Virus record (IMG/VR): IMGVR_UViG_2778261418_000025
Location: 1 to 7,327 of that record
DNA from: a virus
Lineage: Duplodnaviria > Heunggongvirae > Uroviricota > Caudoviricetes
Length of the DNA: 7,327 nt
Direction: 5' to 3' (one strand)
Shown here: one piece after another, positions 1-7,327 of the stretch
How the letters are laid out: every line of letters begins with the position of its first letter
Position numbering within the stretch: the first letter of the stretch is position 1
Notes under the pieces: generated by a model
What the model saw: only the letters and a program-made list of their open reading frames with translations
What the model was told of the DNA's origin: nothing
Database searches by the model: none
Made by a program: the position numbers and the translations under genes

Positions 1-333
1 TTACTGGCAGGCTTTTTGTCCAATGTAGTATGCAATTGAGCGGTCAACTATAGGGGCCATATTTGGATCTGGTGCTGAGTTATTCATCTGCTCGATGGTC
101 TCACCGTCTCCAAGATATTTAACTGTCCCGGCAGTACAGTCGTACAGCCGCTTTGAATATGATGTTCCAGACGGCCCCTTTCTTTCAGTTGTTATAGTAG
201 CCATGCTGCCGTCGCGAGTCTTATCTAAAATCGTGTAACTAGCCTTCGTATCTGTTGGCACATAAACAACCTCAGCCGCAAACACATTAAATGAAACTGC
301 TGCCCCTACAGCTAATATAATGAAATTTTTCAT
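1..333 (-). CDS. Small secreted protein of unknown function (about 110 aa precursor with N-terminal signal peptide); cargo/moron candidate downstream of tfa
   Basis: ATG at 333..331 with AGGA about 8 nt upstream; the track ORF 1..393 starts at TTG (393) and is probably over-extended. Product begins MKNFIILAVGAAVSFNVFAAEVV (basic residue, hydrophobic core, AxA-like site, no lipobox Cys). Two Cys in the mature part. Stop codon at 1..3. Region looks AT-richer than the rest by eye. Confidence 0.55.
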   Translation of the reverse strand: MKNFIILAVGAAVSFNVFAAEVVYVPTDTKASYTILDKTRDGSMATITTERKGPSGTSYSKRLYDCTAGTVKYLGDGETIEQMNNSAPDPNMAPIVDRSIAYYIGQKACQ

Positions 334-370
334 ATCCCTATTCCTATCATTTGAGTATGCAATAATCCTA

Positions 371-925
371 TCAAGGAACTGAGAAAACGACAAAACCCGC
401 GTTTTGCGGGCTGTCTGGAATGGTCAGGCAATGATGTTCTGGTACTTGCTCCGGGTCTGCCATGTCTAAATCAACGGCATCCTGCAATGTGGCAATGGCG
501 TCATTGGCCTGTTTAAGCAGGCTTTTCTTTTCGGCGTCTGCCTCGCTGACTAATACAATTCGCATGGCCTCCGCATCATCCACCCACGCCTTACCATTCC
601 ATTTTTGCCAGGCATTAGCCGGTGCTAACGTGGTTGTCCCTTCCGGGTAAACACCTGGCTCGGTGATCACCAGTTCATTACCGTTTTCTGTATCAAACAC
701 CACCTCACCACGATGATCCTCACGGGAAATCCATCTTTGCTTCTCTGAATCAAAAATTGCCACAAACCCCACTTTGATTACCGGTGGTTTTATTGTTGTG
801 CAGTTGGCTGGCAGTCCAGTATGCGCAGGAATAAAAGCATCACCTGAACCAATAAATTCATTCGTGTCGGAACGCAGGTTATAAACAGTAACTGTTTGAT
901 CGGTTTCACTCATTTTAAAAGTCAT
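371..925 (-). CDS. tfa: Tail fibre assembly protein (Tfa chaperone), 184 aa
   Basis: ATG at 925..923. N-terminus [48 protein letters not shown] closely matches the lambda Tfa N-terminus as I recall it (MAFRMSE...[20 protein letters not shown]). Its ATG overlaps the stop of the upstream fibre ORF (TAATG). Confidence 0.85.
   Translation of the reverse strand: MTFKMSETDQTVTVYNLRSDTNEFIGSGDAFIPAHTGLPANCTTIKPPVIKVGFVAIFDSEKQRWISREDHRGEVVFDTENGNELVITEPGVYPEGTTTLAPANAWQKWNGKAWVDDAEAMRIVLVSEADAEKKSLLKQANDAIATLQDAVDLDMADPEQVPEHHCLTIPDSPQNAGFVVFSVP
381..410 (-). terminator. Possible weak intrinsic terminator inside the last codons of tfa
   Basis: On the minus strand: CCCGC-AAAAC-GCGGG hairpin (plus 396-410) followed by TTTTGTCGTTTTCTC. 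Stem is only 5 bp and the element lies within coding sequence. Confidence 0.25.
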
Positions 926-1404
926 TATGCGAGTCTCACTATGTAGTTAAATGCAATATTCTTAACGGTCGTTTCTGCGTTGCCCGACGCGGCGATGGTA
1001 ATGGTGTGACTGTGTGCGCCAATGGCTACGGTATGAGAGTGAGCGCCAATACCTACGGTGTGATTATGTGCGCCAATGCCAACCGTATGGGCATGTGCCC
1101 CAGTAGACGATGTTGTTGCGGTTCCAACCGTAAACCCCGTAGCCCCCGCAGCGTTGTTTCCATCACCTTTTTCTTCATTAAGTACAGGCAGCGTATGTGC
1201 ATGCGCCCCCGTTGTATTTGTCGTTTTCGTGCCATAGTCAAATGTGCTCGCCGTTTTAGTACCGTAATCAAATGAGGATGTTGATTTCGTCCCCAAATCG
1301 GTACTGGATGCACTGGCTGTGTGTGAGTGGGATTTATTGCCATCATCTTCATAGGACAAAACTTCGCGGCCGTCTGGTTTCCCTTTGATTGTCCGGCGGC
1401 GCAT
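925..1404 (-). CDS. stf: Side tail fibre protein, C-terminal (receptor-binding tip) fragment, 5'-truncated; about 159 codons from an in-frame ATG
   Basis: C-terminus ...[58 protein letters not shown] with repeated GAHxH units and duplicated FDYGTK, typical of lambda Stf / P2 H / T4 gp37-type fibre tips. Far too short for a full fibre. The track ORF 925..1599 extends upstream only by running out of frame over the gpA 3' end. In-frame ATG at 1404..1402 sits 1 nt after the gpA stop (TGAcATG). Confidence 0.7.
1000..1110. repeat. 27-bp imperfect tandem repeats (about 4 units) encoding 9-aa HTVGIGAHx repeats
   Basis: Units beginning near 1014, 1041, 1068 and 1095 (gtgcgccaat.../gagcgccaat.../gtgcgccaat.../gtgcccc) on the + strand, matching the His-x-His protein repeats of the fibre tip. 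Confidence 0.7.
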
Positions 1405-1405
1405 G

Positions 1406-2542
1406 TCAGGAATAACACCCGACGGATACGCGATGGCCAGTAAAGGATATGCGCTGCACGTCCTCTGCATACTCGTTGCCCTGTTCCGTAATTTCATAGG
1501 CCAGACGAACAACCAGATCACGGCGGGCAACCAGTGCACCGCCCTGCGCCTGGGTATATGCAGCCCAGTCCCCGACATCAGCAGCGGCCAGAACCGCATC
1601 CATTCTGCGATCGGTCAGCACCTGATCCCGCAACCGACGCAGCTCACGCCAGACAGTTACCGGCGCACCACCAATCTGCTGAAACTGACGAATACGCCAG
1701 CGTGAAGCCCATGCAGAAACGGACTTAGCCATATCACGCAGGTTTTCGCCGGTTTCTTCGTCATGCTCACCATCCAGCGCAAAACCATCAATATTTTTTG
1801 AAATGTATTTCGCGATGTAGCCCGTGGCCGAACCTTTGGCGGGATCGATAGCTTCAACATGAAAACGCGCCTTCAGCGCCTTTTCAGATTGCAGTTCTTC
1901 AGAATCGGTAATTCTGGCGTGATAGCAAAGAATATCGCGTACCGTGTCCACGTCATGCGGACGCATAAAAAGCAACATATGCCAGTGCGGTGTCCCGTCA
2001 TGGTGAGGCTCAACAACCCGAAACCCAAATACATGAATACCCGCACGCGAGATCGCTGCGCGTGCTTTTGCCCATACGCCGCATAAATAGCGCTGGGTAT
2101 CCTGCGGCGTACATCCATCCCATTGCGATACAAAGCCACCTTTGCTGTGCACTGCGTGGAAACGTGATGGCGCGGTGATGGTGTAAAACTCACCGGCCAG
2201 CCCTTCTTCATTGGCCATATCTTCAAACCCTCGCATTCTTACCATTAGTTCACATCGACGGATCGCCGGATTTGCAACGCTGCGGTGCACCATGCTGTCC
2301 AGTGCAATGCGCAGCCCCTCATCATTCAGCAGATCAAACTTTTTAAAGAACTCCAGATTCCGCTTTTTCTGGTCTATCCATTCGTCCAGTGTTTTGCGGG
2401 ATACATAAGCGCTGGCCGCTTTTTGTACCTGTCCCACCGCGATGGCCATATGTTCGCGCTGCATATCACGCGCACGTTTAAGACGTAGGTACCACCATTC
2501 CGGCGCCATCATGCGCAGTATCCCGGATTCCGCCTTACGCAT
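1406..2542 (-). CDS. A: Rolling-circle replication initiator gpA (P2 A family HUH endonuclease), internal fragment lacking expected N- and C-terminal regions
   Basis: Contains [17 protein letters not shown] (HUH-type metal site) and [13 protein letters not shown] (paired catalytic Tyr), hallmarks of P2 gpA / phiX174 A-type initiators. At 378 aa it is about half the length I recall for P2 A. The frame is open only 15 codons upstream of the ATG at 2542 (stop at 2588-2590), and the ORF ends by abutting the fibre fragment. Confidence 0.75.
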
Positions 2543-3204
2543 TTCCAGTTGACCTTCATTGGCCTCATGTTCAGCCCAGTACCGCGCTCATGGTAAGCGG
2601 TGAAATTGTCGCTTTCAGTCAGATAAGGCGGATCACAGTAAACAACGTCATTCCCGTCCCGAACCAAATCGAGCGTTTCTGAATAGTGGGCAGTAATGAA
2701 CGTTGCGCGTTTCGCTTTTTCAGCAAAGGCACGGATTTCATCAGCGGGAAAATAAGGCTTTTTGTACTTACCGAACGGGACGTTGAACTGGCCTCGGCGA
2801 TTATACCGGCACAGGCCATTGAAGCAGTGGCGATTCAGGTACAGGAAACGCGCAGCATTTTCAACAGATTCAGAACCGGCCTTACCACCAGAAAGATTGA
2901 AAGCATCACGCACTGCGTAATAGAAAATGGCACGGCTTTCTTCATCACCTAACGAACCGGCAGTAAACAGGATCTCCAGCTCATTCAGCAGCGCATCAGT
3001 GTGATACGCCATCGCCTTATAAAGATTAACCAGATCAGGATTCACATCTGCGATCAGATACTCGTCATAATCCGTATTCATCATGACAGCGCAGGAACCT
3101 GCGAACGGTTCAACCAGGCGTTTACCTTCTGGAAGGTGCGGACGCAGCATAGGCATAATGCGGGCTTTGCTGCCCACCCATTTAAGCGGAGTTTTTATTG
3201 CCAT
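2509..3204 (-). CDS. dam: DNA adenine methyltransferase (Dam family), 3'-disrupted: native sequence to about 2588, then about 25 out-of-frame codons
   Basis: ATG at 3204..3202 with AAGG upstream; the track ORF starts at TTG 3225. Product MAIKTPLKWVGSKARIM...LVEPFAGSCAVMMNTDY...LYLNRHCFNGLCRYNRRGQFNVPFGKYKKPYFPADE...VVYCDPPYLTESDNFTAYHE parallels E. coli Dam through the DPPY motif. The following tail ([25 protein letters not shown]) uses rare codons (AGG, CGG, GGA) and ends where E. coli Dam would continue about 70 aa. Confidence 0.8.
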   Translation of the reverse strand: MAIKTPLKWVGSKARIMPMLRPHLPEGKRLVEPFAGSCAVMMNTDYDEYLIADVNPDLVNLYKAMAYHTDALLNELEILFTAGSLGDEESRAIFYYAVRDAFNLSGGKAGSESVENAARFLYLNRHCFNGLCRYNRRGQFNVPFGKYKKPYFPADEIRAFAEKAKRATFITAHYSETLDLVRDGNDVVYCDPPYLTESDNFTAYHERGTGLNMRPMKVNWKCVRRNPGYCA

Positions 3205-3428
3205 GCCGCACCGCCTTTGCTGCAAATCGCCGCGGCTTCTTCGCGGATCAACTCAACGATTTCCGTTGCGCTTAAACCTTCATTGGCTGCATGGGTGGCC
3301 AGCTTATTCAGACGGGTGGAACACAAATCAGCAGCAGCGGCTTTACCTTCCTGCGTGGCTTTGGTGAGCATTGCCAGCAGGTCAGTGACTGATTTTGTTG
3401 CGGGTAAATCCTGACGTGTCATATGCAT
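3195..3428 (-). CDS. Hypothetical Ala-rich 77-aa protein, translationally coupled to dam
   Basis: ATG at 3428 with AAGGA 7 nt upstream. Its stop overlaps the dam start by 10 nt (ATGGCAATAA). No recognisable motif. Confidence 0.5.
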   Translation of the reverse strand: MHMTRQDLPATKSVTDLLAMLTKATQEGKAAAADLCSTRLNKLATHAANEGLSATEIVELIREEAAAICSKGGAAWQ

Positions 3429-3495
3429 TTTGGTTTCCTTAAGGCAAAAGAATCCCCGGCCACTTGAAACATGGCCAAAAAATTCAGGCGGTTAA

Positions 3496-3897
3496 TTAGT
3501 GAAAAGTGGGGTGTACTGTGGCAGCTGAGTAGTTCGGTACCGGAATCAGGTGCAGTTCATAGGTTGTCCGCCACCACTCCTGGATCAGTGCATTTATCTC
3601 GCCAACTCCCAGCGCCCCGGCTGTATAGAAAATCGCACGAATCCCCGCCAGCGCTTCTATCTGGGCTTCTTTGCTTTCCGCTTCGCGATACACGCAGCAC
3701 CAGAAAGCGGCATTGATCGCCAGCCAGTGACGCGGATTCGTCATGTGCTCGGTGTCATTGAAGAAGAACGGATGCAAAGCGATGCGGCCATTTTTACTGG
3801 TGCTTTTCTCTGTAAACACTACAGCGTAGTTATGCGGGACACCCCACACAGCCAGTTCAGCCCCCAACGATTTACCCTCAACGGAAATAATGGTCAT
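3496..3897 (-). CDS. Hypothetical early-operon protein, 133 aa
   Basis: ATG at 3897..3895 overlaps the stop of the upstream ORF (TAATG). Coding-like codon usage. No recognisable motif. Confidence 0.55.
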   Translation of the reverse strand: MTIISVEGKSLGAELAVWGVPHNYAVVFTEKSTSKNGRIALHPFFFNDTEHMTNPRHWLAINAAFWCCVYREAESKEAQIEALAGIRAIFYTAGALGVGEINALIQEWWRTTYELHLIPVPNYSAATVHPTFH

Positions 3898-4325
3898 TAG
3901 TGATTCCCCTGTTGCTGGAACTTATGGACGATATGAGGTGCAATCACCATCTGTACCCCACTACTGCTATAAATTGGATGTGCCTTTTTGATCGGGCGGT
4001 TCGCGGTGCGCTTTGAAAAATCGCTGTCACGTAAACTGCCGAAACCTTCAAACGTTAACCGCGCCCGTGAAATGCCCTGGCGCAGTTGAATCATGTCCCG
4101 ATAGCCCAGGCGTTCATAAATCTCACGCCAGCAACATTTGCTTAAGTGGGCTTTAAATGCCCCGGAACCAGAAGTAACCGCAGCAGCATGAAGCACCACG
4201 CCGCGCCACTCCGGTGTTAAGTTGTCCCACCATTCAGCGGCCTCGCTGCTTTCGTTGAAGTATTTGCGGCGGATCTGTTTTAAATGCTCCAGCCCGCGCT
4301 TTTGCTGTTCCTGGCTAATCGCCAT
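3897..4325 (-). CDS. Hypothetical early-operon protein, about 142 aa from ATG 4325 (track gives 207 aa from a GTG at 4520)
   Basis: ATG at 4325..4323 preceded by GGGGG 4 nt upstream. The 65 codons upstream in the same frame contain several rare codons (AGG, AGA x2, ATA, GGG) and overlap a better-looking 57-aa ORF in another frame, so the long GTG-initiated model is probably an over-extension. Confidence 0.5.
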   Translation of the reverse strand: MAISQEQQKRGLEHLKQIRRKYFNESSEAAEWWDNLTPEWRGVVLHAAAVTSGSGAFKAHLSKCCWREIYERLGYRDMIQLRQGISRARLTFEGFGSLRDSDFSKRTANRPIKKAHPIYSSSGVQMVIAPHIVHKFQQQGNH

Positions 4326-4333
4326 AACGCCCC

Positions 4334-4507
4334 CTATAGTCCCATCAGACGACGCCACCACGGGCGGCGCGGCTGCTGGCCATTGAATTTGTACATGTGG
4401 CCAGGGTTCCAGCGCTGACCGTTTGGCAGTTCTATCCAGCCCGTTGAACCACTCGGCAACTGCATGGCTGGTGATTCTTTTTTCAGGTAAGTGACAAACG
4501 CTTTCAT
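4334..4507 (-). CDS. Small hypothetical protein, 57 aa (MKAFVTYLKKESPAMQLPSGSTGWIELPNGQRWNPGHMYKFNGQQPRRPWWRRLMGL), not in the supplied ORF track
   Basis: ATG at 4507..4505 with GAGGGA 6 nt upstream, 9 nt after the cII stop. Codon usage is typical (CTG, CCG, CGC, CGT, CAG, GGC). Stop TAG at 4336..4334 overlaps the SD of the next gene. Confidence 0.5.
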   Translation of the reverse strand: MKAFVTYLKKESPAMQLPSGSTGWIELPNGQRWNPGHMYKFNGQQPRRPWWRRLMGL

Positions 4508-4516
4508 GGTGTTCCC

Positions 4517-5020
4517 TCACATCAGGCCGGTGGCGTTGGTTGTGACCAGCTCCACCGCCGCAGCCAGAACAGGCGCAGAGTGAATACGGCTTTCAACGGT
4601 ATAAGCCAGCACGGATAAGCTACGGATTGCATCGCGGGCACGATCCAGAATTTGAGTACGGCGGGCGGCAGTCATATAGCCAGTTGATACGGCTTCCCCA
4701 GCAATCGCGCCCACACTGGCTGTGGCACTCAGTGCGCACAACTGCATGTTGCCTTCTGTGGCATTGTTCACCGGCACGGATGGAAGGCAGTTAATCTGAC
4801 CTAACATCCCATCAAGCAAACGCGCATCTTCGGTGTAATCCGTGATAGCCAAAAGCTCATCACAGGTCAGGCGGTGCGGTTGTGCTGGGTTCAGTTTGTT
4901 GCGCAGGATCTGCGGCCTCATACCAACGGCAGCGGCCACATCTTCAAGATTGTGCTCAATTGCAAATGCTCGGCAAGCCGCATCAAAGTGCGCATGTTTA
5001 GAGGTCTGGTAATCAAACAT
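4517..5020 (-). CDS. cII: CII-like transcriptional activator of lysogeny (phage 186 CII family), 167 aa
   Basis: MFDYQTSKHAHFDAACRAFAIEHN...GMRPQILRNKLNPAQPHRLTCDELLAITDYTEDARLLDGMLGQINCLP matches my recollection of 186 CII (MFDFQVSKHPHYDEACRAFA...GMRPQVLRNKLNPEQPH...). ATG at 5020 with GGGAGAGG 6 nt upstream. Confidence 0.8.
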   Translation of the reverse strand: MFDYQTSKHAHFDAACRAFAIEHNLEDVAAAVGMRPQILRNKLNPAQPHRLTCDELLAITDYTEDARLLDGMLGQINCLPSVPVNNATEGNMQLCALSATASVGAIAGEAVSTGYMTAARRTQILDRARDAIRSLSVLAYTVESRIHSAPVLAAAVELVTTNATGLM

Positions 5021-5050
5021 TGTTTGCCTCTCCCGAATCCGTAGGATGGA

Positions 5051-5272
5051 TTACGCGTTAAGCGAAATGTCACATTCGCTTAAAGCCTGAATAGTGAGCG
5101 CGGCCATGTTGACTTCGACCAAGCCTTTCTTCTGCTTACCCTTCGGCTTAATAGGTAATTTCCCGTATTCGATCAGGTTCCTGGCGGTTTCTTTGTTGGT
5201 ACCAGTACGGCGGCAATACTCGTCTAAAGGCAGGTATGGCTCAGGGATGATGATTGTAATGTTCGGACGCAT
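5051..5272 (-). CDS. apl: Apl/Cox-like small DNA-binding protein (excision directionality and lytic-switch regulator), 73 aa from ATG 5272
   Basis: First gene of the leftward operon facing cI, the position of 186 apl / P2 cox. Small and basic (MRPNITIIIPEPYLPLDEYCRRTGTNKETARNLIEYGKLPIKPKGKQKKGLVEV...). ATG 5272 has GGAG 8 nt upstream; the track start at 5305 is a TTG. Assignment is by synteny and size, not recognised sequence. Confidence 0.5.
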   Translation of the reverse strand: MRPNITIIIPEPYLPLDEYCRRTGTNKETARNLIEYGKLPIKPKGKQKKGLVEVNMAALTIQALSECDISLNA

Positions 5273-5343
5273 GAGGCAAACTCCACAAGTTAACCTGTAC
5301 GGCAATACAGGGTTATATAAGGCAACATTCGAAATATGGAGCC

Positions 5344-5372
5344 AGATTAATTCGCGTTTCGAGAAGTGTCAA
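5344..5372 (-). promoter_or_regulatory. Candidate lytic promoter (pR-like) for the apl-cII operon
   Basis: Minus strand: -35 TTGACA (plus 5372..5367), 17-bp spacer, -10 TAATCT (plus 5349..5344), about 65 nt upstream of the apl ATG. The -10 is a weak match, so the exact hexamer is uncertain. Confidence 0.45.
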
Positions 5373-5393
5373 TTTTAATTTCTCGAATCGAGA
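5357..5393. promoter_or_regulatory. Candidate operator: inverted repeats bracketing the -35 element
   Basis: TTCGAGAA (5358-5365) and its exact reverse complement TTCTCGAA (5380-5387) flank the -35, with a second palindrome TCTCGA-a-TCGAGA at 5381-5393. Three TCGAGA-type hexamers lie within 36 bp. Confidence 0.4.
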
Positions 5394-5407
5394 CTTATGG
5401 ATTCGCT

Positions 5408-5989
5408 ATGAGCACATTTAAAATCGACCTAAACGTAGATAGCACACCGATTCTTGACAGGGTGATCGAGGCTTACGGATTTACGCAGAAGTTACAGCTC
5501 GCGGAACATCTGGACATGGCAGCCAGTTCTCTTTCTTCACGCTACAAGCGTGGAGTTTTCCCGGCAGACATTGTCGTGAAATGTGTAGCCGAAACAGGCG
5601 CTAATCTGGAGTGGCTGGCGACAGGACAGGGACGTAAATTTAATGATGATGAATTAGACATACTCAAAATACCGCGCAGCAAGATTGTTGATGGCCAACT
5701 CTATGACGCTGGCACACTTATGCTTGATAAAGTCATCTTCCTGCCTGGTAAGCCCTTACCGCAACAACCGATTTGTGTTCTGGATGGCCTTGTTCAGTAC
5801 ATTGTTGACCAGTCTTATTCTGAAGTTTATGACGATGATTGGTTGGTTGAAGTTGAAGGAAAAACAAGCGTCCGCACTCTTACACGGATTCCGGTACGAA
5901 AAGTCAGAGTTAGCGGTGTTGGTATGGCATTTGATTGCGGAATTGACGACATAAAAATCATAGGCCGCGTTGTTCTGACGATAAAATAA
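5408..5989 (+). CDS. cI: CI-like immunity repressor (phage 186 CI family), 193 aa from ATG 5408
   Basis: MSTFKIDLNVDSTPILDRVIEAYGFTQKLQLAEHLDMAASSLSSRYKRGVFPADIVVKCVAETGANLEWLATGQG matches my recollection of 186 CI (VLDRICEAYGFSQKIQLANHFDIASSSLSNRYTRG...ETGANLQWLLTGEG). C-terminus ...FDCGIDDIKIIGRVV also parallels 186 CI. The track start at 5366 is a GTG with no SD. Confidence 0.85.
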   Translation: MSTFKIDLNVDSTPILDRVIEAYGFTQKLQLAEHLDMAASSLSSRYKRGVFPADIVVKCVAETGANLEWLATGQGRKFNDDELDILKIPRSKIVDGQLYDAGTLMLDKVIFLPGKPLPQQPICVLDGLVQYIVDQSYSEVYDDDWLVEVEGKTSVRTLTRIPVRKVRVSGVGMAFDCGIDDIKIIGRVVLTIK

Positions 5990-5990
5990 A

Positions 5991-7031
5991 ATGAGCGTTC
6001 GTAAACTTCCTACAGGCGAATGGATCGCCGACTTCTACACCGTCAACCGCAGTAATGGCAAGAACGGGAAGCGTATACGTAAAAAATTTGCCACGAAAGG
6101 GGAAGCCCTGGCATTCGAAAACCATACGCTTCAGAAAGTAGACGCAGCTCCGTGGCTGGGTGAAGGGAAGGACAAGCGAACTTTAATAGATCTGATAACA
6201 ATGTGGTATGAACGCCACGGCGTAGCTTTGAGCAATGGCGAAAAGCGTAAAAATGCTATGACCTGGGCGGCGGAATGCATGGGATTCCCGCTGGCCACAG
6301 AATTTAATGCCCAGTTGTTCACAGCCTACCGCGCTAAAAGGCTGGATGGGCATTATGCCCGTACCAACAGAGTATCTAAGGTTTCCCCGAAAACTATGAA
6401 CCTTGAACATGCTTACTTCCTGGCTATGTTCAACGAGCTGAAACGGATTGGTGAATGGTCAGCACCCAACCCACTAGAAAACGTCAGACAGTATCGTACT
6501 GATGAAACCGAAATGGCTTTCCTCACTACCGAAGAAATTGATCGGCTTTTACTGGAATGCAAACGAAGTAAAGTTAAGTACCTAGAATTAGTTGTCAAAA
6601 TCTGCCTTGCTACCGGCGCAAGGTGGAATGAGGCGGCAACGCTGAAAAGCTCCCAGATCGCCGGGGGTAAAGTCACGTTCGTCAAAACCAAAGGGAAGCG
6701 CAACAGAACAATTCCCCTTGATGATGAACTTCTGTCCGAATTACCTGAAACAAAAGGCGCTCTGTTCCCCAAGCCCTGCTACAACGCTTTCCGCTCTGCT
6801 CTGGAACGTGCAGGCATTGAACTCCCCTCCGGCCAGCTTACCCATGTACTGCGCCATACATTTGCCAGCCACTTTATGATGAACGGCGGAAACATTCTGG
6901 TTCTGCAAAAAATTCTCGGCCACGCTGACATCACTATGACAATGCGTTATGCCCATTTCGCCCCAAGCCACCTTGAAGATGCCGTGCGACTTAACCCCTT
7001 AAAATGTCGCAAAAATGTCGCGACAGCTTAG
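5991..7031 (+). CDS. int: Tyrosine site-specific integrase (P2/186 Int family), 346 aa
   Basis: N-terminus MSVRKLPTGEWIADFYTVNRSNGKNGKRIRKKF resembles P2 Int (MAIKKLDDGRYEVDIRPTGRNGKRIRRKF, recalled). Catalytic motifs present: TGARWNEA, HVLRHTFASHF, LGHADITMTMRYAHF. ATG lies 1 nt after the cI stop (TAAaATG). Confidence 0.9.
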   Translation: MSVRKLPTGEWIADFYTVNRSNGKNGKRIRKKFATKGEALAFENHTLQKVDAAPWLGEGKDKRTLIDLITMWYERHGVALSNGEKRKNAMTWAAECMGFPLATEFNAQLFTAYRAKRLDGHYARTNRVSKVSPKTMNLEHAYFLAMFNELKRIGEWSAPNPLENVRQYRTDETEMAFLTTEEIDRLLLECKRSKVKYLELVVKICLATGARWNEAATLKSSQIAGGKVTFVKTKGKRNRTIPLDDELLSELPETKGALFPKPCYNAFRSALERAGIELPSGQLTHVLRHTFASHFMMNGGNILVLQKILGHADITMTMRYAHFAPSHLEDAVRLNPLKCRKNVATA

Positions 7032-7198
7032 AAATACTGCCGAATACTCACAGATATTAACTAACGTAACTTATTGATAACACTGTAAGTTATTGTTTTT
7101 CGTAGATAGTTGATGCTTTATAATATAGCCTGTGCTATATCTGTATGTAATGCAATCATCCCTCAAGGATCGACGGGATTAGCAAGTCAGGAGGTCTT
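7032..7198. other. AT-rich att-proximal region downstream of int (probable prophage end / Int arm-site region); core not identified
   Basis: Immediately 3' of int, where P2-like phages carry attP. Visibly AT-rich with short direct repeats (AATACT at 7033 and 7043; TTATTG at 7071 and 7090) and a TATAAT at 7119-7124. No tRNA-like sequence recognised. Confidence 0.35.
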
Positions 7199-7327
7199 AT
7201 GAATGAGTTCAAGAGGTGTATGCGCGTGTTTAGTCATTCTCCCTTTAAAGTACGGTTAATGCTGCTCTCTATGTTGTGCGATATGGTCAACAACAAACCG
7301 CAGCAAGATAAACCTTCCGATAAATAG
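7199..7327 (+). CDS. Small ORF, 42 aa (MNEFKRCMRVFSHSPFKVRLMLLSMLCDMVNNKPQQDKPSDK), unknown function
   Basis: Consensus SD AGGAGG (7189-7194) 4 nt before the ATG at 7199; stop TAG at 7325-7327. Too short to appear in the ORF track. May lie outside the prophage. Confidence 0.4.
   Translation: MNEFKRCMRVFSHSPFKVRLMLLSMLCDMVNNKPQQDKPSDK

Follow-up and report, generated by a model that had tools for sequence, protein, structure and literature searches.

What is the small gene at the left end of this phage DNA, which place in a phage genome does it occupy, and what may its product do? The window, i.e. the whole stretch of 7,327 nucleotides which was analysed, opens with a minus-strand reading frame. 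A preliminary description had presented it as a secreted protein, cut off by the window edge, in a cargo position directly downstream of the tail fibre assembly gene tfa, which was equated with the Z/fun locus of phage P2.

A complete gene for a predicted exported protein

The described gene is real and complete. The coding sequence occupies window 333..1 on the minus strand, and its TAA stop (TTA on the plus strand, window 1..3) makes the end of the gene coincide with window base 1. Thus, the window edge was correctly placed at the stop codon, yet nothing is cut off, as the frame is complete from ATG to TAA. The start codon is preceded by AGGAATAGGGAT and the product, a 110-aa precursor, is identical to RefSeq WP_000787654.1. 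The identical protein is present on many contigs (2528 index blocks). A TTG start at 393 from the list of the ORF finder was discarded because this extension would cross a terminator. The features of the gene are:

1..333, minus strand: coding sequence of the 110-aa protein with predicted export; ATG 333..331, TAA 3..1, mature part about 91 aa
277..333, minus strand: signal-peptide part, residues 1-19, MKNFIILAVGAAVSFNVFA, cut predicted between VFA and AE (hydropathy, -3/-1 rule)
334..345, minus strand: ribosome-binding region AGGAATAGGGAT, adjoining the 5' side of the ATG (sequence reading)

A Sec-type signal peptide on a precursor of about 110 aa, as initially described, is also predicted here. 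The N-terminus MKNFIILAVGAAVSFNVFA contains one lysine, a hydrophobic core of 16 residues, valine at -3 and alanine at -1. The two cysteines of the mature part are C66 and C109. Residues 1-65 have no cysteine, hence no lipobox, and cleavage is predicted at a site for signal peptidase I, VFA followed by A. The gene was also said to lie in an AT-richer stretch. This holds in so far as its GC content is 43.8% compared with 49.5% for the window, but the dip is modest and the CI gene is similar with 44.7%.

A prophage remnant between mntS and mntR

The window is identical to part of GenBank CP057725.1 (locus L001 3007..10333, reverse strand) and spans from the stop codon of this gene to mntS. Comparison with the empty site of K-12 (L012 5068..5082) located the element in the mntS-mntR spacer. 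Each end of the element carries a copy of a palindromic att core of 15 bp, the attL copy with one mismatch. The attR core, GCTATATTATATAGC, was found at L001 11739..11753, about 1.4 kb left of the window. Because attR lies beyond the 110-aa gene, the integrated element includes this gene. The window represents what is left of a now cryptic, ESSI-2/HP1-like prophage of the P2 family, inserted between mntS and mntR of the E. coli chromosome. An Rfam search of the window yielded no RNA family.

The intact form is a prophage of about 29 kb in E. coli 1919D3 (locus L011). Its 566-aa protein is 94-96% identical to those of Escherichia ESSI2_ev phages and 80% identical to that of Cronobacter phage ESSI-2; Haemophilus, Vibrio, Aeromonas and Pasteurella phages carry more distant relatives. 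Compared with the 1919D3 prophage the remnant has suffered three deletions with a microhomology of 5-6 bp at every junction. One, of 3.0 kb, runs from the 3' end of tfa almost to the end of the 566-aa gene; another, of 16.6 kb, joins the tail fibre gene to replication gene A; the last, of 0.77 kb, joins gene A to dam. In all, about 20 kb were lost, and the early region with int, CI, apl, CII and fil is intact in the window. The first deletion is the one which bears on the 110-aa gene. Window 1..459 corresponds to L011 4634..5092 and window 454..1452 to L011 8109..9106. As these matched segments are separated in L011, a 3.0-kb deletion with a 6-bp microhomology, window 454..459, can be read from them. 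The features concerned are:

7115..7129, no strand assigned: attL core, GCTATATTATAAAGC on the minus strand; K-12 empty site at L012 5068..5082, attR in L001
424..459, minus strand: 3' remnant of the baseplate-like gene for 566 aa, its final 30 nt and TGA 426..424, encoding ...KYQNIIA and stop as in L007 8210..9910
454..925, minus strand: truncated tail fibre assembly gene; Caudo_TAP profile positions 1-96 of 131, E. coli homology from 454

The listed reading frame 371..925 is therefore an out-of-frame fusion of truncated tfa which crosses the 3' end of the 566-aa gene and its terminator. Intact tfa encodes 195 aa in the relatives. The 'tfa' frame 371..925 is a pseudogene.

The variable slot next to attR

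These findings change the position of the gene. Intact prophages have the tail fibre gene, tfa (195 aa), genes for 241 and 181 aa (the latter HP1_ORF34), the 566-aa gene, the 110-aa gene, variable cargo and attR in this order. The gene does physically adjoin tfa, as had been noted, but only since the 3.0-kb deletion fused the truncated tfa to the end of the 566-aa gene. The equation with the Z/fun slot of P2 has to be abandoned because intact relatives hold the 241-, 181- and 566-aa genes between tfa and the 110-aa gene, which is the order of ESSI-2/HP1-type phages.

The expectation that the region is variable and that further cargo lies to the left was borne out. In L001 the gene is followed by a terminator, about 0.6 kb of non-coding DNA, a hexapeptide acetyltransferase gene on the opposite strand and then attR. 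Leftward of the gene, sister prophages have either the hexapeptide acetyltransferase, as in the genome of the window, or ShosTA together with a DUF6680 gene. Optional phage cargo for a product with predicted export is likewise an apt description: only 13 of the 50 complete E. coli genomes which carry the 566-aa gene, in collinear prophages, also have the 110-aa gene, and K-12 lacks it, as do 5413 of 5426 complete E. coli genomes. In prophages devoid of the gene, homology stops at the stop codon of the 566-aa gene or at its terminator. There, the slot contains an unrelated 84-aa cytoplasmic protein followed by a 411-aa protein, by DUF6338 plus two genes, or by a membrane acyltransferase. This demonstrated that the gene occupies a variable cargo slot between the last late gene, i.e. 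the baseplate-like 566-aa gene, and attR. The 110-aa gene was not found in the genome records of ESSI-2-like phages; in those of ESSI-2, ESSI2_ev015, ev129 and ev239 the 566-aa gene lies 200-310 bp from the start of the record, in that of ESSI2_ev040 only 18 bp.

Variable cargo loci are common to P2-family phages. Z/fun (after gene G) is a documented accessory locus (PMC13586616), old/tin lies between A and Q, and a cos-proximal or portal-proximal hotspot is known for defence genes (PMC9122126). The slot described here differs: it is close to the att site, and three more structural genes separate it from tfa. Between A and ogr this lineage has an empty spacer of about 300 bp. The main present value of the analysis is corrective: what appeared as 'post-tfa cargo' is a product of prophage decay, and the slot which truly varies in this lineage is the one between the 566-aa gene and att, where sister prophages have ShosTA and other cargo.

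A single-gene cassette

Two further features precede the ribosome-binding region:

384..412, minus strand: intrinsic terminator which ends the late operon upstream, AGCCCGCAAAACGCGGGTT plus T tract; stem 412..394, in intact prophages 12 nt past the stop codon of the 566-aa gene
346..374, minus strand: weak sigma-70-like promoter candidate, TTGATA, 17 nt, AATGAT; 9 of 12 positions, no better than shuffles

The late-operon terminator isolates the cassette from the tail genes. On the other side a strong terminator is located 40 nt past the stop codon of the 110-aa gene, outside the window (L001 10374..10392). The downstream stem AACCCGC...GCGGGTT recurs in the cassettes of Salmonella and Klebsiella, whose upstream DNA is unrelated. 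Because the stem is kept and the upstream DNA differs, the reading frame and its own terminator move together. As judged from these elements the gene is a self-contained cassette with upstream terminator, promoter-like candidate, putative ribosome-binding site, reading frame and a terminator of its own.

Such features are those of classical morons or lysogenic-conversion genes: a lone extra gene between terminators, which part of the collinear genomes possess and whose product is exported (export is predicted here). The modest rise in AT content may be a further likeness. The pattern of presence and absence among otherwise collinear phage genomes by which a moron is recognized was indeed found. 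Well-known morons and lysogenic-conversion genes for envelope proteins are lambda bor and lom, HK97 gp15, T5 llp and phi80 cor. Different from the general design, their sequences and folds are unrelated to the 110-aa protein.

Conservation of the family

Searches of Pfam, NCBIfam and PADLOC with the 110-aa protein yielded zero matches. PHROG 13843 was matched with an E-value of 1.9e-47; it is listed as 'unknown'. Homologues comprise 80 clusters at 90% identity from Salmonella, Citrobacter, Klebsiella, Yokenella, Pseudomonas, Thiobacillus and metagenomes, and all clusters among them which are named in their source are called 'hypothetical'. Length is well maintained with 109-112 aa in 71 of the 80 clusters; the remainder have 104 to 149 aa. 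The homologues from E. coli and Thiobacillus are about 50% identical. A literature search for the protein accession, TdeM and Adhesin_E in prophages found nothing relevant.

In an alignment of 36 sequences (A1) 20 positions are invariant, including C66 and C109, and the motif R-x-G-x-S-G-x-S-Y-S-x-R-x-Y-x-C...VKYLG stands out. Among 56 sequences of a broader alignment (A3) C66 is invariant and C109 nearly so. In A1 the N-termini of the relatives vary in sequence, yet are always hydrophobic, and the conserved domain starts around residue 25. In homologue comparisons synonymous sites are saturated and dN is 0.26-0.51; due to the saturation dN/dS is not computable.

An exhaustive profile search extended the family to 640 clusters at 50% identity. 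In many longer proteins the domain is C-terminal and follows a membrane helix, a zinc ribbon, DUF4124, SH3 or a lipobox. With N-terminal partners of the membrane helix or lipobox type the domain of the longer family proteins is predicted to be always extracytoplasmic. These longer members with an anchored domain are apparently not phage proteins. A profile search of PDB sequences also brought up a protein with a 'flagellin hook IN motif' (E 2.2e-7). The value results from adding up four identical 19-residue matches (Y..x..V.YLG.G.T) with individual E-values of about 43, and the match was rejected as a short-motif artefact.

Relatives in other phages

The homologues are found in very different surroundings. 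In phage D6, which is P1-like, the gene is located between ddrB and prt. Siphovirus prophages of Klebsiella and of Salmonella/Citrobacter carry it just upstream of the tape measure gene, directly after a DUF6246 gene in two loci (L025, L026) and among other small cargo genes in others (L017-L019). In a lambdoid prophage of P. putida it is immediately downstream of an S24 repressor gene and read in the same direction. Further settings are an island with integrase, AlpA and resolvase, a Pseudomonas region of small phage-like reading frames and a P2-like phage with the homologue near portal and ogr, a likeness to the accessory loci of P2. A Thiobacillus relative from a metagenome-assembled genome lies at a contig end beside ordinary housekeeping genes. 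The setting was a phage or an island in 8 of the 9 contexts which were examined. In IMG/VR a pattern scan built on alignment A1, as A3 was too diverse, confirmed 112 copies on viral contigs; 16 of the 18 closest are less than 3 kb from a contig end.

Neighbours in E. coli, Klebsiella, D6 and P. putida are mutually dissimilar and no conserved partner gene was found among them, nor did PADLOC match any of ten further neighbours in the other contexts. Close and distant relatives are solitary genes in unrelated temperate phages. The retention of the gene in prophage remnants cannot be read as selection because the contexts were retrieved by looking up the protein itself.

Could the gene be a chromosomal housekeeping gene for a periplasmic protein, or a non-functional leftover reading frame which adjoins a prophage? 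The decay of the surrounding prophage and the housekeeping neighbours of the Thiobacillus copy would agree with this. Yet the gene is within an att-bounded element, its distribution in E. coli is that of an optional gene, phage and island contexts predominate, and the reading frame is intact and identical across many strains, with a conserved protein despite saturated synonymous sites. The att boundaries and the distribution largely refute this possibility, and we regard it as very improbable. Instead, this is a fairly ordinary accessory gene of a phage, and it belongs to an uncharacterised family of proteins for which export is predicted.

Predicted structure and comparison with Protein E

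An AF2 model of the 110-aa protein has a mean pLDDT of 89.7, with 95-98 for residues 21-110 and 54-56 for residues 1-20. It consists of strands 21-23, 32-41, 44-53, 56-65 and 70-77, a short helix 80-85 and a C-terminal helix 100-109. A Foldseek search of the PDB returned as the six best matches exclusively Protein E of H. influenzae at probabilities of 0.85-0.98 and TM-scores of 0.46-0.58; the E-values of 0.16-0.41 are not significant. The best viral model in BFVD is annotated as Surface-adhesin protein E.

Protein E is described as a six-stranded antiparallel sheet in which a disulfide ties the end of beta4 to the main helix (PMC6652776). In our model C66 is located just after strand 56-65 and C109 within helix 100-109, a placement which would match this description. 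The antiparallel beta-sheet with C-terminal helix that defines an Adhesin_E-type fold was found in the model. From the model we infer a domain of about 10 kDa in which a curved antiparallel beta-sheet clasps a C-terminal helix, probably secured by a C66-C109 disulfide, i.e. the architecture of Protein E devoid of its lipid anchor.

In sequence the relationship is faint. Adhesin_E (PF16747) was the sole recurrent Pfam match among the relatives (11 of 56, sub-threshold, best E-value 0.013), and the protein of the window did not reach the gathering score of this model. A comparison by hhalign with Protein E alone or with a narrow alignment of Pasteurellaceae Protein E gave no usable match; the profile comparison with Protein E resulted in 20% probability for the last helix only. 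Common to both are export by an N-terminal signal sequence, predicted here, and, as far as the model goes, the curved antiparallel sheet and the C-terminal helix which a disulfide fastens to the end of beta4. In contrast, Protein E has a lipobox and lipid anchor, about 144 residues in its mature form compared with about 91 and only about 10% identity, and the 110-aa family is phage-borne and present in environmental bacteria. The 110-aa protein is not assignable to Pfam Adhesin_E although the modelled fold is common to both, as it stays below the HMM threshold and has no lipobox.

The likeness raises the question whether the protein is a host-interaction factor which, like Protein E, binds matrix or complement regulators of the host (vitronectin, laminin or plasminogen) and supports adhesion or serum resistance of the lysogen. 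The modelled fold would speak for it. Lack of a lipobox leaves no obvious route to the cell surface, the protein falls about 40 residues short of mature Protein E with scant identity, and relatives occur in Thiobacillus and P. putida, for which animal ligands are irrelevant. Hence, such a role seems unlikely.

A second structural relative leads to the cell wall. The protein may attack peptidoglycan, as a small hydrolase or a toxin of the PseM/TdeM type, or may counteract such enzymes in the periplasm as an inhibitor or immunity protein. We take PseM and TdeM to be the same protein according to their descriptions, a T6SS-linked muramidase (PDB 9m3l). PseM (PA0989) is a signal-peptide-bearing toxin which acts in the periplasm and has a beta-sheet core with a sheet-to-helix disulfide (PMC12494544), a plan it would share with the 110-aa protein, and one relative of the latter is fused to a bacterial SH3 domain. 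However, the 110-aa protein ends at the disulfide helix (residue 110) and is devoid of the C-terminal helices which form the dimer and the active-site crevice in PseM. No sequence similarity to 9m3l was found at E-values up to 10, and the catalytic residues of PseM are themselves poorly defined. A toxin would need an immunity gene, yet none is adjacent and no neighbour is conserved in any context. For an inhibitor, Ivy, MliC and Pli were considered; neither sequence nor fold matched, and a role as lysozyme inhibitor was dismissed. Altogether, we consider an action of this kind quite unlikely.

Candidate functions

The explanation which we prefer is that the gene is an accessory cassette ('moron') of an ESSI-2/HP1-like member of the P2 family. 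This explanation is probably correct. Its steps are as follows. The prophage carries an optional, terminator-bounded and horizontally mobile single-gene cassette. The product would be exported by Sec and cleaved after VFA, and the mature domain would fold into a Protein E-like sheet plus helix with a C66-C109 disulfide. Possibly, the periplasmic protein made by the lysogen then binds a conserved component of the envelope or cell wall via its invariant polar residues (D28, R51, S55, S60, R62, Y64, K72 and S86) and provides a benefit at the level of the envelope. This functional step is built entirely on position and conservation, and we put it forward tentatively. Candidate benefits would be exclusion of other phages, protection against cell-wall attack and interaction with an animal host.

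Exclusion deserves a closer look as it was proposed initially. A periplasmic protein may block adsorption, penetration of the cell wall or DNA entry of a superinfecting phage. Exclusion proteins which act in the periplasm or at the envelope exist, e.g. T4 Sp, T5 Llp and HK97 gp15. The variable slot also houses ShosTA in sister prophages, the P. putida copy is directly downstream of a repressor in the same orientation, and the P2-like copy is in the portal-proximal region, a known defence hotspot (PMC9122126). On the other hand, PADLOC assigned no family to the 110-aa protein or to its neighbours elsewhere, while ShosA and ShosT in locus L003 do match. The predicted fold resembles an adhesin and a muramidase and no known exclusion protein. 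From E. coli to Thiobacillus the homologues retain about 50% identity and 20 residues never vary, which points to a conserved cellular ligand; such conservation across distant hosts argues against a protein which tracks fast-evolving phage targets. Furthermore, the domain is also present in many anchored proteins of non-phage origin. Exclusion is thus conceivable, yet doubtful. Because of the strong conservation across distant hosts and the occurrence of the domain in anchored non-phage proteins we favour a conserved cellular ligand over a phage target within the moron explanation.

A more far-reaching version would see in these proteins a widespread class of phage-borne periplasmic proteins with a minimal Protein E-like fold, which bind a conserved envelope component and shield the lysogen, e.g. 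by blocking cell-wall penetration of incoming phages or the muramidases of competitors. This is a long shot. If true, one gene would be common to P2-, P1-, lambda- and siphovirus-type prophages across Gamma- and Betaproteobacteria, a single gene exchanged among very different temperate phages. A phenotype, if found, would give a function to a family of 640 clusters which has neither a Pfam nor an NCBIfam model. Moreover, it would place the vaccine antigen Protein E and the recently described Pseudomonas muramidase within a broader fold family.

The prophage is a cryptic remnant between mntS and mntR

A 15-bp palindrome, GCTATATTATATAGC, serves as the attachment core; it occupies positions 7115..7129 of the window and 5068..5082 of locus L012, which has the empty site of K-12. 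It is located in the 185-bp spacer of the divergent genes mntS and mntR. Therefore, the prophage pushes mntS and mntR apart; the gap measures 8.5 kb with the prophage of the window and about 29 kb with an intact one. When the remnant is compared with the prophage of E. coli 1919D3, which is intact, three internal deletions appear, all with 5-6 bp of microhomology at the junction:

Deletions relative to the 1919D3 prophage
Deletion 1: junction at window 454..459, 3.0 kb lost
Deletion 2: junction at window 1448..1452, 16.6 kb lost
Deletion 3: junction at window 2581..2586, 0.77 kb lost

The deletions resulted in the pseudogenes tfa', tail fibre', gpA' and dam'; int, CI, apl, CII and fil are still intact. 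The prophage is a cryptic remnant, and it may still confer immunity.

Cargo genes near attR

The final gene ahead of attR was identified in L001, a locus identical to the window:

L001 10955..11563, - strand (opposite to the 110-aa gene): hexapeptide-repeat acetyltransferase gene, roughly 0.6 kb to the left of window position 1

PGAP names the product a serine acetyltransferase; it carries an N-terminal extension of roughly 110 aa. Among sister prophages, the slot from the 110-aa gene to attR houses the ShosTA anti-phage system (L003 10911..13955; also L004 and L009), and PADLOC returned E-values of 2e-52 for ShosA and 4.7e-10 for ShosT in L003. There, ShosTA is accompanied by a DUF6680 gene and both replace the acetyltransferase. 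In L021, another sister prophage, a membrane acyltransferase-family gene occupies the position that the acetyltransferase has in L001. The L001 acetyltransferase and the L021 acyltransferase could be cargo which modifies surface polysaccharides.

The slot following the 566-aa late gene is also variable. In many sister prophages it is filled by an unrelated 84-aa gene (7878..8132 in both L020 and L022); its product (MVTCSINPYHDIADESKRD...) lacks an export signal.

The element's right end, with the 110-aa gene and the acetyltransferase, was encountered at a different chromosomal site in one genome (L008 10001..11751), flanked by yeeX-side genes and cobS/cobT and adjoining phage tail and lysis genes. 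This placement points to a rearrangement or to a second site of integration.

Setting of the 110-aa gene and its homologues

The terminators 3' of the gene have a common stem, AACCCGC...GCGGGTT, across the P2-family cassette of E. coli and the siphovirus cassettes of Salmonella and Klebsiella:

Terminators after the 110-aa gene or its homologues
L001 10374..10392 (E. coli)
L025 7334..7351 (siphovirus prophage)
L017 about 8335..8352 (siphovirus prophage)

The siphovirus copies lie inside the tail operon, immediately upstream of the tape measure gene. In a P. putida prophage (L014 7087..8333), a homologue was located 72 bp downstream of the gene for an S24-family repressor and shares its strand, which is the classic location of lysogen-expressed genes.

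Follow-up and report, generated by a model that had tools for sequence, protein, structure and literature searches.

The locus studied here raises the question of why the gpA gene of a P2-family prophage lies directly against the end of a tail fibre gene, and whether the open reading frames (ORFs) that meet at this point are genes or remains of genes. The stretch of DNA that was analysed (7,327 nt, referred to as the window) is an exact substring of contig JAFMWU010000004.1 in assembly GCA_017597905.1. The original prediction regarded the adjacency as a deletion junction, and it also proposed that the stop and start codons found there could allow coupled translation of an orphan fibre tip together with Tfa. 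The adjacency is a real deletion scar in a defective P2-family E. coli prophage. The best explanation of the whole locus, which we hold with high confidence, is that three microhomology deletion scars have left a remnant that would be defective in replication and particle formation, with its gene fragments as pseudogenes. The features around the gpA/fibre junction (junction A) are as follows.

1448..1452, minus strand: junction A, a 5-bp microhomology (TATGC) at which 16,571 bp are absent relative to the intact prophage
1448..2582, minus strand: gpA fragment, complete codons 183-560 of 673, without the N-terminus, the C-terminus and the putative ori
925..1452, minus strand: fibre gene fragment, codons 351-525 and the stop codon, 100% identical to L001 2907-3434
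1406..1408, minus strand: TGA ending the gpA-frame ORF, read out of frame in fibre-derived DNA (cCT GAc)
1402..1404, minus strand: ATG, the internal Met367 codon of the 525-aa fibre

An intact prophage of ~28.9 kb is present at the same mntS-mntR site in E. coli CM2010-0578/1 and is 100% identical over all the retained bases. The window matched it in four collinear blocks (1-459, 458-1452, 1448-2582 and 2581-7327) with zero substitutions, and the remnant differs from the intact element only by three gaps of 3,021, 16,571 and 780 bp (20,372 bp altogether). Six further complete genomes matched at 99.8-100%. In the intact relatives a 673-aa gpA and a 525-aa fibre are separated, in the predicted gene order, by 21 complete genes (ogr, portal, terminases, scaffold, capsid, head completion, tail, lysis, tape measure and baseplate), which agrees with the earlier view that the two genes lie far apart in such phages. 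The intact relatives were checked for a gpA that is naturally short and lies directly before a short fibre gene, and none was found.

Junction A was placed by base-by-base comparison with the intact relative: the left block, made of fibre-derived DNA (plus-strand orientation), matches to 1452, and the right block, made of gpA-derived DNA, matches from 1448, with no inserted bases. The predicted loss of a large segment is thus confirmed by the missing 16,571 bp, but the breakpoint at 1448-1452 lies 8 nt outside the interval where it had been expected (1380-1440), and 40-46 nt upstream of the TGA/ATG pair. The DNA missing at this junction comprises gpA codons 561-673 with the putative ori, fibre codons 1-350, ogr, and every packaging, capsid, lysis, tail and baseplate gene. 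At the TATGC repeat gpA codon 560 is fused to fibre codon 351, and the gpA frame continues out of frame into fibre DNA until it meets, by chance, a TGA one base before Met367. The final 13 codons of the "gpA" ORF are out-of-frame fibre DNA, and the fibre-derived DNA at the junction amounts to 175 codons (residues 351-525), not 159.

Direct reading of the minus strand also bore out the stop/start arrangement as it had been described, i.e., TGA at 1408-1406, one base, and then ATG at 1404-1402, in frame with 159 codons that end at 925 and correspond to residues 367-525 of the 525-aa fibre. This TGAcATG belongs to the fibre sequence itself (..I P D M R.. = ATT CCT GAC ATG CGC) and is unchanged in the intact phages. 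When out-of-frame entries were simulated, 5.2% of fibre entries, 12% of gpA entries and 11% of entries pooled over 26 prophage genes had their first out-of-frame stop at -4..+4 nt from an in-frame ATG. Because 5-12% of such entries are expected to give this result by chance, the adjacency is unremarkable and any special significance of TGAcATG was rejected; the neat arrangement is a by-product of the deletion.

Two other junctions, B and C, and the fusion ORFs formed at them were located in the same way.

2581..2582, minus strand: junction B, a 2-bp microhomology (AC) with 780 bp missing (dam codons 209-286 and gpA codons 1-182)
2509..3204, minus strand: dam fusion ORF, Dam residues 1-208 of 286 and then 23 out-of-frame residues
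458..459, minus strand: junction C, a 2-bp microhomology (TG) with 3,021 bp missing
371..925, minus strand: tfa fusion ORF, Tfa residues 1-156 of 195 and then 28 unrelated residues (RefSeq WP_239929809.1)
394..412, minus strand: terminator-like hairpin with a T-run, which follows the spike gene in the intact phage

It had been stated that the middle of gpA is fused to the fibre gene. The middle is retained, but only because the separate 780-bp deletion at junction B removed the first 182 codons. The TGA of the dam fusion (2511-2509) overlaps the Met206/207 codons of gpA (ATGATG). Junction C has cost the element codons 157-195 of Tfa, a gene of 241 aa, a baseplate gene of the HP1_ORF34 type and the greater part of a spike gene resembling gpV/Gp5, and the match to Pfam Caudo_TAP is reduced from profile positions 1-130 of 131 in the full Tfa to 1-96 in the truncated one. 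The 28 unrelated residues of the tfa fusion read through the hairpin at 394..412, which would end any read-through transcript here. Four genes are therefore cut in mid-ORF at the junctions, with gpA 183-560/673, fibre 351-525/525, Tfa 1-156/195 and Dam 1-208/286 remaining. Two irregularities in the BLAST alignments were discarded: a 1-bp indel in the 454-1452 block is an alignment-edge artefact at junction C and not a fibre/tfa frameshift, and the single mismatch in the gpA block was caused by extension past junction B.

The ORF called over the gpA fragment (1406-2542, minus strand, 378 aa) matches Pfam Phage_GPA (E=1e-100, profile positions 69-320 of 321) and keeps the HUH motif (HWHMLLF) and the tyrosines of YIAKYISK that are characteristic of rolling-circle initiators. 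The P2 nick sequence has a conserved counterpart in the intact relative at gpA codons ~600-609 (26/30 nt, by protein and DNA alignment), and a search of the window for this alignment-mapped homologue found no P2-type nick sequence. The gene resembles P2 gene A in its Phage_GPA match, its HUH and YxxxY motifs and the nick sequence conserved in the intact relative, but the window fragment, unlike P2 gpA, lacks residues 1-182 and 561-673 and would lack the ori. The gpA of phage P2 (NC_001895) has 761 aa, whereas that of the relative has 673 aa and is preceded by dam.

The remaining parts of the window, which were retained without damage, and the host flank are listed below.

1..333, minus strand: intact 110-aa gene with a signal-peptide-like N-terminus (phrog_13843)
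3195..5272, minus strand: intact early operon remainder, 100% identical to the intact relative
3195-3428, minus strand: DUF2732 gene, early operon
3496-3897, minus strand: orf133, early operon
3897-4325, minus strand: orf142, early operon
4334-4507, minus strand: fil, 186 family match
4517-5020, minus strand: cII, 186-type family
5051-5272, minus strand: cox/apl-like gene, Cox-like excisionase (phrog_575)
5408-5989, plus strand: intact cI repressor, 186-type
5991-7031, plus strand: intact tyrosine integrase
7115..7129: 15-bp att core, GCTTTATAATATAGC, prophage/host boundary upstream of rybA/mntS
7199-7327: mntS, host flank

A second copy of the att core (14/15 identical) lies 1,405-1,419 nt to the left of the window, and the remnant measures 8,549 bp and still has int, cI, cox/apl, the two att cores and some small genes. 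Its place in the P2 family (Peduoviridae) is indicated by the Phage_GPA initiator, the divergent int-cI / cox(apl)-cII-...-A early region and the collinear structural genes of the full-length relatives, where P2-family capsid, GPO scaffold, gpM, ogr and baseplate J are carried; the cI, cII and fil families match those of the phage 186 switch. Gene order and families are as in the Quadragintavirus phages ESSI2_ev129, ev239, ev015 and ev040, with 87-89% identity over fibre/Tfa. Since the putative ori, both gpA ends and every virion and lysis gene were lost, the remnant should neither replicate nor form particles, and its gene content supports the defective prophage that had been predicted. The ORFs dam', gpA', fibre' and tfa' evidently are pseudogene fragments, and they are probably not expressed. 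Synteny and the absence of the terminase and portal genes are the only grounds for taking cos as lost; a P2 cos 19-mer (up to 4 mismatches) had no credible match in the intact relative or the window, although a P2-type query may not fit the cos of this genus. An Rfam scan of the window gave no family at the gathering score, and a promoter scan, which also missed the known switch region, gave nothing near the junction.

The same scar was present in 14/14 fetched public E. coli loci, derived from 11 distinct contigs. The exact fusion proteins occur on 19-26 contigs (NCBI, ENA, Logan), and 16 further loci were reported with similar gene neighbourhoods. Junctions A and C were found in all 11 distinct fetched contigs, and junction B in each of those where its site remains (9/11). 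Exact 40-mers of A and C had no matches in JGI metagenome contigs, nor had those of A and B in GTDB species representatives. Among the close descendants, which were retrieved with tfa' or gpA' as queries, at least five further deletions have occurred, all private and all in the early operon (junctions D-H; 423-3,760 bp; microhomologies of 2-5 bp, i.e., TA, CCAT, GAACC, CTT and TA), together with one frameshift in tfa' at 917 (codon 3) in two public runs (L013, L015), as against a single synonymous SNP. The remnant is apparently still eroding by further deletions in related isolates. A second lineage, PSJ-16, broke up the same prophage independently by three deletions, which left islands of just 58 and 240 bp and took away fibre and tfa completely. 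All five extra deletions fell in the 3.8-kb early region and none in the 1.9-kb int/cI region, but with P at ~0.13 under uniformity, and with sampling skewed by the proteins used as queries, we make no claim for selection to keep int/cI or against the early operon. With three scars and zero substitutions relative to its intact sibling, the locus is a small and clean case of deletional bias, and this identity means that the scars can be read to the base and the descendants with later deletions can be ordered. The Quadragintavirus-like prophage at mntS-mntR could thus be a convenient natural system for studying the rate and pathway of prophage dismantling in E. coli.

The remnant most probably arose by three microhomology-mediated (illegitimate) deletions in a ~28.9-kb P2-family Quadragintavirus-like prophage between mntS and mntR. 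At each of the junctions A-H a short repeat found at both parental ends occurs once in the product, with no filler. Such clean junctions, with 2-5 bp of microhomology and 0.4-16.6 kb lost, are like those of microhomology deletion or alternative end-joining in E. coli, where chromosomal breaks led to deletions of 12.9-35 kb, some of them at micro-homologies (PMC4872102); the same paper cites end-joining deletions of up to 40 kb from Chayot et al. 2010. The pathway may have been slippage, end-joining or template switching, of which the first two, acting at the microhomology, are the mechanism proposed for the remnant. The 40-mer searches gave no intermediate that had just one or a pair of junctions A, B and C, and PSJ-16 also has three deletions; for these reasons a single complex event, in which a multi-jump template switch or multi-break repair would have produced A, B and C together, was also considered. 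It is of weaker novelty, yet likelier than an orphan tip.

It is improbable that the deletion was started by gpA itself through cutting at its own ori followed by misrepair, with the gpA-side end of junction A being the nick. In P2 the annotated nick (nt 29892) falls 81% of the way along gene A, and junction A falls at 83% in the gpA of the relative; moreover, the nick would be inside the deleted segment, so that a looser version with a break and asymmetric resection can be conceived. However, the conserved nick sequence at codons ~600-609 is 43 codons beyond junction codon 560, about 129 nt from the endpoint, and the strict form was rejected for this discrepancy. The seven other junctions in the lineage have the same 2-5-bp microhomology and none is at the nick sequence.

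Even less probable is an exapted module, in which the fibre tip and the Tfa fragment would be expressed from the early promoter by termination-reinitiation at TGAcATG and give a product useful to the host, for example a decoy that blocks receptors or a tip used by another tail or tailocin. Both fragments share the strand of the early operon and follow it, no strong terminator lies between 3453 and 412, and dam', gpA', fibre' and tfa' are joined by stop/start overlaps. Incomplete prophages show a statistical enrichment of tail-fibre genes (PMC7744054), and fibre' and tfa' were kept in all the variants found, though these were found with tfa' or gpA' as queries. The proximity of stop and start is of the kind seen in translationally coupled pairs, but constraint, an intact partner and a ribosome-binding context, as would be expected of a maintained downstream product, were not observed at fibre'/tfa'. 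No Shine-Dalgarno sequence is present 5-10 nt before ATG 1404, where only GGGTG with an 11-nt spacer occurs. The fibre fragment keeps its C-terminal HxH-repeat tip but begins inside the Collar domain, and the N-terminal baseplate-attachment domain is gone, as are the C-terminal 39 residues of Tfa. The adjacency is native to the fibre and within chance expectation, tfa' is frameshifted in two runs, the independent PSJ-16 remnant has neither gene, and with zero substitutions since the deletion selection is unreadable either way. The idea of coupled translation of an orphan tip with Tfa is accordingly not supported, as Tfa is truncated and the late promoter and the activator gene ogr are deleted. 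There is likewise very little chance that the tip, under the early immunity-controlled promoter, is translated as an orphan protein on derepression through the accidental overlap chain; if so, it could have a host-level role (receptor masking) or serve as a ready donor cassette when incoming phages recombine for host range.

A functional mini-element, i.e., a phage satellite or mobile island of int, cI, cox and fragments that exploits a helper phage, is very improbable. The intact int, cI, cox/apl-like gene and att cores may still permit excision, but the retained bases are all identical to the intact prophage, four genes are truncated in mid-domain, the putative ori is gone and the descendants continue to lose DNA. 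No primase/replicase, capsid-size or helper-manipulation gene or recognisable cos is present, and a search of the window for P4-like or PICI-like satellite genes found no primase, alpha, psu, sid or delta-like gene. A tailocin or domesticated tail cluster was rejected, with sheath, tube, baseplate and lysis genes all in the deleted 16.6-kb and 3.0-kb segments. Finally, a misjoin in a chimeric contig might be suspected, because the sequence comes from a draft assembly and junction A is not spanned in any complete E. coli genome of the collection. It can be dismissed: the junction is the same base for base in the 11 distinct contigs, which come from NCBI, from ENA metagenomes and from Logan assemblies of unrelated runs; some of these contigs are 113-156 kb long (the longest recorded has 344 kb) and have normal host sequence on either side; a k-mer assembly graph cannot collapse at a 5-bp repeat; and derived variants carry the junction together with a phylogenetically consistent SNP.

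The three microhomology deletions thus remain the preferred reading, and the locus is a case of ordinary prophage decay. Cryptic ("grounded") remnants such as CPS-53/KplE1, e14, Rac and Qin are well known in E. coli K-12. Cryptic and defective E. coli prophages have been treated in reviews and analyses (PMC6379469; PMC7744054; PMC2669165), and in incomplete prophages the genes for replication, packaging and lysis are lost preferentially and those for integrase and tail fibres are enriched (PMC7744054). The remnant resembles them in lying at its att site and having an integrase, a repressor/excisionase and fibre/Tfa fragments with replication, packaging and lysis gone, but it differs in being very young, having zero substitutions relative to a circulating intact prophage. 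The finding alone adds little beyond confirming the locus as a dead prophage. It is necessary, however, to annotate the ORFs around 1400 as pseudogene fragments, for at present tfa' is listed under an ordinary RefSeq protein accession, and the ORFs of 159 aa and 378 aa appear among the gene calls.

The catalytic HUH and tyrosine motifs that remain in the gpA fragment are a counterpoint to the loss of function. The stop/start chain dam'-ATGA-gpA'-TGAcATG-fibre'-TAATG-tfa' leaves some translation possible on derepression.

In the prophage of E. coli CM2010-0578/1 (L001, L002), which is intact and sits between mntS and mntR, gpA (673 aa) and the fibre gene (525 aa) are separated by 21 complete genes, as the original prediction had expected: ogr, portal, large and small terminase, scaffold, P2-family capsid, head completion, tail, holin/endolysin/spanin, chaperone, tape measure and baseplate genes. 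Dam and Tfa are 286 and 195 aa. The nearest sequenced phages, the ESSI2_ev phages (genus Quadragintavirus, family Peduoviridae), have the same gene order. When the window was compared with 5,426 complete E. coli genomes by megablast, none of them spanned position 1448. In seven genomes, 1448-7327 matched at about 100% identity, while 454-1452 and 1-459 matched elsewhere in the same prophage. Breakpoints were placed by BLAST and base-by-base extension against the intact prophage. The window consists of four collinear blocks that match that prophage at 100% identity, with three clean deletions between them.

Deletions in the window relative to the intact prophage
458-459, junction C: microhomology TG; 3,021 bp deleted; Tfa codons 157-195, a 241-aa gene, an HP1_ORF34-type baseplate gene and most of a gpV/Gp5-like spike gene lost
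1448-1452, junction A (the gpA/fibre join): microhomology TATGC; 16,571 bp deleted; gpA codons 561-673, the 21 intervening genes and fibre codons 1-350 lost
2581-2582, junction B: microhomology AC; 780 bp deleted; Dam codons 209-286 and gpA codons 1-182 lost

The predicted loss of a large segment was thus confirmed, and the proposed alignment to intact relatives resolved the breakpoint to the base. However, the adjacent stop and start codons that had been taken as the junction, although real when read on the minus strand, do not mark it; junction A lies 40-46 nt upstream of them in the gpA reading direction, 8 nt outside the interval originally proposed.

Reading frames around the gpA/fibre join
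1406-2542, minus strand: gpA-like ORF of 378 aa, strongly similar to gpA, the initiator of P2 replication (Phage_GPA family of Pfam at E=1e-100, covering profile positions 69-320 of 321)
1408-1406, minus strand: TGA ending the gpA-frame ORF, read directly
1404-1402, minus strand: ATG one base after the TGA, opening 159 codons that contain a phage tail-fibre repeat and end at 925
371-925, minus strand: Tfa ORF, next after the fibre ORF
412-394, minus strand: terminator-like hairpin

Comparison with the intact relative identified the ATG as internal Met367 of the full-length fibre and TGAcATG as native fibre sequence (CCT GAC ATG). The fibre-derived DNA encodes residues 351-525, starting within the Collar domain (325-372), and the gpA ORF ends in 13 codons of out-of-frame fibre DNA. 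The fibre frame is also open for 49 codons further, in DNA derived from gpA. The result is a spurious chimeric ORF of 224 aa (925-1599, minus strand) that gene callers could pick; a 181-aa version was called in L005, a public remnant locus. Junction B joins dam codon 208 out of frame to gpA codon 183, and the TGA that then ends dam' (2511-2509) overlaps the codons for gpA Met206/207 (ATGATG, 2512-2507). Junction C cuts Tfa after residue 156, and the tfa' ORF continues for 28 junk codons through the terminator hairpin (394-412); this product, junk codons included, is listed as an ordinary RefSeq protein, WP_239929809.1.

Coupled translation of the fibre tip and Tfa, which had been suggested from the TGA/ATG arrangement, found no support. 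In a simulation of all out-of-frame entries, the first stop fell within -4 to +4 nt of an in-frame ATG in 5.2% of entries into the fibre gene, 12% into gpA and 11% into 26 prophage genes. TGAcATG and the dam'/gpA' overlap, a second chance stop/start, are expected by-products. No Shine-Dalgarno sequence is present 5-10 nt before the ATG at 1404, and Tfa lacks its 39 C-terminal residues, its Caudo_TAP match being reduced from 1-130 to 1-96 of 131 profile positions. The early operon is now upstream of fibre' and tfa' on the same strand, and since the late promoter and ogr were both within the deleted DNA, transcription would occur only via read-through of that operon. A 1-bp deletion at 917 (homopolymer AAAA, 917-920), which frameshifts tfa' codon 3 in two public runs of one project (ERR4563762, ERR4563760), could be either real decay or a homopolymer error.

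In public collections, the exact fusion proteins were found in 19 (gpA'), 21 (dam') and 26 (tfa') contigs, and contig JAFMWU010000004.1 of GCA_017597905.1 contains the window as an exact substring. Fourteen loci fetched from NCBI, ENA and Logan (L003-L016) represent 11 distinct contigs, three loci being second retrievals. Junctions A and C are common to all, and B is present wherever its site remains (9 of 11 contigs). Misassembly is excluded because the same scars recur across these sources. The junction 40-mers gave no match in JGI metagenome contigs or GTDB species representatives.

All junctions are clean, at short direct repeats and without filler DNA, which points to probable RecA-independent illegitimate recombination, whether by slippage during replication, by template switching or by microhomology end-joining. 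In E. coli, chromosomal breaks are reported to be followed by 12.9-35-kb deletions, some at micro-homologies (PMC4872102), and work cited therein describes an end-joining pathway with deletions up to 40 kb. Breakage at ori and then asymmetric resection could possibly have produced junction A instead; the ori-like sequence falls in the deleted DNA and is absent from the window. The gpA nick itself was rejected as the endpoint, its homologue lying about 129 nt beyond the junction. The annotated P2 nick (nt 29892, A codon 620) aligns to conserved sequence at gpA codons ~600-609 of the relative (within L001 19860-19890, codons ~598-609). The P2 sequence, GCCGCGCCTCGGAGTCCTGTCAATAACTGT, shares 26 of 30 nt with its counterpart in this Quadragintavirus-like relative, whereas the gpA proteins are only about 40% identical, which suggests a nick site common to Peduoviridae genera.

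Illegitimate recombination at microhomology would also fit the extra private deletions of several fetched loci, all in the early operon and with microhomology of 2-5 bp.

Further deletions in L004-L008 (public contigs GCA_022396875.1, ERR1759079, ERR10227574, ERR3328046, SRR17171697)
D: 662 bp, TA; cII 3' end, fil and orf142; L004, L005, L006
E: 423 bp, CCAT; within gpA'; L004
F: 2,284 bp, GAACC; gpA' into dam'; L005
G: 1,812 bp, CTT; dam' into cII; L007
H: 3,760 bp, TA; gpA' to start of cII; L008

Close relatives have at least five more independent deletions, of 423-3,760 bp, against a single synonymous SNP (C782A), a very high deletion-to-substitution ratio. This could reflect either selection against fil/cII/gpA' or neutral deletional bias. 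PSJ-16 (NZ_AP027632.1; locus L020, 20001-21830), a complete and unrelated genome, has a remnant of this prophage at the same site that arose independently: its three deletions, of about 12.2, 1.3 and 11.4 kb, differ from those of the window and leave islands of 240 and 58 bp. Because of these three deletions, and because no intermediate with just one or two of junctions A, B and C turned up, single complex multi-jump events are a possibility.

The window locus is a textbook cryptic prophage; it did not qualify as a satellite, a tailocin or a maintained coupled gene pair. As originally predicted, the remnant should be unable to replicate or form particles, because the ori-like sequence, both ends of gpA (HUH and Tyr motifs are kept) and the packaging, head, tail, baseplate and lysis genes are missing. 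These lost and kept gene classes agree with the bias reported for incomplete prophages, which lose genes for replication, packaging and lysis and are enriched in integrase and tail-fibre genes (PMC7744054); the same decay process is described in reviews on 'grounded' prophages (PMC6379469). The remnant is a neat illustration of deletional bias in an already known kind of system. Zero substitutions separate it from a circulating intact sibling despite three scars, and its descendants are still losing DNA; its young age is slightly unusual.

Of the intact element's roughly 28.9 kb, the remnant keeps 8,549 bp. It retains intact the integrase, 186-type cI, a Cox-like excisionase/repressor (phrog_575), cII and fil, plus three small genes of unknown function. 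The right 15-bp att core, GCTTTATAATATAGC (7115-7129), lies between mntS and mntR, immediately upstream of the region in which the rybA/mntS transcript starts; the left core (L003), 1,405-1,419 nt beyond the window's left edge, differs from it at one position. Since the integrase and Cox-like genes are intact and both cores survive, the remnant may still be excisable. At the prophage end, a 110-aa protein of unknown function with a signal-peptide-like N-terminus (phrog_13843; 1-333, minus strand) and, about 0.6 kb left of the window, a hexapeptide acetyltransferase-like gene (phrog_2154; L002 6919-7614) are candidate lysogenic-conversion genes; both are intact in every remnant seen, PSJ-16 included.

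Follow-up and report, generated by a model that had tools for sequence, protein, structure and literature searches.

Defective (cryptic) prophages decay by deletion in enterobacterial genomes. The locus described here resembles such elements in that the integrase and the repressor have been kept while replication, lysis, and structural genes have been lost, and in that sister genomes carry nested, successive deletions. It differs from them in two respects, namely in the presence of many independent deletions with essentially no point substitutions, and in a strong bias toward the dinucleotide TA at the deletion joints. Two genes are at the centre of this study, dam, which encodes a D12-class N6-adenine methyltransferase, and gene A, which encodes a P2/186-type replication endonuclease (gpA); both are present as remnants, which are designated dam′ and gpA′. 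The described counterpart of the first product is E. coli Dam (PDB 2g1p), with which Dam′ shares the N-terminal motif, the FxGxG motif, the DNA-recognition domain, and the DPPY motif, whereas the C-terminal third of the fold is absent from Dam′. The second corresponds to the gene A protein of phage P2; both belong to the Phage_GPA Pfam family and have the HUH and YxxxY motifs, but gpA′ comprises only residues 183-560, and the replication origin (ori) of the prophage is deleted. In P2, ori is a nick site located inside gene A, at position 29892 of the record (PMC8537503; NC_001895 annotation). Among deposited phages, the closest is Escherichia phage ESSI2_ev040 (Peduoviridae, Quadragintavirus, NC_049393.1), with about 96% identity over the dam-A region. 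An early operon with the order cox-like, cII, fil, two hypothetical genes, DUF2732, dam, and A is common to our locus, to the intact prophage described below, and to ESSI2_ev040, although in the last of these DUF2732 is separated from dam by two additional genes, for an exonuclease and for DUF3850.

We identify the window, that is, the whole stretch of 7,327 nucleotides that was analysed, with high confidence as a decayed P2/186-like (Peduoviridae) prophage in which a single 780-bp deletion, here called D1, cut off the 3′ end of dam together with the 5′ end of gene A. The prophage lies between mntS and mntR in a clone of E. coli. A megablast search against complete E. coli genomes showed that the same mntS-mntR site is occupied by an intact prophage in E. 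coli CM2010-0578/1 (NZ_CP087564.1, about 4851.7-4880 kb), which was used as the intact reference (L003) and in whose numbering the deletion coordinates are given. Outside the gaps, this prophage and the window are 100% identical at the nucleotide level, the sole exception being one mismatch within the D1 microhomology. A blastn comparison of the window with the reference locus yielded four collinear blocks with 99.9-100% identity. The first aligns window positions 2581-7327 with reference positions 6348-1602 (100%), the second aligns window positions 1448-2586 with reference positions 8261-7123 (one mismatch, at window position 2583, inside the microhomology), and the third and fourth comprise window positions 458-1452 and 1-459, respectively (both 100%). 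The gaps between the blocks measure 780, 16,571, and 3,021 bp, and all of them are internal to the intact copy. A collinear and otherwise identical intact copy therefore exists, as is characteristic of a deletion scar.

The part of the window adjoining the left chromosomal border, which is formed by the host gene mntS (7199..7327, plus strand), has been preserved. It contains the genes for the integrase (5991-7031) and the CI repressor (5408-5989), both intact and on the plus strand. On the minus strand are encoded a cox/apl-like protein of 73 aa (5051-5272), CII (4517-5020), Fil (4334-4507), a 142-aa protein (3897-4325), a 133-aa protein (3496-3897), and DUF2732 (3195-3428), all of them intact and 100% identical to L003; these genes were assigned by annotation and Pfam. 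All phage genes near the dam/gpA joint are on the minus strand. At the right end of the prophage, a 110-aa gene with a signal-peptide-like N-terminus (1..333, minus strand) is intact as well; roughly 2,500 blocks of the assembly collection carry this gene. A repeat search for an att core gave none.

In the reference prophage, dam (861 bp, 286 aa) and gene A (2022 bp, 673 aa) overlap by 4 bp (ATGA). At the D1 joint (window 2581-2586), blocks 1 and 2 abut, whereas their ends in the reference lie 780 bp apart, and exactly these 780 bp (L003 6349-7128), spanning the dam/A boundary, are absent from the window. D1 removes residues 209-286 of Dam and residues 1-182 of gpA. An earlier note, made from this DNA by itself, had placed the truncation of both genes at one breakpoint, with loss of the N-terminal region of gpA and with the gpA frame opening at that same point, next to a stop at 2588-2590; the comparison with the intact copy bears out all of this, the N-terminal loss amounting to 182 residues. 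The same note had suggested looking for a short repeat at the breakpoint. There is one, yet it measures merely 2 bp as an exact match (window 2581-2582, AC on the plus strand and GT on the coding strand), and extends to five of six positions as an imperfect one (CGC[G/C]GT on the coding strand). The sites that were joined read CCG-TA-CTGG on the gpA side and CGG-TT-TTCG on the dam side. The length of 780 bp is divisible by three, but since dam and A are in different frames, as their ATGA overlap shows, the Dam reading frame is out of phase once it passes into gpA DNA. The 780-bp deletion, joined at the 2-bp (5/6 imperfect) microhomology, thus eliminated the last 78 codons of dam and the first 182 codons of gene A; the Dam frame crosses 23 out-of-frame gpA codons before reaching a stop, and the gpA frame opens at the joint without a start codon of its own.

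The remnant of dam begins with an ATG at window position 3204 on the minus strand, ends with a stop at 2509-2511, and encodes 231 aa; the 238-aa Dam-like ORF in the ORF list (2509-3225) is counted from an upstream TTG at 3225. Its native part (2581..3204, minus strand, 100% identical to L003 5725-6348) comprises codons 1-208 of 286, and its tail (2509..2580, minus strand) consists of 23 codons and the stop, which are gpA DNA read in the wrong frame. Accordingly, Dam′ matches the intact Dam of NZ_CP087564.1 (286 aa) without any difference through residue 208 (...DPPYLTESDNFTAYHERG) and continues with 23 foreign residues. The loss of Dam homology after DPPY, with 25 residues following '...AYHE', had been recognised before; these 25 residues are a native R and G plus the 23 foreign ones. 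The C-terminal truncation that had been described likewise stands, while its size, given then as about 70 residues, has to be corrected to 78.

In Dam′, DPPY and the AdoMet motif are still present, and the DNA-recognition domain is complete. The motifs EPFAGS (AdoMet motif I, FxGxG-type, residues 32-37) and DPPY (residues 191-194, window 2623-2634) are invariant in an alignment of 37 homologues, and the 231-aa ORF matches PF02086 with E=2.6e-56 and 191.6 bits (cut-off 22). The match, however, covers positions 1-203 of the 253 positions of the profile in Dam′ versus 1-251 in intact Dam, and the catalytic domain is incomplete in that profile positions 204-253 are missing. Alignment with E. coli Dam (2g1p) extends over residues 8-267 for the intact protein (E=1e-59) and breaks off at about residue 200 for Dam′, which spans 8-200. 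An AF2 model was built of a 286-aa homologue (37 aligned sequences, mean pLDDT 84.5), in which seven β-strands are predicted (29-32, 48-53, 167-171, 186-190, 231-236, 249-256, and 268-275). Projected onto this model, the segment lost from Dam′ comprises helix 211-226 together with strands five to seven. Several residues that are nearly invariant among the 37 homologues are lost with it (L217, L221, L224, S234, N235, R257, and S258). A Rossmann-type methyltransferase core from which three of seven strands are missing would very probably neither fold nor methylate DNA.

The remnant of gene A (1448..2582, minus strand, 100% identical to L003) holds codons 183-560 of 673, and its homology to gpA begins at residue 183 (YWAEHEANEG...); gpA′ consists of residues 183-560 followed by 13 foreign residues. 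Upstream, the frame is closed by the TGA at 2588-2590, and its first methionine is M196 (ATG at 2540-2542), from which the 378-aa gpA-like ORF of the ORF list (1406-2542) extends. The HUH motif (HWHMLLF) and the tyrosine motif (GYIAKYISK) are kept, and PF05840 is matched with E=1e-101. Coverage of this profile is 61-320 of 321 positions for gpA′ versus 3-320 for intact gpA. The window contains no full-length gpA with its own start: residues 1-182 and 561-673 and profile positions 3-60 are missing, and so is the original ribosome-binding site. The ATG of M196 overlaps the end of dam′ by 34 nt and has a weak GAAGG 10 nt upstream, and a truncated gpA′ protein could be made through coupling if the operon were derepressed. 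A search of PDB sequences with intact gpA gave no structural match at E≤1. In the alignment with gene A of the intact prophage, the P2 nick site (29892) falls at about codons 598-609, with 27 of 30 nt conserved. The second deletion of the window begins after gpA codon 560, and the ori segment is therefore missing; indeed, no cognate ori and no 14-mer of the 75-nt ori region was found in the window. The C-terminal loss of 113 gpA residues by this second deletion does not appear in the earlier note.

The second deletion (D2, joint at window 1448..1452) lacks 16,571 bp (L003 8262-24827) and carries the microhomology GCATA on the phage strand. The missing segment extends from gpA codon 561 through ogr and the portal, terminase, capsid, lysis, and tail genes into the tail-fibre gene, and includes the homologue of the ori nick site. 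A 3′ fragment of the tail-fibre gene (925..1452, minus strand, 159-aa ORF at 925-1404) is left, 100% identical to L003 24828-25355. In the third deletion (D3, joint at window 458-459), 3,021 bp are missing (L003 25823-28841) and the microhomology is CA. D3 cuts the tail-fibre assembly gene (458..925, minus strand) after about 156 codons, its ORF continuing to 371, and leaves the last 36 nt (424-459) of an upstream 566-aa gene. Short homology is thus present at all three joints, that of D1 being exact over 2 bp. The haplotype of the window is D1 + D2 + D3, and no genomes with only one or two of these deletions were seen.

When further proteins of the window were used as queries, the same prophage was met in many other states of decay. 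Additional deletions that keep the dam/A joint were found in the variants L012 (662 bp, cII-fil) and L013 (from cII into dam′, the 5′ half of which is gone). D1 is also kept in L005 and L006, which have lost everything from early gpA′ to the right end, and it has been erased in L014 by a deletion reaching from cox into gpA′. In L016, gpA is intact and the capsid-to-fibre region is lost, and other large deletions were found in L019, L022, L025, L027, L032, and L034. Look-ups with the cox-like protein and with CI returned solely intact relatives or variants that were already known. D1 is common to every genome of the sub-lineage of the window that retains the dam/A area, so it cannot be younger than the later, nested deletions. 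Between the deleted variants and the strain with the intact prophage, the host flanks differ by 0-1 SNP in about 6 kb, and these genomes therefore form one clone. Where the intact prophage is carried by other lineages, 9-31 SNPs were counted over single host flanks (1.6-4.4 kb).

One alternative concerns only the formation of D1. Instead of by random slippage or microhomology joining, D1 and most of the other deletions might have been made by a site-preferring break-and-join process centred on TA, with a 2-nt register and a GG-TA-CC-like preference. The evidence comes from a set of 19 distinct prophage-internal deletion joints in assemblies of one E. coli clone. TA is the rarest dinucleotide of the prophage (4.0%), and it lies inside the exact microhomology at 10 of these 19 joints, versus 0.57 expected (P≈1e-11, conditional on the observed microhomology lengths); the microhomologies in question are TA itself, six times, and GGTA, GCATA, TTA, and TAC. 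Under a looser reading, a 2-nt register in which one site is TA and the other departs from it by no more than one mismatch, 16 of 18 joints conform, versus 3.9 expected (P≈2e-9). D1 is among them, with TA on its gpA side and TT on its dam side. GG-TA half-sites make up 28% of the TA sites used and 9.3% of the background (P=1.4e-4), and G directly precedes TA in 25 of 50 half-sites (50%) versus 27% in the background. These half-sites belong to 25 used TA sites, out of 1,136 in the whole prophage. Moreover, 3 of the 13 GGTACC sites in the prophage served as endpoints, and two positions (reference 24828-24832 and 27328-27333) were reused by independent deletions. We found no description of such a TA joint bias in the literature.

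Several points speak against this process. The exact microhomology of D1 is only GT, which makes D1 a 'one-ended' case. The pattern was noticed on roughly the first 10 joints, and the later nine replicate it in part, four of them having TA in the microhomology. The flanks also fail to match a known enzyme class closely. Cleavage by type IIA topoisomerases is determined by -4G/+8C, -2A/+6T, and -1T/+5A (PMC10117906), and quinolone-trapped type IIA topoisomerases cleave before G, with G at +1 and C at +4 (PMC6379681). At the TA joints, only G before and C after are enriched, a preference that recalls the quinolone-trapped enzymes. The equivalents of positions -1 and -2, however, favour G where T and A would be called for, and that of -4 favours no base in place of G, so that gyrase or Topo IV would fit these joints only partly. 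A process of this kind is a tenable but tentative explanation for D1, which we rate as somewhat short of probable. The more specific proposal, according to which the dam/gpA joint is one product of a TA-centred break-and-join activity (2-nt register, GG-TA-CC-like preference) in a single clone, where many independent deletions are dismantling the prophage and point mutations are essentially absent, appears rather doubtful.

Other candidate makers of the deletions were rejected. Rpn nucleases were considered for the TA joints and have no sequence specificity (PMC5350276). A simple GTAC- or GGTACC-specific restriction enzyme was discarded, as no deletion joins two such sites, and so was nicking by gpA, as no endpoint is located at ori. 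When the TA joints were inspected by eye, resemblances to Chi and to Xer/dif were also seen.

By whichever route the ends were joined, the dam/gpA scar is ordinary prophage decay. Judged from their sequences, Dam′ and gpA′ are both very probably dead, in keeping with the earlier note, which had taken both to be probably inactive. Since gpA is truncated at both ends and ori is deleted, the remnant lacks an origin as well as a complete initiator; from the window the head and lysis genes are also gone entirely, as are most of the tail genes, and the remnant would be unable to replicate or to form phage. With CI being intact, the early operon is presumably still repressed, and in the repressed state dam′ and gpA′ would not be transcribed from the early promoter. 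One could imagine that the truncated products have been retained in a new role, with Dam′ perhaps binding GATC or acting as a regulator and gpA′ perhaps serving as a free HUH nuclease, given that motifs are recognisable in both fragments and that the allele has spread within the clone. This is highly improbable, however, because sister genomes have deleted most or all of gpA′ (L005, L006, and L014) or the 5′ half of dam′ (L013), which is the pattern of neutral decay, and because Dam′ would be left with an incomplete core in the model and the operon is under an intact CI repressor.

A further reading, in which the short forms are natural and the 780 bp are an insertion in other genomes, found no support beyond the fact that some intact relatives (L051; H32/H33) have no dam, which makes dam an accessory gene in this phage family. 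Those intact relatives inspected that carry dam encode a Dam of 286-289 aa and, behind it, a gpA of 665-682 aa; in some of them a 70-aa ORF lies between the two. Among the best 120 homologue clusters of Dam′, 112 have a length of 267-322 aa, and the other eight have 143-258 aa, four of these being labelled partial; the 23-residue tail is absent from all 120, with no alignment beyond about 92% of the 231-aa query. None of these clusters provides an intact homologue ending at the breakpoint, which is the observation that the earlier note had named as speaking against a truncation. Furthermore, the 780 bp complete both Pfam domains and restore the full-length alignment to E. coli Dam. The comparison of domain coverage thus refutes natural short forms, which retain next to no probability, and the full Pfam coverage of the intact proteins, the full-length alignment with E. 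coli Dam, and the lengths of the homologues together establish that the window is the derived, deleted state.

The D1 joint was not found in 5,426 complete RefSeq E. coli genomes (megablast; split matches only), nor in an exact 40-nt scan of the GTDB species representatives, which carries little weight with one genome per species. The allele was located by an exact-protein look-up, in which the 231-aa Dam′ is listed for 33 blocks of public assemblies. At least 24 contigs from independent projects encode it; they come from NCBI assemblies, one of which is the complete genome CP057725.1, and from several Logan SRA/ENA runs, so that the chance of the joint being an assembly or sequencing artefact is negligible. 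The entire window of 7,327 bases is present with 100% identity in CP057725.1 (a complete E. coli chromosome), in GCA_017597905.1, and in a contig of SRR31141082.

Our results indicate that the dam′ and gpA′ ORFs are pseudogene fragments of a dead prophage and represent neither a short Dam nor a novel initiator, and their presence is no ground for attributing an additional active GATC methylase to a strain. The sole surprising element, the TA bias of the joints, lies outside the dam/gpA finding proper and may point to a specific, testable deletion mechanism. Within one E. coli clone, the prophage is intact in some isolates and exists in more than 10 differently deleted states in others, which provides a natural time series of prophage decay.

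Two further deletions were identified in the window. The D2 joint (window 1448-1452, microhomology GCATA) marks the loss of 16,571 bp reaching from gpA codon 561 into the tail-fibre gene, and the D3 joint (window 458-459, microhomology CA) marks the loss of 3,021 bp reaching from the tail-fibre assembly gene to near the end of a 566-aa gene. The gene for the replication initiator, gpA, is thus cut at both ends. The intact reference prophage L003 has, at 8373-8410 (gpA codons about 598-609), a sequence homologous to the nick site of the P2 ori, with 27 of 30 nt conserved. This sequence is absent from the window; it was taken out by D2, so that a prophage remnant without an origin is left.

Deletion joints were compared in L003 coordinates, using the joints at window 2581-2586 and 1448-1452 together with those of the related loci L004-L034. 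Joints in the mntS-mntR prophage are strongly biased towards TA, which lies within the microhomology of 10 of the 19 (0.57 expected, P≈1e-11). A TA-centred 2-nt register, that is, TA at one joint site and at most one mismatch at the other, is fitted by 16 of 18 joints, against 3.9 expected. Sites resembling GG-TA-CC are preferred, 3 of the 13 GGTACC sites in the prophage having been used by deletions, and there are two deletion hot spots with two uses each.

The position occupied by dam is accessory and varies in gene content. In some intact relatives at the mntS site (L051, CM132655.1; and the genome matches H32 and H33), gene A follows directly after DUF2732 without dam, and other relatives have additional exonuclease/DUF3850 genes, or a 70-aa ORF between dam and A. 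A 322-aa protein encoded on a 2.6-kb Logan contig (P0004) matches the Dam remnant at 100% identity across 84% of the query; it may derive from a further allele of this dam gene produced by fusion or deletion.

The prophage carries at its right end a gene for a 110-aa protein whose N-terminus resembles a signal peptide (window 1-333, minus strand). This gene is indexed in 2,528 collection blocks, and a hexapeptide-repeat serine acetyltransferase is encoded immediately outside the window, downstream (L003 29919-30614). Almost every decayed variant still has both genes, which are possible cargo genes. Elsewhere, the 207-aa ORF called from a GTG (window 3897-4520, minus strand) is over-extended, judged by the annotated intact prophage, which has a 142-aa gene (3897-4325) and fil (57 aa, 4334-4507), both on the minus strand.

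In L025 (GCA_045069395.1), the prophage fragment runs from holin to tail chaperone, followed by the right end. Genes of the sbcB/dacD region replace mntS on one flank, which suggests a chromosomal rearrangement with one endpoint within the prophage.

Within one E. coli clone, whose host flank differs by 0-1 SNP over about 6 kb, the prophage is intact in some isolates and occurs in more than ten different deleted states in others (L005, L006, L012, L013, L014, L016, L019, L022, L025, L027, L032 and L034), with almost no point substitutions. The intact and deleted states of this clone are a natural prophage-decay series.

Follow-up and report, generated by a model that had tools for sequence, protein, structure and literature searches.

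Recruitment of the host replicative helicase by the P2-type phages is poorly understood. The GenBank record of P2 describes its gene B as 'essential; DNA replication; required for lagging strand synthesis', and the interaction between B and DnaB is the subject named in the title of Odegrip et al. 2000, as cited in PMC11087808 and PMC12661323. The B protein (gpB) has few recognised relatives and its mechanism is only partly known; B mutants of P2 accumulate single-stranded tails. The gene order in P2 is cox-orf78-B-terminator-orf80, where orf80 encodes a DUF2732 protein, and the corresponding order in phage 186 is cII-fil-dhr-tR1-DUF2732, where dhr stands for depression of host replication. Small loaders made of a helical N-terminal domain and a disordered tail have been described elsewhere, i.e. 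G39P of SPP1 and the Vibrio phage-derived VdhL1/2 (PMC11087808). P2 also has a known defence hotspot, which lies between gpA and gpQ (PMC9122126).

Position of the pair in the early operon

We analysed a window of 7,327 nucleotides, in which a P2/186-type prophage, inserted beside mntS, has its immunity and early region (Table 1). The mntS gene adjoining the prophage matches the intact relatives, e.g. the mntS-opgE-ompX neighbourhood in Escherichia coli strain 1919D3. The leftward early operon is on the minus strand and begins with an apl/cox-like gene, and the order of the minus-strand genes is cII-fil-ORF142-ORF133-hairpin-DUF2732-dam-A. The original prediction of two early-operon genes with overlapping stop and start codons is borne out for ORF142 and ORF133, which are on the minus strand, in the early lytic operon, and overlap in TAATG at 3897. 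It had put them between cII and dam/A. They do lie between these genes but abut neither, fil being directly upstream and the DUF2732 gene, the counterpart of P2 orf80 and of the 186 DUF2732 gene, directly downstream. Since fil and the DUF2732 gene had been overlooked, the slot of P2 B and 186 dhr was missed; the slot of the pair is fixed by the downstream DUF2732 gene.

A weak terminator-like hairpin is found 15 nt past the ORF133 stop, with UUCUUUUGCC after it. It takes the position of tR1 in 186 and of the putative terminator after B in P2. Its folding energy is unexceptional (z = -0.6), hence its function as a terminator is uncertain and we keep it as a positional analogue of tR1. No promoter-like site for the pair was found in positions 3000-5500 of the window.

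The fil gene of the window encodes 57 aa vs 75 aa in 186 and in ESSI2_ev129, and the Pfam and PHROG Fil profiles match it over the first ~two thirds only. This allele may be C-terminally truncated or frameshifted, judging from its alignment to these profiles. An identical 57-aa Fil is annotated by RefSeq in E. coli 1919D3.

The intact prophage of E. coli 1919D3 has 774 bp that are deleted in the window, with a junction near 2581-2586; the 3' part of dam and the 5' part of gene A are lost, and the two truncated ORFs flank the junction. Left of ~1448 the similarity to the intact prophage stops, and tail-fibre and tail-fibre-assembly genes stand in place of the 3' end of A. This left part of the window is not covered in its best-matching place by any complete E. 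coli genome of our collection. With gene A broken by the deletion and by this second rearrangement, the prophage is a defective remnant. Over 3400-4600, a stretch that includes the pair, the window does not differ from the copies in intact prophages (100% identity); in E. coli 1919D3 the pair is at 3,077,500-3,078,329 of NZ_CP046006. Because gene A is broken, the pair is unable to contribute to phage replication in this host, and because this prophage is degraded, any functional inference concerns the phage lineage.

Table 1. Features of the window, with positions counted from its first nucleotide
Feature	Position	Strand	Remarks
130-aa ORF	1-393		no Pfam match
Tail-fibre assembly gene	371-925		PF02413
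Tail-fibre gene fragment	925-1599		PF03335; His-rich GAHxHTV repeats
N-terminally truncated A ORF	1406-2542	-	flanks the deletion junction
Truncated dam ORF	2509-3225	-	flanks the deletion junction
DUF2732 gene	3195-3428	-	directly downstream of the pair
Weak terminator-like hairpin	3453-3481	-	past the ORF133 stop
ORF133 CDS	3496-3897	-	ATG 3897 to 3499, stop 3498-3496; 133 aa; phrog_3935
TAATG overlap of ORF142 stop and ORF133 start	3895-3899	-	base 3897 common to both genes
ORF142 CDS	3897-4325	-	ATG 4325, last codon 3900, TAA 3899-3897; 142 aa; phrog_33841
Basic C-terminal tail of ORF142	3900-4049	-	residues 93-142; low-confidence model
Putative gpB-like helical domain of ORF142	4050-4298	-	residues ~10-92
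fil	4334-4507	-	57 aa; Phage_186_Fil, PF10893; directly upstream of ORF142
cII	4517-5020	-	PF06892
CI repressor		+	
Integrase	5991-7031	+	
mntS	7199-7327	+	right end of the window

Conservation and pairing of the two genes

The ATG at 4325 is the real start of ORF142, because its homologs all begin MAIS.. and have lengths of 141-146 aa. We rejected a 207-aa version with a GTG start (3897-4520), as its upstream part is fil read in another frame. AGGGG-type Shine-Dalgarno sequences precede both starts (CTATAGGGGGCGTTATG and CAGGGGAATCACTAATG), and the one of ORF142 is overlapped by the TAG stop of fil. The CC-W and WCC strings pointed out originally are present as KCCW at residues 63-66 of ORF142 and as WCC at residues 66-68 of ORF133. 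The predicted products carry complementary charges: ORF142 is a basic 16-kDa protein with pI 9.95, and ORF133 a mildly acidic 15-kDa protein with pI 6.13.

We collected 105 homolog clusters for ORF142 and 93 for ORF133 at the 90% identity level, all from Enterobacteriaceae and all labelled hypothetical. The junction between the two genes reads TAATG or TGATG in ~76 of the 83 related viral loci, and ORF133 has a length of exactly 133 aa in all but one of these loci. Measured against the window copy, ORF142 and ORF133 alike have a median dN/dS of 0.09-0.10. ORF142 and ORF133 are real genes under purifying selection.

Of 5426 complete E. coli genomes, 31 have the pair, and only 12 of 185,579 species-representative genomes have a close relative of ORF133. 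The carriers are ESSI-2-like Peduoviridae, i.e. Quadragintavirus, Seongnamvirus and one Yersinia phage, and the prophage hosts are Escherichia, Salmonella, Enterobacter, Citrobacter, Klebsiella and Cronobacter. A survey of gene-pair conservation, as had been suggested, found the two genes adjacent throughout: an ORF142-like gene ends at the ORF133 start in all of the 83 viral and 12 bacterial loci, which were retrieved via a close ORF133 homolog.

A profile search of 1.84 billion representative proteins gave 39 relatives of ORF142. The most distant of these (23-27% identity) have the context cII-fil-X-Y-DUF2732-A, and a clear ORF133 homolog directly follows four of the six that were looked up (E-values of 1e-10 to 1e-47, the weakest being a gene that ends at a contig edge and others in the range of 1e-40 to 1e-47). 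Among the distant phages ORF133 is better conserved than ORF142, with ~45-50% vs 23-27% identity. We found no ORF133 without a gpB-like gene upstream, either in the 95 close loci (95/95) or in the distant and Vibrio cases. On the other hand, gpB-like genes are found without ORF133 in Yen31.17, C5a and L174, so ORF133 is dispensable to gpB-like function in general.

Many viral contigs have a mosaic pair, in which ORF133 is 92-95% but ORF142 78-80% identical to the window copy. In these loci the dS of the two genes is also clearly different (about 1.2-1.4 vs 0.3-0.9). The differing divergence of the two genes points to recombination joints at or near the gene junction.

Relationships of ORF142 and ORF133

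Both proteins had been described as unrecognised, and this holds for Pfam, NCBIfam, PADLOC and PDB sequence searches, where neither ORF142 nor ORF133 has a match. The description does not extend to the PHROGs, in which both families are already catalogued: ORF142 matches only phrog_33841, and ORF133 matches phrog_3935 with a weak link to phrog_18099, all with function not assigned. Nor does it extend to the ORF142 lineage as a whole, a member of which is already annotated as 'replication protein GpB' in Yersinia phage vB_YenM_324. This annotation gave us the lead to gpB through synteny, as the gene in question precedes the ORF133 homolog of that phage; its product matches ORF142 in BLASTP with 30% identity (E 1e-9). 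The Pfam scan of distant relatives was empty, and PDB sequence-profile searches using the ORF142, ORF133, extended ORF142 and gpB alignments gave chance-level matches only, with no solved structure for gpB among them.

A direct sequence comparison between ORF142 and P2 gpB gave no match. HMMER alone did not link the two families, the gpB HMM finding no ORF142-like ORF, and a locus search with P2 gpB returned near-identical P2 copies only. Profile comparisons do connect them. Residues ~11-83 of P2 gpB match phrog_14551 (1e-11), phrog_602 (1e-9) and phrog_5349 (2e-5), and the distant ORF142 relatives match phrog_33841, phrog_5349 and phrog_14551 with E-values of similar size, in the profile columns that gpB also covers. 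The hhalign comparison of the extended ORF142 family with the gpB family gave E 2e-4 and 46% probability over 72 collinear columns, with ORF142 residues ~26-108 opposite gpB residues ~29-102, and the motifs ..R..[VL]..HA.L.. and ..[FW]..[ML]......L...I..LR..F are common to both. Several proteins fall between the two families: for gp15 of Pseudoalteromonas phage C5a the probabilities are 94% (E 1e-7) with the ORF142 family and 87% (E 4e-6) with the gpB family, for gp08 of Vibrio phage PV94 they are 90% and 59%, and for the GpB of Yersinia phage 31.17 (Yen31.17) 25% and 97%, respectively. A control set of 18 further P2/186 proteins, early or accessory, gave a probability of at most 1.5%, and gpB was the sole signal. 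The homology rests on these intermediates, since the direct signal is weak (46%) and HMMER gives no link. On this profile evidence, homology between the helical N-terminal domain of ORF142 and the N-terminal half of gpB is, in our view, quite probable. The description of the pair as unrecognised thus needs revision in part for ORF142, whose homology to the characterised P2 early protein gpB is remote rather than clear, and stands for ORF133.

ORF142 belongs outside the gpB family proper, because its architecture differs and PF26815 is found in none of its 105 homolog clusters; every gpB homolog carries this domain. The ORF142 homologs reach neither the PF26815 nor the phrog_235 model. We would place ORF142 in a broader gpB-like superfamily, with which it has profile similarity, directly and through intermediates, over a common region, and a common location between the cox/apl-cII-fil switch genes and the terminator plus DUF2732 gene.

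We propose from the predicted model that ORF142 consists of one gpB-like domain and a flexible basic tail. The conserved positions in the domain are W33, W40-R-G-V-V-L-H-A-A, W66 and G84-I. In the tail the pLDDT is below 50 for residues 95-128, and the motifs GFGSLRD.DF..RTA.RP and MVIAP are conserved only within the close family. We considered the string VQMVIAP of the tail as a beta-clamp-binding motif and rejected it, as many homologs have E in place of the Q.

P2 gpB seems to have arisen by internal tandem duplication of a gpB-like domain. Its self profile alignment places residues ~1-98 against ~56-165 (E 4e-4), and the paired repeat motifs are RLTVCFHAQL and RRTLFMHAGL (gene B, 1959-2459 of the retrieved locus). 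We found no description of this duplication in the accessible literature.

The AlphaFold model of ORF133 is confident (pLDDT 83.6, pTM 0.79) and shows, at the N-terminus, a small beta-alpha-alpha-beta-beta unit with a helical bundle after it. A Foldseek search of BFVD with this model found nothing below E 0.6 and no function-informative structural neighbour, and no relative of known function or fold was detected for phrog_3935. The profile and structure searches proposed for the pair therefore gave a remote link to gpB for ORF142 and no informative match for ORF133. We considered ORF133 as a relative of gpB, of its second repeat or of ORF142, and found no similarity; the other P2/186 early proteins including Dhr are not related to it either. 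Gp10 of Vibrio phage PV94 (133 aa) is a full-length remote homolog (hhalign 96%, E 2e-9). ORF133 represents a truly uncharacterised family, as the original prediction held, and its strict association with gpB-like genes is the sole functional clue. The original expectation of an undescribed function, with a replication helper among the candidates, is partly right: ORF142 is probably a new, single-domain form of gpB-like protein, and ORF133 is uncharacterised.

Possible roles and comparison with known systems

Our best explanation, to which we would give about an even chance, is that ORF142 and ORF133 together represent a two-gene version of the P2 'B' replication accessory, carried by ESSI-2-like temperate phages of the P2/186 type. 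It builds on two real and conserved genes, adjacent and overlapping in the B/dhr slot, and on the remote homology between ORF142 and gpB. On induction the early promoter would transcribe apl-cII-fil-ORF142-ORF133 up to the tR1-like hairpin. To judge by its homology and position, ORF142 would most likely engage the host DnaB helicase as P2 gpB does, and this could allow lagging-strand synthesis to begin on the displaced strand once the A protein has nicked the origin, the A-initiated replication in this scheme being of the rolling-circle type. The overlap of the ORF133 start with the ORF142 stop would favour co-ordinate synthesis of the two proteins. ORF133 would most likely be the partner or adaptor of ORF142 and may form a complex with it, perhaps doing the job of the second gpB-like repeat in P2. 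Among the roles first offered for the pair, i.e. replication helper, anti-defence function and host inhibitor, the replication helper is the best supported.

The pair could instead be a host-takeover module that works like 186 Dhr and the neighbouring Fil, one or both proteins shutting off host DNA replication or another host process early in lytic growth, e.g. by sequestering DnaB rather than loading it for the phage. It stands after fil, exactly where 186 has dhr ('inhibits host DNA replication'), and in the first early transcription unit, before the tR1-like hairpin. A gpB-like DnaB binder could equally sequester the helicase, and the stronger conservation of ORF133 across distant phages would fit a conserved host target. 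However, neither protein resembles Dhr, and the one homology detected, to gpB, involves a protein with an annotated requirement in phage replication. We regard this reading as unlikely, and a host-takeover role and a replication-accessory role are not mutually exclusive. In decreasing order of plausibility, it is followed by an ORF133 that acts independently of ORF142 and by a toxin-antitoxin or defence pair.

An independent ORF133 might be a regulator, an anti-termination or transcription factor or an anti-defence protein, and its adjacency to ORF142 would then reflect shared expression and inheritance as a block. The gpB-like genes without ORF133, the PV94 homologs split by another gene, and the differing divergence and dS, by which the pair can be recombined apart, are all consistent with this, and the beta-alpha-alpha-beta-beta unit could be a binding module. 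Against it, ORF133 was always found with a gpB-like gene upstream, the overlapping stop and start are conserved, PADLOC gives no match, and a mildly acidic protein is unlikely to bind DNA; we consider such independence quite unlikely. The anti-defence role, also offered originally, finds no backing here, with no PADLOC match for either protein and the pair upstream of A, outside the gpA-gpQ hotspot of P2 (PMC9122126). The same observations bear on a toxin-antitoxin, abortive-infection or superinfection-exclusion pair carried as a moron. Two small, overlapping and co-conserved genes, kept intact in the degraded prophage of the window, would suit such a pair. Nevertheless, we judge it very improbable because PADLOC gives no match, nor do Pfam and NCBIfam, no promoter-like site of its own was found, the pair is inside a lytic early operon that the prophage repressor keeps off, and the known moron and defence hotspot of P2 is elsewhere. 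The homology of ORF142 to a replication protein also speaks against it.

For the two-gene variant of B, we speculate tentatively, and with rather low confidence, that ORF133 is the founding member of a group of gpB-dependent replication cofactors and that, with the single-domain gpB-like protein, it makes up a two-subunit machine for hijacking or loading DnaB. If true, the P2-type phages would have a third architectural solution to helicase loading, beside those of lambda P and of G39P/VdhL, and this could explain 186-like phages that might dispense with the host loader DnaC. Apart from this speculation, ORF133, as the invariant partner, is a concrete candidate for a new accessory factor of helicase hijacking. 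The profile evidence places ORF142 and a set of 'hypothetical' proteins of Yersinia, Vibrio and Pseudoalteromonas phages together in one gpB-like superfamily, and as P2 gpB may be a duplicated domain of this kind, the single domain offers a minimal unit to study. For annotation, two 'hypothetical protein' labels in the ESSI-2-like prophages gain a reasoned functional hypothesis.

In P2 terms, the pair sits in the slot of gene B. The 166-aa P2 gpB (PF26815, phrog_235) has apparently two gpB-like domains, whereas ORF142 would have one and a tail; P2 has no ORF133, whereas the close family of ORF142 always comes with it. In 186, the equivalent slot is held by the 66-aa Dhr. We examined Dhr (phrog_6069) as a truncated relative of ORF142 or ORF133 and rejected it, with hhalign probabilities of at most 0.4% for both and different PHROG families. 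The predicted ORF142 model, in which a compact helical part (residues 1-91) precedes a basic tail of low confidence, is comparable in architecture to G39P and VdhL1/2, and the proposed engagement of DnaB would resemble their role. We treat this likeness to G39P (PDB 1NO1) and VdhL as an analogy only, as no structural match was found.

The equivalent two-gene module of vB_YenM_324 has the order cII-fil-GpB-like-ORF133-like-small hypothetical ORF-A. Its ORF133-like protein is 49% identical to ORF133, while its GpB-like protein is shorter (124 aa) with a diverged tail, and its two genes are 9 nt apart with no overlap. The name GpB is an annotation there, with no experiment behind it, and neither 'GpB' nor 'replication protein' appears in the main text of the vB_YenM_324 paper. 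Vibrio phage PV94 encodes a gpB-like gp08 and an ORF133-like gp10, both uncharacterised, between cII and dam/A like our pair; unlike in our pair, gp09 (158 aa) intervenes between them. The gp09 protein (2809-3285 of the retrieved locus) is rich in Glu, Ala and Leu, with no Pfam match reaching the cut-off, and may provide the module of Vibrio phages with a third component. With gp08 and gp10 of PV94, the association of ORF133 with gpB-like genes therefore spans Enterobacterales and Vibrionales.

Follow-up and report, generated by a model that had tools for sequence, protein, structure and literature searches.

The 57-codon open reading frame (ORF) that directly follows cII in a 186-like (Peduoviridae) prophage most probably is fil, read from its own Shine-Dalgarno (SD) sequence, with the next gene, orf142, starting at ATG 4325 and the 207-aa ORF that spans both being an artefact. 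We put the probability of this reading at roughly 0.93. The window, i.e. the whole 7,327-nt stretch of viral DNA analysed, contains the following features.

1..393, minus strand: 130-aa ORF, present in place of the tail-fibre assembly gene's 3' end
3481..3453, minus strand: terminator-like hairpin (11 bp, then a T-run) between orf133 and the DUF2732 gene, called by a consensus scan only
3496..3897, minus strand: orf133, a conserved hypothetical early protein of 133 aa (phrog_3935 at 8.3e-52)
3897..4325, minus strand: orf142, a conserved hypothetical early protein of 142 aa, start ATG 4325
3897..4520, minus strand: mechanical 207-aa ORF, consisting of orf142 plus 65 out-of-frame codons read over fil
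4334-4330, minus strand: SD of orf142, the G-run GGGGG, whose first G is the last G of the fil TAG; 4 nt to ATG 4325-4323
4334..4507, minus strand: fil homologue, 57 codons, 57-aa product MKAFVTYLKKESPAMQLPSGSTGWIELPNGQRWNPGHMYKFNGQQPRRPWWRRLMGL, stop TAG 4336-4334
4518-4513, minus strand: fil SD GAGGGA, overlapping the cII stop; 5 nt to ATG 4507-4505
4517..5020, minus strand: cII, 167 aa (PF06892 Phage_CP76, 158 bits), stop TGA 4519-4517; the lysogeny-establishment activator of a 186-like phage, named 'phage regulatory CII family protein' in RefSeq

The genes are tightly packed in the order cII-fil-orf142-orf133, with spacers read from the sequence of 9 nt between cII and fil and 8 nt between fil and orf142, while the orf133 ATG and the orf142 stop share a TAATG overlap. 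A sequence-only reading of this DNA had described an ATG at 4507 behind a GAGGGA SD, a 57-codon ORF after cII, a stop of that ORF overlapping the SD of the ATG at 4325, and a packed cII-orf57-orf142 arrangement; all of these elements are present, the TAG at 4336-4334 running directly into the G-run. A sigma-70 promoter scan of positions 3300-5500 found none, as expected for genes internal to an operon driven from pR further upstream.

Taken alone, a 57-codon ORF is not unusual, since the window holds 80 ORFs of at least 30 aa. The decisive evidence for the gene is comparative. The window was compared with ten related E. coli prophage or phage loci of 85-100% DNA identity, and dN/dS and the count of variable fil columns were derived from the eight sequences that carry the 174-nt form of fil (the window and seven loci). 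Within these eight, 27 of the 34 variable columns are third codon positions in the fil frame (binomial P = 5e-8). The pooled Nei-Gojobori dN/dS is 0.03 in the fil frame, compared to 2.1 and 4.1 in the other two, the value of 4.1 belonging to the 207-aa frame. Third positions account for 23 of 31 variable sites in the first 42 codons, the part held in common with 75-aa forms of the protein, and the corresponding figures are 91 of 118 for cII and 96 of 152 for orf142 in its own frame. The GAGG core of the fil SD is kept in 10 of 10 homologous loci, with a 1-nt spacer indel in one of them (L004). Purifying selection, a conserved SD and start, and membership of a Pfam family (see below) thus support the 57-codon ORF as a real gene, as the sequence-only reading had thought probable.

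The 57-aa protein scores 40.1 bits with PF10893 (Phage_186_Fil), above the gathering cut-off of 25 (E = 3e-10), and its residues 1-37 align on profile positions 1-34 of 56. The best PHROG match is phrog_7623, labelled 'unknown function' (4.5e-30); phrog_816 'cell division inhibitor', the family of 186 Fil, is matched at 3.3e-8. In BLASTP the protein shares 39% identity with 186 Fil over 33 aa (E = 6e-7). The homology search that had been proposed for the 57-aa peptide therefore leads to PF10893 and to the founding member of the family. All 77 clustered database homologues carry PF10893, many of them named Fil or DUF2724. Six residues (G23, W24, G30, R32, W33 and P35, within GWIELPNGQRWNP) are invariant in the family alignment, 186 Fil included, and the conserved N-terminal part of about 35-40 residues is characterised by the motif GW-x5-G-x-RW-x-P. 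Beyond this core, Fil tails comprise 15 to 33 residues with a median net charge of +5 and about 36% hydrophobic residues; the tail in the window, PRRPWWRRLMGL, is basic and hydrophobic. Every related locus has the gene order apl-cII-fil. The profile match, similarity to the founder, synteny and coding constraint all point to membership of PF10893, and no other division-inhibitor family was named for the protein in the Pfam and PHROG scans.

A profile search of PDB sequences for a solved relative returned nothing below E = 0.37. The AlphaFold2 model of Fil, built on a 63-sequence alignment, is of low confidence (pLDDT 62.7, pTM 0.23) and shows a short hairpin at residues 25-33 only.

Like 186 Fil (NP_052282.1; PF10893, formerly DUF2724), the window protein is a small product of the early lytic operon whose gene comes immediately after cII, and the two N-terminal cores share 39% identity, including the invariant G, W, G, R, W and P. 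The two differ in length (75 aa in 186, 57 aa in the window) and in the spacer after the cII stop, which is about 7-8 nt in 186 and 9 nt in the window. The C-terminal third is unrelated, with a short Arg/Trp-rich tail in the window as opposed to a hydrophobic GFLIIRIVHFVI-type tail in 186 Fil. The gene after fil is dhr in 186, whereas orf142 and orf133 follow in the window. Escherichia phage ESSI2_ev015 (Quadragintavirus) encodes a Fil-family product 100% identical to that of the window in the same gene order. In Yersinia phage vB_YenM_324, gp06 ('cell division inhibitor') shows 49% full-length identity, an RRxWW...LMGL tail shared with the window protein, and again the same gene order. The Quadragintavirus ev129 and ev040 forms, in contrast to the 57-aa protein of the window, are 75 aa long, have another tail and overlap the orf142 start by 11 nt.

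Fil length is polymorphic, at 57, 60-66 or 75 aa. The differences trace back to small indels and base substitutions near the G-run where fil meets orf142 (window 4326-4345; loci L004-L012). The 75-aa fil of two loci (L010 and L012) reads past the orf142 ATG and stops 7 nt inside orf142. Most 64-66-aa forms end in GRYG[DH], which suggests the same read-through into orf142, and a fusion fragment of Fil and orf142 exists as database entry P0073.

The window is a deletion-riddled remnant of a 186-like prophage, with mntS adjoining at 7199..7327. Relative to the intact prophage found in E. coli CM2010-0578/1, the window lacks 774 bp near 2581-2586, where a truncated dam (231 aa) is fused to the interior of replication gene A; what remains of gene A matches Pfam GPA positions 69-320 only. 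At 1448-1452 the interior of gene A is joined to a tail-fibre gene via a 5-bp overlap, about 16.5 kb having been deleted, and the window diverges from the intact prophage again near 454. A 37-mer across the gene A/tail-fibre junction has no exact match among GTDB species representatives, and the same set of deletions and junction was found in no complete E. coli genome among the megablast matches listed (ten best of 40 records). Across int-cI-apl-cII-fil-orf142 the window and the intact phage are 100% identical, hence fil in the window is not decayed. The cI reading frame is likewise intact, with both Pfam CI-repressor domains matched; as the prophage is defective and cI is intact, fil is presumably repressed in the present host. 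Rfam gathering and tRNA scans of the window were both empty.

At the mntS locus, two other E. coli genomes (L017 and L019) have remnants of the same prophage that are truncated in other ways. Both keep int-cI-apl-cII-fil-orf142, and beyond it L017 continues into the flanking genes on that side of the prophage. What outlasts decay of this prophage is the immunity and early block. At the other end of the window, the leftmost 453 bases lie outside all listed megablast alignments to complete E. coli genomes (ten best of 40 records). The 130-aa ORF located there has no Pfam or PADLOC family, and its N-terminus, KNFIILAVGAAVSFNVFA, looks by eye like a signal peptide. PADLOC also gave no defence-system match for fil, orf142 or orf133.

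In this reading, the rightward early lytic transcript carries fil as its second cistron after apl, with translation from an SD of its own that overlaps the cII stop. By inference from phage 186, once CI repression is lifted, Fil would be made early and block host cell division, such that the cells grow into filaments. The N-terminal core of about 40 residues containing GW-x5-G-x-RW-x-P is the likely functional part; we speculate that the core binds the target, with the tail aiding membrane or partner association. In the 186 record, fil is annotated with 'overexpression blocks cell division'. A 186 fil-lacZ translational fusion works as a reporter of pR (PMC7708051), which indicates that the 186 fil start is translated; a full-text literature search for the mechanism or host target of 186 Fil found neither, yielding only this lacZ fusion. 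Several short proteins, encoded by prophages or made early in infection, halt cytokinesis of the host, namely lambda Kil, Qin DicB, T7 Gp0.4 and e14 YmfM (cf. PMC6206680); they fall in the same functional class as Fil by analogy only, not by membership. The sequence-only reading had suggested a host-targeting effector at this position, a call that is correct by homology because the gene is a fil homologue.

By analogy with 186, Fil of the window probably inhibits host cell division. An activity identical to that of 186 Fil is likely rather than certain, given that only 34 of 56 profile positions align and the C-terminal tail is unrelated. It is rather unlikely, if less so than any other alternative considered here, that the protein is a genuine Fil member without division inhibition, which acts on another host process or is an inert relic in a decayed prophage. 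This would be in keeping with a core of only ~35 residues in common with 186 Fil, a best PHROG of 'unknown function' (phrog_7623) instead of phrog_816, unrelated tails of 15 to 33 aa, and a prophage that lacks replication and morphogenesis genes. Against it stand the presence in 186 Fil of all six invariant residues (G23 through P35), the operon position common to both genes, the strong purifying selection over the subfamily, and the identity of the window copy to fil of intact prophages, which argues that it is not decayed. Less probable again is that the 57-aa subfamily uses an undescribed mode of division inhibition or another host target, with retention in remnants reflecting co-option by the host. 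A different mode or target is conceivable because only the ~35-residue GW...G-RW-P core is kept alongside a distinct Arg/Trp-rich tail. Co-option, rather than chance, could account for fil having been kept at the mntS locus in several remnants that decayed independently of one another (the window, L017 and L019).

The GTG start of the overlapping 207-aa ORF is composed of the G that ends the final ATG codon of cII and the TG that begins its TGA stop, and inspection of the sequence reveals no SD ahead of GTG 4520. The long frame is cut by stops in 8 of 10 homologous loci: in six the stop lies 3 codons upstream of the orf142 ATG, and in two more the frame is open for 167 codons only. It is open through fil (231 codons, no stop) solely in the lineage of the window itself, i.e. 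the window, L001 and L002, and the closest relatives, at 94-96% identity, already contain stops. Both spacers show 1-nt indels (GAGGGAACACC vs GAGGAACACC in one, a G-run of 5 to 8 G in the other); between genes these would be harmless, but no continuous 207-aa frame could survive them. The G-run at the fil/orf142 boundary is found in all homologues, and its variation in length implies that it is non-coding in the long frame. The phrog_33841 profile (6.8e-39) begins to align at residue 12 of the 142-aa protein (residue 77 of the long form), and in Pfam and PHROG scans no family profile covers the first 65 residues of the 207-aa ORF. Full-length orf142 homologues in the database are mostly 141-146 aa, with none near 207. 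The dN/dS values, the stops in 8 of 10 loci and the spacer indels identify the 207-aa ORF as a longest-ORF artefact, with orf142 starting at ATG 4325. The suspicion of the sequence-only reading that the long ORF is a chimera was therefore well founded; conservation of the long frame across homologues, which it had named as evidence to the contrary, was looked for, and the frame is not conserved.

Codon usage mildly favours the same reading. The first 65 codons of the 207-aa ORF include 11 rare codons (AGG x1, AGA x2, ATA x1, GGG x3, CGG, CCC x2 and TCG), whereas those of the 57-aa frame are only ATA, GGA and CTA. The codon count agrees with the earlier observation of a GTG start without SD and of AGG, two AGA, ATA and GGG codons in the long ORF. 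Scoring of both frames, as had been proposed, gave a log-odds per codon of 0.24 for the short and 0.03 for the long frame relative to the other genes of the window.

The stop-free stretch in the window, L001 and L002 could also be taken to mean that both frames are used in this lineage, with fil overlapped by an N-terminally extended isoform of orf142. This is very improbable, as the overlap shows no constraint on the long frame (substitutions act only as third-position changes of fil), stops are present even in the relatives at 94-96% identity, and the GTG is not preceded by an SD. That 3897..4520 encodes a real 207-aa protein and the 57-aa ORF is a chance frame within it, for which the 231 open codons over the fil region of those three sequences could be cited, has been refuted by the comparative data and can be practically dismissed, in view of the stops in eight related loci, the dN/dS of 4.1 over the fil overlap, a GTG start without SD followed by 11 rare codons in 65, frame-shifting 1-nt spacer indels, 65 initial residues devoid of any family profile, and homologues that are mostly 141-146 aa and never near 207.

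A second longest-ORF over-extension is present in the same window: for cI (5366-5989, plus strand) the mechanical ORF is likewise 207 aa from a GTG, while the RefSeq start is at 5408, giving 193 aa.

Together, orf142 and orf133 occupy the position of dhr in 186. No Pfam or NCBIfam family was found for orf142. Its identification as 186 Dhr was rejected, BLASTP giving no alignment at E <= 100 and the PHROG families being different (phrog_33841 vs phrog_6069). Homology to P2 gpB was not detectable (BLASTP E = 1.1; hhalign probability 0.65%, E = 0.089). The orf142 homologue of Yersinia phage vB_YenM_324 (L014 1407-1781; 30% identity) is annotated as 'replication protein GpB', and both this homologue and P2 gpB weakly match phrog_14551 and phrog_5349, a weak transitive link; the Yersinia label may reflect over-transfer of an annotation or, alternatively, a very distant homology. 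The AlphaFold2 model of orf142 (pLDDT 64) consists of a helical domain at residues 1-93 followed by a disordered tail. A Foldseek search against BFVD returned nothing with E below 1, and the search of PDB sequences was negative. The hairpin at 3481..3453 corresponds in position to tR1 of 186, which lies between the host-takeover genes and the DUF2732 gene, and to the putative terminator after gene B in P2.

In public data the 57-codon gene is already known and is routinely annotated as fil. The identical DNA in E. coli CM2010-0578/1 carries the RefSeq/PGAP entry WP_000643373.1 ('phage filamentation protein Fil family protein'), followed by orf142 as WP_040080386.1, starting at the same ATG 4325, and by orf133 as a hypothetical protein. 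The record of Escherichia phage ESSI2_ev015 contains the same two CDSs, fil and orf142, and in identical as well as related loci the annotation comprises a Fil gene of 174 or 228 nt and then a 429-nt gene. A public assembly collection indexes exactly this 57-aa sequence in 1848 blocks, where it is a called gene in 6 of the 6 places listed. The description of the gene as unannotated in the sequence-only reading hence holds for the ORF track that it was given but not for public data, where WP_000643373.1 is the same ORF. The 57-codon finding is right but ordinary, as this is a named Fil gene that public annotation calls correctly. There is no new biology in it, given that the family already has a name, RefSeq lists the identical protein under an accession and the gene is called by standard pipelines. 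The main value is one of quality control: the longest-ORF track swallowed a small gene and gave orf142 a false N-terminus of 65 residues.

The same mis-call persists in at least one public record, that of Cronobacter phage ESSI-2 (NC_047854). Just after cII, this phage has a Fil homologue of 63% identity behind a GGGGA SD (L013 1201-1380), which is without a CDS in the RefSeq record and is thus genuinely unannotated. Over the next 0.8 kb (about 1415-2173), the CDSs annotated in ESSI-2 overlap one another and lie on both strands.

Follow-up and report, generated by a model that had tools for sequence, protein, structure and literature searches.

The 7,327-nt stretch of DNA analysed here (the window) probably represents the larger part of an 8.5-kb remnant left by a 28.9-kb prophage of the 186/P2 family (Peduoviridae). 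Replication, late control, packaging, head, lysis, and tail functions were lost through three deletions, which would have arisen by illegitimate recombination. The deletions spared the entire lysogeny module, namely the cI-int operon, the facing candidate pR promoter with its putative operators, the pR operon, and both att sites with their arm repeats. The anatomy of the element, its identity to uncut prophages, its domain content, and the att duplication are direct observations. The remnant is a product of ordinary, very recent prophage decay and not a new kind of system. It gives a view of early decay at base-pair resolution, with the parent present in other strains, three defined junctions, and several independent products at one site.

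The parent prophage and the three deletions

The element is inserted between mntS and mntR of Escherichia coli. E. coli CM2010-0578/1 carries a complete prophage with 100% DNA identity to positions 2581-7327 of the window (4,747 nt), and seven complete E. coli genomes have full-length 28.9-kb prophages at the mntS-mntR site that match this stretch at 100%. The stretch contains int, cI, the gene at the apl position, cII, fil, and attL. The initial annotation had left room for inactivating mutations to emerge on careful alignment; none was present relative to the uncut prophage. At least 24 independent contigs carry the same remnant, among them the complete chromosome CP057725.1.

Alignment with the full-length prophages resolved the missing phage DNA, roughly 20 kb in total, into three deletions of 780 bp, 16,571 bp, and 3,021 bp. 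Their junctions lie at positions 2581-2586 (within the dam' region), 1448-1452, and 458-459 (within the tail-fibre assembly gene), with microhomologies of 6, 5, and 2 nt, respectively. An IS element was considered as the source of the 780-bp length difference and was ruled out; the window carries a plain deletion. Both ends of replication gene A, the C-terminus of Dam, the late activator, and most of the tail fibre were deleted, together with all head, lysis, and tail genes. The earlier description of a gutted prophage with truncated replication and structural genes was thus confirmed.

The truncated genes all lie on the minus strand. The replication endonuclease fragment A' (1406-2542) is missing both ends; it covers positions 69-320 of 321 of the Phage_GPA profile, and of the 673 residues of the intact protein, about 180 at the N-terminus and about 113 at the C-terminus are gone. 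The truncated adenine methylase gene dam' (2509-3204) matches only positions 1-203 of 253 of the MethyltransfD12 profile and is short of about 81 C-terminal residues. The tail-fibre gene is reduced to a C-terminal fragment (925-1404) encoding 159 of 525 aa, with a phrog_295 match at the C-terminal end only, and the segment 458-1452 is 100% identical to the intact prophage. The tail-fibre assembly gene (371-925, phrog_105) has a changed C-terminus, its product being 184 aa in the window versus 195 aa in the intact phage.

Integrase and repressor genes

The initial annotation had listed int, cI, apl, and cII as full length, and all four were found as uninterrupted ORFs, with Pfam matches over nearly full profiles for int, cI, and cII. 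The cI gene (5408-5989, plus strand) encodes an intact 186-type immunity repressor of 193 aa with an N-terminal Phage_CI_repr helix-turn-helix domain and a C-terminal Phage_CI_C oligomerisation domain (Pfam), the two domains of CI of coliphage 186. The protein shares 45% identity with 186 CI and matches the sequence of its crystal structure (PDB 2fjr) over residues 12-189 with E=1.4e-39. A 207-aa form of cI starting with GTG at 5366 is probably spurious. The int gene (5991-7031, plus strand) encodes an intact tyrosine integrase of 346 aa that matches the Pfam profiles Int_N and Phage_integrase. The catalytic residues R211, H285, R288, H311, and Y320 are all present. With these residues, the arm-binding Int_N domain, and 62% identity to 186 Int across 337 aa, the protein belongs to the P2/186 Int group of tyrosine integrases. 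It is identical to WP_000116246.1 of the full-length prophage.

Good start signals had also been claimed for these four genes. This held for the apl-position gene (GGAG) and for cII (GGGAGAGG), but cI has only a weak GGA, and int has no Shine-Dalgarno sequence. The int gene of the window starts 1 nt after the cI stop codon. Because of this spacing and the missing Shine-Dalgarno sequence, translation of int is likely coupled to that of cI, as for the overlapping int and cI genes of 186.

The pR operon

Facing cI-int is a minus-strand operon with a gene for an Apl/Cox-like excisionase-repressor, followed by cII, fil, and three small ORFs. The gene order and orientation (int-cI / apl-cII-fil) are shared with 186. 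The first gene of this rightward operon, as in 186, is the apl-position gene (5051-5272), which is intact and encodes 73 aa. Its product matched phrog_575, annotated as "Cox-like excisionase and repressor," with E=1.5e-27 over profile positions 1-68 of 71, and 186 Apl matched the same profile at 2.8e-9. BLASTP detected no similarity between the two proteins (73 aa versus 87 aa in 186), and the 73-aa protein gave no match to Pfam, NCBIfam, or PDB sequences. Direct pairwise homology to 186 Apl was therefore rejected, PHROG profiles being the only link; the name apl is given by position. A single-sequence AlphaFold model of the protein had a mean pLDDT of 52.9 with two short helices in residues 16-35, and was too poor for a fold search. 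Apl itself acts both as an excisionase and as a repressor of pR and pL (PMC7498355).

The cII gene (4517-5020) is intact and encodes a lysogeny-establishment activator of 167 aa that matches nearly the full Phage_CP76 profile (E=1.8e-46) and is 44% identical to 186 CII. A homologue of fil (4334-4507, 57 aa) follows, with a Phage_186_Fil match of E=3e-10; in 186, fil encodes a cell-division inhibitor. The three early ORFs beyond it (3195-4325) encode proteins of 142 aa (phrog_33841), 133 aa (phrog_3935), and 77 aa (DUF2732). The early region differs from that of 186 by Dam and other ORFs. The region from cII to A had 94-96% DNA identity to Escherichia phages ESSI2_ev015, ESSI2_ev040, and ESSI2_ev129 (Peduoviridae). 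Similarity to the ESSI2 phages stops at about positions 5020-5110, and their cI, apl, and int are therefore of another immunity and integration type. For these phages and Salmonella phage S.Kent 1-2-1 (Peduoviridae), CI was 70-75% and the Apl-like protein 66-82% identical to that of the window.

The switch region

The region between the apl-position gene and cI (5273-5407) contains repeats and conserved hexamers in a geometry like that of the annotated pR and pL of 186. In the ORF map, cI-int and apl-cII(-fil) form opposed operons, the layout annotated in 186. By manual inspection, a candidate pR was placed on the minus strand (TTGACA at 5372-5367, a 17-nt spacer, and TAATCT at 5349-5344). A candidate pL was placed on the plus strand (TTGTAA at 5254-5259, a 17-nt spacer, and CAAACT at 5277-5282), at the distance from the apl start at which pL of 186 is also located. 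We propose that the cI-int operon is transcribed from this weak pL. An automatic sigma-70 scan of positions 4400-7327 reported neither promoter at its threshold and returned one site near attL only.

An inverted repeat (5348-5365/5380-5397) flanks the -35 hexamer of the candidate pR, and a dyad, CCTGTACGGCAATACAGG, lies at 5293-5310. GGCAA motifs occur at 5275, 5301, and 5321. Across seven relatives, the promoter hexamers and the GGCAA motifs are conserved and the arms of the dyad covary; GGCAA at 5275 and 5301 is invariant. The words GGCAAT (5301), GGTTAT (5311), and GGCAAC (5321) resemble the TGGCAA-type repeats in the 186 pR-pL sequence. Apl/Cox proteins would be expected to bind helically phased direct repeats both at att and between pR and pL; we saw no motif common to the switch repeats and the TAAC/TAAG words of the attL arm.

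Immunity and the SOS response

CI made from pL would keep pR off and thereby silence fil, and it would block superinfection by phages with the same operators. The closest CI among 50,697 phage records had 74.6% identity, and none of these records holds an isolated phage with a CI more than 75% identical. Relatives with CI variants carry different operator sequences. With 45% identity to 186 CI and no CI of an isolated phage above 75%, immunity is expected only against the cognate prophage type, and not against 186 or P2. The immunity specificity of 186 differs from that of the window type, and the homoimmunity to 186/P2-type phages suggested in the initial annotation is unlikely.

The 186-type CI has no self-cleavage domain, and 186 is induced through the LexA-controlled antirepressor Tum rather than by CI cleavage (PMC7708051). 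The intact relative carries, between A and ogr, a LexA-boxed ORF (L001 5333-5539) that resembles the N-terminal part of Tum. This 68-aa ORF and the N-terminus of Tum hit the same PHROGs; the ORF lacks the DinI-like C-terminal part found in 186 and is preceded by the box CTGGATATACATACAG at 25-40 nt upstream. Both the ORF and the LexA-like box occur only in the intact phage, in a region that lies inside the 16.6-kb deletion, and a LexA-controlled Tum antirepressor is absent from the window. Because that deletion took the antirepressor ORF, SOS induction of the remnant is predicted to fail. Derepression would be limited to chance events or to cases in which another element provides an antirepressor in trans, and DNA damage should not trigger it.

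The only perfect match to CTGT-N8-ACAG in the window lies within the switch dyad, at 5295-5310. Two relatives have CGAT...ATCG instead, with the two arms altered in concert. Control of the switch by LexA through this site is therefore unlikely, as the arms covary away from CTGT/ACAG, and we read the site as a phage-specific dyad or hairpin. It is improbable that the int-cI-apl module is being actively preserved during decay, with independent deletions repeatedly taking replication and morphogenesis genes and halting at the switch because CI must silence fil and/or confers immunity to circulating cognate phages, and with LexA possibly acting on this dyad. If it were so, LexA at the dyad, where pL and pR overlap, would provide an SOS input that outlasts the loss of the Tum-like antirepressor.

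Attachment sites and excision

The right flank of the window carries the host gene mntS (7199-7327, plus strand), annotated as such in L001 and in K-12, and the host flanks are 99.96-100% identical to K-12 MG1655, which argues against a source organism other than E. coli. When the window was aligned with both the unoccupied K-12 site and the intact attR, the attL core, GCTTTATAATATAGC, fell at 7115-7129. The core overlaps the -10 hexamer (TATAAT, 7119-7124) of the mntS/rybA promoter as well as the left half of an ATATAGC-N4-GCTATAT dyad, and the 5' end of K-12 rybA corresponds to about position 7132. Phage DNA takes the place of the -35 region of the mntS promoter, and the insertion could alter manganese regulation in carrier strains. 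No relevant account of a prophage integrating at mntS turned up in a literature search. The attB of the element, in the mntS promoter, differs from that of 186, which is the ileY tRNA gene.

The 15-bp K-12 core sequence is duplicated, being present at both prophage ends as a direct repeat. The attR core lies outside the window, at window coordinates -1419 to -1405 (about 1.4 kb to the left), and was seen together with its arm in the identical contigs L005 and L012. Candidate arm-type sites for Int, ATGTCGCAAAAATGTCGC, lie in the P' arm at 7004-7021 on the plus strand, inside the 3' end of int. Contig L005 (21 kb) contains two copies of the pattern RTGTCGC-N4-RTGTCGC and no more, one per att arm and in the same orientation, and shuffled sequences gave none. 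The corresponding arm repeat consensus of 186 is YAYCGCCAYTY, in contrast to RTGTCGC here. The attL arm also contains TAAC/TAAG words at 7058, 7067, 7078, and 7086. Since attL, attR, and the paired arm repeats survive, the DNA sites for excision are present. Excision by Int together with the Apl-like protein could still occur and would yield a circle that neither replicates nor can be packaged.

The ORFs might be intact in a module that is silently defective, with distant cis elements or deleted factors being needed for either immunity or excision. CI regulation in 186 uses sites far from pR, and its excision requires host factors and a correct arm architecture (186 record; PMC7498355), and the remnant has lost a large part of its phage DNA. 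We nevertheless regard such a defect as very improbable. The window and the intact phage do not differ anywhere between the attL core and fil, both included, a span that reaches about 900 bp leftward and about 1.8 kb rightward of the switch, and both att arms are present. Furthermore, a 186 fragment from cII to the start of int works as a switch (PMC7708051).

Retention of the module among remnants

Five independently derived remnants at the locus (the window type, L013, L016, 160-11H1, and Combat13F7) keep int-cI-apl-cII, and their deletions all end short of the switch. In remnants L006 and L007, further deletions cut into cII and fil is lost; cI, the switch, and apl are kept. Remnant PSJ-16 lacks cI, the entire early operon (apl, cII, fil, and the other early genes), and the N-terminal half of int. 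Retention is thus not obligatory. The ratio of five remnants with the module to one without it is suggestive, in a sample too small for a test.

As judged from sequence comparison, the intactness of the module is fully explained by the recency of the deletions. It is not evidence of selection, because zero substitutions in 4,747 nt leave no power to detect selection. It is possible, though on balance doubtful, that the module is a neutral leftover with no maintained role, which owes its intact state solely to very recent deletions and is destined to decay, with CI perhaps expressed to no benefit of the host. The lack of substitutions relative to the intact prophage is consistent with this, as are the further deletions that already reach cII and the losses in PSJ-16. 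Homoimmune prophages are also rare, the cognate type at 97.5% identity or more being present in 11 of 5,426 complete E. coli genomes. The five remnants whose deletions stop short of the switch weigh on the other side, within the limits of that small sample.

Alternatively, cI might be kept mainly because its loss is harmful. Such a loss would derepress pR and lead to synthesis of Fil, and possibly of other toxic early products; immunity would then be a by-product, and the survivors would be deletions that spare cI or remove it with the whole pR operon. The fil homologue does lie directly downstream in the pR operon, and overexpression of Fil blocks cell division (186 record). PSJ-16, the sole remnant without cI, also lacks every early gene, and the remnants with truncated cII still retain cI, the switch, and apl. 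However, L006 and L007 keep cI in the absence of fil, which would also be expected if those deletions were simply recent, and the toxicity of the Fil homologue is presumed by analogy with 186. Overall, we consider this explanation rather unlikely.

Recent prophage decay is the preferred reading; within it, selection against deletions that take cI and leave pR-fil in place is a plausible, unproven constraint. The remnants at this locus form a natural series for asking whether repressor genes are kept by selection, for immunity or for silencing toxic early genes, or by chance. Rac (RacR) is a cryptic prophage that keeps a working repressor. In Qin (DicA) and a lambdoid prophage of E. coli Nissle 1917, both defective, the repressor is reported to silence toxic early genes and/or guard against related phages (PMC5987069; bioRxiv 10.1101/708461, 10.1101/2023.04.14.536235). 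The Rac, Qin, and Nissle 1917 prophages are old, diverged lambdoid elements with experimentally tested functions, whereas the remnant in the window is of the 186 type and undiverged from its intact parent.

The left end of the window

Positions 1-453 seemed unmatched at first and were considered as foreign DNA. This was ruled out, the segment being the prophage's own orf110 region, which adjoins tfa because of the 3,021-bp deletion. PADLOC gave no defence-system matches for orf110, an acetyltransferase, two early ORFs, or CI. The orf110 gene (1-333, minus strand; phrog_13843, E=3.4e-47) is a secreted-looking cargo gene near the attR end and is found in intact prophages and in remnants.

Parent prophage and deletions

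In a megablast search of 5,426 complete E. coli genomes, window positions 1448-7327 matched seven at 99.9-100% identity, one 780-bp gap excepted. In all seven, the matching sequence was part of a full-size prophage with P2-family capsid, terminase, portal, ogr, and tail genes, located between mntS and mntR. When the window was aligned to a composite reference built from strain CM2010-0578/1, it proved to be the prophage of that strain less three segments of 780 bp (junction at 2581-2586, 6-nt microhomology), 16,571 bp (1448-1452, 5 nt), and 3,021 bp (458-459, 2 nt). The retained DNA was 100% identical to the reference with only one mismatch, in 1448-2586, and the element is reduced from ~28.9 kb to ~8.5 kb. 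No IS scar was present at any of the three junctions, which, together with the 2-6 nt of microhomology at each, points to illegitimate recombination and not to transposon-mediated deletion.

From the ORF map and family searches, the genes of the window are, from right to left, mntS (7199-7327, +), int (5991-7031, +), cI (5408-5989, +), a 73-aa gene at the apl position (5051-5272, -), cII (4517-5020, -), fil (4334-4507, -), three small early ORFs (3195-4325, -), a truncated dam (2509-3204, -), a fragment of replication gene A (1406-2542, -), the C-terminal end of a tail-fibre gene (925-1404, -), a tail-fibre assembly gene (371-925, -), and a 110-aa cargo ORF, orf110 (1-333, -). No tRNA genes were found in the window. 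Of its 673 residues, A lacks ~180 at the N-terminus and ~113 at the C-terminus, and Dam lacks ~81 C-terminal residues, its Pfam match covering only profile positions 1-203 of 253. The deletions also took the late activator and the portal, terminase, capsid, lysis, tail, and baseplate genes. The description of the prophage as gutted in the initial annotation is therefore borne out, and the element represents ordinary, very recent prophage decay of a known kind.

Integration and immunity genes

The same annotation described int, cI, apl, and cII as apparently full length, and this is the case: their DNA does not differ from that of uncut prophages, so they carry no inactivating mutations relative to them. 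Int has the Int_N and Phage_integrase domains, is 62% identical to 186 Int, and keeps R211, H285, R288, H311, and Y320. Both the HTH and the C-terminal domain of CI are of the 186 type; the protein shares 45% identity with 186 CI and matches the sequence of its solved structure (2fjr, E=1.4e-39). CII, a CP76-family protein, shares 44% identity with its 186 counterpart. The name "apl" is the weak point of this labelling. The 73-aa protein had no BLASTP match to 186 Apl and none in Pfam, NCBIfam, or PDB sequences; it matched the whole profile of phrog_575, "Cox-like excisionase and repressor" (E=1.5e-27), to which 186 Apl was also assigned (E=2.8e-9). This match and its first place in the rightward operon make an Apl/Cox-like role likely. 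The protein (WP_001247709.1) is identical across relatives in which CI has 77-99% identity to that of the window (L020, L022-L025), so the putative excisionase-repressor is far more conserved than the immunity repressor within this phage group.

The good start signals claimed for the four genes were found for apl and cII, as well as for fil, but not for cI, whose ribosome-binding site is weak, or int, which has none. Since int starts 1 nt past the cI stop, translational coupling of the two genes is suggested, as in 186.

Attachment sites and induction

A three-way alignment of the window, the unoccupied K-12 site, and the far end of the intact prophage, together with mapping of duplicated K-12 sequence, gave a 15-bp att core: GCTTTATAATATAGC at attL (7115-7129) and GCTATATAATATAGC at attR, which lies 1.4 kb beyond the left edge of the window in the identical loci L005 and L012. 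The tandem repeat RTGTCGC-N4-RTGTCGC occurred exactly twice in the 21-kb locus, one copy per att arm in the same orientation, and never in shuffled sequence; these repeats make good candidate Int arm-type sites. With the duplicated core and the arm repeats, the DNA substrates for excision are present.

The core is also the -10 region of the mntS/rybA promoter and overlaps an ATATAGC-N4-GCTATAT dyad (window 7115-7140; L004 5068-5082), which resembles the MntR operator. Integration keeps the -10 region and the dyad, puts phage DNA in place of the -35 region, and parts mntS from the divergent mntR, so mntS regulation may differ in carrier strains.

Induction of 186 requires the LexA-controlled antirepressor Tum (PMC7708051). 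Between A and ogr, the intact relative carries an unannotated 68-aa ORF (L001 5333-5539, -) that shares its PHROG matches with the Tum N-terminus (phrog_698, E=3.8e-22) and is 32% identical to Tum residues 5-42, with a LexA-like box, CTGGATATACATACAG, just upstream (L001 5564-5579). The ORF resembles the N-terminal, antirepressor part of Tum and is without the DinI-like C-terminal half. It falls within the 16.6-kb deletion, so the remnant should not respond to SOS.

Switch region

An automatic promoter scan returned nothing at its threshold in the switch region (5273-5407). By eye, we picked a candidate pR (-), TTGACA (5372-5367) and TAATCT (5349-5344) with a 17-nt spacer, and a candidate pL (+), TTGTAA (5254-5259) and CAAACT (5277-5282), also with a 17-nt spacer. 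Relative to the apl start, the latter is placed just as pL is in 186 (TTGCGA-17-CATGAT). The two candidates are face-to-face, overlap by roughly 50 nt, and have hexamers conserved across seven relatives with differing CI proteins. An inverted repeat (5348-5365/5380-5397) lies on both sides of the candidate pR -35, and this region is altered in relatives with a different CI.

Other motifs were observed here. The dyad CCTGTACGGCAATACAGG (5293-5310) includes a perfect CTGT-N8-ACAG; in two relatives its arms change together to CCGATA...TATCGG around an invariant centre, CGGCAA. Possible readings of the dyad are a CI operator at pL, a hairpin in the transcript, and, in this immunity type, a LexA site. 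The operator-like ATCGAGACTTATGGATT (5387-5403) adjoins the cI start and recurs with 88% identity within cI, 78 bp further downstream, as ATCGAGGCTTACGGATT (5465-5481), possibly a flanking CI site like FL of 186. GGCAA motifs at 5275, 5301, and 5321 are invariant or nearly so among relatives; those at 5301 and 5321, with GGTTAT at 5311 between them, are spaced by one helical turn. They are similar to the TGGCAA-type repeats in the pR-pL interval of 186, where Apl binds.

Immunity range

Among 50,697 phage records, the closest CI was 74.6% identical, and the module occurred at ≥97.5% identity in 11 of the 5,426 complete E. coli genomes. Homoimmunity would be expected only against that rare prophage type. 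The observation in the initial annotation is confirmed. The proposed immunity to 186-like phages is plausible for the cognate phage and not expected for 186 itself, given the 45% CI identity; the proposed excision is likewise plausible from the att cores and arm repeats, and SOS induction is predicted to fail, with the Tum-like ORF deleted.

Distribution of the remnant and related elements

At least 24 contigs from NCBI, ENA, and Logan assemblies encode the chimeric A' protein. Contig JAFMWU010000004.1 (L005) and the complete chromosome CP057725.1 (L012) matched the window at 100% identity, and the host flanks were 99.96-100% identical to K-12 MG1655. Two loci (L006 and L007) hold the same remnant with extra deletions that take fil and the cII C-terminus. 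Independently derived remnants occupy the same site in L013 and L016, each left by a single deletion (23.7 kb and 21.9 kb, respectively), and in 160-11H1 and Combat13F7. The int-cI-apl-cII block is retained in all four; PSJ-16 is without cI, the entire early operon, and the int N-terminus. The repeated retention of the switch in independent remnants may reflect constraint.

Near attR, members of this prophage family differ by strain in their cargo (L027 3056-3820; L014 10911-13955; L028 580-4553), and this end has the look of a variable hotspot. There, 160-11H1 carries a reverse-transcriptase-domain protein, L014 and L015 carry DprA-like and DUF6680 genes, Combat13F7 carries DUF6338 and others, and the window type carries orf110 with a hexapeptide acetyltransferase, a cargo that PADLOC matched to none of its systems. 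Fragments of the same phage (lysis genes, orf110, and acetyltransferase), without int or cI, were also found between the sbcB/dacD and cobS/cobT regions (L019, ABWKZF010000001.1, 5805-11650), and are another decayed copy at a second chromosomal site.

Follow-up and report, generated by a model that had tools for sequence, protein, structure and literature searches.

Phage 186 offers the nearest described counterpart of the genetic switch considered in this work. Its repressor, CI, is known to act on three operators placed about two helical turns apart and spanning 56 bp, with the distal sites FL and FR located about 300 bp away (PMC3675496), and its Apl protein follows a rule according to which 6-bp direct repeats lie 10-11 bp apart, at least three of them being adjacent (PMC7498355). 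A second group of relatives is represented by P2, W-phi and P2 Hy dis, which share with the arrangement proposed for the locus described here an early and a lysogenic promoter (Pe and Pc) placed face to face and 40-60 bp apart, and a protein of the Cox/Apl family as the product of the first lytic gene (PMC7498355). Among heteroimmune relatives of the P2 type the sequence, the position and the spacing of the operators vary (PMC1904268). The C repressor of P2 differs in origin from CI and has half its size (PMC3448106); it binds direct repeats and not palindromes, and P2 has no cII. In place of a small C repressor with direct half-sites we found a 186-type CI of 193 amino acids and palindromic operators.

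The likeness to the OR and OL regions of phage lambda, with their CI and Cro proteins, consists in palindromic operators that overlap the lytic promoter, in a cooperative repressor, a property that is presumed for our locus, and in a CII protein that sets up lysogeny, whereas the C-terminal domain of the repressor and its oligomer are unrelated, and the lambda promoters stand back to back and do not face each other. The lambda operators are 17 bp long and about 23-24 bp apart.

The resemblance to phage 186 goes further. The order of genes is the same, with int and cI diverging from apl, cII and fil; the CI protein is 45% identical to that of 186 (E 2e-49) with both domains present; the Apl-like protein belongs to the same PHROG, and CII to the same Pfam family, with the ATGTTT-N-AAACAT geometry of its site. 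In 186 the spacer of pR (TTTACT, 17 bp, TATATT) is likewise filled by an operator, the middle one, TCTCCCAATTGAGAGA, the candidate for the lysogenic promoter pL takes up the same apl codons, and direct repeats about 10 bp apart are found between both promoters. For the operators of 186 we relied on positions reconstructed from the GenBank annotation together with the sequence, and on that basis the differences are as follows. Instead of TCTCCCAATTGAGAGA and its flanking sites, the operators have here the form TTCTCG-WWW-CGAGAA, and instead of three of them about 20-21 bp (two turns) apart, there are two clear ones separated by 29 bp, with the -35 hexamer in the gap between the operators and not under one of them. 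No distal site of the FL/FR sort and of the same sequence type was found in the window, by which we mean the whole stretch of 7,327 bp that was analysed; about three GGCAAT-type repeats stand against the seven Apl sites of 186, and a covarying inverted repeat at 5294-5311 has no counterpart that we could see in the 186 sequence.

The prophage and its immunity region

The DNA comes from a P2/186-like prophage of E. coli (Peduoviridae), of which it contains the early and immunity region; from 5040 to 6000 it matches prophages in the chromosome of this species at 100% identity, their insertion site being beside mntS. This immunity type is carried by 29 of the 5426 complete E. coli genomes, as counted by matches to 5040-6000; in the phage collection no record matched the switch and cI region at an identity of about 85% or above, and the closest records reached 66-69% over this region. 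From the open reading frames and the annotation, the cI-int operon on the plus strand diverges from an early lytic operon apl-cII-fil on the minus strand, the latter being followed by ORFs of unknown function, dam and a replication endonuclease gene.

The assignment of the cI gene (5408..5989, plus strand) to the 186 CI family was computed by BLASTP, Pfam, comparison with structures and annotation. Its product contains the helix-turn-helix domain PF07022 (Phage_CI_repr, E 6.4e-23) and the C-terminal oligomerisation domain PF16452 (Phage_CI_C, E 3.5e-31), matches the solved 186 CI structures 2FJR (E 1.4e-39) and 2FKD (E 7e-14), and is annotated in the identical E. coli prophages as 'phage repressor protein CI'. 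On the 3' side of cI in the lysogenic operon lies the integrase gene (5991..7031, plus strand; Pfam PF24624 and PF00589, in agreement with annotation). Between the end of int and mntS, at 7060-7100, we observed the direct repeats GTAACTTATTG and GTAAGTTATTG, 18 bp apart, which may be arm-type sites of the integrase at the prophage end.

The first gene of the lytic operon encodes an Apl-like protein of 73 amino acids (5051..5272, minus strand), an excisionase-repressor of the Cox/Apl family. It falls into phrog_575, 'Cox-like excisionase and repressor', with E 1.5e-27, where 186 Apl is placed as well with E 2.8e-9; a direct BLASTP comparison with 186 Apl gave no alignment, the kinship being seen at the level of the PHROG profile only, and a Pfam search with the Apl-like protein gave no match. 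The cII gene (4517..5020, minus strand) was recognised by PF06892 (E 1.8e-46). Its start codon is spanned by a predicted 186-type CII site, ATGTTTA-N13-CAAACAT (4994-5020), and since both the arms and the 13-bp spacing are those of the annotated 186 CII site, a CII-activated promoter of the pE type directed towards cI would be implied, with CII acting at this very place.

The sequence-only reading of this DNA had put a lysis-lysogeny switch between the diverging apl and cI starts, and it set the limits rightly, as the apl-like ATG stands at 5272 on the minus strand and the cI ATG at 5408. By its gene content and by the comparison given above, we identify the region as the cI-apl intergenic lysis-lysogeny switch of a 186-type prophage. 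As such it is an ordinary 186-type switch; what is new is its immunity specificity and an operator spacing wider than that of 186.

The predicted lytic promoter and two palindromes around its -35

The predicted lytic promoter, equivalent to pR of 186, is located on the minus strand and comprises the -35 hexamer TTGACA (5367..5372, tgtcaa on the plus strand) and the -10 hexamer TAATCT (5344..5349), the latter found by comparison of loci. Its layout is thus TTGACA (5372..5367), 17 bp, TAATCT (5349..5344), and the transcript would begin near 5337 on the minus strand, a position derived from spacing only. Seven switch regions of E. coli prophages, of 75-100% identity, were aligned, and then 44 further loci encoding CI relatives were examined. 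TTGACA is invariant in the alignment of the seven, and in 21 of 21 related loci the apl strand reads TTGnnn, then a spacer of 17 bp in which a 15-bp palindrome is flanked by 1 bp on either side, then TAnnnT. The first, second and sixth positions of the -10 hexamer (T, A and T) are kept in all 21 (as TAATCT, TAACCT, TATTCT, TAGAGT and others), and the sequence of the spacer varies. TAATCT agrees with the consensus in three of six positions, and a consensus promoter scan of 4900-6100 reported no promoter; the promoter call therefore rests on comparative evidence. The minus-strand TTGACA had been proposed as the lytic -35 from the letters alone, and its presence at 5367-5372, together with the TTG and the 17-bp distance fixed in 21 loci, bears this proposal out. 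Such a promoter would drive the apl-cII-fil operon.

The palindrome that fills the spacer, TTCGCG-TTT-CGAGAA (5351-5365), is the predicted operator O_L, which is one mismatch off TTCTCGNNNCGAGAA. The predicted operator O_R, TTCTCG-AAT-CGAGAC (5380-5394), is found upstream of the -35 hexamer, with 13 bp between its end and the cI ATG; its centre is 29 bp away from that of O_L, and the -35 stands between them. The O_L/O_R pair outscores all 100 shuffles. Paired 15-bp palindromes with a spacing of 27-30 bp are seen throughout the clade, and in most loci no shuffle out of 100 reaches their score. The hexamer TCGAGA occurs in the 7327-bp window in only three copies, counting both strands, all of them inside 5359-5393, and three or more copies within 40 bp arose in 0 of 5000 dinucleotide-preserving shuffles; this clustering is beyond chance. 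When the 14-mer TTCTCGAATCGAGA was scanned over viral contigs, at least 120 scattered matches were obtained, the pattern being too short to inform.

As a part of the whole switch model, for which our confidence is high, O_L and O_R, with their common form TTCTCG-WWW-CGAGAA, would serve as operators of the prophage's own CI, and CI dimers sitting on both would exclude RNA polymerase from the lytic promoter. That CI binds here we infer from the motifs and from the relatives discussed below, and cooperativity is probable in view of the homology between its C-terminal domain and the wheel-building domain of 186 CI. The 186 wheel consists of seven dimers, and it is the homology of this domain only that would speak for a similar 14-mer wheel wrapping the operator DNA in our prophage.

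These operators give another meaning to the perfect 8-bp inverted repeats that had been noticed on both sides of TTGACA. The repeats are there, TTCGAGAA at 5358-5365 and TTCTCGAA at 5380-5387, perfect and with a gap of 14 bp, and the arms can be extended to 18 nt at 83% complementarity (5348-5365 and 5380-5397); as the repeating unit, though, they give way to two 15-bp palindromes, so that the 8-bp repeat is made up of the right half of O_L and the left half of O_R. In a similar manner, the palindrome TCTCGA-a-TCGAGA that was described as adjacent does exist at 5381-5393, though not beside the 8-bp repeat, as its left half runs over the bases of that repeat's right arm. It might still be supposed that one dimer or a pair of dimers bridges the wide repeat, whose perfect arms flank the -35 symmetrically, that the palindrome is a separate element, and that cI is read from the plus-strand hexamers TTAACC and TATATA, which exist 18 bp apart and would leave an overlap of about 12 bp. 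We regard such an arrangement as unlikely: each 15-mer is a palindrome in itself in the relatives, recurs as a unit and has in several loci a third copy 31-33 bp away, while the left half of O_L, TTCGCG, would be without any role and is yet conserved. Moreover, the plus-strand hexamers are not kept, and it is the position equivalent to 186 pL that appears to be under synonymous-site selection.

The same inverted repeats could, in principle, work mainly as RNA, in the form of an O_L-O_R hairpin in the cI leader which would control translation or stability, protein binding being secondary. The plus strand from 5288 to 5415 does fold at -34 kcal/mol with a z-score of -3.1, O_L being paired with O_R and a hairpin covering the cI AUG. 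All this demands no more than complementarity of O_R to O_L and leaves the internal palindromes unexplained, as well as the exact position of O_L in the 17-bp spacer of 21 loci and the half-site class that tracks CI residues; Rfam contains no matching family, and similar palindrome pairs fold in this way as a by-product. We give this possibility very little weight and keep to O_L and O_R as operators in DNA. It can be added, as an observation on the leader, that the ribosome-binding site of cI is weak (GGA), and that the operator palindromes are the probable cause of the fold of 5288-5415. A further observation concerns a direct repeat, ATCGAGACTTATGGAT (5387-5402) and ATCGAGGCTTACGGAT (5465-5480), identical in 14 of 16 positions, by which the right half of O_R and the cI leader recur inside cI at the IEAYGF codons; by a rough estimate, its chance expectation for the region is about 0.01.

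Several places were considered as additional operators. A third one over the start of the lytic transcript, GGCAAC-ATT-CGAAAT (5321-5335), was rejected, as it has 6 of 12 half-site matches and 200 of 200 shuffles score as high; in the relatives L005, L015, L011, L009 and L033 a class-specific third site is present 29-33 bp from O_L. Concerning distal operators similar to FL and FR, no other 15-mer in the 7.3-kb window came within three mismatches of the operator consensus, in a search that covered the same operator type, the distal sites of 186 including a second sequence type as well. Where 186 has its FR site, the final codons of the apl-like gene contain here an inverted repeat with perfect arms of 9 bp, TTAAGCGAA-N8-TTCGCTTAA (5058-5083), and near it stands the sequence TACGCG-TTA-AGCGAA. 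Neither was retained: the apl-cII junction is conserved regardless of operator class and is, for that reason, not a class-specific CI site, and an arm of the 9-bp repeat is broken in L008.

A candidate lysogenic promoter on the facing strand and the interval between the two predicted starts

For the lysogenic promoter, the best candidate consists of TTGTAA (5254-5259), 17 bp and CAAACT (5277-5282) on the plus strand (5254..5282), with a start that would fall near 5288 (plus). It shares both the apl codons and the spacing with the annotated pL of 186 (TTGCGA, 17 bp, CATGAT), whose -35 lies inside apl codons 5-7. Among the apl codons 5-7 of the window (5254-5262), codons 5 (ATT) and 6 (ACA), TGTAAT on the plus strand, exhibit zero synonymous change in 33 of 33 sequences from 35 distinct relatives, and the neighbouring codons for Arg, Pro and Ile each use three or four codons. 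Such invariant synonymous positions point to a selection acting on the TTGTAA DNA and would fit a -35 hexamer inside the coding sequence, with the reservation that the apl coding sequence and its ribosome-binding site, the latter at the -10, are a partial confounder of the conservation seen at this pL candidate.

A different plus-strand promoter had been put forward from the sequence, TTAACC at 5290-5295 with TATATA at 5314-5319. Both motifs exist, with an 18-bp spacer, and as sigma-70 signals they are not kept: the hexamers of the relatives lose A2 or T6 (TCTATT, TTTATG, GCAATA and others), and the spacer between them is taken up by the separately conserved inverted repeat at 5294-5311. This pair is accordingly not supported as the cI promoter. 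The general idea of promoters standing face to face, as in 186 and P2, would still hold, with the candidate at the 186 pL position (plus) directed against the lytic promoter (minus). Should transcription begin near 5337 on the minus strand and near 5288 on the plus strand, an overlap of about 50 bp is predicted, a value within the 40-60 bp typical for face-to-face promoters in P2-like switches (PMC7498355). Most likely the cI-int operon would be driven by a weak promoter that converges on the lytic one from within the first codons of apl, and, as in 186, repression of the lytic promoter would relieve the interference exerted on the lysogenic one.

In the interval between the two start sites three GGCAAT-type direct repeats follow each other at a distance of 10 bp on the plus strand (5300..5326), namely cGGCAAT at 5300, gGGTTAT at 5310 and aGGCAAC at 5320. 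The 10-bp periodicity stands out better in L037, where GGTCAAT is repeated, and in L026, L029, L017 and L034. Arrays of this type, like the Apl-like protein, are conserved from one immunity class to another, and they agree with the repeat rule known for 186 Apl (PMC7498355). The core TTGCC resembles the repeated motif of the annotated Apl region of 186, its direction relative to cI and apl being opposite. From the comparison of these repeats it is likely that they represent a candidate array for the Apl-like protein, which would probably act on them.

The lytic promoter with O_L and O_R, the convergent pL candidate and the candidate Apl array would compose together a 186-type switch, and as a whole we hold this model with high confidence. 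What the computation supplies are the gene identities, the motifs and their non-random clustering, the fixed layout of the lytic promoter and the covariation of operator class with CI, and from these the binding, the start sites, the cooperativity and the interference are predicted.

The same interval contains the inverted repeat CCTGTA-cggcaa-TACAGG (5294-5311), with covarying arms and a conserved spacer of 6 nt. It has a fixed position in the relatives, and its complementarity has been kept through at least six arm variants. Over 15 distinct relatives, a count which leaves out the lineage of L019 and L025 that fits only with a bulge, 97.8% of cells pair and each of the six pairs has changed on both sides, a result reached by 0 of 500 shuffles. 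We tried to interpret it as a site for CI, CII or Apl and rejected this, as its arm alleles track none of the three proteins: the two main alleles are not sorted by any protein column, and Apl does not differ between them. It may rather be an RNA hairpin than a protein-binding site. G-U pairs favour neither strand as the one that would fold, with a single internal case on each. Under the proposed pL the cI-int mRNA would begin 4-6 nt before the repeat, and on the other strand it is placed 9 nt upstream of the apl ribosome-binding site. A search of Rfam gave no match at E up to 1, and the 73-nt apl leader folds no better than its shuffles (z-score 0.04).

Operator classes, their probable binder and their spacing

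The relatives retain the geometry described above and replace all half-sites together, those of O_R changing along with those of O_L. In the class TTCTCG, with TTCTCG-AAT-CGAGAC in the window and in L003, L004 and L008, residues 50-51 of CI are VF; in the class TTAGAT (TTAGAT-TTA-ATCTAA; L005, L014, L015 and L034) they are GL; in the class TTCGAT/C (TTCGAT-TTA-ATCGAG; L010, L016 and L018) they are IF; and in the class TTYGCA (TTCGCA-TTT-TGCGAA; L007, L012, L013, L019, L021 and L025) they are GF. A class TTTTCA (TTTTCA-ATT-TGAAAA), seen in L033 with GF, was left out of the association test. This dipeptide, which comes after RYKRG, tracks the four main classes, with one exception in L017, where GL accompanies sites of the TGCGCA type, and residues N9, T13 and V50 of CI are unique to the class of the window.

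The comparison of loci indicates that the half-site class follows the N-terminal domain of CI and not the Apl-like protein, and it lends support to what had been proposed from the window, namely that TCGAGA-type repeats are repressor operators at the lytic promoter. It also bears on the thought that the palindromes could be operators of the Apl-like (Cro-like or Cox-like) protein and not of CI, a thought suggested by P2-type and 186-type switches, in which the product of the first lytic gene does bind the switch region (PMC7498355). One and the same Apl-like protein (WP_001247709.1) is encoded by the window and by the heteroimmune L005, where all half-sites differ, and for this reason it is not the class-specific binder; its family binds direct repeats one helical turn apart and not palindromes (PMC7498355), and the separate GGCAAT-type array, conserved across classes, suits it better. 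We consider an Apl operator function of the palindromes highly improbable, and return to CI as their probable binder.

The presumed recognition helix of CI, AASSLSSRY, is identical in three operator classes, from which we infer that specificity is set elsewhere in the protein. It might be suggested that the clade switches operator specificity without a change of the recognition helix, residues 9, 13 and 50-51 being candidate determinants, and that the operators used by its 186-type repressors are separated by about three helical turns and not by two (27-30 bp, the third sites of some relatives lying at 31-33 bp). These two suggestions, taken jointly with the RNA hairpin at 5294-5311, are tentative, and we find them possible though rather doubtful. 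The 29-bp spacing of the window itself amounts to about 2.8 helical turns, which is not a whole number. If a spacing of about three turns is true, it would be a natural example of the wider wheel-DNA geometry raised by Wang et al. 2013, who reportedly proposed it to account for the roughly 180 bp of DNA that are taken up by the CI wheel of 186.

For annotation, the analysis fixes a regulatory map of this prophage immunity type. For specialists in phage 186 it offers a natural experiment, in which at least six operator classes are set on one fixed promoter scaffold and each class is linked to a few CI residues outside the recognition helix. Testable questions are opened by it, regarding the determinant of specificity in this repressor family and the way in which the CI wheel copes with differing operator phasing; the general picture of such switches is unchanged.

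More distant relatives of CI, encoded by the Gilliamella loci L051-L054, are preceded by palindromes of the TTAAGC-TTA-GCTTAA type about 6-70 bp upstream of cI. One of the Gilliamella palindromes abuts TGTCAA, as in the window, and in L051-L053 its partner is 40 bp off. With about 21 bp in 186, about 29 bp here and 40 bp in L051-L053, the comparison suggests that operator spacing may vary across the family in steps of about one helical turn.
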